This document shows positions 1-64,000 of a stretch of 64,000 nucleotides of DNA, in pieces. The stretch's first letter is position 1. The number at the start of each line of letters is the position of its first letter. Made by a program: the position numbers and the translations under genes. Under the pieces are notes generated by a model, which did not search any database, was not told the origin of the DNA, and worked only from the letters and a program-made list of their open reading frames with translations. The stretch is from Cladosporium halotolerans (taxonomy: Eukaryota), in the NCBI RefSeq assembly GCF_011745625.1, contig NW_027191456.1, forward strand, positions 62,001 through 126,000, given 5' to 3'.

Positions 1-581
1 AACGTAAAACCCTCGCTCCGCCGCCTCGCATCCTCCCAAACCCCACACCCCCACTCCCAGACCCGCCCCGGCGCGCTCTGCACAGCCCACAGCGCCGTCC
101 AGCGCCGCGAGCCGACGACTTCGTCCCAGTACCACACGTCGTCCGCCAGCGCGACCGTGCTGTCCAGCACGCCCTGCAGCGCGAGCCCGTAGACCTGCGT
201 CGTCGCTTTGGAGACGAGGAGCCATTCGAGCTCGCGCTCGGCGTCCGCCTGCGTCTGCGTGTGTTGGGGCTGGGAGGCTGGTGATGGGTGGGGCGCGACG
301 GCGGCGAGCGCGGCGCGGATGGTGCTGGGTGTTGCGAGGGAGGCTCTGCGGTCGGAGACGGGCGCGGAGAGGGTGCGGAGGGCGGTTTGGAGGGCGCTGA
401 GGCGGGGTGGGAGGGATATGTGGTGGTGTTGGGGTTGTTCTTGCTCTTGGTCTTGCTCTTCTTGGGACAAGGTCGTGAGGAGGCCGGATGTGGAGGATGG
501 GTGTGTGAGCGCGGCGTTGGAGAGTTGTAGGCGGTCGAGCTGGGCGTCGATGCGCGCGCAGTGGTCGGTAATGAAGCTCAT
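1..581 (-). CDS. NCA2: NCA2-family mitochondrial protein (nuclear control of ATP synthase), 5' part; runs off the window edge
   Basis: Manual translation from ATG at 581: MSFITDHCARIDAQLDRLQL...ELEWLLVSKATTQVYG...LADDVWYWDEVVGS, which resembles fungal Nca2 N-terminal motifs. Absent from the ORF track because it is truncated. Confidence 0.75.
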   Translation of the reverse strand, partial: MSFITDHCARIDAQLDRLQLSNAALTHPSSTSGLLTTLSQEEQDQEQEQPQHHHISLPPRLSALQTALRTLSAPVSDRRASLATPSTIRAALAAVAPHPSPASQPQHTQTQADAERELEWLLVSKATTQVYGLALQGVLDSTVALADDVWYWDEVVGSRRWTALWAVQSAPGRVWEWGCGVWEDARRRSEGFT

Positions 582-1571
582 GGTGTGGGTTGAGATCCTT
601 CAGATAGATTGATGGCTCCGTTTCGTCGCTATGATTTACGGCCTCAAGGATCCCTGTAGGAGTAGAAACAAGAAGCAGTCCAGTCCAGACAATAGCCAAA
701 GGCCGGAAAGTCGAATCGAAGTAAGGTCAGAACTAGCTCTGCACTACCTCGCACCTCGCCATGCCTTGATGTGACGTTTCTACCAAGCGAAGCGCAGTAG
801 TAGAAGTGCCGCCGTGTAGGTAAACAGATGGATACAAGGACGTGTTTATCCGCGGTCGAGGCTCCGACGTGCAGTGTGTACTGTAATTGTACGGTACGTG
901 AAGCTCGGGCCCGGGTCAGCTTTCCCAGCTGCGCAACGGCGCATGACGTCTGCATGACTGGCAGCAGCTGACACGTCCCATGGATTTGGCGCGCGCATAA
1001 GTGTTTTGTGCTTTTGTTTGGGTTTTCCCTGATATTCTAAGCATCAAAACGTTACTTGCATGCGATTGCTACATACGCGAAAAGATGCCTATCAGTTGCA
1101 CGATTTTCTCGGGTCCCTCCGCAGTGCACCAGACACAAGCTCGCAGGTCGCGTAGCACCTGAGATTCATCCAAACACTCCACACGGGACATGAGAACGAA
1201 CGAAGGACGACTTCCCTTGATATGGAAGTGCTCAATTAAAGAACACACTAGGCCGATGCTACCTATCACTGTGGCTCGTAATACAATTTTCTTTAGGTTT
1301 CAGAACCCGCGAGAGTGGACAAAATTCCAAGCCTCCGAAGACGAGACCGACCGACCAAACAGCCCACTTAAAACTCCGCGCAAATGCAAATGACTGGGAT
1401 CAGACCCCCATTAGATCCAACCCGCCACAGACTCTGAAGTTCGGGGCAACTTCGAGAACACGAGCACGAAAGATGCTTTTCCCCACTTCCACTGCAGAAG
1501 AGCCGCGTACGAAGAATAGCGCCGACGTGGCAGCAGGCGAGACACACAGACAGACAAGATGAGGAAGGCGC

Positions 1572-2667
1572 TCACGCAGCTTTCTTGGCCTTGAGAGCCC
1601 TGCGCTCACGCCTGCGCTTGGCGGCCTCGGGTCCACTCTCGGTGTCGAGCAGCCAGTCCCACCACACGAAAGATGAGGAATAGTTGCCGATGAACTTCTC
1701 GTGGTGAACGTCGTGGTGGTGGGCGCCGGCCCAGACGGGGAGGAAGTGGTGCAGAGACCAGGGGAACTCGTAGCCGGAGTGCGAGTCGATGGCCTGGAAA
1801 ACGCGCAGCACGATCCACACGTACATGGTCAGGATGTGCAGGTCCTTGGTGATGGCGCACCACAGGATGGGCGTGCCGACCGTGCCCAGGCCGAGGATCA
1901 TGACTTCGATGGGCGAGGCGTACTCGGCCGCGAGGCCGAAGGGCGCGGAGTATTGGTGGTGGATCTTGTGGATGTTCTTGTACAAAGGGCCCCAGTGCAT
2001 GGCGCGGTGGGTCCAGTAGTGCCAGGCGTCCTCGAGCACGAAGAAGATGGCGATCTGGTAGGCCATGGTCCAGATGGAGGGGAAGGGGACGGAGGTCGTG
2101 AGGCCGCAGTATTGCGCCATGGGGTGGAAGCCCCAGATCTGAGGCAGTTCGACGGTGAAGTGAGAGATGAGGACGAGTTTCGCGCACTCCCACTGCTCTC
2201 TCGCGGTGGGGACCTTTTGCTGTGGAAGGATGATGTTAGCTCTGCGCTCTCATCGCGTTTCCCAATTGTGCTCGCCACTTACGTCCTGAATCTTGTACTT
2301 GTTGAAGTAGGGTATCCGGTCGATGATGATCCAGGGCAGACTGCGGCCGAAGTAGACGATCTCGTGCATGAGGAAGCTCATGATGCCGGTGGCGAGGACA
2401 TCGTTGCCGATGTAGGCGTACCACGCAGCCCACATACGCTCGAGGTAGTTGAGGTGAACATTGTACTTGGAGATCTCGTCGAACTCGTACCAGTAAGAGT
2501 TTGTCGTGTGCGGCAGCATGACGTCCGCAATCGAGTTGTAGGTGGCATTGTTACTGTCGTGGACGTTAGTACAGGGTTCAATGGCTCGTCCGACCAGCGG
2601 GACGAGGAGGTGGGATGGAGGGCGCGGTGGCGTACAAGTAGTTGTCCATGCCGAGCGGAAGCGCCAT
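1572..2667 (-). CDS. ERG25: C-4 methylsterol oxidase (sterol desaturase/fatty acid hydroxylase family), 3 exons
   Basis: His boxes HRAMH, HKIHH and HHDVHH; WDWLLDT; C-terminal KKAA ER-retrieval-like signal. Start [10 protein letters not shown] at 2667; introns approx. 2555-2635 and 2220-2283. Confidence 0.93.
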
Positions 2668-2798
2668 GGTGACGGTGTTGTGCGAGTACGATGACTGCGC
2701 GGGATGCTGCTTGTGTGCGCCGACCTTGAATGGGAGAGATAATAGCGGCGGTGCAGGAGCGCGGGCAGCGGTGGGAGAAAAGGGCGCGTTCTAGTGCC

Positions 2799-2808
2799 AT
2801 CGTATGAT
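2799..2808. promoter_or_regulatory. Candidate sterol regulatory element (SREBP/SrbA-type) upstream of ERG25
   Basis: ATCGTATGAT (reverse complement ATCATACGAT), ~130 bp upstream of the ERG25 ATG; resembles the ATC-N4-(G/C)AT element described for Aspergillus SrbA targets. Confidence 0.5.
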
Positions 2809-4185
2809 TTCTGAGCTGCCGACGTCGATCCACTCAGGGACCGATGGGCTAGCGCCATCCGGGCGCCTGCCTTGTGTTCTTCCCGGAATTAGGGACTGCG
2901 CGCCACCCGTGGCGTTGGGGCGGAGCGGCCCTTCCCGCTGACAGTCTCACTTTATCCCTCCTTGTGCCTGACGTCCCTGGCCTGACTGCTGCCGGCTGCA
3001 CTACGCGAGTCCTCACTTGTGCAGAAGAGCTTCAATGACTCGAGAGACAACGGGTTCGGCGCTGAATGTTATTTCTCGCCACTCAGGCCTTATCACTGCC
3101 TAAACTTCCAAGCCACAATCGCACCACCCGTCATAAGGCGTCCACGACGATCCTCAGCGGAGATCGCCTCTCACGTGCTTGACCCTGAGCCCTGTTGGCG
3201 CACCTTCACAGGCGACGAGAGTCGAACCACGACGCTTACAAAACAGCCCGGACGCGGCCGCTGTGTTCCGATACGCGTAGTCGTAAAGAGTAAATTCAGA
3301 CGGAATCGTAGAGCCGCGGAGCGAACAAAGCTTTGACGGCGATGGTTCCCCCGTTCACTTGTCTAGAGTCAAGCAAGCTAAAGGTAGGTAAGGACCGTCG
3401 TTCGATCATCATCCCCAACCCGACACCAATGCAAGAAAAATGTATAGACAGCTTCGACTGCAGTTCCAAGACGCAGTGCTCAGACCGAAGAGGACTTCGC
3501 CCAAAACGAGCAAATGAACGACCCAGCAACAAGCCAAGTACCCAAACAAACAAAGTCATAAAACAGAGTGCAAGCCTCGATCAGACGATTTTGTTCTTTC
3601 TTTCTTCCTCCTTCCCCATCCCTTCTCCCTGCAAAGCATTATCTGCAGAGAGAGAGCGAGAGCAAGGCAACGATTAAACACAACAGCAGCAGTAGAAGAA
3701 GAAGAAGAAGAAAGAGCAAAAAACAGTTTCGTTCGTCCCTCGTTTCGTCCCAAGACCAAAAGGAAAAGGAAAGAGAAAGGACCTATTTGCTTCCCGTCTA
3801 GACACCCATCCATCGCTTCCCTCTCATGCGTGGCGCGCGCAAAGTAGTAAACTCCCTCCATTCGATCCAACAGCAGGCGCGGAAGTCCCGCTCCTCCCTT
3901 TCACTTCCGCTCCTTGATGTGCTTCGCTCTTTGCCAGGTAGACAAGGCGCTGGCGCCGCAACGCGCGGTTTTGTTGCGTCGCTCTCCCCGTCTCCGTCTC
4001 TAGACACTCCAAAACAACAACATTTCAAGCCTCGTGATCTTTTCTTTTCTTTTCTTGTTTTCTTCTCTTTCGCGGAAACGTTCGTCTGTACTGTAGGTAC
4101 GTGCATCGTGTGGAAGCTCCCCTCCTCCGGCAGGAAGAAAAAGGGGAGCCATTCTTCATAATGAAAGACTCACGCAAGAACGCGC

Positions 4186-6437
<2,252 letters not shown>

Positions 6438-7635
6438 GGTGCGACGGCGGGGCTGCGGTGAGGAGGGTGAGGTCTGACGGGCGTCGTCTCGCCGGGACCG
6501 GGGTCGGCGCTGCTGAGGGGATTATCGGGCGGGCGTGGTGAGCGGGCGGCGCATATATCGCGAGTGGTGGCCGGCGATGACGTCTTTGGCGGCCGGGCGA
6601 GGGCTGCGGACAGGCGGTGGGCGGGCGGGCGGGGGGAGGGCGCAGGGGCGGTGGTGGGTGGGTGGTGGTGGTGGTAGTGGTGTTGCAGGCAGGGTGGAGG
6701 GCTCGTCGGCGGCGGGGCAGTGGTGGATGGCGGAGACGGGTGGGATGGTGGCAGCGTGGGTGGAGTGTGCCGTGCGCAGTCTCTTTTGCAGGCGGCGTCT
6801 GGCTGGCGCAGGCTGGCGGCGCTGGCGGGCGCGATCGCAGCGTGGGGTCTGCCAGCCGGCGGCCTCACGAGCCTCGAAGCGGGCCCTGGAGTGCCTGGGC
6901 TGTGGGTTTGGGCTGGCCGGACGACGGCGACGGCGCGAGTAAGGTGAAGGCGGCGCGCCAGTGGCTGACGAGAGACGGGCGGAGAGTGAAGTGAAGGGCT
7001 GCGATAGATACTGTCACAGCGAAGGTACCTTCCACACATCTAACTACCTTAACGACTATGTACCTTACCACAGACTGCTGCGCCCGCACCAAGCAGCGTG
7101 GCTCTGGCTCTCTGCAGAGGCGAGGCGGGTGCTACCACCGCGCAGGGCGGGCTCGATGCTTCCATCACCTCCTGCCGCCACACCCAATCTACTGCTGCAA
7201 GGCACATGTACGTTTGTACCCGCCCGTCCTTTGTCGACGCGGGCGCTGTATCCTGGGTGAAGGCAGGCACACGCCCGCTCTCCTCACACATGCGTCGCAT
7301 GCCCATCGACGATCCCCACCTAGAGCCTCCATCACGCAGATGACCAAGTCACTCACCCTCCCCTCCTTTGCGCCGGCTCTTTGTTGCGCGGCATCGCACC
7401 GTCGCAATGGCAGTCCTCAGAGGTGAGACCAGTCAGCGCTAAGCGCATTCAGTCGAGCCAGTGAGGGAGCGACGCCAGCCTTGCGGGTTTCATCAACTGG
7501 CACGCTCACAATCACATTCATTAGTCTCCCAACAGTACCCAGAATCGATGTCTCCTGTGGTCGAGCGTTTGATTGAGCCATGATGCTTGTTCACCGCACA
7601 AATAGCCGCAGTCGCCATGTAAACACCGTTCAACC

Positions 7636-10600
7636 TCACCTAGCAGATATAGCCGATGCAAACTTCTGTTGGTCGTTCCTAGAGACAAGAAATGTCAGTA
7701 ATGTTCCCAGTAATCATAACAACGTGTGGAATCACAGGAGCAACTCACTTGTCCATCTGCAACAGCATGCCCAGCACCGGCACCAACTGCATCTGATGTT
7801 TCTTCTCCGGCGTCTCCAGGAACTGAAGCAGCACGTTCTTCAAGTAGACGTAGTCCACTCCGTTGTCCCTGCCCGCACCATTCAGCGCGCTAGGCGTCGG
7901 ACTCGTCACCCTGCTCATGGAGTCGAGCGAAGATCGGGCGGAAGTCTGTATGCTCCCGCCCTGAGGCCGCTGTCTGCTGTTCGCAGCCTGCAGCGCCCGC
8001 AGCTCCTCCGCCATCGATTTGGACGACTTCTGCAGCTTCTCTAGTCTCGCCTCGCGCTCGGAGATGGTCTGACGGAGCTCCTGCTTCTCGCGCTCCACCT
8101 CACGGGACTGCTTCTCGCCTTCGTCCAGAGCGTCGCGCAGCTGCGCCATTGCGGCCCGCACTTCACTGACTTCTTCCTGTGCTTGTGCAGAGCGCTGTTC
8201 CAGCTCGGCCTGCTTGGCCTTGAACTCCTGCTCGCGCTTTTCGGCTTCCGCGCGTGCGTCGGTGGCCCGAGTAGCGTCCCGTTCAGCGTCGCGAAGCTTG
8301 CTCTTGAGATCTTCCAGTTCGCGCGCCTTGCGACGCCCAATGGTGCTCGCCTCGTCTTCGGCGCGATCGCGCTCCTCGACCGCAAGGTCCATCCGCTCGC
8401 GCATCTCTTTGACACGGCTCTCAGCCCGGCTCTCAACATCAGCCAGCAGGCGGCGCATGGTATCTCCCTCGCGACTGCGCTCAGATAGCAAACGGCGTGA
8501 ATCAGCAAGCTCTTCGTCCAAGCTCTCGCAGCGCTCGCGCACTTCCTTCATCTGAGTCGCCAGCTCGCGCGACTCGTCCCGCATGCTCTCCATCAGACTC
8601 TGCGCGCTCTCCTGCTGCGCCGACTTGAGGGAGATCTCCTCGCGAAGGCTATTGGCCTCCACGCCGACCTTCTTAGCCTGCTTCTCCATCTCCTCAAGCG
8701 AAGCCTTCGAAGCCTTGACATCCTGCTGGGCCTTGTCGAGCTGCGCCTGCAGCTTCTCGCGGGCCTCGCTAGCCTCCGTGCGCGTGCGCTCATTGCCCTC
8801 AAGGTCCTTGCGCGCGCGCTCGTAGCTGTCCTCGAGCGCGGAGCTGCGCTCCTCGCTCTTCTTCGCCTGCTCCCGCAGCTTCGCGATCTCGCCGTCCTTC
8901 TCTGAAGCCTGCGCCTTGTACTCCGCGATCTCGGAGCGCAGGTCCTTGGCCTTGGCCTCGAGCTTCTTGACGCTGCCGCTCGACTTCTCGAGGTCGGCCT
9001 TGACGGTCTTCAGCTCCGCGGACTCCTCACGCAGCTTCTTCAGCTCCGGCTGGACTTTGTTCAGGTGCTCCTTCAGGTCCATGAGGTCCTTGTAGCGCGT
9101 CTGGGCGAGCGAGTTGGCGGCCGCCAGGTCGGTGTCGAGCGTGGAGGCGCGGCTCTTGAGCTCCTCGAACTCTCCTGCCAGCTTCTTGTGCTTCTCGTCG
9201 AGTTCCGCGCCAGAAGCCGTGTGCTGCGCCTTCAGCTCCTCGATCTGCTTCTCGCAGGTCTCCTTAGCGAGGCGAAGGGACTCCTTCTCCTTCTCGGCGG
9301 CCTCGAGCTTCTCCTTAGTGGCCTGCAGCTCCTCGGCGGAAGCGGTGCTGGACGAGGCCTGATTGTTCTTGAGCTCCGCGATCTCCGCCTCGAGCCCGCT
9401 GCAACGTTTGGAAACTTCGTCGCGCTGAGCCTCGGCGTCCTTGACCGTCTTCGCCGACTTGTCGCTCTGGGTCTGCAGCTCATCGAGCTCGTCCTGAAGT
9501 TTCTGCTTCGCATCCTTCACCTGCTTCAACTCATGCTTCGCGTCCGTAGCCTGCTTTCCAATCTCAAGCAGCTCGCTCTTGTTCTCCTCAATCTCCTCCT
9601 TCAGCTCAGGCAGCTCCCTGATCTGCTCATTGAGCTTGTCGATCTGCGCGCTCTTGTGCGAGATCTCCGCCTGCAAGCCCTGGATCGTCTCGTCGCGCGC
9701 CTGAATGACGACGACGTGGTTCTTGATCTCCTGCTCGCGCTCGAGGATGACTTCCTCGTGGTGCTTAATCGTCGCGTCGCGCTCGTCCTCCTGGTCGCCG
9801 CTCTCCTCGCGCAGCTTCGCGAGCCCTTGCATCATCGGTCCGAGCACGCTGGCGATGGACTCGGGGTCGGTGTCTTTGAGGATGTCGCGGGCTTTGTCGG
9901 GCTGGGCGACAAGGTCGGCGACGGTGGAGTTCTGGGCTGCGGAAGAGGGTGCCTTGGCGGAAGACTGCTCTGTAGAAGCAGGAGCCGCGTCCTCAGTAGC
10001 GGCCTTCTTCTTCGCCTTGGACTTCTTCTTTTTCTTCTTCTTTGCGTCGGCTGCTCCTGGCTCGCCACCCTCGGCAGTTGGCGTGTTGGCTTCGGTCGGG
10101 ATGGGAGAATCAGGCTGCTCAGTGCCTTCGGCGCCGCTCTGAGACGACTTTTGCATCGCACTGAAAATGTCAGCCGGTTTCTCAGCAGCGGTCTTGTCGC
10201 CGTCCTTCACAGGGGTTACGCACTTTCCACAGTCCAAGATAATCTGATACGCAGCGTCGCGGTCGTGCTGGGCGCGCGTAAGCTGGCTCTTCAAGCTCGC
10301 GACAGCAGACTCGTGGCCCTTCTTCGATTTCAGCAAGCTCTGCGCCTCGTCCCTTGCAGTCTCAGCGCGCTTCAACTCGCTCTCGTAGGACTGAGCGCGC
10401 GACTTCGCACTGGTCTCCGACGTCCTGAGCTTGTGAATGATCTCCTGCGAGGAGCTGGCCTCCGATTCGAGCAGCTTGATCTGCAGCTCCAGGTCGTTGA
10501 CTTTGCCCTGGACCGCCTGCTTCAGCTCCTCGGTCTCCTTGATCTGCCCGCGCTGCTTATCGATGACATCCTGGTAGGTCTTCATGCGCTTCTGGTCCTG

Positions 10601-12054
10601 CTCGCTAGTGTTGTTGGCCTTGGCGTCCTTTTCGCGTTCCGCCTGAACTTGCGCCAGGAGCTCTTGGGCTGCCGCAGACTTCTCCTCGAGTTCCTTCTGC
10701 TTCCCGGTGACTTCCTCGAGGTAGTCCTCATGGGACTTTTGCAGGGATTCACGCTCCTTTTCTGCGGTGGCGAGGCGCTGGATGGCTTGCTCTTTCTCGT
10801 CGTTTGCAGCGTCGCGAGAGCTTTGGAGTTCGACGGCCTGCTCTCTAGCTTCCTTGAGCTCGGCCCGCACGCTTTCCACTTCGCTTTCGCGGGCGGAAAC
10901 CGTTCTCTTCATTTCCTCCAAGTCTGCACGCGTGGTGTCGAGGTCTTTCCGCATGGTCGCGTTCTCAGCCTCGAGCTCGCTGATGCGTTCGCGCTGCTGC
11001 TTGATGTCCTCCTCGTGCTTCTTCACCTGTGTCTCGAGATCGGTATCGTAGTCGAAGAAAGTATCGCTTTTGTCCTCTTTCGATGCCTCTTTCTTCTCTC
11101 CCGCAGCCGGTGTAGGCGGCAGAGCTTTCTCATTCACAGCGTCTGCGCCTAGTGGGTCCGAAGCATCAGCCTCCCTCGCCTTCGCCTGCCCCTCGCGTTC
11201 CTTCCGCAGCCCAGCAGCCTCATCGAACGCCTCCTTCGCCTTCTTCTCCGCTTCCCCAAGCTTCCCCTTCAACTCATCCCGCTCCTTGACCGTCTCCCTA
11301 TGCTCGCCCGTGACCCGCTTCAGCTCCTCCATGACCATCTCGCTTTGCAGACTCCGCTGGTTCAAAAACTCCACCAGCGCGCCCGGGTCGCCCACGTTCG
11401 CCAGCGGCGTGTGCTCGCGCAGCGTCGCCTCGAACGCCTCCGTCTGCGCGACCCGCGCGTGCGCCGCGCGGTAGTTGCGCAGCAGCTCCTTGTACTTGCC
11501 CGTCAGGCTCTCCAGGCGCGCCAGCTTCGCGCGCACGGGCTCGGGCAGCTCGCCATCGTCCTGCTGCAGGTGCTGCTTCGCCTTGCCCTTGTCGGTGCTG
11601 TCTTTGTCTTTCTCCTCCTGCTTCTCCTCACTCTTCACCCCCTCCCCCTCGCCGCCCTCCTCTTTCGCACCAGCAGCAGGCTTCGGCGTCGCCGCCCGCG
11701 ACACATCCGACCCATCATCGCCGATCACGAACTCCTCCGGGTCCGGGGCTTTCGCGACGCCGCCCGCGCCATCGGGCACTCGCAGGCGGCTGCCGGGGCG
11801 TTTGGCGGGCGAGGAGTCCGGGCGCGCGCTGCTGCGGCGGGCGCCGGCGTTGCTGGCGGAGCGTTTGGGGCCGGCTGTGGTGGGATTGACAGGGTTGGAG
11901 GAGCCGTCTTGCCGCGCTTGCTCTTCGGCGATTTTGCTGTCGAGGAAGGTGTCGATGTTGAAGTTCTTGATGCGCTGGTGAAAGGGAAGGGTCAGCGAGG
12001 AGGTTCTGGATGTGGGGGAGGATATGGTCATGGGGTAATTGGTACCTGGAACAT
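7636..12054 (-). CDS. IMH1: GRIP-domain golgin (Imh1-like), long coiled coil
   Basis: ~1450 aa E/K/Q-rich heptad coiled coil with C-terminal GRIP motif DYVYLKNVLLQFLE...LVPVLGMLL. Micro-exon MFQ at 12054, then intron. Last exon KNDQQKFASAISAR-stop. Confidence 0.85.
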
Positions 12055-12484
12055 GGCCGCGTCTTTCTAGGAGTTGGGTCTCCGTCTCGTCTCGTCGTTG
12101 TCGTTGGCCCAGCTGGTATAGTACAGTACAATGCCGCTGCGGGAAAGAGAGTCGCTTTATGAAATCGTCAAAGATACTAGTACAAGCATGGCGGGGTTCG
12201 CAAACTCGAAGGCCTCGGGGCAATGAAAAAGTGTCGCGCGGTTGGTTCGATCAGCAATAGAGTTGCGTCGAGGTCGGCGCTGTCTGCAAGTCGTCTCGCC
12301 CTACGGCGCGAGGCCTCCGTCCCCGACCGTTCAACTTTCTGGGGTCTGCCGAACGTTTGGGAACGTCAGAAGCATAAATTTTGTGCACAGGCGCCGAAGC
12401 GTGAGTAGAGAGGATATTTATGAGACATTTCTGGGTGGGCGTGCTTGTAACGACATACGACAACTTTTAAATTATCTTGCAACA

Positions 12485-13774
12485 ATGCCGTCCGAGTTGG
12501 AAGAGGTTAGATCCGATTGAATCAGACGAAGTATTTTGAGGAATATTCGACTGACATTGCCCGCAGCTCGTGGAGTTCCTCCACCATGGCAACACAGAGA
12601 TCCGTCAAATCGGTAAACACAAGACCTGAAGGGAATCACAGGAATCAAACAGATTGCTCACTCAATCGTCTCAGCCGCCGAAAACCTGGTCGGATACAGC
12701 AGCGCTCAGCCCAGCCTCTTCAAGCGCAACCAGCTCGAGCCCATCTCCGACCTTAAACTGTTGATCAAAGACTACACACCGATCTCGAAGAATGCCCTCA
12801 CGATGCTCATCAACGTCTCCGACGACGAGGAAGTCCTCAAGTGCCTCGTAGACGACGAGAAGTTCGTCGAAGACATGCTCCGCAAAGTCACAGTACGCCC
12901 CCAACACCCCATCCGCCACCTCACAACCACCACCCACTAACATTCAAACCCCAAGGACCCCCAAAACGGCAACTGCAACCTCCAATGCATGCTGCTAGCC
13001 AACATGGCCAAATCCCCCTCCATCACCAAACTCCTCACCCTCAAGCGTGACGTCCCCAAACCCCTCTCCACCTCCCCCATCGCCATCGACCAGCTGCTCG
13101 ACTGCTTCGTCAAAGGCGCCGACGGCAGCTACAACCCCAAAGCCGACTACGACTACCTGTCCTACCTCTTCGCGGACCTAGCCAAACACTCCGAGGGCCG
13201 CGCGCACTTCCTCTCCCCGCGCGCCGAGGACAGCAACATCGTGCCGCTGACGAAAATGCTCGTCTTCACCGAGCACAAAGCGACGATCCGGCGGCGCGGC
13301 GTGGCCAACACGATCAAGAACTGCGCCTTCGACGTGCCCGCGCACGGCGCGCTGCTGGCGGGCGACGAGGCGCAGGGCGCCAACTTGCTCCCGTACTTGC
13401 TGCTGCCGCTGATGGGCAGCGAGGAGTACGCGGACGAGGACACGGAGGGCATGCTGGACGAGTGCCAGCTGCTGGACCCGGACAAGGCGCGCGAGCCGCA
13501 GGCGGATATCGTCGTGACGCACCTGGAGACGCTGCTTTTGCTGACGGCGACGCGGGAGGCGAGGGATACGTTGAGGCAGGTCAAGGTGTACCCGATTCTA
13601 AGGGAGTTGCACTCGCATGCGGAGAATGATGATGTCAAGGAGAATGTGGACCGGATTGTGCAGACGATTATGCGCGGGGAGGAGGGCGAGGTGAGGGAGG
13701 ATGAGAAGAAGTTGAGGGAGGTTACGAATGGGACGTCGGTGGACGAGGAGGAGCAGATGGTGGAGGTGGCGTAG
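12485..13774 (+). CDS. HGH1: Hgh1 (DUF383/DUF384), eEF2 chaperone, 4 exons
   Basis: MPSELEE|LVEFLHHGNTEIRQI..., YDYLSYLFADL, RRRGVANTIKNCAF, LLPYLLLPL, HLETLLLL. Confidence 0.88.
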
Positions 13775-13912
13775 AGTTTCCGAGCTTTTTTTTTCGCTTA
13801 TCACTTATGCTCTCGTTATGATACAATGCCCGCTATCCCGATGCTTCGAGAGCGATAGTTAAGGCATCTTCGACTCTTCTCTCATGCCATTCCCAGTAGA
13901 CTTACCCATTAC

Positions 13913-16303
13913 TCAATTCGCCTGCTCAGAGCCCTCGGCCCTCTTGCGCTTCAACTCCTCGAGGAAGGCCTTTGCCTTCTCGCCCGATATCTCGCCGGCC
14001 TCCGCAATCTCCTGCTTTTTCATACTCCCGTGAAATCTTTTCGGCGCGGCAGCCTGCTTTGGCTTGGCGGCACCCAACGAAGGGAAAGCCTCGATGTTTG
14101 TGACGTCCAAAGACGTAGCCTGTACAGGAGCCTGACCATGACGCGGCGTCGGTGCCTGCCGACTCTGCCTGTGCTGCTGCCCGGCCTGGCCGGTGGACCC
14201 CGGGTTCACGTCGGCGGGCGTGGCTTCAGCCGCCTCCTCGACAAGGTGATCGAACAGCTCTCCATCAGCGGGCGGATAGCCGTTCCCCACAGCCCGCAAG
14301 ATCCTGTGAGCGCGCCTGAACTCGTCGCGGATGGCGACGATGCCGTTGTGCGTTACGGTACGGGCGACGTTGTGGGTCAGCTCGAAAGGGTCCTCGATGG
14401 CGAAGAGGTAGCGGTGCTGCACTTGCTTGCCGGCGCCCTGCTCCGTGACGGCCTTGACCCAGCCTTTTTCCTCTTTGGTAAGGATGCCGCCAAAGGAGCG
14501 GAGGGAGAGGACCTGGCCCATCCAGTGGAAGGAGGGCTGGCCACCTTGCGAGGAGTAGTACTGGAAGAAACCTGCGAGGAGTTTGCCGACGGTGTCGTCG
14601 TTTCTTGTCAGGGTACCGCGATGGGCGGCTTGTTTGATTTCATCCTCGCGGCGCCAAAAATCTACCTCCCAGCCTTCGACTTCGGCACGATCGGCGCTGT
14701 GAGGTGTGTAACGATCATGTGGCCGCCAGGGGTGTTGTAAGTTCGGCAGAACAGGCGGACGCGCGACGTTGACGAGGTAATGGAGAGCCATCAAGACATA
14801 GCCATAGCTTGGCAAGGTCCCTGAGTACGAGCTGTTGATTTTGCGTCGCTTGGCCCAAGATTTGATGAAGAGAATCATGGGGCGGACACGCGAGTCGCAA
14901 AGCGAGTAACAGCGCAGCATCTGCGTGTTGTGGATACCTAGAGGGTTGAAGAAATTGATGTCGGTCTGAATGCCGACACCGTCTTTTGGGAAATCAAGAG
15001 GTCCTGCCTTGCGTTCGCGGGTCCACGGCTCGCGTCTAGGCCGCTGAGCGTTCTCACCCGCCTTCAGATTGGCTTCTGTGAGCGTGGTAGTGTTGGCGTC
15101 AGCTTTCGCAATTTCTGCTTCATCTGTGTTCTTGGGCGCAGCAAGACTTGCTCCGTCCGAGACAAAACGTTCTCGTTCGTCGAAGACAGCTGCAATATCA
15201 CCTGGTAAGCCGTCGTGTACCGGACGCGTGGCGACATCCTCGGCTACTTTCTCTGAAGCGACAGCGAGATCGTCCTCAGCATGCTCGTCTTCATCCTTCT
15301 TGAGATGAGGGTACTTTAAGTCCCTATCAAGACGGTCCCAGTTCTCACGCTCTGCGCGCAATTTCGACAACAGGGTCGAGCCAGGAGTTTGGCAGACCTT
15401 GATGATAGGGACGCGAGTCCTCGTCAGCAGATGCGCGCCGTATCCGAGCTGTAGCAGACGCTTCTCCAGTGACCGTGGCAAGTCATCTTCCAAAGGAGAG
15501 AAGCATGTCGCGTTGGGATCGGAGCCCTCTACAACCAACACAAGATCCATATCAGAGCCGGCAGAAGCGAAGCCCGATTCAAAACTGCCAAAGCCTTCGA
15601 TTGAGACTTTGGGCAGGCGCTCAGGGTCCGTGGCACAGACTTCCTGGCAGACCTTTTCGAGCTCCTTGCGGAAGCTTTCCTTCTCATCGCGCTCAGCCTG
15701 ACCCATCTCGACGATGGGAATCTCCCTCATTGCTATTGCGTCTAGGTACCTGCCCTGGTTAAAGTACTGCTCACTCTGCGTAACCCCGCGTGGTGGCGCA
15801 CGATCGTAAGGCTGGTACAGCTGGCCGCGTTGATGTGGAGGCGGCCATCCGCCCTTATCGCCTCCTAATGTGGCAGGGTCGATGGGTTGAAGATGATTTG
15901 GATATTGACGCGGAGCTTGGTAGCCTCCATGAAATCCTCTACCACGCCCGCGATTTGAAAATGGAGTTTGGTGACCGCCACGCTGGAAGGAAGCATGTAG
16001 ATGAGTGCCTCTGCCATCCGCAAGGTATCTATTTGGTGGTAGTGGCCTCGCTTGGTACTCATTTGATGCATAGCCGCGACCTAAGGGCTGTGACGATGGC
16101 CGTGAGTGCTGATTGCGAGGAGGCAAGGCGTTGTTCTGTACATTTGCGTGTGCATGCTGATTCTGTGCACGGGCGCCGACTGGAGGTATATTGCCAGTGG
16201 CTTGAGGTGGCCCAACGTGCTGTGGTGACGAGGGACTATTTAATATCATGTTCCTGACCTGATTCTCAAGCCCGTCGATTTGCTGATTGTCGTTTGCGTC
16301 CAT
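13913..16303 (-). CDS. Non-canonical poly(A)/poly(U) polymerase, Cid1/Cid13 family
   Basis: Nucleotidyltransferase signature FGSFESG...SDMDL, TRVPIIK, DINF, IKSWAKRRKIN...GTLPSYGY; PAP-associated motif AIEDPFELTHNVAR; low-complexity P/Q/RG N-terminus. Confidence 0.88.
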   Translation of the reverse strand: MDANDNQQIDGLENQVRNMILNSPSSPQHVGPPQATGNIPPVGARAQNQHAHANVQNNALPPRNQHSRPSSQPLGRGYASNEYQARPLPPNRYLADGRGTHLHASFQRGGHQTPFSNRGRGRGFHGGYQAPRQYPNHLQPIDPATLGGDKGGWPPPHQRGQLYQPYDRAPPRGVTQSEQYFNQGRYLDAIAMREIPIVEMGQAERDEKESFRKELEKVCQEVCATDPERLPKVSIEGFGSFESGFASAGSDMDLVLVVEGSDPNATCFSPLEDDLPRSLEKRLLQLGYGAHLLTRTRVPIIKVCQTPGSTLLSKLRAERENWDRLDRDLKYPHLKKDEDEHAEDDLAVASEKVAEDVATRPVHDGLPGDIAAVFDERERFVSDGASLAAPKNTDEAEIAKADANTTTLTEANLKAGENAQRPRREPWTRERKAGPLDFPKDGVGIQTDINFFNPLGIHNTQMLRCYSLCDSRVRPMILFIKSWAKRRKINSSYSGTLPSYGYVLMALHYLVNVARPPVLPNLQHPWRPHDRYTPHSADRAEVEGWEVDFWRREDEIKQAAHRGTLTRNDDTVGKLLAGFFQYYSSQGGQPSFHWMGQVLSLRSFGGILTKEEKGWVKAVTEQGAGKQVQHRYLFAIEDPFELTHNVARTVTHNGIVAIRDEFRRAHRILRAVGNGYPPADGELFDHLVEEAAEATPADVNPGSTGQAGQQHRQSRQAPTPRHGQAPVQATSLDVTNIEAFPSLGAAKPKQAAAPKRFHGSMKKQEIAEAGEISGEKAKAFLEELKRKRAEGSEQAN

Positions 16304-16910
16304 GCTGGCGGTTTTTTGATTCGTGTCAGTGGCAGCAATGTGGTTTGATGTTGATCAAGAAGAGCTGTTGAGATTGTTGTTGCGTCTGCACCAACGCATC
16401 GAAGGACAGGCGATGCCCAAATTGGAATCTCGAAGCTGCTCGAGGTGTTTGATCAACGATGTCGATGACAGCAACGCCGTATATCCTCCGAACGATCAAA
16501 TGCAAGGCGGACAGCGTGCACGTGACGTTCGCTGGCGCGCTGATTGTGTTTGCTGGCGCGTGGTGAAAGCCGCAAGGAAGCTGTGGGGTTAGCGGCATCG
16601 CGGCAAACACGGCCGGCGCCGCAGGCTAGAGCGAACGAGCGTCACGGCCGCCTACCTGCAGGCAAGGGCGCCTTCAATTGTCCCGCGACCGCGACAACCA
16701 GCGATCGCTCGACGACCTTCTCCAGTCGCCTAACTGCGACCGTATGCCAAGTGACCACCGACCTACCGCTCCACCCATTTGATATTGCACAAAAAACCAA
16801 CAGCTGTTTGAGCGCAAAAGCAACTCCGCCGACGCTCCAAAGGCGTTTCTCGCAGCTCACAACACTTCCTGTCTTCGGCGCGTGAAACCTTTTCAATCGC
16901 CACCACCATC

Positions 16911-19001
16911 ATGAGTAACTCCGGCGCGCCCACTCCTCCTTCGGGACCGAACTCAACAACCCCGAACGCAGGTGGGCCAGCACCAATTCGTAGAAGAAGG
17001 CCGGCGGCGAGCGCGTTCGTAGAGAAGAAGAAGCCTGTAGCAAGGAGACCAGTGTCTGCACAAAAGCCCGCGTCCACAGGTCCAGGCCCTCAAGGGCAGC
17101 CGCCAGCTGCAAATGCGAATGCGAATGCTGCTGCTGCTGCACCGGCAGCTTCCAATCCCAACCAGCCTAACTACACGGAATACGGTGTTTACATCAGCAA
17201 GAAGGACATCGAGGATGGGATGCGCTACCACGGCTTCAAGTTCAACGTCAGGACTGGCGTGGATGAGAAGCCGCCTACCATCGATCCTTACGACGCCAAT
17301 CAATTCACTAGACCTGTTCGCCTGCACCGCCGGTACGCACGTGACAAGCAAGATACTGGAGAAGCTCTTGATGCGCCGCCTGGAATTGACGACAAGGAGA
17401 GGGAGCTGTATAATGCGCGTCGCGCGGAGCGTCAGGCCGAGAGAGAGGCAAACCAGGCTTTGATCGCGCCAACGGGGACGGTGTCGAAGAAGGCGCAGGG
17501 CAAGAAGAAGAACCAGAAAGCTGTGGAGGATGTTTACTACAACGAGGACAATCCGAAGCAGCAAAAGGCCGCCCAGCTACGATACGAGGAGACAAAGCCC
17601 TGGCATTTGGAGGATTTCGAGAACAAGAACACCTGGATTGGAACTTACCAGGAGCCCATGTCAAGTTCCAGCGTTCTTTTGACCGTGGATAAGGACCACG
17701 CCATTTTCACCATGACTCCGATTGAGCGGTGGTACAAGTTCACGCAAACGAACAGGCTTGCTGCCATGACTGCCGAGGAGGCGGAGAAGTACATGCAAGC
17801 GAAGGTGCAGCCCACTCGTTGGTTCAAGGGTACTCAGGTATTCAAAGACGAACAGAAGGTGGAGGAATCCAAAATGCAGCGGGAAAGGTTGGCGGCGATG
17901 AGACGGGCACAGGCGGCCGAGGACAACGGCTACGTTGCAGTCAAGGACGAAGGCGAATTTTACAACCCCGACAGAGACGACCTTGATTTTGAATTCAACG
18001 ACGAGTTCCAGGATGACGACGAAGGCCAAATCTTCGGTATGGAAGCGGACGAGGCCAAAGACATTGAGAACCGCATTCGTGAAGAGATGCGTGGCGCAAA
18101 CATCTCCGCGCCTGGTCTGAAGAACACCGAAATGGACTTCGACGAGGAAGAAGAGCGGCAGAAGAGGGAAGAAAGGGAGCAGAGGAAGCGTGAAAAGCGC
18201 ATGAAGAAGCAGCTGATTAAGAAGGAGCGCAAATTCGAATACGAAGACTACTCGGACGAAAATCCGTACTCGGAGTCTAGCGAGGACGAAGACTCTGATG
18301 ATGAACGCGACAGACTGGAGGAAGAGCGCAAGGCACAGGAAGAGCGTGACGCTGCTCAAGCTAACGGCGACAAGTCTGGCATGTCTACCAAGGGAGCCAA
18401 CACACCATCTGGTCGTTCAGAGAAGGATTCTTCGCGGTCAAATGCCGCCCTGGCCAGCGGGTTGAAGAGGCCTGGCTCTCCCAATTTATCTGATGCTAGC
18501 GGCACCGAGTCGCGGAAGAAGGCGAAGGGTGTGAATGGAAGAGCGATGTCTCCGAACGCGGCCAACGGCGTTCGCTCTCTTTCTCGTAAGTGTTGGACCC
18601 GTCCATTGCATCTTTTTTTGACGATATATTTCTAACAACACACAGCCGACGCAGCCAGATCCCGCCCCTCCGGCTACGGGTCCGGCAGCGACACCGACAG
18701 CTCTCGCGCCCGTTCGTCCCAGAAATTGCGCCTCAAGTCCCAGCCCGGCTCGCCTCGCGACGGCACTCCCTCCGGCACCCCTTCGGGCTCACGCGCCGGT
18801 TCGCCCGCCCCTCCCTCGCTTCCGACTCTCGAGGAAGTCAAGGCCGCTATTCCGGAGGACGGCATTGCCATCGCGGAGCTGGTCAAGATGTTCAAGAAGC
18901 GCGTCGTCGGGCAGGAGAAGACAGCTTTCTTCATTTCGCTCGTGCGACAGGCGGGCAAGCAAGACCAGGGCACGAAGAAGATTCACCCCAAGAGGGACTA
19001 G
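16911..19001 (+). CDS. TFG1: Transcription initiation factor TFIIF alpha subunit, 2 exons
   Basis: FTRPVRLHRR, LRYEETKPWHLEDF, ERWYKFT, acidic middle region, C-terminal winged-helix-like segment (PTLEEVKAAIPEDGIAIAELVKMF); intron ~18587-18645. Confidence 0.88.
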
Positions 19002-19999
19002 GCGTCTCTTAGGGGCTTGTTGAAGCGTGAGCGGAAGTGAGAGCGCATGAGTATGAGCAGCTCTTTGGTCTGCTTTAGTGAATGCTGTTTTCGGCGACTC
19101 CCAAGTGTCGGCCTTGATTGAGCGATTTCGAGCTGCATCTTGGTTTGCTTGAAGCTACGGTTACATCTCTTTCTCTGCGGCGGTAGTTTGGTGAAGCTAG
19201 CACATTGGCGAATGATACACCTGAGATTGAGACTGCTTGATGCATAAGCTTAGATTAATTACGAAAAGAACACACGAATCACGAATGCGGTTCTGCAAAT
19301 GCCCGTGATGATTGAGTACTACATCATGCCGGCACGCCGTACGTGCTGATGACCACGTTACAGCAGTGTTTCGGTGTGTTTTGCTTCATCTCGGCTTGTT
19401 TCGTCTTGCAGGACGCTCATGTCAAGAGAGTTGATGATTGGCCTTGGCGGAGCTGTCGCCCGCAGCGCAAGCGGCTTGCGCAGCGTTCATGGCTTGGACA
19501 GACAACGTACGTTGCGGCGTGAAGCTTGCTGCGCTCCCGTCCCTGCACGCGGTCAGGCTCCACTCTTGACCACCTCCACGCCCGGTCCCTCCAACCACAG
19601 ACCGACAGCCTGCGCCGCATCACCACCACCCCCCGTCCATAACCTGACCCTCTGCCCACCACCACCCCGCCAACACTCCCCCGGAACAATCCCCGGACAA
19701 CAATCAGCCCCAAGTCGCGAACGGCTGCATCTTCACGCCTCAGCCGCGCTTCCTCAACCTTTCTTTGTGCCTACAGACGCCGGCCCGGCTCGCCGAACCA
19801 CCACCCCCAGCCCTCGATTACACCACACCACAAAGGCCAGCAATCGCTAGCCAACTGGGCAGCAAGCTTTCGAGACTGCGCCAGCGGATTCCCCTTTTTC
19901 GCGAGAATACAACCGCCGCTCGCCGCAAGTGGACGACCAGGACAGGAAGCGCGAGCCGACAACATCCTGTTAGGAGACGGTCGGGAATAATAAACAGAC

Positions 20000-20854
<855 letters not shown>

Positions 20855-21631
20855 TGAACAAGAAACTTGGCTGTTTCCGTGCGAGGTTTACGCGATGGAA
20901 TACGAAGTCTTGCAGCGGAGTCTAAAGGGGGCGGCAGACGAGGCGGATGTCTCAGCTTCACTTCGTCTCGTCTCGACGAGATCAGCACGATTTTGTCCCT
21001 GTTCGCGCTCTCCCCAGCCATCCAGCTCACTCCCACAGCCCACTCGCATACATAACCCTCCTCACTCCCCCATCCACCAGTCTCCAAGACAGGCGGGGTC
21101 GTCTAGATATCTCTTTCCCTTCCTTCCTGATCTTCTTCTCGCCAGGCGTCATACACCCGGATCGGCGTTCATTTGCTTGTTGGCCTGGTCCTTCAAAACT
21201 TCACCTGCTCAAAAACAGGGAAGCGCAGAAAGGGGCGGGACGGGATTTGGAGGTGGGGTTGGGATGGGTTGGCTTGTGTTTCTCTTTTCTTGTTCCTTCG
21301 AGCTTGCCTGTTTGAGGGTATCGGTGCTCTTCTTGTTTTCTTCTTTTTCGGGACCGTATCTAGATTGTACTTTGTCTAGGCTAGTGGGAATGGAGAGTGC
21401 ATTGTACAGACCTTTTGCGCCCGTCTGTGATCGCTAACAACTACTTGCCCTGAAATTTTCTAGTCTCCCGCAGAAAATGATTGCATGTGGTACTACCGTC
21501 TTTCGTCGACTATTGAGACTAGATTTTCCGCGGAGAGTTTAATAGATGGACCGTACGAGAACAGGTCGTTGTCATTTGATGCTACAGCACGCTATTATCA
21601 TACTGTCTACCAACACGTCACCAGAGTTGCA

Positions 21632-23026
21632 TCATTCGTCCTCAACAACCGTCCCAAAGTTCCAGACTTGCTCGGGCTCGCTCAGCTTAACACCCAGTTC
21701 TGCCGCCAAGCGCTCCATGTCAATGGTAGTCGTCTTGTTGAACCAGAGGCCAGTGGAGTCGAAGATTCCACAGTCCGGCTTGCACTCAGGCGTGATCCTC
21801 TTCTCATCGGTGCCGACGTGTTTGCATCGGCGATGGTGAAAGTAGTAGTTGATCTTCCAGCTCAGCTTACGGTTCGCGGCTCCGGTGCGGAAGCTCGTCG
21901 CGATCTTCCGGATCTGCGTGGTCATGCTTCGGCTATTTCCCATCTTATCAAGGTCGGCGGAAAAGGCGACGTCGGTCAGCTGGAGACTGCGTATGTTGTC
22001 GAGCTTTTGTAGGAAACGGACCATGTCGAAGTTGAAGCATAGCGGCCGCTCGACGTATTTGGAGGGCTGGGTGCGCAGCTCAAGATGCTCGAGTCGTGGG
22101 AAGTTGCGATGCTCGAGCATGTAGTCGAGGGTGTCATCGCAAAAAGAGGAGAACCGTTTCATCGTTGTGGCAAAGACCAGGACCAGGCTCTGCAGGGTGT
22201 CGGCGGCGGCTTTCAAGGCGCCTTGAGAGAAGATGAGCCAGTCTTCCGAGCTTTGGACCTGGTGAAGAGACTTTCGACAGTGATATTCGAAGCTGGTGAG
22301 GTACTGCATCTTCGCAATGGAACTCGGATCTTTGAATTGCTGGGGGGCATCCTCGAATACAAGTGCAAGTCCTTCGAGCTTGAACCTGTGAAAGTTGATA
22401 TGCGGGTGCTGGAACATCGACATGATTGCGTCCACGTGTGAGAAATATTCCTTGCTCAAATGACCCATGCTTAGGTGTATTGGGGCATGGCGAGCCGACT
22501 CGTAGTACGAGCGACTGTCTTGCGACATCATGTTGAATCCTGGCTTGAGACAGTCCCCGACGAAAGAGAATGCATCGACTTTCTTGAGGCGTGCGAGCGC
22601 TGTTAAAATTGCGCTATAAGTTTCCTCGAAGCTTGCAGCATCATGCTGAAGTATATCCGTCTTTTTTCTTAGAAAACGGCTCGGCCATTGGTAGGCGGCA
22701 TATCTAGTCCTCCCGTATCGCGGAGGCCAAAAACTTACGGCGACGAAGCAGATCTCCTCGATATCGGAACCAAGGTCGGAATGGCAAATATCAATAGTTT
22801 TTTGCAAGGAGCTGTATGAAGGATGGACGTAGAGCACCTTCAGCCTCGATCGGATCGTAGTGGTGCATGCTGGCACGAAGAACTTGCTCGCTTCGCGGCA
22901 TCGTAGGACATCGGTGACAGTTGCATATTCGAGAATTTTGAGCAGCAGCTCATCAGGAAGATCTTTGACTGACTTGGTAGGCTGTTTGAGAGGCTTGCGC
23001 CATTTGCGGTTGTTCTGGAAGACCAT
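21632..23026 (-). CDS. F-box domain protein (intronless, probably lineage-specific)
   Basis: N-terminal F-box-like DLPDELLLKILEY..DVLRCREASKFF; LxxL-type C-terminal region; TATATAAA about 60 bp upstream. Confidence 0.65.
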   Translation of the reverse strand: MVFQNNRKWRKPLKQPTKSVKDLPDELLLKILEYATVTDVLRCREASKFFVPACTTTIRSRLKVLYVHPSYSSLQKTIDICHSDLGSDIEEICFVAVSFWPPRYGRTRYAAYQWPSRFLRKKTDILQHDAASFEETYSAILTALARLKKVDAFSFVGDCLKPGFNMMSQDSRSYYESARHAPIHLSMGHLSKEYFSHVDAIMSMFQHPHINFHRFKLEGLALVFEDAPQQFKDPSSIAKMQYLTSFEYHCRKSLHQVQSSEDWLIFSQGALKAAADTLQSLVLVFATTMKRFSSFCDDTLDYMLEHRNFPRLEHLELRTQPSKYVERPLCFNFDMVRFLQKLDNIRSLQLTDVAFSADLDKMGNSRSMTTQIRKIATSFRTGAANRKLSWKINYYFHHRRCKHVGTDEKRITPECKPDCGIFDSTGLWFNKTTTIDMERLAAELGVKLSEPEQVWNFGTVVEDE

Positions 23027-23519
23027 GTTGGTAGTCGATGTCCGATATGAGTGTGTAGTGGTGGAAGTGGAGTCGGGGTGGAGTTTATATAGGGTGATTT
23101 GTCGAGCTGTCGAAAACTGTCACGGGCTGGTTCAGTACAAAGCTCCTGGGCGATCCATGTGAGTCAGCTTTGGCGTTCATGTGGCAGGAGCTTTCGAATG
23201 GGTACTGCATACACTGCAAACGATCACCTCAGGTGAATTCGGTCTGGTTAGCAAAGTGAATGACCATGTGATTACTGAGTTACCGTCGTCTCATCCTGCG
23301 CAAAGAGACTCAACGCAATCACTTTATGCACGGCACAGACCTAGGTTAGCCATTGAGGTTCAGCAATTGTCAGAATTATGCTCGTGGCTCGAGCGAATTG
23401 AAGGATCACGGACCGGTTTCCATTACGCATTCTCACATTATCCCATGCTCATTGTTCAAAACGCCTTGCATCATTACACCCCGACATGTGCTTTTAATCG
23501 CTCCGAGTCCTACAACACT

Positions 23520-24097
23520 TCACTCATCCTTCTCCGCCTCCTCATGCCCAACAGGCACCAACTTGCCCACCACCAAATACTTCTCGCTAAACCGCTCCTC
23601 CCAACCGCGCATAGCCTCCATCTCCTCCGCGCCCAGATCCTCCAACCGATCCAGAGGGCCATCCAAATCCTCCGTCAGCATATCCTCGTCGAAGCTCCCA
23701 CACGCCAGGCCGCGGCTCGCGTCGCGGCCGGCGAAGTTCGCGTAGGGCCCGCCGGGCCCGTAGAAGTTGCGGCCGGGCGTGACGTCGAAGACGCGCCCGC
23801 GCACGGCCAGGTAGACGGGCATGTTGTTCGTGCCATTGTAGGGTTTGAGCTGGGGCGGCGTGAAGGTTTTGAAGACTGTTGGGGCGGGAGGCGTGGGCAG
23901 GGCGGTTGCGGATTTCGAGGGGCGCAGGCGCATGTAGACTAGGATGGAGAAGAGACTGAAGAGGAGGATATTGAGAGGGGTCGCGATGGTGGCGCTGCGG
24001 AGGGGTTGTGTTAGTTTACTTGTGGTGATTCTGTCTGGTGGGGTGAGATAGAGAAAGCGTACACTTGCGTCGCTGGTGGTGCTTCGGAAGAGCTCAT
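23520..24097 (-). CDS. DAP1: Membrane-associated progesterone receptor / cytochrome b5-like heme-binding protein (Dap1), 2 exons
   Basis: VYLAVRGRVFDVTPGRNFYGPGGPYANFAGRDASRGLA, KYLVVGKL; N-terminal TM PLNILLFSLFSILVY after the intron. Confidence 0.92.
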
Positions 24098-25538
24098 TTT
24101 GCGCTCTGTACAGAAGAGTATAGAGCTGATTGTAGTATCAACAAGCTCCTCTCTCAAGAATCGTAGAGTTGCGGCCTTCTTGCGCCTATTGCGAAACCTG
24201 ATATCCAACAGCTACCCTTTGAGGTCATCAGCTCGTTACGGGCGCTCCGCAACGCCCGCCGGCCGGCGGGGCGACTCCAACGGCTCGGCCCTCTCAGGGA
24301 CGCCGCACCATCGCAGCCCCGACCGTCCAAACTTACAATATCCTTGTCTACACTGCCACCATCTATGCCTTGCAGCTCTAAGCGAGTAGTCTGTGTGTTG
24401 CGTGTTCCCGGGTCCCCGTGGGCGTACACTGTCGCGTATCAGGCTCGTGCAAACATTGTTACGCCGCATCGGAGTAGAGGTGCGGCAGTCCATCCCAACT
24501 CAAAAGAAAGGGGCATCTGTCAATGCCACGGCTTGATCGCTTCGATGAGGCGTGTCAAAGTTCCTTGGTCTTTGCTATACGAGCTCAACACAATGACGCC
24601 GAGGCACACACAAAAGGAAAGGTGAAAGCCTCCCCTTGAATGACATAGCCGTCTCACGTTGAAGATCGAGAGTGACGAGAGCGATCTCTCACGGACGTCG
24701 TCAATCTTCGATGGACCTCAATCTATCTTCGATGAAGTCGTTACCAGCCATCGGGTATACCCTCCATGAAAGTTGTGCGAGCCGCGGATGAAGATCCACG
24801 AGGGTGGGACGTGAATATCAGTGGCTTCGGGCGGCGCTGAAGCGAAGAAAGCATGCAGCAGATAGGAGGACACGGACGTCAGCCTTGGGCGAGCAAAGTC
24901 TGTGCCATTGGAACGCGCATGGCTGCGAACCATCGAATGCCGAAGTGCATCTACGCTCGCGAGTGAGATCGAACATTTTTTGAGGTATAGCGTGGACGTG
25001 ATAAGGCGTTGGAGCGGTATATGTCTCTGGCGCCCGCCTCCTGATCCAGATGCAAGCCAGCAACGCCCGCTAACAAACGGCCAACCCGTGGGGTGTGCTT
25101 CTCACCACTGCCACGACTGCGCTGCTCGTCTCGCCAGCCGGTTGCCGAAGCCCACCGATGCCCTGAAGAGCAGGTCGGGGGCCAATCGCAGGCATTCCAG
25201 CAGGGCCGCTCGTGTGAGACCTGTAATTTCATCTCGACAAAGGGCCGTGGGTGGACTCGCTAGGATGATGCCATTTATTGCACCCATGCCGCTTGGCCGT
25301 TGCCGCTCCTGGCAGGCGAGCCACCGTGGTTGGTAGAGTAAAAGGTGCACTACTGCACCTCCTCGACCGTGAGTCTGCCGTGTCTGCCTCGCCATACCAT
25401 CTGCCCTCTCGACGCTCTCACAGGCCCGTACGACAACAAGGTCCCGCTGCCGGCGCGCTGCAAGCCAGGCTAACCCTGCCGTGCTTCAGAGGCGCGTCCG
25501 ACTTGAAACACGACGTCAGCCGCCGCGCGCCTCGATAA

Positions 25539-27020
25539 ATGCCCAACATGTCCACGCGGACTGTCTCCATCAACAACAGCGCTCCTCGAGCTGGCCTCGT
25601 GAAAATGCCCACCTACACTATCCAGGAGGACGCCCCGTGGATGACCGATCGCCCGCCTTCCGCCGTGTCCTCGTCTGTTTACAGCGACACCCCCACGATG
25701 CAGGACGGCGAAGGTTCGCCTCGCTCCCTGAAAGCGGCTCCCTACACCATCCATGAGACACACATTCCCGATCACGGCCCGCAAACAACGCGACAAACAC
25801 GCCTTCCCATCTTCAACCAGGTCAGAACGATGCTCAGCAAATCAAACGCTTCCTCCAAAGAAGATGTGCGACCCAGTGAGCCAGCACATGCAGGGAAGAA
25901 GGCGGCTCTGAAACCTTCAAAATGGGACGGTGTCTTCGACACGCGCCGCTACTCTCCCGGACTCAAATCTCTCAAATCTAAGAAGAACGACTCTAGCATT
26001 TCAATCTCCCGCGACTCTGACGCAAGCTCTATTGCATCAGGACGCAGCACGTCAGCGCATGATTCCTCCGCCCGCAGCTCAACACCAACCCAGATCTCAG
26101 TGAACGCCGTCTCACAACTTCCCCGCGGCGTGTCAGCAAAATCACAAGTGAAACGCAAGCCTGTGATGTCGCTGTCACCCTCAGCGACCGAGAACTTCGC
26201 TCCACAAGACATGTTGACCGTCCCCGACGCCAACCCGCACAGCAGATTCAGCTGGTCCACCGCCGCTCCCTCTGAAGCACCCAAGAGACTTTCCACAGAC
26301 ACCGCGGCGACCGGCGCAGGTCGGCCGCCACTTGTTTCTCACTTTAGCTGGACCACCATTGGCACAAGCGCCGTGCCAACCCCGAACGAGGAACTCGACG
26401 ATCCCACCTCGCCACCACCCATGCCCTCGCCCAAACCCGAGCACGCCAAATTCAGCGACACGCCAACAGAATCCATCCTCTCCCGCAAACGCCCCGTCCG
26501 CCGCGCCGACGCCGAAGACTACGTCCCCTCCACCCCCCGCCAGCGCGCCGACACCACCGGATCCAGCGACGACTCGACCCCTCGAGCAACCCCGCGCGCA
26601 CGCGTCCTCTCCTTCGGCGAGCAGACGCCCACGAAAGCCCCCTCAGCCTCCAACACCGCAACTCCAACGTCCACCGCCACCAGCAACGCGAAGAAAGCCC
26701 TCCCCCTCCCACCCTTCATGACCTCGACGCAAGCCTCGCACCTCGAGCTCCTCGTCACGCAGGAGAAGAACCTCACCATGCAGCGGCAGAACATCGAGCG
26801 CGCGATCAGCGACCTGGAGAGAGTGGAGCGCGCGAGCCCGCTCGAGGTGCCGTTCGCGGCGGTGCGGGATGCGAAGCGCAGGCTCGACGAGCGCAGGGAG
26901 ACGCTGCGCGAGGTGAAGATGGAGGAGATGGATATTGGGATTCGTATTGCGAGGGCGAGGCGCAAGGAGGATTTTGGGGAGGGCGAGGGCACGCTTTGGG
27001 TGAGGAGGGTTACTGGGTAG
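25539..27020 (+). CDS. Hypothetical S/T/P-rich protein with C-terminal coiled coil
   Basis: 493-aa ORF with coding-like codon bias; repeated SRFSW/SHFSW motif; coiled coil ending LWVRRVTG. Confidence 0.7.
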   Translation: MPNMSTRTVSINNSAPRAGLVKMPTYTIQEDAPWMTDRPPSAVSSSVYSDTPTMQDGEGSPRSLKAAPYTIHETHIPDHGPQTTRQTRLPIFNQVRTMLSKSNASSKEDVRPSEPAHAGKKAALKPSKWDGVFDTRRYSPGLKSLKSKKNDSSISISRDSDASSIASGRSTSAHDSSARSSTPTQISVNAVSQLPRGVSAKSQVKRKPVMSLSPSATENFAPQDMLTVPDANPHSRFSWSTAAPSEAPKRLSTDTAATGAGRPPLVSHFSWTTIGTSAVPTPNEELDDPTSPPPMPSPKPEHAKFSDTPTESILSRKRPVRRADAEDYVPSTPRQRADTTGSSDDSTPRATPRARVLSFGEQTPTKAPSASNTATPTSTATSNAKKALPLPPFMTSTQASHLELLVTQEKNLTMQRQNIERAISDLERVERASPLEVPFAAVRDAKRRLDERRETLREVKMEEMDIGIRIARARRKEDFGEGEGTLWVRRVTG

Positions 27021-27463
27021 GATCCTAGGTGAGGGGGTGATGTTTTGATGTTTTTGTTTAGGAATTGGGAATTTGGGAAAAACGAGCGAGCGAGGCGTTT
27101 TTGCGTCTTTGGGGATTTTGCTTTTGAGAACTGGAAAGTTTGCCTGATTTGACGACTCTGATGGGCAGAAGTAATGGATGCCTCTGTAAGAATACTGGTT
27201 TGGAAAACGGATTGTGTAAGATACGTAATGCGCGAATACCCTGATAGCAACAGTGATAATTGATTTCTTGTTTGACAGATGATACAGTTTTGAGATTACT
27301 TCATTGTTCTTTGCGGTACCCGGTAGAGGGAATGGAATGTCTGAACAGGGTTGCGCCTGGGTCAGTCCAGGCCTTTAGTGCTACCAGTGCTTTGCACTTT
27401 GATTTTTATTATATAATGTGCATAAAGCAGCATCACATCATCAAATCACAGCATCAGCTGTTC

Positions 27464-27564
27464 GGGGATATGGTCTAGCGGTATGACATCTTCTTAGCAC
27501 CATACAAGCACCCCTTGTATCTGTTAAGTGGAGAAGGTTCCCGGTTCGACTCCGGGTTTCTCCA
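27464..27564 (+). tRNA. tRNA-Ala(AGC) with 29-nt intron (27500-27528)
   Basis: Acceptor GGGGATA/TTTCTCC with the G3:U70 Ala identity pair; anticodon stem TCTTC/GGAGA; AGC at 27496-27498; intron after position 37 with internal hairpin ATACAAG/CTTGTAT; T-arm CCCGG-TTCGACT-CCGGG; discriminator A. Confidence 0.95.
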
Positions 27565-27569
27565 TCTTC

Positions 27570-27610
27570 TTTTGCTCTGCTCCCCATTCGTGGGGAGCTC
27601 AATATTTTTT
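27570..27610 (+). terminator. Pol III termination region: T4, then a UUCG hairpin, then T6
   Basis: TTTT 27570-27573; GCTCCCCA-TTCG-TGGGGAGC 27579-27598; TTTTTT 27605-27610. Confidence 0.6.
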
Positions 27611-28049
27611 CGGTAGCATGTCCATGGTGCCAGGAGCCGATGTATCTCGCTTGGCTGCCGTCCGGGGACTTTGTGGTCGCGGGTGAGCTGGCGTTTTGCT
27701 TCGAAAGCTGCGCGCTCCTGAAGCGTCAAAGTGGTATATCATCAGTCAATCTCTTTCCAGACGGCAAGTGGCTGCTCGCAGAGGATATCCAGGGACACGA
27801 TGGGTGAGAGAGGTATCGCAAAAGATGAACAGCCGCACAAGCTATCATGGGAGGCGCGTAACAGCTCACTTGATTGGCTCAATCAACATGCAGACACACC
27901 TAAGTCGGTTGTCTGTGCGTGCATCTGGCACCATGTCGTGACATGGGTAGGAGAATACTCATTTTCTTTTTAAGCATCATGGAATTGCAAAGTATGCATC
28001 CACTTCCAGGTATCGTGGTCTTGGACCCGGTATACCAAAAGCTCTGAGC

Positions 28050-29471
28050 ATGAGTGCTTCCGTTGGCGATGAGAACATCTCAATCCCAGGATCCAGCTGG
28101 CGCATGCTATGGACTGGTCAGTTCAACGAGTTTCAGCTGGACATTGTTGGTTTCCTGGCCATTTTAGGCGAAGGCTCCATCCTATCCACTGCGCAGATAT
28201 CGGCTTTGTCCTGTCTGTTCTACTTACCACGACTTATACCGGCCCCACAAGCGTTGCTTCAGACGAAACGCCCTTCAGCCTTGCCGTCAGAGCCGGCAAC
28301 AGTGACCGCTGTGTACTCTGGGAACATCAAGGAGCATATCCCTCACATAGCTCATGTCTTGCTGTAAGTAGACACTTGTCAGGCAAGACGTGACTAGGAC
28401 TGATTCAACATCAGCGCGAGAGAGATGCCACCGTTTACGGTACGCTGCATAGTCGTAAAGGCAAACAAGGCTCTGCAAGCAAAGCCTGTTACGAAGGTGG
28501 ACACTCTTCTTCGAGGGCAGCCTGCGATAGCTAGAACCCCTTCGAACAAGCACGATCCTCCCTTGGTCAAGCTCAGAGCCTACGGACCGCTGGCTTGGGT
28601 GACCTTGCTTGGCTTCTTCATGTCACTCGCATTGCTCATCGTCTCCCTTGTGTTGGGCGACGGCATGTCTTTGTTAGCTACATTATTGCTGTCTGCTCTC
28701 TCTACGATGGTGGGTATAAGCAACAAATGGGAGCTAAAGCTGCCTCGATACTCGAATAGCAGCGCAAACCTTCCGGCTGGCGACGTAGTCATCCGCTTCC
28801 CCAACAAAAGCTTCCTTATCGTGATATGCGAAGAGGAAGTCGCACGAGAACTCTTCTGGGCTGTCGAAGAGATCCAATATAGGGTCCGCGATGCCACCGC
28901 CTACCGCTTGATCTCACTGGTTGGTACCATGATGCTCATGCTTGGAGTCATCGTCCTGGCAAACGCCAAACTACCGCTTAAGTTTTGTTGGACGGGCGCG
29001 TACCTCGTCCTCAATGCCGCACACTGGAGCGCTGCAGCGCTGCCGCAGAGATTGCACTGGGATTTGTCCTGCTTCGATATTGAAGAGCATGGTATCGCCG
29101 GCGGTCCAGCCAACCGAACGTACATGGATGCATTAGGCAAGGCGATTACGGTCACCAAGAGTGTTGAATGGCTCCGGCATGGACAAGCTGTGCCCTTCAC
29201 GCAGAAATGGAACGAGTGGCTGCTGGAGGCGGAGAAAGCTGCGAACACTGTTGGGCACAGAACTGATGTTGTCGCCGATCGGCTTTGGAGAACTGCTAGG
29301 TCTGACAATATGGGTACCGTTTGGGATGTGCCTGGAAAAGACGTTTGGACAGCTCGAAGCTCCTGGGATAAGATCAATTGTAAGCCGCCCGAGAGTTCAA
29401 GCACTGCTGATAAGTATACCGGCGAGCCGGCCGTCGGTCCCCTACGTAAGAGCAGTAAGTACGATGTATGA
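28050..29471 (+). CDS. Uncharacterised fungal multi-pass membrane protein, 2 exons
   Basis: Exon 1 FQLDIVGFLAILGEG..LPRLIPAPQALL; intron ~28364-28414; four hydrophobic segments in exon 2. Confidence 0.72.
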
Positions 29472-29945
29472 ATTTGCATCTAAGGGTTTGTTGAGATGGG
29501 ATTATTGGGGGGGATTGGGGGGATGAGCATCAGGCGTCCTTATATTTGCTAATGATTTGTGCCTGAAGGTCCCTAGGTAGGTAGAGTCCTAGGCGTCTAT
29601 CGGACCTCTATTCTGGAACACACTATGGTCATATATGAGCGGAGGATGTGCGACATGAGGCCTGCTTGACACCGCACCTCTTCCGCCAAACAAAGTGTAG
29701 ATAGTACCGGTAACATGTGCCGTGCGTACCTTGCACTTTGAATGTGGACTTATTACCGATTGACAAGCCCGAGAGCTGGTCACATGTTTTCAGACTCGTG
29801 GCGGACCAACAGTCACGTTAGGATTGATAGCTCCACCAATGTTCGAACATGCTTCAAATCGAAATTTAAATGCTTGTTCTCAAACAATCTACCAGCACCG
29901 ATGCCAAGATCTGGCTGAGTAAGAGGTGGAGCCTTTCAGCTAAAT

Positions 29946-31630
29946 CTACTCACGACCACCCCTTGCAAGTTTGGCGATAATCCCTGCGGAGGTGTCTCTC
30001 CCAACGCCTTGCTCTCTTGCTGCGGCACTGATTTCCTTCGCTTTCGCTGTAAAGGCCATACCATCAGGTCCCGAGGCGACTTTGACAACATCATCCCTGA
30101 GGCACTCGGGAGTCCAATCAGGGGAGGTCTCACGACATCCCCAAATACCGACGCCAATTTGTTCAGCCAGTTGGGCGTAATTATACGTGTCGGTCCAAAG
30201 TGGAAGCACGATTTGGGGAACGCCAGCGCTGTGACAGTTAGCAAAACTCGGTGCGAGAAAGATCTTACAGACTTGAGATCACTTACGCAATGCTTTCGTG
30301 AAATCCACTTGCGCCGCCGTGGGTGACGAAAGCGGTGATGTGACCCGACGACAGTAGCGAGAAAGGATCAACAGTCAGCCATGGAGTCACTGTGACCCGT
30401 CCAGTCTCTTCCAGGGGCACCATCCAACTCCGCCAGTCGTCATCGAGAGTATCAGCAAGCATGTATTTCCACAAAATCTGCAGGTCGGTAGCCTCCAGGA
30501 TCTTTTGGATTCCTTCGATCATGATCCTGGTGTGCGTCCGGCTGTAGTGGAATGCAGAACCGAGGTTGATCAGCACCGTGGGCTTCTGCTTGATCCATGC
30601 CATGAGTTCTGCGTCTTGGTCCTCGGCCGGAGCGGCGGACAGCGTCATAGGGCCAGCACATGTCACGTTAGCTGGCACAAAGTCGACGGGGACGGTCGCG
30701 GCGTGAGTGGTTTGAGTGATCCATGGGACGTCGTCGCGATGCAAGCCGTAGAATTTGATGGGATCGGGCACACCGTTAGCCTTGAGGAACTCCTGCTTGG
30801 CTGAGATGTCAGGCATTTTCGCGACGCTTGAGATCAAGCGGAAGTTCTGGTAGATGTTCTGTGCCATCAGTTTCAAGGGTATAGGAAAAGGGAATCCCGA
30901 GCCCATTCTGCAAGGCATTTGTCAGTAAGAAGCCTCGTGACACACTGTCAGCTTGAGCTTACGCTGGGTACTTCCATAGAAAACCAAGCCACGGTTGCTC
31001 CCCAGGAAAGTTGTCAACGAGCATGTTGGGGGTGATGAAGGCGTGTACCCGCTTCCTCGCTCGAGTAGCCTCAATCGCAGGGGCGAAATTAGTGTCCAAG
31101 ACGACAACAGCTGGGTCGACCCCGTCAATGAGGCTCGTGATCTGTTTGAAGTGGGCGAGGTGCTCTTCCTGGAACCAAGGATCGATGTAGATCTGTATGT
31201 TCTTGCTGATGTGATTGATGCCCTCAATCCCATGTGGAGAGATGTGCCCGAGCCTGCCATCTTCGTCGTATCGTAGGTGCGGGTAGTTATCGTACGCGTC
31301 GCTGCTAGATAATCCGCTCAGAGGGTGAAAGATAATTTCTTTGGCCTGCGAGTTGTTGCGTTTTGCGTAAGAAGAAATCCTAGTCATGGTGTTTGCAAGC
31401 TTTGGGAAAGATCCGAAATGGACCTGAATGTCCGGATGCGATTCAAGCAGGCTTTGCGCGGTGGCTGCATGGACGTTCGACAGGCCAGGATGCTCGTTGA
31501 CAAGGAAGAGCACAGTATTATTCTTTCCTCTGACATAGTCTCTGGGCTCAGGAATCGGCTTAAATTGTTGCTGTAGAGCGATGAGGATCCCTATGATCGC
31601 TACTACCACAAAGCTGATACGTCCAAACAT
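29946..31630 (-). CDS. UDP-glycosyltransferase (GT1 family) with N-terminal signal/anchor, 3 exons
   Basis: PSPG-like motif WLTVDP.SLL...AFVTHGGASGFHESIA|AGVPQIVLPLWTD; VLINLGS; N-terminal hydrophobic FVVVAIIGILIAL. Confidence 0.87.
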
Positions 31631-32023
31631 GGTCACAAACTGGCCATGTATTGCTATTTGGGATCGACAGTGAGTGCAAGGACGATTGGTAGACAAAGTA
31701 TAAGGGCAAGAGAACGTCAGCGCTGAAGACTACTTGTACTAGGACAGTATCGCCCTTTCTATGCCATCCTCAGCTGAAGCGCATGATTTGACTAGACTTT
31801 ATCCGTGAGCGTTGATCTGCAGTTAACAAAGTAAAGCGAAGTCGGAGGTGGCTCTGCGCAACCTCATTGGCTTGCTACCTTAGGCCGTCCATCGCGATCC
31901 TTCGTAATGCGAGACCGACACATCAGGTACGTAGGTTCTCATACTGAATATGAGGAACTACAATGCCAACGAAGAGTATCTATCTCATACCGGCGCCAAA
32001 ACGCATCTGCACCGAGATGACGG

Positions 32024-32041
32024 AACCCTAACCCTAACCCT
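32024..32041 (+). repeat. Short interstitial telomere-like repeat (AACCCT)3
   Basis: AACCCTAACCCTAACCCT. Confidence 0.5.
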
Positions 32042-32742
32042 TGCAACCCAGCCTCATTTCGTCAATTCGCGTCCCTGCCGGCCTAGCCGCCTCTGTCAAC
32101 CGCCTGTAGGGCGCCTTCAATAGCGAGGTCGAGGCTGCCGTCACGAGCCTCATCGACGAACAGAACCTGGCTAATGGTGGCAGGGACCATTGCCGCCGCC
32201 ACGATTTCGCCATGCGGCGGCCCAACAATCTGCTCGACCAGGACCTACAGAGGAATCTCATGCTAAGCAATTGGATGGTGATCGACACGAGCAAATCAAG
32301 CTCGGGGTTGTAAGCTGCCTTTGAGGTGTGCTACATTTTCTACTTGCCACAAATCTGTCACAGTCTGATCGGCACGGGCAAAATCGCACCTGCACTGCTC
32401 GCGTTCGCGCGTGGTTCAAAACCTGGAGAATTAGACCTTCAGAGTGTCACTACAACATGAAAGTAGAGAATCAGATTGAGGCTAACGCAGTAAGTGACAG
32501 TCATTCACTGTGTGATTTAATCTCCATGTATTCTCAGATCCTAATATACAATTCCAGTGCGTAAAAGAGCGGCCGGCCTGTGGCCAATAGATTTTTTCTC
32601 ATCAACCATCCGAAGTCTCGAAACCTTCCTCGAGACCCGTGAAGTCACCCAGCCATCATTCTGTCTGGGTTCAGAATTAAACGCGATCTCTCTCGTGCTC
32701 TCGACGGCGTCGATGAGCTTGTTGTCGTATATAGATGCTCGC

Positions 32743-33984
32743 TTAGATGCTGTAGGAGGAGGGAGCGCCAGAGCCCGAAGCGCTGTCGTCGCTGCCGGAA
32801 GAGTACGAAGAGGGCGCGTCAGAGCCCGAGGAAGGAGAGGACTCAGAGCTGTCAGAGCTGCCAGAGTAGTCGCCGCCAGCGCCAGCGGAACCAGAGCTGC
32901 CAGCCTCGCCGGATGCAGAACCAGAAGCCTCGCCAGACGCGGAGCCGCTAGCCTCGCCGGAAGCAGAGCCAGAGCTAGAGCTGCCGCTTTCACCAGAAGG
33001 AGAGGACTCGGCGCCCTCGCTGCCAGAGCTGTACGGGGACGGGGCGCTGGAAGAAGAGTCGGAACCCTCAGAACCCTCCGAGCCAGCATCGGGAGCAGAG
33101 GGAGAAGCCTCGCTGTCAGAGCCGCCAGAGCTGTAGCCGCCGAGTCCAGACTCGCCAGAGCCCTCGCTGGAGCCCGAGCCGGAGCCACCGAGACCGCCGG
33201 AGCCACCAAGGCCACCGAGGCCACCAAGACCACCGTGAGAAGAGCCGGAGCCGGAGCCGCCGAGACCACCAAGGCCACCGAGACCGCCGTGGGAAGAGCC
33301 TGAGCCGGAGCCGTGGCCACCGAGGCCACCGAGGAGGCCACCGAGACCAGAGCCGCTGCCGGAGCCGTGGCCTCCAAGACCTCCGAAGCCACCAAGGCCT
33401 CCGGAAGAAGAGCCGCTGCCGGAGCCACCAAGGCCGCCGTAAGATGAGCCGGCGCCAGAGCTGGAGCCACCGAGACCACCACCGAGGCCTCCAGTGGGAA
33501 GAGGGATGGAGGAACCGCTGCCGCTGCCGCTGCCACCGAGGCCACCAAATCCACCGAGACCACCGGAGCTCGAGCCAGAGCCACCGAGGCCACCAAATCC
33601 ACCAAGACCACCGCTGGGCGAAGCAGAGCCGGAGCCACCGAGGCCACCAAGACCACCAAGGCCTGCTCCGACCGAGGCAGATCCAGTGGGGTACGGAGCA
33701 GCAGCAGAAGCGTCAGCGCCGCCAGAAGCAGAGCCGCCGGCCGATCCGCCAACAGAGCCGCTGGCAGATCCGCTCGCGGAACCAGTAGTGAGAGGAGCAG
33801 CAGGGCTGGCCTCAGTGCCGCTGCCGCCGGAGCTGTATGAGCCTGGGGCGGAAGGGCTGCTCTCAGAGCCAGAACTGTAGGAGTCCGGAGCTGAGCTGCC
33901 GGAGCTGGAGTCGTAGCTTCCCTGGGGCAGGGGAGCGGCGGCCACAAGGGCGAGAAGGGCGGAGAAGGCGATGACGTTCTTCAT
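32743..33984 (-). CDS. Secreted Gly/Ser-rich repetitive protein (413 aa)
   Basis: Signal peptide MKNVIAFSALLALVAA|APLPQ; strongly biased codons; central GGLGG(F/L)GGLGG repeats; acidic Ser-rich flanks. Confidence 0.85.
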   Translation of the reverse strand: MKNVIAFSALLALVAAAPLPQGSYDSSSGSSAPDSYSSGSESSPSAPGSYSSGGSGTEASPAAPLTTGSASGSASGSVGGSAGGSASGGADASAAAPYPTGSASVGAGLGGLGGLGGSGSASPSGGLGGFGGLGGSGSSSGGLGGFGGLGGSGSGSGSSIPLPTGGLGGGLGGSSSGAGSSYGGLGGSGSGSSSGGLGGFGGLGGHGSGSGSGLGGLLGGLGGHGSGSGSSHGGLGGLGGLGGSGSGSSHGGLGGLGGLGGSGGLGGSGSGSSEGSGESGLGGYSSGGSDSEASPSAPDAGSEGSEGSDSSSSAPSPYSSGSEGAESSPSGESGSSSSGSASGEASGSASGEASGSASGEAGSSGSAGAGGDYSGSSDSSESSPSSGSDAPSSYSSGSDDSASGSGAPSSYSI

Positions 33985-35641
33985 TGTGATGGTTGTTGTG
34001 TTTGTGTTGTTGTTAAGAGAGGTGAAGAGAACGATGGGGCAAGGATACCAGATCCGAATGTAACGACTGAGGAAAGATGAAATCGAAGGAAGCGCACTGC
34101 ACTGAGTTGATTGTAGGATGGAATGAAGAGAGACTGCACCGAGAGAAACAACTGACCTTCTTATAAATGCGATCCTCTTGTGGCCTTCTAGGAAACTCTT
34201 CTAGGGTTGTTATTGTGCGACATGGCGGACTCAACGAGACTTCCCAATCCGTACAGAGAGAGTCATGCCTCCTCCCGACTGCGCAAGTTCCATGGTTTGA
34301 TGCCAGAGTTAGAAGGGAGGTGTTGTCGCAGGATGATGGATCCGAGGCACTTGAAACGCGGAGAGGCGTCCCCCACATCGGCCGCTGTTCCCCTTACGAG
34401 CAGCCTTGTCCCTAAAAGCCATGCCTATACTGCGGGAATGCACCTGATATAGCATGGATGTGCATCGCAGATCAGTGGTCGGCGCATGGCGTGGTCAGAG
34501 CTCGGCGGCGGTTCTTGTTACACCATAAGCGCTGGGATGTCCGGCTCAGGACTATTGCCTTTCTTTACCTCATGCAGAGTCCGGGGGCGAGCTTGACCAC
34601 CCGGCCGCCTGGGGGCCCGGTCCAGTGATGTCGACACCTCTGAAACATGCAGGCCGGACTATGAACGCTCTAGGCCGCCGTTTGTGGAGGCTGGATGAAC
34701 ACCGGGCGGCGTTTGAGCTGACGCGTTTGGGCGGCCGTGAACTTTCCTCCACCCTCAAACGCTGGACTTCCTCATCACACAGACCAAAATCCTGCAGATC
34801 CGTGCAAAACAGGAGATGCGACTCATGGCACGATCGCATACTTGCAGAGTCGGGTGCAACGGCGATTGCATGACGCTGGGCGCGATGGAATAACCGCTCA
34901 CACGCAGCACGCCATGCTGCTTCACGTTGCTCAACCGTTCACCTGGTGAAGTCATGGCCCGAGAACGATCTTCAGCTCGTCTACAGTAGCATCTTGCTCG
35001 GCCATGGAGTCATGGGAGCGTCGAAATCTGGTAACTGATGAGACACACGGATCTGATGCGAGCGTCTTTGCATCATCACGTGATCCGATCAACGTCCATT
35101 CTTTTCAACACCTGGAGACTCTTCCCCGGATACTGCTCGAACACACAGAAAAATCGTCGCTAGATAATTACAAGAGATTGGTAGCGGGTCTCCCATAGCG
35201 TTACTTGCCTCCACATTCGTCGAGGTTGGTCCCAAGATTGCGTACAGATTTCCTGGCCGTCCAAGTATCTAAAGCTCCTGAGCCGCCATGCTTCAGCTCC
35301 GAGCCACCAGGTTCGCCAAGTGTGTACACAGCTTACTGACAGTGTACACGTCGACGATATGGCCAAGTATTATTTCGTTGTCTGCGAAAATCGCGTGGCT
35401 TAAACGCCGTCTTTGATGTCTCATAGTCCCGCCCCCTCAGCATCTTATACAAGTCATTGTTTCGATTGTTCTGATTTCGCTAAGATTATCAGTACGCGAT
35501 CGTCATCAAACAAAGAACAAAGGAAGACAATGGCATCTCCAAGAAAAGAACCTCACCAAGGATAGCCATATTGCAGAGGCCTCGGCCACCAGGGCTTTCC
35601 CTGGCAAACCACACTACCCCTACGGTCGTTACAACATCATA

Positions 35642-36223
35642 ATGTATACTACAGGCTGGATCCTATCCGCGCTGTTCGCCTTGACGGCTACAGCATCTCC
35701 AATCAACAGCACACTTCTCGAGCGCGGTTCCGCCGATACTTTCAACATCAATGTCTGGAACAACTGCCCCTTCACCAAACAGTTCGCTCTCTACCAAATC
35801 ACAAGTGATTTTCGGATGATCGAACGTTCTAAGCCAACAAACCTTGCCCCAAAGAAGAAACTTACCATCGCTGCGCCCTTTAAAGACCTTGGCATGCGTC
35901 TCTCCGGTCACGCAGAATGGGCCACCGCCGGCCAGTGGAAAACACAGGCACTTTTCGAGTTCGGCTACAGCCAGTATGCCGGCAAAGATGGCACTGCGTA
36001 TAATCTCTCCGTCATGAAAGGTAGCGATGGCGATATTGGCGTCGGTGTCTACCCGATCCCGAACGGTAGGGGCTCGAAGCAATGCCCTAGCAAGACGTGC
36101 TTCCCGTGGGATTGCCCGCCGTCGCAGGGTTGGACGGATCCGGACCAGATCAACATTGGCAGTCCGGCTGATACGGTCTGCTATCATGGGCGCACTGATT
36201 TCAAGGTTGTGTTCTGCCCTTGA
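35642..36223 (+). CDS. Small secreted thaumatin/osmotin-like cysteine-rich protein
   Basis: Signal peptide plus LLER propeptide; INVWNNCPF, ALFEF, YNLSVMKG, C-terminal FKVVFCP; 6 Cys. Confidence 0.78.
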   Translation: MYTTGWILSALFALTATASPINSTLLERGSADTFNINVWNNCPFTKQFALYQITSDFRMIERSKPTNLAPKKKLTIAAPFKDLGMRLSGHAEWATAGQWKTQALFEFGYSQYAGKDGTAYNLSVMKGSDGDIGVGVYPIPNGRGSKQCPSKTCFPWDCPPSQGWTDPDQINIGSPADTVCYHGRTDFKVVFCP

Positions 36224-36733
36224 CGTTTGGGCTGCCTTGGTGTTTCTTGATGTCATTGTTCAAAGTTGTCTGATGCGTTCTGAGCGGCATTCGGTATGAG
36301 ATTCGGCAGAGACGCGACGTTCACGACTAGCAAAAATGTATAATGTCTTTCGAATATAAGCAGCATGCTACGTTTCAATTGAGCTCATCTTACCTTAATC
36401 AATCCTGACAGCCTGTGGTTAGCGCCACAGCCATGGCGTATTCTTTTTGGCGATCACCATGGCAGTCTTCCTGTCAGGACAATCTGATTTGACCAAATCT
36501 GTAATGAAACTGACAGTAATCAGCATGATTGCATGTGAAATGATAAAGTGTGGTAGAAGTGTGTGTCAAAAACCGCCTCCCTCTCCAGGCGGCGGTGCTT
36601 GCACCAGCCACACACCGCCCCGCGACGACTGGGCTTCGCGCCGCAAGCCAGCGCGCGACTCCAGCGCGACTTCACTTCTCGACCCACGCGCGGCGCATAG
36701 CGAACATCACAAGCCTGGAACACCACCGGAACC

Positions 36734-38736
36734 ATGCCGCCTTTTCGCGATGACCAAATACTCGTAAGCGCAATCCTCTTGCGACTCCGCGACAAGCTCT
36801 TCATCTACTGACATATGCGCCGCAGATAATTGCGCCTGGGTCGCAAACCACCCTCGCGCAGCTCGGTCTGCCCGAGTCTTATACCCCCGCGCGGTCAAGA
36901 CTGCGTTCGCGCATGTTCCCTGCTGAGAAGGAGGGCGAATTTGAACCGGTCAAGATCAGGCGACGAGAAGACAACGCGCCGGCGCACAATGGCGACGGCC
37001 ACGAGGGAGCCACAAATGGAGAGAACGACGAGAACGACGGCTGGGAGGAGGACCACATTAGCGAAGAGGGCGCCGTGTGGCCGATGAAAAAGGGCAAGAT
37101 TGTGGATTGGCCTGCGTTCTACGCCCTTATGACCCACGTCTACAACACCGTCAACCCGCCTTTCCACACGCCCGTACTGCTCATCAGCGAGCCCGTCTGG
37201 ACACCGAAAGATCTGGAGAAAGTCACGCAGTTTTTCTTCGAGAAGTTCAAGGTGCCCGCCTTCGCGGTCATGGATGCGGCTATGGCAGCGACGTACGCGT
37301 ACGGTGTGCCCACGGCGACGGTGGTGGACGTTGGAATGGAGAAGGCGGATATCACATGTGTCTCTGACCACGTGCTGCATCACATTGGCCGTAGCTTGGC
37401 AGTGCCCGATTGCGGCGGCGAGTCATTGACCGACAGGCTTGTGGAGGTGATGAAAGGAAGGAAAGGGTTCGGGAGGGAGGTTTGCGACCAGCTGAAGCGC
37501 AGTGGCATTTGTGAGGTCTTGCCGAGCGATGCTGAAATTTTGAAGAATGATGCTGCAGTTGAGGACGACCCTGCCAACCCGGCAGCTGCTGCGTCGACTG
37601 GTATTGATGGCGAGGGACAGCAAAGAAGCAACAGTTCTGGGGCAGTTGGAGATGTGCCTCGGGGTCCAGGACCCGGGACAGAAGTTGGCGAAGAGAAGCT
37701 GGAGGATGAAGAGGGCGTTCTCGACATCGCCAGCATTGTTACTGGTGGCAACATGAGCGAATATCTTGCCCAAAAGGAACGAGAAAAGGCGGAGAGGGCT
37801 GCTGCGAAAGGCAAGAAGGGAAGCGACTCTCAACCTGCGACAGCTGCGAAACCTGTCAGGCTTCCCAACTCAAAACGCCTGCGTAACAGCTTCATGTACG
37901 AGGACTTCAATTTGCACAACGCGATGAAGAAAGCCGGCATGTCGGGCGAAAACATGGCAGAGATGCACTCTGCACTAGACGAAGGCCCCAACAAGCGTCA
38001 AAAGACCCCTGAACCAACCTCAGCAGTATCAGAGAACGCGGCAGATGGCGCGCTCGAAACCACGCAAGAAACATCGTCTGGCTCCATCTTCCGCCGTGAG
38101 ATTGAGGTCGGTCCCGAGCGCTTCCAAGCAGCATCAGGCGGCATCCTCGACCGACTCGCCGACGCCGTGTACCGCACAGTGCAGTCGTGTAATGACATCA
38201 ACCGACGCAGCGACCTGTGGGACAACATGATCATCCTAGGCAACGGCTCGCGAGTCCGCGGCTTCAAAGACGCGCTGCTCGCCCGCCTGAGCGAAAAGTA
38301 CATCATCTCGCCCTCGTCCGCCACAATCTTCACCTCCGAGCTCCCTTCCAACCTCTCCACACCCATCGCGACCGGCGCCAACACACCCATGCCCCAAATG
38401 CCGGGCCAACCCCACCCCTCCTCGGGCGTTAACCCGCTCCTCGTCGCTGCCACGACCGCACAAAACCCGCATTTCAACCCGGCGCAGTCCACCTTCGGCC
38501 ACCAGAGCAGCCACTCGCACTCCGGCCACGGCCAGACGCCCACAAGCATCAAGCTCGTCAAGTTTCCGGAGTACTTCCCAGAGTGGAAAGACGTCGGGTA
38601 CGATGAGGCGGCGTTCCTAGGCGCGCAGGTCGCCGCCAAGGTGCTGTACGTCAATGACAGCACGGGCAGCGGCTACATGAACCGCACGACGTACAACGAC
38701 CAGGGTCCGACGGCGATCCACGAGGTGGCTATGTAA
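36734..38736 (+). CDS. ARP9: Actin-related protein Arp9 (SWI/SNF and RSC subunit), 2 exons
   Basis: MPPFRDDQIL|IIAPGSQTTLAQLGLPES, WPMKKGKIVDW, TVVDVG, EVGPERF, PEYFPEWK...FLGAQVAAK. Confidence 0.88.
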
Positions 38737-39231
38737 GTGTGAGTTCGAGAGGGGAAAAAGCGTTGCTTCGGATGGGATGGGATGGAATTGTGCTATAGCG
38801 TAGGAGTTCATTCTCCAGGAGGAGAACTGGATGATGGTGTTCTCAGGCGTGCAATATTGAGGCCGCCTTTACTGGAGGATCAATGATATAGACGCCACTA
38901 GGGCGTTTCTTTGCATTACCATTTCGAGACGTTTGCCTTTTCTTTTGCCTTTACCACGTACTATTATTGCTCGCTATTGCGGGTGTCAGCAGGCACCGGG
39001 GATTTCAAGGACATCACGAGTCCACCCAGAAGGCATAGGACGAAGGGTTGATCCACGGTCTATGCACCAGAATATGGGTCAAGGTAATGGTGGGGTGCTT
39101 TCGCAGGTATCAAATTTGGACCGTAGCAAGTAAATGTACAAAAAAAGCGCGTGTAAAGTCGAGCCCGTAGCGGTTGCGGGGGAGCCCAGCTGGTAAGACA
39201 GAAAAACAGACTCTAGGAAAACTCAATCGCT

Positions 39232-40846
39232 TTAAATGCCCAGGTTGAACTCTACACCGACGTCGATGTCGCGCGCTGCGAAGCAAGTTAGCAATGTATT
39301 CTCTCTCTTGGTAGCAGCATTCGATACTCACCCGTCTTGACGATCTTGGAGAACTGCACACTCTTCTCAGCAGCGGTCTGGAGGTCCTCAATGCTGAAGG
39401 TCTTAAGGCCGCTCTCGTTGATCAGCTTCTGGGCCTCGCCCATGTTGGTGCCCTGGAGACGGGCAATGATGGGGATGCGCAGGTTCATGGTCTCGACGAC
39501 GTTGATCAGACCCTTGGCAATGGCGTCGCAGCGGACGATACCACCGAAGATGTTGACGAAGATGGCGGTGACCTTGGGGTCGGAGGTGATCAGGTCGAAC
39601 GCGTTCTTGATGGCCTCGGGGGTGGCTCCGCCACCGACGTCGAGGAAGTTGGCGGGCGAGCCACCGTTGAGCTTGATGATGTCCATGGTGGCCATGGCGA
39701 GACCGGCACCGTTGACCAGGCAGCCAATGTCACCGTCGAGCTTAATGAAGTTGAGGCCGGACTCGGCGGCCTTGACCTCGTCAGCATCCTCCTGGGTGGT
39801 GTCGCGCCACTCGAAGACCTCCTTCTGCCTGAAGTCGGCGTTGTCGTCGAAGCTGAACTTGGCGTCCATGCACATGACCTGGTGGTCGGAGGTCTCGGAA
39901 AGAGGGTTAATCTCGATCTGGGTGGCGTCCTTCTCCATGAAGACCTTGTAGAGCTTCTTGATGGTGTCGGCACCCTGGTCAACGCACTGAGGGCTGAAGC
40001 CGAGCTTCTCGGAGATGCCGCGGGCCATCTCGTCGGTCACGCCAACGTTGATGTCGACCTTGGTGGTGATGATGGCCTCGGGGCTCTCCTTGGCGACGGC
40101 CTCAATGTCCATACCACCCTGGCTGGAGGCAACAATGATGGGAGACTGAGAGGCACGGTCCATGAGAACAGCGAGGTAGAACTCGCGGCGGGCGTACTTG
40201 CGCTCGACAATGAAGACGCTGTTGCAGATGCGGCCCTTCTCACCAGTCTGCTTGGTGATGAGCTTGTGGCCGATCATCTGGTCGGCGAGAATGCCGGCCT
40301 CGCGGGGACTGGTTCTATGTTAGCGACGTGACCGCAGGTTTCGTGACTTGGGATCCAGAAAGACGCACGAGTAGACGATCCTCACACCACCCTTGAAGCC
40401 GTTGTCGAAGTGACCCTTGCCTCTGCCACCAGCGAGGACCTGAGCCTTGATGACCATGTCATCACCCTCTGCACTGTGTCAGCAGACTGTCCAGTAGTGT
40501 TCCTGTTCATTCTACGCGTACCAATGCCCCTCGCGACATCCTCGGCCTCCTTTGCGCTGTGAGCGACGTTGCCCTTGGGGACGGCAATGCCGAACTAGCC
40601 ACCAGTCAGTCCCAATCACGCCTTCTTTTACATTCCAGGCAACAGGCATACCGAGTCCAGAAGCTGCGCGGAGCGGTACTCGTGGATGGAGAGGTTACGG
40701 CGCTGCTGGAAGGCAGCTTGCCTGAGGGGAGCGCTCTGCGGAGTGTTTTGTTAGCCAAGAATCCCTGTTCGCGAGCCGGAAAAACGACGTACGTATGCGC
40801 CCTTGAGCGCAGAGGCGAACTGGGTGCTCCGCGCAAGCTTGAACAT
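39232..40846 (-). CDS. LSC2: Succinyl-CoA ligase beta subunit, mitochondrial, 6 exons
   Basis: Presequence [68 protein letters not shown]; last exon [18 protein letters not shown]. Confidence 0.95.
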
Positions 40847-41336
40847 GTTGACTGGGGTTGGTGAGGTATGTGAATGGATCACTTGTGGTTGTGGGCAGAG
40901 CTTTGAGCTGCCAGGTCCTGCTGCACCTCCAGTCTCCTCCGAGCTAAGCCGCAAAGCTCGGGTCGACGCGGGTGATAGCGTCGCGAGTGCTTGGTGAGTT
41001 TCTCAGAATAGAAGATACCCGAGGGGTAGAGTCTTGGTCGGCATGTGACGATAATAGTAGGTTTACTGTGCATAAGATAAAACTTGCTAGAGCAGCTTTG
41101 GGTATGTATCGAACGACGCGTGCGATGATACTCAAGCGTAAACTATGCTCTTGATTCTTTACCCAACATCACCTTCCAACACGACCTCACCTTATCACCG
41201 CTTCCGACACTTTTTCTTCGGCTTTGCCGCGGCCTAGGTGCAGACCAGCTCAGTCGCCGAACAATTTCCCCAGCGAGTAGATTGTCGAACGACATCCAAG
41301 GAACAACCCAGACGCCTGTTGGCGCACGATACAAAT

Positions 41337-42047
41337 ATGAGCGCCGCCACGAAAGAATCCCTCAGCCAAGCCGACATAATCCTCAATCGCACCAACGTCG
41401 CGCTCGCTCGCAGCCAACGTCTCATTCAATCCTGGCTACCTCCCAAACCGGAGTCCTCACTTTCGCAGCCGGAGCAGGACGCCGAGGATGATGATGACTT
41501 CCGAGGCGACAGCGAGGTCGGCGGCATAGGTTCTACGGCGCAGAAGGACGACTCGGGCCTGCCGGAGGGCGCCTTCAAGCGCAGGAATCCGGGCGCGAAC
41601 GATAAGTTGCTCGACTCACTGCTCGGGAAGAAGGCTGCGAATGCGCATAGGAAGGCACAGGCGCTGGCCAAGAATGGACCGGGGCAGCCTCAGAGTGCGC
41701 CTAAGCCATTGCCTAGGGAGACGCTTAAGCGGTCAGCTCAAGAGAGCGATAGCGACGAGGAGGAGGGCGGTCGAGCCGCTGCTTTCAGCTCGAAGAGGGC
41801 TAAGCCGTCTAGACCTCAGAGGAAGGCACCAGAGGAGACGGTAGAGAGTAACGTGGAGGCAGAGGAAGTAGAAGATGGCGAAGATGTCAAGTCGGCACCA
41901 GTAGGCGCAAAATCGTCACAAGAGACTAGCACGGCTGGCAAGGGTGGTAGGAAGCGACCAGCCAGTTATTTGGACGAACTGCTCGGACAAAAAGCGAACA
42001 AGAAGAACAAGAAGAAAAAGAAAGCACCCGCAGCAGATGGCGTATGA
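41337..42047 (+). CDS. Fungal Lys-rich hypothetical protein (DUF3245-like, probably nucleolar)
   Basis: ADIILNRTNVALARSQRLIQSWL, DKLLDSLLGKK, SYLDELL..KKNKKKKK. Confidence 0.65.
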   Translation: MSAATKESLSQADIILNRTNVALARSQRLIQSWLPPKPESSLSQPEQDAEDDDDFRGDSEVGGIGSTAQKDDSGLPEGAFKRRNPGANDKLLDSLLGKKAANAHRKAQALAKNGPGQPQSAPKPLPRETLKRSAQESDSDEEEGGRAAAFSSKRAKPSRPQRKAPEETVESNVEAEEVEDGEDVKSAPVGAKSSQETSTAGKGGRKRPASYLDELLGQKANKKNKKKKKAPAADGV

Positions 42048-42104
42048 TGTGGCTGGAAATTCGTACATGTCTTTATACAAGCCACAACAATCGTGCCGAA
42101 TATA

Positions 42105-43462
42105 TTACTCTCGGACGATCAAGCTGGCCATGCCCATACCGGTACCAATACACATGCTGATGACGCCGAGTTCCTGGCCCTGCCTCTCCATTTCTGGCAG
42201 AAGCGTCGCCAGCTGCCTTGCACCGGTGGCGCCCAGAGGGTGTCCGAGCTGCAAAGAAAGGACGTTAGCATACTAGGTTGACAAAAATGTGATACGAATC
42301 ACGGCTGCTAGGGTGGCTCCAATATGCGGTCTGAACGCAGACAAAGGAAGGGGAATATACGTACCGCGATCGCGCCGCCCTTGGGGTTGACCTTGTCTTC
42401 ATCAATACCGAGGTTTCGCACGCAGTAGACAGCCTGACTGGCAAAAGCCTCGTTGATCTCCCAGATACCGATCTCCTCCTTAGAGACACCAGTGTAGCTC
42501 AGCAGCTTAGGAATGGCAATCGCCGGCCCAATACCCATCTCATCAGGCCTGCAACCCACAACCTGCGTGCCAGCCCACTTGCCAATGATGTTCTTCTCCA
42601 GCCCCAGCTGCGTGGCAGTGCTTCGTCTCATCATGAGCGCCGCCGCAGCTCCATCTGAAACCTGGCTGCTGTTACCGGCAGTCGCAGTACCCGTCTCCTT
42701 GAAAGCAGGCTTCATCTTCGCAAGCCCCTCCGCCGTGCTCGTCGGCCTGATGCCATCGTCCTTCGTCACAGTGATCTCCTCCGTCTGCTCCGGCACCTCC
42801 GGGTTGGGATGCCAGCGCGTCGTCACGGGCACGATCTCCTTGTCGAACAGACCCTCCTGCTGCGCCTTGGCTGCCTTCTGGTGCGACTTCGCCGCGAAAG
42901 CGTCTTGCTCCGCGCGACTGACCCCGTACCGCTCCGCCACGTTCTCCGCCGTCAAACCCATGCTCATGATACAGTCGCGCGCGTCGCGCGACGGGCTGTT
43001 CTTCAGGTCCTCCCACAGCTGCGTCGGGATGGCGCGCGAGCCGTAGTTCTTCGTCATGCTCTCCATACCGCCGCCGATGCCGACGTCGATCTGGCCGACG
43101 GCAATGCTGTTCGCAACGCCCGTGATGGCCGCGAGGCCGGAGCTGCAGGCGCGGTTGACGGTCTGGAAGGAGGTGGTCTCCGGCACGCCGACGTGGCAGG
43201 CGGCCATGCGGCCGGCCTTGCTGCCGCCTAGCTCGGAGAGGACGGTGCCGATCTGGACATCGTCGAGGAGCTTGGGGTCGAGGTTAGGCGTCGCGGCGAG
43301 GGTGGCTTTGAGGACGTGCGCGAGGAGTTCGTGGTCGTGGGCGTCTTTGAAGCCGCCTTTCTTCGCTCGGGTGACGGGGGTGCGGAGCGCGGAGAGGAAG
43401 ACGATGTCGTTAGGGTTCTTCTGGAGAATGTTTTTCGCGCCTTTCTGGATAAAGCCCGACAT
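42105..43462 (-). CDS. 3-ketoacyl-CoA thiolase (degradative type), 2 exons
   Basis: Catalytic motifs NRACSSG, EINEAF, GHPLGATG, MCIGTGMG; last exon ends LIVRE-stop. Confidence 0.92.
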
Positions 43463-43901
43463 TTTTATTTGGTGGTGATCAGTCCTGACGATTTAGTAGC
43501 TATGATGGAGTGCCAGGATGCACCGAGAAGTCGGTCTAGAATATACTTGAGGTCTGATGTTGCTGGAAAACTAGGAGACGTGCAATATGGAAGACAGCAA
43601 GGAGGAGTAGAGAAACGGAAAAAGCGCGTAATACTTACGACGATCGCATACAGAAGCGCCACGACAAAGGCGATGTCGCCGTCGGATACAAACCTCGGGA
43701 ACGAGTTGGAAGCCAGGCGTGGGGAGAGAGCAGCTCAGGCGTGGAGGCGAGGAATCTCTGGAGCGGAAAAGAATTCTTCCTCGGAATTGGACCGCCTCAT
43801 ACCCGACCGAACATTTAACTCGGGAAGCTTCGGGCAACCGTGTTTGGAGCCTTTCACCTTCAATGTCTTGTGTATTCATGTCTCTTGTGAAAATGCTTAC
43901 A

Positions 43902-45230
43902 TTATCGATCGACCGTGACCAGTACTCCGTCTCCAAGTACCTGGCCATCACGTCCAATACCTCCCCAAATCAACACACTCGCACCGTCGACCTCTAAAGC
44001 TTCCGCGGATGCAAATCCAGTTCTTCCCCCAATGCCTCTGCCTGCATGCCCTTCCTCCAATGCCACGCCTTCAGCACCGTGATACTTGATTTCTCGCCAC
44101 TCCGCCTCGCCGGTGTCCTTCTTGATAGCCAATCGCGCGGCATCCTTGAACGACGCGGCCGTCATCCCTTCCGGTTTGAGCTGCAGCGCCCAAATGTCTT
44201 CCAGCGGTTCACTAGAAGCCGAGAGCCCGCCGATCAGCAGAAGGTAATGCCTCCCCTGGCCAGTAGTCACGTGCGTCAGTGAAGCGCCCCATCTCTCCCC
44301 CGGGTGCGCCGCATCTTCAGTGTTCGTGGCATGAGGAATAGTCGCCCACGGCGCCAGCGGTGCAAGACCTAGCTCTCCCGAACCCGAGACGTCGTTGTAT
44401 CTGCTCGAAGTGAGGTCCAAATAGCTAGTCTGCGCCCTCGAGTAGCAGTACAGCCTGTGTGCGACAAGCGCCAGGCTAGGTTGCCCGGAAGCCAAAGAGT
44501 TAGGCTCGGGAAGTTCGGCCCATGTTTTCGACCCAATGTCGAAAGTCCACATATCGTTCAACTGACTCCCACCCTTGCCCAGTCCGCCCTGGATGACCAC
44601 CGTGCCGTACGTATCCGTCGAAGGAATGTCAGGGAACGACTTCTCCGGGTCCGGCGGCGCCTGCGGCAGCGTACCCTCGTCTGGCCGCTTCTGCGCCGGT
44701 TTCGGGTGCTCGCTGGCAACAGCAGCGTGGCGGCATCTGGGAGCTGGCTTGGGAGTGCCCTCTACCGGGTCGAAGTGCGACCATTTGTTCCATGCCGTGT
44801 CAAACACCCAAACCCTGCCTCCCTCGTCCAATGGGTCCTCCTCCTCGCCCTTGCCGCCAAAGATGTATATCCTCTCCTCAATCACCGCTGCCCTGTGTCC
44901 GTACCTCCGCGGCGGCGCCTCAGACGTCGCTTCTATGCGCCTATAATCGGTGCTCTCCACTCCTGAAGAAGGGAGGATGACGATATGCATATCGTTGTCT
45001 GCGAGCTGCTGCTCGCCAGCGCCATCCTTGCCAGCTGTCCTCCCGCCGAAAATGTATGCTCTGCCGCTGATGACGGAAATGCTGTGGTATGCTCTGGGCA
45101 GGGGTTCTGCTGGAATTTTCTTGAGGGTGGCGTTTAATGGGAGGGTCGGATCGTGGATGCCTTTGGCAAGGAGCGCGGCGCCTTCGAGTACGTTCTTGAT
45201 CCCGTAGAGGGCGCCGGCTGCTTCGGCCAT
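43902..45230 (-). CDS. Kelch-repeat (beta-propeller) protein
   Basis: Repeated PR..H....YIFGG / IQGG / LIGG / IWGG motifs with downstream W. Confidence 0.85.
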   Translation of the reverse strand: MAEAAGALYGIKNVLEGAALLAKGIHDPTLPLNATLKKIPAEPLPRAYHSISVISGRAYIFGGRTAGKDGAGEQQLADNDMHIVILPSSGVESTDYRRIEATSEAPPRRYGHRAAVIEERIYIFGGKGEEEDPLDEGGRVWVFDTAWNKWSHFDPVEGTPKPAPRCRHAAVASEHPKPAQKRPDEGTLPQAPPDPEKSFPDIPSTDTYGTVVIQGGLGKGGSQLNDMWTFDIGSKTWAELPEPNSLASGQPSLALVAHRLYCYSRAQTSYLDLTSSRYNDVSGSGELGLAPLAPWATIPHATNTEDAAHPGERWGASLTHVTTGQGRHYLLLIGGLSASSEPLEDIWALQLKPEGMTAASFKDAARLAIKKDTGEAEWREIKYHGAEGVALEEGHAGRGIGGRTGFASAEALEVDGASVLIWGGIGRDGQVLGDGVLVTVDR

Positions 45231-46118
45231 GGTTGGTTACAAGGGCTGGTTTGCTTTTTCGAGCTGCTTGTACGGTACCGTGTTTTGAAGAGGCTCCAAG
45301 AGATTCGGAGACTTCAAAATTGAGACTACGAATGGGAAACGAATCAATATAGATCAAGCATGCAAGTGTTGAGAGGGCTCGTATTGTTTACTGATGGAAT
45401 CAGAAACTCGTAACAACGACGCGAAGGCATGACGTCGCAGCTCACGACCCTGTTCTTTGCGGGGGTGGAGTTGTGCCAGGTGGGAGGCTCTCCTGTCAAT
45501 GAGAATCTATCAAGTGGGGAACGTAACACACTGCACTTGAGATGTGAGATCCTAATAGGCTCCCAGCACGAACATCTCCCTACCTCAATTAAGTGTCAGT
45601 GTGCCACGATTTTCCACGGTGTTCAAACCCGGATTTTCCCACGGGGCTGGGTGTTCGTAGTTGAGCATTCAGCTCCGGAAGACAGGAGCCCGGTCAAAGA
45701 TCCTTCCCCAACAAGTTCTAGGGTTATGAGAAGCCGATTGCAGTCTTGCTCTCTCTTTTAACAAAGCAAAGATTCAGACTTGATCATCTCAGCCTCATCT
45801 CGTCTCATCGCAAAGCAATTTTCGCCGCGTAAACCACTCACAGCTCTGCGTGGTAGCACGCGGCAATAGGTTCGACGGTGCAAACTCTATTTGGGCCTCT
45901 ATGCTGCTTGTACAAGCCGCGAATGTGCATACTCGGCAAGGCGTAAGGGCCAAGGCTTGGGCTCGCGAGTGCTACCACCTATCAGCGAATGCCTGCATGT
46001 CACCTGATATTCGCGTCATCCGTTGCCAATGGCCAAAGTCAAAGAACATTGATATGAGTATATGAGTACCATAATGTCGCCAGCGTGATATTGTATTGTG
46101 AACCACTCCAACGCAATA

Positions 46119-47630
46119 ATGGCGCCGCTCTGGTCCCGTATACGGTCCTCGATACAGAATGGCCGCAAGGCCTTGCAGCCGACCGGCGAGGCCATCTCCC
46201 AGGTGGCCCTCCTGGACATGCTGGCCCACAACTGGTACCTAGGCTTCACTTCCTTCGGCGGACCGACGGTTCATTTTCAGATATTCCATCAACTGTTTGT
46301 CGATAAGTACAAATGGATCGACGAGACAAGCTACCAGGAGATGTTCGCGCTGTGTCAGGCGCTCAGCGGGCCTGGCAGTACGAAGATGATATATGCGCTG
46401 AACGTCTTGCACTACAACTTCTGGGTTGGTTTGACGTCGTTCTTCCTCTGGAGTGTCCCTATGGCAATTGCGGCTTTCGGTCTGGCAGTAGGCATTGGCA
46501 ATATTGACGACCAGCTGCCCGGACCTGCTTACGCGCTCCTCTGCGGTCTCAACAGTGCGACTGTCGGTATCATTGCGCTTGCAGCTGTTCAATTGAGCAA
46601 TAAGGCGATCACAGATACTGTCACGCGTATCCTGGTCTTCTTTGGTGCAGCTGCGGGCATGCTGTACAACGCCTTGTGGTATTTTCCAATCTTGATGGTT
46701 GCGGGCGGCATCGTTACTGTCGTGTGGGACCTCCGTCTGCTTCAGAAACTTTGGAAAGCGTTGCGAAACAACAACAAGAATGAGACTCCTGCTTCGCTCG
46801 AGAGCGACCCAGTCGAGCTAAGAGAGACCGACCCAAACGCCAAATCCGGCTCATCTTCTCTGCACGCCAGGCAAAGAGACACAAGCAATGCAACAGACCA
46901 AACCGCCACGCACCAAGAAGAACCCTCCGCCCCTCCTCAGCCCCAGCTCAAACACATCGGCACCTGGAAGACCGGCGCAGTCATCATCGCCGGCTTCTTC
47001 GCCGCCTTCATCGTCATCATGGTCTGCCGCGGCACCCTCAGCGCGCGCAACCGCGGCTTCGACCTCTTCGCCAACCTCTACCTCGCCGGCACGATCATCT
47101 TCGGCGGCGGGCCCGTCGTCATTCCCCTGCTGCGCGAGTACATCGTCGTCCCCGGCTGGGTCTCCCCGCGTGACTTCCTGCTCGGCCTCGCCATCACCCA
47201 GGCCTTCCCGGGCCCCAACTTCAACTTCGCCGTCTACCTCGGCACTCTCGCCGTACGCGGCTCCGCAACCCCAGCGGCCGCGGGTGCCATCATCGCCTTC
47301 CTTGCGATCTTCACGCCAGGCCTGTGGCTGCACACGGGCTTCATGGGCATCTGGCCTAGCGTGCGGAAAGTGCACGCCGTGAGAGCGTGTCTCAGAGGCG
47401 TGCACGCCACGGCTGTTGGGCTCGTGTTCACCGCTGTGTACAGGCTGTTTGAGATCGGGTACCTGGATGAGACTGTGCAGAACGGAGGCAGCTTGAGCAG
47501 AGATCCGTGGTGGGTGGTAATTGTGGGCACGAGTTTTGTCGGTGGCAAGCATTTCAAGCTCTCGCCGCCGTGGGCGATTTTGCTCGGTGCTGCGATGGGG
47601 TTGGTTTGGTATGGCATTGTGAGGGCTTGA
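46119..47630 (+). CDS. Chromate ion transporter (CHR family, long bi-domain type)
   Basis: Two homologous halves: GFTSFGGP..CQALSGPGS and IIFGGGPVVIPLL..TQAFPGPNFN; many TM segments; first ATG at 46119. Confidence 0.9.
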   Translation: MAPLWSRIRSSIQNGRKALQPTGEAISQVALLDMLAHNWYLGFTSFGGPTVHFQIFHQLFVDKYKWIDETSYQEMFALCQALSGPGSTKMIYALNVLHYNFWVGLTSFFLWSVPMAIAAFGLAVGIGNIDDQLPGPAYALLCGLNSATVGIIALAAVQLSNKAITDTVTRILVFFGAAAGMLYNALWYFPILMVAGGIVTVVWDLRLLQKLWKALRNNNKNETPASLESDPVELRETDPNAKSGSSSLHARQRDTSNATDQTATHQEEPSAPPQPQLKHIGTWKTGAVIIAGFFAAFIVIMVCRGTLSARNRGFDLFANLYLAGTIIFGGGPVVIPLLREYIVVPGWVSPRDFLLGLAITQAFPGPNFNFAVYLGTLAVRGSATPAAAGAIIAFLAIFTPGLWLHTGFMGIWPSVRKVHAVRACLRGVHATAVGLVFTAVYRLFEIGYLDETVQNGGSLSRDPWWVVIVGTSFVGGKHFKLSPPWAILLGAAMGLVWYGIVRA

Positions 47631-47860
47631 GGCGGCTTCGGCGTGCGCAACGGATGGTTTACACACTCGATTCAATGGAAGGAACAATCAGCCTATCAGA
47701 ACCGTGCTCGGGGCCCAAATGCAAGCTTCGACATCTGGAGACGAGCATCTAATCGCACATTCGCAAATCCAAATACTATATATTCTTGTACATGTGTATC
47801 CGCGCTAAACGCAAAAACAATCGCAACCCACACCTCCGCACCCTCCACATTCAGCAAAGG

Positions 47861-49934
47861 TCATTGATCGCTCCCCCCAGTCTGCCCCTCAACCCTCCCC
47901 TCCTCCCCTTCTTCGCCCTCCTTCTCCCCACCCCCACCACCCGTCACAACCCCCCAACCCCCCTCCGCAATCTCCCTCCCCCGGAACTTAATCAGCACAC
48001 CGACCACAATCGGCCCGACAATCGTGTTGAACAGAATCGCCCAGATGGCAATGTTCAGGCCCGCGGACGTCACGTAGGACGTCGAGTTGTACCCGATCTG
48101 CACGATGAGGAGGCCGATCTCGCCGCGCGCGACCATGGCGGAGCCGAGGAGGAAGGCGGGCGAGAGCGTTTGGGTGATGGAGGGGCGAGGCGAGGACTTG
48201 TTGCGGCGGAGGAGGTCGGCGAGGGGGATTGTGCTGCCGACGATGAGCTGGGAGGGGTGTTAGTGAGGTTGTTGTTGGGTGTTTTCGGGGTTGGAGGTGA
48301 TAGGGATGGAGAGGCTGGGGATCGCAGGTGCGGAAGGAGGGAGATTTGGAAATAAGGTTCAGAGGTGCAGGGCTGAATGAGCTGGTGATGAGGGTGGCGT
48401 GGATGGTAGCAGCAGAAGTAAGTAGGGGCGGGAAGGAAGATACAGGATCCCAAGTCCTCAGAGAAGGTGAGAATGAGAATAGCCAAGATGGTAGCAGCAG
48501 CAGCAGTAAGCAGGCCCAGGAGAAGAGAAATACGGGGACGTAGTTCTGATGAGGTCAAGATGATGATGACGAGGACGATAGTAGCAGGAGCAAGTAGGTG
48601 CCAGAAAGAGATACCCAAGTCGTATCTCTCTTCCCAAAGCCTACTAATGCTCCTTCCGTTCTCGCGATCTCCATCTTGATTCCCCTCATCCTGGAACACT
48701 TCACGATCCACCCGAATTTCTCTCTTCTGCAGCCTGCCGACTTCTGCTGCTTCCACCCACACTATGCTCATATCCAAGTTGAACGCAAAAGAATGTCGTT
48801 CACTTACCTTCGCGAACAGCATAAGCAAAGAATACACAATGCCACGCCAGACAGTCTGGCCATCCCAAAGATCCAGGAAAGGAATTGCAAAGCCAATGCT
48901 GGCGAAGAACAACGGCTCCATGAGGTACCTCTGCACATCCGAGCAGTACAGCTCGAACGTATGCACGAACGTCGGGCTCTTGTCGACATTCTGCTCGCCT
49001 TCTTCGCGCGTGAGGACAACGAACGGACCCTCGGGATGCTTGCTCGGCAGGTAGGTCAGGAACGAGCCTGCGAGAAAGGCGCCGAAGAGAACGCTCGTGC
49101 CCGCGTACGCAGCGATGGAGATGAATGCGCAGAGGACCAGGACCATCAGGCCGACGTTCGACAGGTGATCGTAGCGGGCGAAGCGGTTCTCGATGAAACG
49201 GCGGAAAAATGGAGCCAGGGCGTATTTGGTTAATACTGGGGTTATGGCCGCCATTAGGATGGAAGCCAGGATTGGTCGGCCGATGAGCCAGCCTAGGTTG
49301 ACGTTCCCGCCAGACTGGATACTGCCCAGGTCGTGGATGACGCTCGACATGACCAGGCCGGAAACATCGTCAATGACCGCTGCGCTGACGAGCACGGTGC
49401 CGACTCGGGTTTGGGAAAGATCAATCGACTTCGAAGCGCCTCCGATGACAGCGAACGTGGTGCCCAGACTGGTCGTCGATAGGGCTGCTCCGATGATGAA
49501 GGTCTCGACGGGCCCAAAGCCAAACCCCAGATAGAGGAGCAGATAGGAAAGGCCGATTGGGAAAATGACGCCGGTGGTGGCGCCAATGAAGCTTAGAGAG
49601 AAGTTCTGCTTCAGAAGGTCCATTCGCGTGGTCAGGCCACCTTCGAAGATGATGAGGATCAAGCCGATGTAGCCAATGGCCAGGAACGTCTCCTGCCATT
49701 CGGCATGCAAGATGTTTGCAAGAGGCTCGCCATAGATGATTCCGACCGCTATTGGGCCAATAATGCCGGCTCTGATGACGATCGAGGACAATGTCTCGGC
49801 CAAGGAAAGGAAGGTGAAGAAGGATATCAAGATCAAGATCTCGACGACTGCATGGTGGGTAAGTCTGGATGTCCGCGCATGGTTTCGAGAGCTCACTCAC
49901 TGGATGGCTCTTCATAGGCCAAGAAGTTTGCCAT
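47861..49934 (-). CDS. Cation/H+ antiporter, CPA2 (NapA/KefB-like) family, 3 exons
   Basis: MANFLAYEEPS|IVEILILISFF; ALSTTSLG, AAVIDDVSGL, FGAFLAG, FFASIG, LFAK|LIVG, MVARGEIG; introns ~49849-49900 and 48248-48807. Confidence 0.88.
48300..48790. repeat. Degenerate ~80-92-bp repeat units in inverted (fold-back) arrangement inside the antiporter intron
   Basis: Unit anchors ATAC at 48440, 48530 and 48611, with inverted anchors at 48622 and 48714; centre AGAGATAC-ccaagtc-GTATCTCT. Confidence 0.75.
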
Positions 49935-50761
49935 TATCGTGCCGAGAGACGAATAGAGGCCTATTGCAGCCGCCGCAGGTAAGCCTTCAAGCGAGATGGA
50001 AAATGGGACGGAGGAGGCATGGTAGGCTTGGCCAGTGATTCTTTGTACTCGGTGAGCCACCAATGACGACAGATGAATGACCTGCGAGAAACGGGATATC
50101 CACAGATAGGCTTTGGGGGAGATCCACTGTTTAGACCGTGAGTCTGCCCTACGAATTCACAGTGATGATTGGGCGGCTGTAAGCGCAGCGAGCCCTTCTC
50201 CGGATCACCTAGGGCTCAAAGCTGGAGAAAAGTAGCTATGTTTTGATGGAGATAATACCATCTGTCACTCACAGAGTGAAAGCACAAGATCGCAGAGAAA
50301 AAAGATTCAATCAGAGAGGCCACCCGATCTTTGGCCATAGCGCACCGCAGAGACCCGCATCTGTCCACCCGAATCAGTGCGGTGTACGTACAACGTGCTT
50401 AACGTCTTGGACCAATGGTCGGCGGCCCAGGTATTTCGGAAACTCTCTCCACCATACAATGGCCGGCCGCCCTTCTCTGTCACGCCGTGCAAACAGCTGA
50501 GCTGCAAGCCATACCCAGGTACGGTCATTGTCAGCCTTGCGATCCCAGCAACACGCGATTTCACCCGCACCATCAGGTTTCTCACCCTTGCAACGCTGTG
50601 GCGGACTCGTTGAAGTGCCAAGACGGGTATGGGACTGAAGCCAAGAGGACAAGACACCAGCGCCGAACGCCAAGCGATACCTCTGCTTCTAGACAAAAAG
50701 CATTGGGTCTGCTGTTTGGCAAAATGTCCATTGCTACTGTTCAGATCGACTACGAGCACCC
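49935..50761. promoter_or_regulatory. Bidirectional antiporter/ENA promoter with PacC (GCCARG) and Crz1-type sites
   Basis: GCCAAG at 50617, 50640 and 50669; CTTGGC at 50027; TGAGCCAC (reverse complement GTGGCTCA, matching GNGGCKCA) at 50053-50060. Confidence 0.65.
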
Positions 50762-53700
50762 ATGGCAGACAAAGAGAAATCCGCTGCCACCCCGACTGCA
50801 ATGTCGGGGTCCGGCAACAAGCCCCTCTCGAGACCAGCCCACGCTTTGACGTTCGCGGCTGTTGTCGAGGAACTGCAGGCTGACGATGTTTCTGGTCTGA
50901 CACCCGCGGCCGCCAAAGAACGACTCCAAACGTATGGATCGAACGACCTCGGCGAAGGCGGCGGCGTCCAGCCGGCCAAAATCCTCCTTCGCCAGGTCGC
51001 AAACGCAATGACTCTAGTAACGTGTACCATATCACCCATTGTCGCGGTGAGATCGCTGATCCACTGGCTGGCAGGTGCTCATTCTAGCCATGGCTGTCAG
51101 TTTTGGCATTAAGTCATGGATAGAAGGAGGTGTTATCGCCGCCGTCATTGCTCTCAACATCGTCGTCGGCTTTTGGCAAGAGTTCAACGCTGAAAAGACG
51201 ATGGACTCTCTCAAAAGTCTCAGCTCTCCGACCGCTAGCGCCATCCGCAACAGCGAGAACATCACTATTCCGACTGTCGAGATCGTTCCTGGTGACATGG
51301 TCGAGCTGAAGACTGGTGACACCGTTCCAGCTGACTTGAGGTATGTCTTTAATTCCTTCGCGGGGCCACATCCTGCTATCCTGCATCGCCGGGCACGTGT
51401 TAAGCTGACTTCGGCAGACTGGTTGAAGCCGTCAACTTCGAAACTGATGAGGCCCTCCTCACCGGCGAGTCGCTCCCTGTTCGCAAAGAGCCTGAACTTC
51501 TACTCGACGACGACACTGGCCCCGGAGATCGCCTCAACGTAGCCTACAGTTCTTCCACGGTCACCAAAGGCAGAGCTCGAGGTGTCGTTTTCGCTACTGG
51601 TCTGAACACCGAGATTGGATCGATTGCTGCGGCTCTTCGAGCTACTGGTTCAAAGGTTTGACCTACTTTCGTCTAGAAAGTCTGTCATGACGAAGCTAAT
51701 GTTTTCTTAGCGCCGCCCTGTCAAGCGTAACGAGCAGGGAAAGGCTGGCCCGCATCGCTACGCTCAGGCATGGAGTCTGACGACCACCGATGCTATCGGC
51801 AGGTTCCTTGGCGTCAACGTCGGAACGCCGCTGCAAAAGAAGCTCTCTCGCCTTGCAGTCTTGTTGTTCTGTATCGCTGTCGTCTGCGCCATTATCGTAC
51901 TGGCTGCAAACGACTTCTCGAACGAGCAGGAGGTTATTATCTACGCCGTCGCTACAGGCTTGAGTATGATCCCCGCGTCGCTGATCGTCGTCCTCACTAT
52001 TACTATGGCTGCGGGTACGAAGCGTATGGTCGAACGACACGTTATCGTGCGAAACCTCAAGTCTCTCGAGGCTCTCGGCGCCGTAACGGACATCTGCAGT
52101 GACAAGACCGGAACCTTGACCCAGGGCAAAATGATCACCAAGAAGGCCTACGTTCCAGCGTCCGGGACGTTCTCCGTCGAGGACGCCAACGAGCCTTTCA
52201 ACCCGACCGGCGGACATGTCACGATCACGCCTGCTTCGTCTAAAGATGGTCTTCCCGGCTCTACGACACCTGTTGATATGAGCACGGCAACCTCCGACCC
52301 GAATCTGAGTGGTTTCCTCGACGTCGCCGCTCTCGCCAACATCTCTACCGTATGGCAAGGCAAGGAAGACGGACAATGGCACGCCAGAGGTGACCCAACC
52401 GAGATCGCTATCAACGTCTTCGCTGCTCGTTTCGGATGGTCCAGGTCGAAGCTCATCGGCACGGACAATGCCACCTGGAAGACTCTCTTGGAATTCCCCT
52501 TCGACTCCGACGTCAAGAAAATGTCGGTCATCCTTGAGAACGTCGAAACTGAGAAACTTCAGGTCTTCACGAAGGGCGCGGTCGAGCGTGTCTTGCAGAC
52601 CTGCTCGAACTTCTACGCTACACAGGGTTCCGATGAGCTCACTGAGATGACCGACGCCCACCGCGAGAAGATCCTCGAGACCATGGAAGAATTCGCCTCG
52701 TTCGGCCTTCGTGTTCTGGCGTTGGCCAGCCGTGAGGCTCCCACGCATCTGAACTACGAGAAGGAAATCGACCGCAACCAAGTGGAGTGTGAGCTCACGT
52801 TCCGCGGCCTCATCGGACTGTACGACCCACCGCGCGCCGAATCTGCTGCTTCCGTCAGGGAATGTCGTCAGGCAGGCATTGAAGTGCACATGCTCACGGG
52901 TGATCACCCTGGAACTGCTCGTGCGATTGCGATTGACGTTGGTATCCTGCCCTCCAAGAAGAAAATGGAGTCTCTGCCCAAAGATGTCGCCAGTTCGCTC
53001 GTCATGACTGCGGGTGAATTCGACAAGCTCGACGACGATCAGATCGACCAACTTCCAACCCTGCCGCTCGTCGTGGCAAGATGTGCTCCGAACACGAAGG
53101 TTCGCATGATTGAAGCTTTGCACCGCAGGAAGCGTTTTGCCGCCATGGTAAGTGAAAATCTACCCCGCCACGTATCCTGATCAATCGCTAACAAAGTGGC
53201 CAGACTGGCGACGGCGTGAACGACTCACCCTCTCTCAAACGCGCTGACGTGGGTATTGCAATGGGAATGGCCGGCAGTGACGTTGCCAAAGACGCCTCCG
53301 ACATTGTTCTGACCGACGACAACTTCGCCAGTATCATCAACGCCATCGAAGAGGGCAGACGCATGTTCGACAACATCCAAAAGTTCATCCTGCATCTTCT
53401 CGCTGAGAACATCGCCCAAGCATGCACTTTGCTCATCGGTCTCGCCTTCAAAGACTCTCGTGGTCTCTCCGTCTTCCCTCTCGCTCCGGTTGAGATTCTT
53501 TGGGTATGTGGAATTGCTTAAGCGGACCCTAGTTACCTCTGCTAACGATTCCAGGTCATCATGATTACTTCCGGTATGCCTGACATGGGTCTCGGTTTCG
53601 AAGCTGCGACACCCGACATCATGAACCGCCCGCCTCAGTCTCTGAAGAGAGGTGTCTTCACTCTCGAGGTAATGGTCGATATGCTCGCGTACGGACTGTG

Positions 53701-54326
53701 GGTCGCAGCATTGTGCCTGGGCTCATTCTCTCTCGTCCTCTTCGGCTTCGGCGATGGCGACCTTGGCGTCAACTGCAACGACTCGTACTCTCAGGAGTGC
53801 GACACCGTCTTCCGTGCCCGCGCCACTTGCTTCGCCTGCCTGACCTGGTTCGCCTTGTTCCTGGCGTGGGAGCTGGTCGACATGCGCAGGAGTTTCTTCC
53901 GCATGCAGCCCGGCAGCAAGAAATACTTCACGCAATGGTGCGTCCCCCAACCCCACATTTATCCCTCAAGAAGCCAAAACTAACTCCCATCCCAGGATGT
54001 ACGACGTCCGCCGCAACAAGTTCCTCTTCTGGGCCATCATCTTCGGCTTCATCACCATCTTCCCCACGCTCTACATCCCCGTGATCAACCACGTCGTCTT
54101 CAAGCACGAAGGCATCACGTGGGAGTGGGCGGTCGTCGTCGTCGCCACCACGCTCTTCTTCATCGGCGTCGAGGCCTGGAAGTTCGGCAAGCGCGTCTTC
54201 TTCCGCCGCTACATCCCCAAGGGCGGCAAGAGCCAGCTCATGGACTGGGAGGGCAACGAGTCGTCCGAGGCGGAGAAGGGAGAGATCGCGGAGAAAGGAG
54301 AGGTCCAGACCAAGGGAGCCCAATAA
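50762..54326 (+). CDS. ENA1: P-type IID Na+/K+-efflux ATPase (ENA), 7 exons
   Basis: TGES, SMIPASL, DKTGTLT, KGA, DPPR, TGD, ENA signature [22 protein letters not shown]. Confidence 0.93.
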
Positions 54327-55544
54327 CATTGGCTGGATCGGGGGGAGCGGGAGGGCGCTCGTCGGGAACCTGGCTCTTTCCTGAGCCGGGTTCCCGACGA
54401 GCGCTGCAGGGGTGAGGCGCGAGCTCTGAGATTCTTGAGTCATGTCTTTGTCAAGGTCTGAGTTCTTTGCATGGGGAGTTGGCGTCGCGTTAGCGTTGCG
54501 ATTGGAGGGAGTATCCGGGTCATGGTCTCTAGGGCCATGACCTCATTATATGAAAAGCACTCACGTGTCACAGGGACCGACTGTTGGTCGGTGGCTCGAC
54601 GGCATTATACCACGGCAGCCAGTCGTCGGGCTGAGCAGTCGGATTTGGAGGAGATCAAGGTACTGGTAATTAACGGATCCAGAAGCTGCGTTCAACAGCA
54701 GACTGGCCAACTAGAGCCTACGGAACGCTTCAACAGCACGCGGGCGCACTTGCGTATTCACTAGTTAGAGTTTATAGCATGAGATTAGAAATTAAAGGAA
54801 GAAAATCGAGAAAAGGTCACTATCGTGCATCATTTTGTACTATTTGGATACCTCGCAGTCCGGCATTGCAGCACCAGGCGAGGAGGGCCACCAAACGTCC
54901 TAGGTGTAACGTACCTTCTGGTAACGAACATCGCTATCGCTCAAGCTAAGCCTCTATTAAAACCACGCGCTGTAGCAATAGCCGGGCTTTCATGCAGGCA
55001 GGCACCAGCTTCGACAATCAGTAACGGAGTACCGCATCCAAGGTCCAGCTGATGAGAAGAGCCTACGGCATATTCTTCGCGCATCCGAGAGCAGGGAAGT
55101 TATCCAAGGAAAACCAGAAGATTACGACTTCCCTGCGCTCCTCATGTGAGGAGATCTAGGAAGTCTCCGGGCTGTCTATCAAGCAATGGCGTGACGAGGG
55201 CATCTCAAAATACCGCTTGGCTGATGGTAGTAGCGCATCGGCTCGGAGAAATAACCACCGTCCAAGGTCGATTGTACTTGGCCGAGTCTCAAATCGTATT
55301 CTCTCATCTCACTGGCACAGAGCCTTGGTCGTAGATAAAATGCAGGATAGTAGCGGTGAACGAACGTGGAGACTGTTGGTTTGTAGAACACAGTTGCACT
55401 CTCAATGCTCTCAACTTCATAAAATTTGCGCGGCTCGAACTGTCACCCTTCGATCTCAAACCAGTGTAGATAGTGTATGTATATGTACAAGAGAAAACCC
55501 CTTCGCTTCCATCGCTAATGCTTCGTACATTCCGACCCTCAAAC

Positions 55545-57712
55545 CTATAGGTTAGGCGACAACTGATCATACTTGACACACATCTCGACGCTCTCGACGC
55601 TCGCCTGCAAGAACTTCCTCGCCTCCAGACCCGCCCAGACCTTGACCATAGACAAGTCGCCGGACCTCAGGATGGAGCCGCTGCTCTGCGCGCCGAGCTG
55701 GCGGAGGATGGGGAGGGCACTGTATCCACAATTTCAGCAAACGAATCACAAAATCCGTCGGAGACGAAAAAGAAAGGCAAGACTCACCCAGAGAACAAAT
55801 CCAAATCCGGATCCAACGACCTCCCAATCCCCTCCAGCAGCAGAATGCTCAGCACAACGTTGACGAAATCGCCCTCGAGCCGCACGTGGTGGTTGCGGAC
55901 CATACTCAGGACCTCGTTCAGGATATCGCCGATCTTGATATTCCCCAGCGCGAACGTGCGGCTCTTGACGCCCAGGACGAGGTGCTGCATTCTCAGCGCG
56001 AAGACCTCCGCGTCCAAGACGGCGTCCGGCTGCCGGCAGCGCTCGACCATCAGGTGGCCGGCCTTGTAGCCGTCGAACTCGGCGATGGCCTTGAAGAGGT
56101 CGAGGAAGTTGGTGCGGTTCGTCGTGTTGAGTTCCGTGACCAGGCCCGTGTCGATGAAGATGAGCTGCGGCCGGTAGCCCTCCTTGTCGATCTGCGCGAG
56201 GGTCTCGGTCCAGGCGCCCTTCTCGTCGCGGTGCGGGCGCAGGCGCTGCAGGACCTCTTCCGTGACGTCCTTGGAGTCCGAGGGCAGGGCCTCGGCGCGC
56301 TTCTTGAACGACGGCAGGCTCTTGCCCATCTCGAGCGTGGCGGGCTTGTAGAAGCGCACCATGATGTTGCCCGGGTGCAGGTCGGCGTGGATGAAGTTGT
56401 CGATGAGCAGCATGTGCAGGAAGGCGTCGAGCCCCTCGTCCGCGATCTCCTTCTGGAAGACGCCGCCGCCGTTCTGCAGGAAGTGCTCGAGCGGGATGCC
56501 CGTGGCGAACTCCTCGACGAGCACCTTGCGCGTCGTGTACTGGTCGTACGGGTACGGGAACCAGGCGGTGCTGCGGTTGCGGAAGTTCTTGCGGAAGAGC
56601 GTGAGGTTGGCGGACTCGATGCGCAGGTCGAGCTGCAGGCGCATCATCTCGCCGAACTGCGCGACCTCGTCGGGGAAGGAGAACCACTCCATCGTCGGGA
56701 TGGCGTTGATGACCTGCGCGAAGAAGCCCATGATCTTCAGATCCCGCCTGACGACCCGCTCGATCTTCGGATGCAGCACCTTGATCGCCACATAGTTCGA
56801 CGGCACCCTCTGCGGCGTGCTCTTCAGCAGCGGATCGACCGTCTTGCGCGCCCTCTCCGCCAGCGTCTGCGGGTAACGCGCCGTCGTCGTGTCCTCCGTC
56901 GGGACCAGATCCGGCTTCAACTTCGCCTTGTAAACCTGCGCGATGGCCCCCACGCCCAGCGGCTTCTCCTGAAACTCCTCGAAGATATCCTCAAAGTCCC
57001 TCCCGAACGCCTGCTCGATCGTCGCCTTCGTCACGCGCAGCGAGTGCGCCGGCGCATTCGAGTGCAGCGCCGACATGATCGCGCACATCTCGTCGGGGAA
57101 AATATCCGTCCTGCTGGCCGCCCACTGGCCGAGCTTGATAAACGCGGCCCCAGACCTCTCCATCGACCAGACGAGGAACCGATACCAGAGCAACGTCCCC
57201 GAGCGCTCGTTATCGCGCTCCGGCACGCGCTGGCCAAGCCACATGATGGGCACCGAAAGCAAGACGGGCGCGAAAATAACAACCAGATGCAAAAACCGCA
57301 GCCCCGTCGCGACCGGCTCGACGATCCAAGTATCCACGAACCGCCAGATGCCGACGCGGACCTTCTTCGACCCGCGCAGCGGCGGGGGCACGTAGTTGGC
57401 CAGCTCCTCCCTGCTGGCCTGCAGCATCTTCTCCTCGCCGGTCTTGCCGTCCTCGCCGTGCGGCTGCTCGCCTATCGCGACGAACGACAGCGGGCTGAGA
57501 GCGGCGGCCGCGAGGAGCGCGGAGCCGCCGCCGCCGCCTTTGATGGGGCCGGGCGGGCGGCGGAAGAAGTACTTCGCATGCTGGGCGAAGGAGAAGCCGC
57601 GCGCGCCGCGGCCGCTGTGCAGGCTGTATTGGAGGTGTCGGAGGAGTTGGGGGCGGATGGGCTGGTGGGCGAGTCGGAAGCAGCGCTGGCCGGCGTGCAG
57701 GCCGGCGCGCAT
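55545..57712 (-). CDS. Mitochondrial ABC1/UbiB atypical kinase (Cqd1/YPL109C-like), 2 exons
   Basis: Arg-rich presequence; FIKLGQWAASRTD, LGVGAIAQVY, VAIKV, HADLHPGN, IDTGL; last exon ends KYDQLSPNL-stop. Confidence 0.88.
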
Positions 57713-58540
57713 TCTCGGTTTGGCGGGTCTATTGCGCGCGGGCGGGCGGTGTCATGTTATGGTGTAGTAGGTTGGGATGGTTTGGAGCGGGGTGTGAAGG
57801 GCGGGTTGAGATATGCGGCGGCAATGCGATGTTTCGTGCTGAGGTGGTGAGGCCTGCGAAGCGTCCCTGCCGGAATACGTCATTTGGCTATCACATGAAA
57901 GCAAAGCGAAGTCAGAATGCACGGTCCCCAACATTGCTATCATTTGCATGCGAGACGAAGAATAGCTAGCATCTTACTCGGTACCCTGACAGTACCTACA
58001 CGATCATGTTCTTACTCGGAAGACGTGTATGCCACGGTATTATAGAGGGAAACGGTCGAGCTTACGATGGCAACAGCCACCTCAATGGATACCAGCGTCT
58101 AATCTTCAAATTCATGACTTCGTCCATGGCCCCTGCTAATGTGAACATCTATCCCCGACCGTCGCTACATCCATGCGTAGGTGGTCTATGCCATCGTGCC
58201 ATTTCAGGACCTCGCTTCCGCGCGTCCCGCTCCATCGATAATATCACCTCACGTCCTCATGCCAGACCTCGTTCTACGTCGAGTCTCGCAAGGCACGCAG
58301 CTCTTAGGTAGTATTCAGAGCTCGCGAGGGCGAAAGGCCCCCAGCCATATTCCGGCGTTCTCTCTCGCCTGAAATTCCGTCCGTCAGAAAGGCCTTCCCC
58401 TGCGCCGGATCGTTGGCCGCGGCAGGAACCTTCTAGGTAGGTGGCCTTGGTTGACCCTTCACCATTAGAAAAACGCGTTCAACATCACCACCATCCTATA
58501 CGCTCCCTCATCAACCAACCCCCCCAAATCACTCACTCAC

Positions 58541-60139
58541 TCACTCCGCACAACAAACCGCCACCGCGGCGCCCAAAATCGAGCTCTCCGGCGCCATCTC
58601 CAACGCCACCTTCCTCCCGCCCTCGCCAACCCCCATCCCCTCCCCACAAAGCGCATCCAGCACCCCCTGCGTCCCCTGCAAGAAACCAGGGTACTTCTCC
58701 GCCAGCGTGCCATTGCAAGCAATGCTCACGGCGCTGCCGTCGCAGCCGGGCTCGAGCCCTTCCTCGCGCGTGCGCAGGCGCCAGAGAGCGTGCAGGGCTG
58801 TGGCCAGGTACGCCTGGGCGCGGCGCGAGACGAGCTGCGCGGTCGTGCGGAGGAAGAGCCAGTCTTCTTGCCTTGGCGCTGGCGCGGAAGGCGGGAGGCG
58901 GTGGGAGGCGAGGAAGGTCGCGGAGGCGGTGGAGAGGGCGGGGTCGGGGTCTGCTTCGAAGGCCGCGAGGAGGCGGGTGTCGAGGGCGTAGGGCTCGGTG
59001 AGGAGCTCGGGGACGTGGCCGGCGAAGAGCCCCGCGGAGGCGATGGCGTCGAGGAGGATGAGGCGGGCGATCTCGCCCAGGTAGCGGCCGGTGCAGAGGT
59101 ATTCGAGGGGCTGGAAGTCCGGGAGAGTGTGGGCGGCGTTGAGGGCGTCGTCCCAGCGGGTGGTGGGCAGGGTGTGCTTGCCGAACATGCTGAGCTCGGT
59201 GTTGACGAGGACGTGGGCGGCGGAGCGGAACCAGGCTGCGGGGCGGGGGCCGAATTTGGCGCGCGCGAGGGCGGTGGTGGGCAGGTAGACGGCGGCGTTC
59301 ATGCCGGTGCCGAGGATGAGGGACATGCGGGCGGTGGGGTCGCGGTAGGCTTGCGAGACGAGGGTGGCGGAGCCGTCGTTGACGATCGCGCGCATCTCGA
59401 CGTTGACGTTCTTGCGCCGGCAGGAGCGCATGATGAGCTCGCTGAGGTCTTGCTCCTCGCAGCCGTGCGTCGCGCAGAAGCCTTTGCCCATGGCGAGCAG
59501 TTTGCCCGTCCTGGGACTCGTCTGTTCTACGGGGAACGACCAAGCGAGCCCCATGGGCAGCCTGGCGTCGGTGGTGCCGTTCATGTGGTTGTACTCGGCC
59601 AGCATGTCCGCGATGCGCTCCGCCATCCAGTCGAAGAACTCCTGGCCTTTGAGGTCGCGGATCTTCTTGTCGATCACGACATTGCGTATCCGCCTGATTT
59701 GAATCTCGCTCTCACCGTTCTCCTTCCTCCCGCACAATCTGATCAACGCGACCCTGAACGTCGATCCGCCGACGTCCAGAGCTAGAAAATCGCCCTTCTC
59801 CAATCCAGTGGGCAGCGTGTGCTGGTACGACGGCAGCATAGAAATGTTCGACGACTGCAGGCGCTCCTTGTACTCCTTCTGCAGTTTGTCGGAGTAGTCC
59901 AGCAGGCGGTCGAGGCTCAGCGGCTTCTCGAAGACCGCGCGGGTCTCGGCCGTGAATTCTTCCATGCTCTTCTCGTAGACCTGCTCCACTACATGGCGGG
60001 GTTGCTTCGTTCTGATGTGGTGAGTGGATGTGAGTGTTTGCAGCAGAGGTGACAGCATGACCATGATCGCTTTGAAGAGGCGCGTTTGCTTGCACAGGTC
60101 GAATATCAACGCCAGGAAGGGCTGCCGTGCTGATGTCAT
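58541..60139 (-). CDS. Hexokinase-family protein, atypical (probably regulatory, XprF/HxkC-like)
   Basis: MLPSY..LPTG.EKGDFLALDVGGSTFRV, GLAWSFP, IVND, ILGTGMNA, NTELSMFG, GRYLGEI; first ATG at 60139. Confidence 0.82.
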   Translation of the reverse strand: MTSARQPFLALIFDLCKQTRLFKAIMVMLSPLLQTLTSTHHIRTKQPRHVVEQVYEKSMEEFTAETRAVFEKPLSLDRLLDYSDKLQKEYKERLQSSNISMLPSYQHTLPTGLEKGDFLALDVGGSTFRVALIRLCGRKENGESEIQIRRIRNVVIDKKIRDLKGQEFFDWMAERIADMLAEYNHMNGTTDARLPMGLAWSFPVEQTSPRTGKLLAMGKGFCATHGCEEQDLSELIMRSCRRKNVNVEMRAIVNDGSATLVSQAYRDPTARMSLILGTGMNAAVYLPTTALARAKFGPRPAAWFRSAAHVLVNTELSMFGKHTLPTTRWDDALNAAHTLPDFQPLEYLCTGRYLGEIARLILLDAIASAGLFAGHVPELLTEPYALDTRLLAAFEADPDPALSTASATFLASHRLPPSAPAPRQEDWLFLRTTAQLVSRRAQAYLATALHALWRLRTREEGLEPGCDGSAVSIACNGTLAEKYPGFLQGTQGVLDALCGEGMGVGEGGRKVALEMAPESSILGAAVAVCCAE

Positions 60140-60790
60140 TGGTTGGCTTGCGGGAGAGTGAATGTCGATGGTCGTCGCTGTGGTGAATGCAGGCAGTGCG
60201 AGCAAACGAGCGGGCGGCACTGGCAACGAGTGTTTTGTAGATCTACGCGGACGGTGACATGGGCGATGCGTGCAATGCTCCCAGGGCGCAGCAGAGAAAT
60301 GAGGCCGGCCTTTAGGGTTTTTGGGTTGCAGGCCAGACGAGGTCCCACGCAGGCGAGGTGCCTTCACGGGTGGACGCTCGCAGGCAGGCGAGGGCAGCGA
60401 AGATGCAACGGCACGGTAGTGGAGCTAGGCAAGGAGCGAGCGCTCTGCATTCTCGTTTGCTGTCAACGCGAGGAGGTTGCTTGGGTGGTGGGTTGGCGGT
60501 AGCAGTCGCAGGGAGCGAGCCGGGGCCGATGTAGGAGGCCGGCGAGTCGTGCAGGCCCGCAGGCGATCATGCACATGCCCAGCAGGCCGGCAGAGCGGAG
60601 CTGATGGAGAATTACTGTCGCAGCGGCGGGCGGCGGGCGTGGCAGGCGGACGAGATGCGGGCTGCGAGATGCAACGTGCCTGGAGGCTCGATAGGGCCGG
60701 GCGAAGAGAGCGTTGGAGTGTATGTGACCCGAGCCCGGGTGCCACCACTACCCGCACCGGTAAAGCAGCGATGTAGGAGGCTAAGGTAGG

Positions 60791-60815
60791 TAGGGTAGGG
60801 TAGGGTAGGGTAGGG
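60791..60815 (+). repeat. (TAGGG)5 microsatellite
   Basis: Five perfect TAGGG units with degenerate TAGG flanks. Confidence 0.85.
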
Positions 60816-61949
60816 TAGGTAACCTAAGGCACGAAGGCACGCACGGTATTGGCGTGGCTGGCTGGCTGAGGCAGGCTGGCGCTGGCTGGCTGGGCCGGGG
60901 TTGATGGGAGCCGCGTGGTGGGCGTCGTGGGCGTACTCGGCGTACGGGCGGCGTCCCAGCGGTGCCAGCAAGAGACGCGGCAGACCAGACCACGCCAGTG
61001 CTAGCAACAACTAACAACAATTGGTGGTGCCGGTGCCACCCAAGCGGTTGGCGGACGGCGGCCTGAAACGTTACATCTCGACCCGGCCGCGGCGCGCCCT
61101 TGGCGACGTTGCATTCGACGACGGGCCATCCTCGCCTTTCGCCAGAGCTGCGGACTGCGACGACGCTTTGGTGCTGTCGTTGCATACATTACGTGAGGGG
61201 TAGGTAAGGTAGGAGCTGCTAGCGAGGGCGATCGCCTACATGGATGGCCACCGGGCTTCTGGCGATACGCGAAAGTCGTCAGGTGGGTTATCGGTATCGC
61301 GTAAGGTACATGTATGCAGCTGATAGTGCATCGGGCTGACGCGCCTCGTTGCTGCAATGGGCGTGGTGCACGTGGTTTTTGTGTCACTTGCTCGTTTCGG
61401 ATTCTGCGACGCAAGGTAGGGATATCACGCGTGATGAGGGTGCAAGTCAGGGCGAATCAAAATCGCAAACATTTGCATACTGAAAATCGCCGTGTGTAAC
61501 GATGCTCGTCGAAGACCGACCACGTGGTATCCATGCAATAATAACCCAAAACACGCAGCCAAATAGAAACTCAATCAAGAATTTCCACTGCATTCATGAC
61601 AAGAAGTCCACGTACAGGTCAGCCGCAAGATATTGTGGAAGGAACGCTCAGAATAATGTAAGTATGTAGGTATGCATCTCATTAATTCATTACCTTACCA
61701 ACAACCGAACCAATTCCATCATCATCAAGAAAAAAAAAAAAAACGCAAAATCTCCGCGAAACCATACCCCAGCCAGCCAGCGCCCAAACAGCCAGGCCGG
61801 CCGGGAGGCCATCCATGCATCGCATCGCAATCCAAAAAGACAAAAACACCCAGGACCGAGGCCCTCAGGCATCCAACTCGCAGCCGCAGTCGCGAGCGAT
61901 CAGCACAGAGTCCAACCAATCCCTAGGATGAACGTCGCCATCCACTAAC

Positions 61950-63630
61950 TCAAACCTTCTCCCCCTCCCCCCTCCCCTCATCAACGCTCTTCTTCCCCAA
62001 AACCTCATCCCGCGTCTCATCGCTCAGCTTCAAATCCTCCTCCAGGCTGACCGTGTCCTTGATCGTCATCAACATCACAGGAAGCGCGATGACCAGGCTG
62101 CCCGCCAGCAGCGCCCAGCTGGAAGCGAACATGTTGATATAGGGGATGCCCAGGCCGTCGAGGCGCCAGATGATGGCCGCGCCGGCGGACTGGATGCCCT
62201 TGTAGAAGCCGGAGTAGTTGGCGAGCTTGCGGCTGTTGTTGGTCATCGCGCCCATGAACCAGTACACGCTGCACTGCCAGGCGGCGTCGTAGAAGCCCTG
62301 TTGGCGTGGGAGTTAGTTTGGGCTTCTTTGCGTCTTCTTTTCTTTTTTTTTTGGGGAGGGGATGGGTTGGGGGGAAATCTTACGTAGAAGATCATGAGGA
62401 ACATGGGCCCGATGAAGCCGGAGGAAGTCCAGTCGAGCTTCTGGTAGTCGTCGGAAGGGTCGTCGGGCGTGTCGGCGCCGCGGTTGACCTCGGCGCGCGT
62501 GTAGCCCTTCTGGAAAGCGTAGCCGCCGCCCCAGATGGCGAAGGTGAGGACGAACAGCGCGACCCAGCAGGCCTTCGCGCGCACGGTGCGGCGGACGCTC
62601 TTGAGGTCGAGGAAGAAGCCGAAGATCATGGCGCCCCAGATCTGGGCGAGCCAGTACAGGACGGAGTTGAGGGAGCGGGTGCGGGTGTTGAACTCGGCCA
62701 GGTTGACGCCGTTGAAGTGGTAGGTGTAGAACCAGTTGGAGGCGAAGAACATGGGGAAGAGCAGCACGATGTACGGCTCGCTCTTGATCGTCTCCCACAT
62801 GCCGACGAACTCGGTCTTCCACGTCGGGTTCTTCATCAGGATCACGCGGCTGCCGTCGCTGCGGACGACGTTCTTGGCGTCGCAGAGGAACCAGGCGAGG
62901 ATGCCGCCGAGCGCTGTGAGGACGATGAAGCCGATGTAGGTGCCGTCGGAGACGGCGCTGTTGCTGGTCTTGTTGATGTTCTGGCCAAGAGGGACAAGAC
63001 TGCCGATGACACCGCCCATGTTGAAGATCATCCAGAACACGGAGATGTAGCGGCCCTTGTTTTGCTCAGGTGGGTAGGCGAGCATGATTGCGCCCTGGGC
63101 GGCCCACAGCACACCTGCGCAGCAACCGAGCAGGAAGCCAGCGAAGACAATGAAGCCATAGTTCTGGGTGTGGTTGTAGCATAGGTAGGACGCGACGTAG
63201 ATGCAGTATCCGAGTCCACCGAACGACAAAGCCTTCTTGATCCCGAGCCAATTGGCAATGGAGCCGGCGAAGAAGCCGACGACCGAGAAGGTCGCATACA
63301 CGGCGGTGTTGGAGTCGGTGCTGGCTTTCGGATTAACCTGGCCGGCACCACCGAGGCCGTTGACGGCGTTGAACATGCCTGTGAATGGTGTAAGCGTCTG
63401 TCTCACATATCCATCGCGCACACTGTAAACATACCCGGACACAGGAAGCACACGAATGCAACCATGACAAGCTGCACCTGCGGACTGGCGTACCAGGGCA
63501 GCTTGAGAGGACCGATCTTCAATTGCTTGTACCGCCATCCCTTGGGGATCTCGAGAGTTTGTCCTTCCTGACTGGATTCCTCGGGCGATTGAACGCTGTG
63601 CTCGGTCGCGCTCTTCTCCGCGTCCGCCAT
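61950..63630 (-). CDS. UNC-93-like MFS membrane transporter (DUF895), 3 exons
   Basis: PWYASPQVQLVMVAFVCFLCPG|MFNAVNGLGGAG, LWAAQG, LFPMFFASNWFYTY, GFYKGIQSAGAA. Confidence 0.87.
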
Positions 63631-64000
63631 AGTGAGTGTCGCGTGACGTGGGACCAGGTGTATGAGAGGGTGTATCTGCGACGGCGCACTATGCGACGGC
63701 CGAGGTAGGGGATGCGAGATGCGGTGGGTCTATGGAGGAGAGTGATGATGAGAAGAGTCGCGTGCTAGAAGACTACGGCAGCAGTCGCAGTGATGATGTG
63801 GTGGAGGGGATGTGTCGACATATGCGTGCGGCTGAAGACATGGAGAGGAAGTGACAGACTATTTTAAAGGTCAGCCTCTCATTGACTAGCTCTATCTCCC
63901 CAAATAGGCGGCACCCCCTCACACCTCACACAAACGGACAACAGGGTCTGGAGGAGAAGTGTGGAGGAGGGCTCGGGGGGCGGTTGCGGGCAGCGGCCAG

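Follow-up and report, generated by a model that had tools for sequence, protein, structure and literature searches.

The window, the 64,000-nucleotide stretch of Cladosporium halotolerans DNA analysed here, carries on its minus strand a gene of the Na+/H+ exchanger family (PF00999 Na_H_Exchanger, E 1.4e-30), whose three exons yield a spliced product of 486 amino acids; a protein search places its nearest named relatives in Aureobasidium (80–85% identity). Coding exon 1 (49901–49934) encodes MANFLAYEEPS, a peptide identical in orthologues, and is followed by an ordinary 53-nt intron (49848–49900), placed from its signals and from orthologues, with no RNA joint seen across it in run X15. Exon 2 (48808–49847) holds the domain match and ends in the residues LFAK, and coding exon 3 (47861–48247) runs from LIVG to the stop codon of the 486-residue protein. 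Between them lies a second, phase-0 intron of 560 nt with GT–AG ends (48248–48807, minus strand), recognized from an RNA contig that skips it and from its shared position in related loci.

The start of exon 3 (48200–48247, minus strand) reads LIVGSTIPLAD here and LIVGIWxPxW in relatives; a crude count by pattern puts Trp at the G-x-W position in 64 of 69 full-length homologues. This start belongs to a part of the transcript that is rich in C and poor in G (about 48100–48600), and the composition flips to very G-rich at 47800–48000. Two orthologues (L022 and L032) are without intron 1 and retain the short intron 2. Downstream, a chromate-transporter ORF without introns (PF02417; 46118–47630, plus strand) is convergent with the antiporter, about 230 nt separating the two stops, and read-through from it would transcribe the antisense strand towards the 560-nt intron. 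Elsewhere in the window, 32886–33773 holds a complex array of 9–54-nt tandem repeats that is probably coding.

Removal of exactly 48248–48807 is seen in one long-RNA contig (depth 3.3) of X15, the single RNA run compared at the locus together with three DNA runs (X4, X9 and X14; four of 23 runs in all), and this joint confirms the splice sites first proposed, in phase 0 after the Lys codon that separates LFAK from LIVG. The 5' splice site is GTAAGT (48802–48807), the sole such donor word on the transcribed strand; the branch-point word is CACTAAC (48259–48265, branch A at 48260) and the 3' splice site CAG (48248–48250), both predicted to be unpaired. GT–AG ends, a branch word and removal from RNA, in that one contig at depth 3.3, mark it as a U2 spliceosomal intron. 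X15 has no cover within the intron, an observation that carries no evidential weight. A stwintron was considered and rejected, as the transcribed strand has a single canonical donor word and a single branch word and the RNA joint is that of direct removal. A search for an intronic snoRNA or other Rfam RNA gave no family match (best E 0.44 and 2.9, far under gathering), and the transcribed strand of the intron contains no C box (RUGAUGA).

An intron after the same Lys codon occurs in 8 of 29 related metagenome loci (7 of them distinct); 18 of the 29 are without intron 2, and the remaining 3 end too early to tell. Comparison of intron length among orthologues, suggested in the initial annotation, gave 51–68 nt against 560 nt here. 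The presence of a short intron at the same site in relatives indicates that the site is older than the species and that about 500 nt were added in this lineage; on this comparison of loci, the location after the Lys codon is an older shared site and tells nothing about the insert. The 560-nt fold-back intron is real and unusual for this genome; the lengths of other introns in the window were looked at by a crude signal scan alone.

Repeat units and predicted fold

The intron consists of five clear related units of about 81–94 nt and one weak unit (U0), two of them in opposite orientation, in agreement with the initial description of three or four units facing two; the anchors, at 48443, 48533 and 48614 against 48622 and 48714, all lie within 3 nt of the positions first given. 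In transcript order, the donor is followed by the purine-rich units Ue and Ud, a 7-nt loop, the pyrimidine-rich units Uc, Ub, Ua and U0, the branch point and the acceptor. Ue, the outer 5' arm (48701–48790), is judged from self-alignment and fold to be probably a chimera whose 5' part mirrors Ua and whose 3' part mirrors Ub, and Ud, the inner 5' arm (48619–48700), mirrors Uc with a score of 46, reached by none of 500 shuffles. The axis lies exactly where it had been read, AGAGATAC-CCAAGTC-GTATCTCT at 48607–48629, an 8-bp perfect inverted repeat around the 7-nt loop (48615–48621). Self-alignment places Uc, the inner 3' arm, at 48549–48618, Ub at 48462–48548 and Ua, the outer 3' arm, at 48377–48461; Ub includes a short GCT run (48492–48495) whose length differs between strains in the reads. 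U0 (48290–48376), delimited by self-alignment and strain comparison, is mostly unpaired and the fastest-changing part of the intron, and just one of its five unit pairings reaches z 3. Tandem Repeats Finder left the unit array undetected.

The units of the 5' arm are each closest to their mirror partner (Ud–Uc 46, against 33–35; Ue–Ub 55, Ue–Ua 44 and Ue–Uc 23), as expected if mirror units are sister copies. Such a pattern is predicted by a block copied in inverted orientation, or by later selection or conversion; a plain inversion of half the array would not give it.

Aligned with each other (48473–48614 against 48622–48771), the arms show 108 complementary columns, 23 mismatches and 30 gap columns, and the score of 92 compares with a mean of 31 and a maximum of 47 among 300 arm-wise dinucleotide shuffles, which establishes the significant inverted self-alignment on which the fold-back claim depended. 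Folding energy also proved better than that of shuffled controls: the transcribed strand has a minimum free energy of -182.7 kcal/mol, which none of 100 whole shuffles (z -5.3) and none of 60 arm-wise shuffles (z -5.0) equalled, and the opposite strand reaches z -3.0 and z -3.8, respectively. Because the fold beats arm-wise shuffles on both strands, composition alone is insufficient as an explanation. The initial interpretation held in part: a long imperfect hairpin in the pre-mRNA is well predicted, and none of the three roles proposed for it gained support. The duplex is very imperfect and patchy, with pairing over 75% of the 5' arm and a longest helix of 12 bp. The predicted fold leaves intron nt 300–385 looped out and, at nt 67–70, exchanges Ua for Ub as the pairing partner; the unpaired probability is at least 0.91 across both the branch point and the 3' splice site, and the 5' splice site is predicted to be paired unless held open.

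Among 8316 windows over 864 kb, including the stretch analysed here, the 560-nt intron has the highest raw inverted score, and its composition-corrected z is the second-highest among 48 top candidates. Most other high inverted scores came from C-rich/G-rich composition flips. Many places in the genome change within a few hundred bases from C-rich to G-rich sequence and score as inverted repeats on composition alone (L072:7534–7976, L108:5599–6085, L095:3795–4290 and others). The top composition-corrected z in the sample, 15.5, belongs to an inverted repeat whose arms, each of about 92 nt, are separated by 300 nt (L074:3974–4464; G000:C57:143974–144464). Two other inverted matches are one linking the leader regions of a divergent gene pair, which to the eye begin like histones H4 and H3 (L097:6173–6579; G000:C68:176173–176579), and a match of z 10.7 apparently in or near coding DNA (L083:5552–5923; G000:C57:235552–235923).

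Origin of the insert and variation among strains

We regard it as reasonably probable that the intron was expanded in this lineage by tandem and inverted local duplication, is spliced at the expected sites, is losing units, and has no selected hairpin function. The starting point would be an ordinary intron of about 55 nt, older than the species, enlarged by local DNA copying errors. A unit of about 87–97 nt would first have multiplied in head-to-tail fashion, and some three units would then have been copied as a block, in inverted orientation, beside the original, giving a fold-back of roughly 250 bp; snap-back or template switching is a way to copy a block in inverted orientation. The insert sits between the donor and the branch point, leaving branch point and acceptor untouched, so that the intron can still be removed and the protein stays unchanged. 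Thereafter, the repeat would decay through point changes and through slippage between similar units; about 97 nt of the 5' arm would have been lost from this genome, with the result that two units fused and one 3'-arm unit was looped out.

Possible sources of the units were tried and rejected. The ancestral intron and its exon flank gave no profile match on 7 orthologous introns or on the gene's own intron ends (best pairwise z 3.2 among 46 comparisons), and the gene's own 5' mRNA gave a borderline match for Ud alone, with unsupportive controls. Antisense hammerhead-like words (CTGATGA at 48547, GAAA before the axis stem) were also discarded, since stems I and II cannot form, as judged by eye, and there is no Rfam match.

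The length of the 5' arm differs between strains. The X4 contig maps from 50100 to 48741, continues through 72 unaligned letters and resumes from 48765 onward; X4 has 97 extra nt in the 5' arm, flanked by a 25-nt repeat (intron nt 43–67). That 25-nt core (48741–48765), which maps twice in X4 with the 72 unaligned nt between, is the putative crossover of a one-unit deletion. It ends where the predicted fold changes partner (nt 67–70), which would explain the chimeric Ue, and the extra letters of X4 are unaligned at 80%, which argues that they are not a fresh copy. X14 crosses the stretch in one piece without a break of the X4 type. From these alignments, the older allele probably had three units facing three, one of which this genome and X14 would have lost when similar cores slipped against each other; that the 97-nt difference is a loss here is an inference.

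The translation of a second haplotype's intron is known from database gene calls that run through it (P0001, P0122 and P0121), and fits X9 and X14, with a one-codon deletion and the listed substitutions. P0001, P0121, P0122 and similar matches are database proteins predicted by gene-calling programs that ran on into fungal introns; P0121 derives entirely from intron sequence and is probably no real protein, but serves as a record of strain variation. In the long-range stem, this haplotype has 10 inferred changes, of which 4 keep pairing, 4 break it and 2 depend on silent changes that a translation does not reveal; the compensatory test, which covered one haplotype, by mapping its amino-acid changes to single-base changes, and 40 of 170 rows of strain variants, demonstrated 0 compensatory changes among the 10. 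Mirror mismatches of G-U against A-C stood at 5:2 and 3:3, which is not significant.

X9 differs at 13/211 positions of the 5'-arm piece, and the piece that spans exon 3 and the 3' part of the intron differs at 59/727, against 5/475 and 4/367 in exon 2, indicating that the intron is far more variable than exon 2. Flanking non-coding DNA has 14/257 downstream of the gene and 13/433 upstream, and the arms, at 13/211, are therefore not visibly more conserved than these flanks.

Several observations count against the reading of duplication and decay. The long intron is retained in all three other DNA runs; folding on the transcribed strand exceeds that on the opposite strand (z -5.0 against -3.8); and 800 kb of DNA elsewhere contained no fold-back of equal raw score. 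The arms also change more slowly than the unpaired tail, with 20/138 against 8/18 codons changed in the second haplotype (Fisher p 0.005) and at most 21/410 against 14/79 nt in X4 (p 0.0004), two counts that are not independent, 8 differences being common to both. This roughly threefold slower change of the arms relative to the U0 tail could mean that the arms are constrained or homogenised, or that the tail, lying in a C-rich tract, is hypervariable.

Alternative readings

The fold-back might act as a zipper stem: accidental in origin, it would now be needed because it shortens the 548-nt distance from donor to branch point, with selection keeping the arms complementary. The principle has been demonstrated for yeast RPS17B (PMC2536676), and here the branch point and acceptor are predicted to be unpaired, the arms are less variable than the unpaired tail, and the structural donor–branch distance, with the splice signals held open, comes to about 70 steps, near the 51–68 nt of the orthologous introns. 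We nevertheless consider a zipper unlikely. All 25 composition-matched segment-wise shuffles folded to distances as short or shorter (21–67 steps), so that the earlier suggestion of a structure bringing the splice sites together gains no specific support from the modelled fold distance and describes a possible role; moreover, no compensatory pair was demonstrated and 4 of the 10 stem changes break pairs, one arm appears to have lost a whole unit, and the arms in X9 are no more conserved than the non-coding flanks.

Mobile DNA offers another source for the insert. MITEs and foldback transposons are recognized by dispersed copies and by terminal inverted repeats with target-site duplication. The insert could be a relic of such an element, or of an introner-like element, that inserted into an intron already present, its other copies since lost or diverged beyond recognition, a reading that we hold to be decidedly unlikely even though the lineage-specific gain of about 500 nt and the inverted symmetry agree with it and repetitive elements are reported to have inserted into regular introns in three fungi (PMC3609843). 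DNA searches of the genome with the whole intron and with one unit matched this locus alone, leaving the proposed MITE, foldback or introner relic unsupported; three sequence patterns likewise matched this intron alone; and a unit profile run over 800 kb, about 3% of the genome, gave a best outside match of E 0.24, against E 2.4 on reversed control DNA. Power in these searches is low at the divergence seen between units or below about 80% identity, which limits the failure to find dispersed copies, and the last two patterns each recover one of the six units; together, the searches rule out a young high-copy family, and an old scattered one could escape them.

Inverted arms are present, although the ends of the insert would be placeable only with an empty allele. 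The axis of symmetry lies away from the midpoint of the intron, whose two ends do not form paired terminal repeats. Like an introner-like element, the intron is longer than regular introns and has a stable predicted structure; many near-identical copies in unrelated genes were not found (the searches returned this intron alone, and the profile none in 800 kb), and its position is not newly gained, a short intron occupying the same site in 8 of the 29 related loci, hence no intron gain. RIP was considered and rejected, its signature being absent (TpA/ApT 0.69, GC 52%), which also speaks against a mobile relic.

A hairpin RNA or milRNA precursor must fold back, as this intron is predicted to do, and in models of this kind the hairpin would be a Dicer substrate for intronic small RNAs, its 5' arm perhaps targeting the spliced mRNA of the same gene. 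A single 21-nt window (intron nt 46–68) pairs in register at 20 of 21 bases, and Ud matches the spliced exon1–exon2 junction at 35 of 52 positions, a match equalled in 5 of 500 shuffles and in 3 of 800 genomic chunks (about 0.025 allowing for six units). The reading still seems very unlikely. The longest helix is 12 bp, the intron sequence is not conserved, and Ud alone among the units matches the junction, where the unit profile scores 3 bits, a value reached by 2 of 12 hydrophobic control chunks. In 1 of 17 orthologous exons an unrelated site gives Ud a score of 38, and the hairpin's internal duplex is stronger than the Ud–junction pairing (-69.0 against -57.8). Fungal mi/milRNAs wholly within introns are reported to be very rare (PMC9757828). 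Equal scores to that of Ud arise elsewhere in membrane-protein coding DNA, and the junction lead is borderline. A more specific model, which we would call a long shot, makes the intron a young hairpin RNA of about 250 bp in the longer allele, formed from an amplified and inverted copy of the spliced 5' coding end, whose Dicer-made small RNAs would pair with the exon1–exon2 junction of their own mRNA; if true, the ion-transporter gene would limit itself through this loop, and arm length would vary between strains.

Scarcely credible is retention of the intron in some transcripts as a 186-codon in-frame extension: the exon-2 frame does run without a stop across the intron here, within a 608-aa stop-to-stop frame, but the idea is largely refuted by stops at intron codons 17 and 169 in the second haplotype (P0001, P0122, P0121), 560 is not a multiple of 3, hence exon 3 would be out of frame, and homologues are limited to one gene call (P0121), with no Pfam match. 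A protein search with the intron frame found none at E ≤ 10 among 2384 candidates, and two further searches gave P0121 alone.

Significance and related systems

If local duplication followed by unit loss is indeed the history of this intron, its import is modest: it would be a clear, datable case of a compact fungal intron growing tenfold and then shrinking by unit loss, with natural alleles that differ in arm length. It also carries a caution, that a strong intron folding z-score is obtainable from duplication alone. The two alleles form a ready pair for asking whether fold-backs affect splicing or feed the RNAi pathway, and small RNAs, if present, would make this a rare intronic fungal hairpin RNA early in its history.

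The intron resembles the introner-like elements of Dothideomycetes (PMC3609843) in exceeding regular introns in length, in its canonical splice signals and stable predicted structure, in decaying over time and in belonging to the same fungal class; it differs in being single copy as far as searched, at a shared position, in being built of tandem units, and in showing 0 compensatory changes among 10 stem changes. With the symmetrical sister stwintrons and cropped introns of Hypoxylaceae, it shares imperfect inverted repeats of about 73–80% identity and a short central palindrome. Those introns are described as having terminal repeats of 45–55 nt and as proliferating to new genes, and their symmetry was not required for excision (PMC8469720); here, by contrast, the repeats are internal, multi-unit and local, and the intron is without a canonical internal donor or branch word.

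The zipper stems of the long Saccharomyces introns of RPS17B/RP51B (PMC2536676) likewise shorten the effective distance by pairing after the donor and before the branch point; function there is proven by mutants, whereas in this intron shuffled sequences shorten the distance just as well and the predicted stem derives from a lineage-specific duplication. Finally, although the intron has short helices and no convincing homologous target, and its hairpin is known by prediction alone, it has in common with Drosophila hairpin RNAs (PMC10317233) and fungal mi/milRNAs (PMC9757828) that young, long inverted repeats with units in numerical flux can originate within transcription units already in place.
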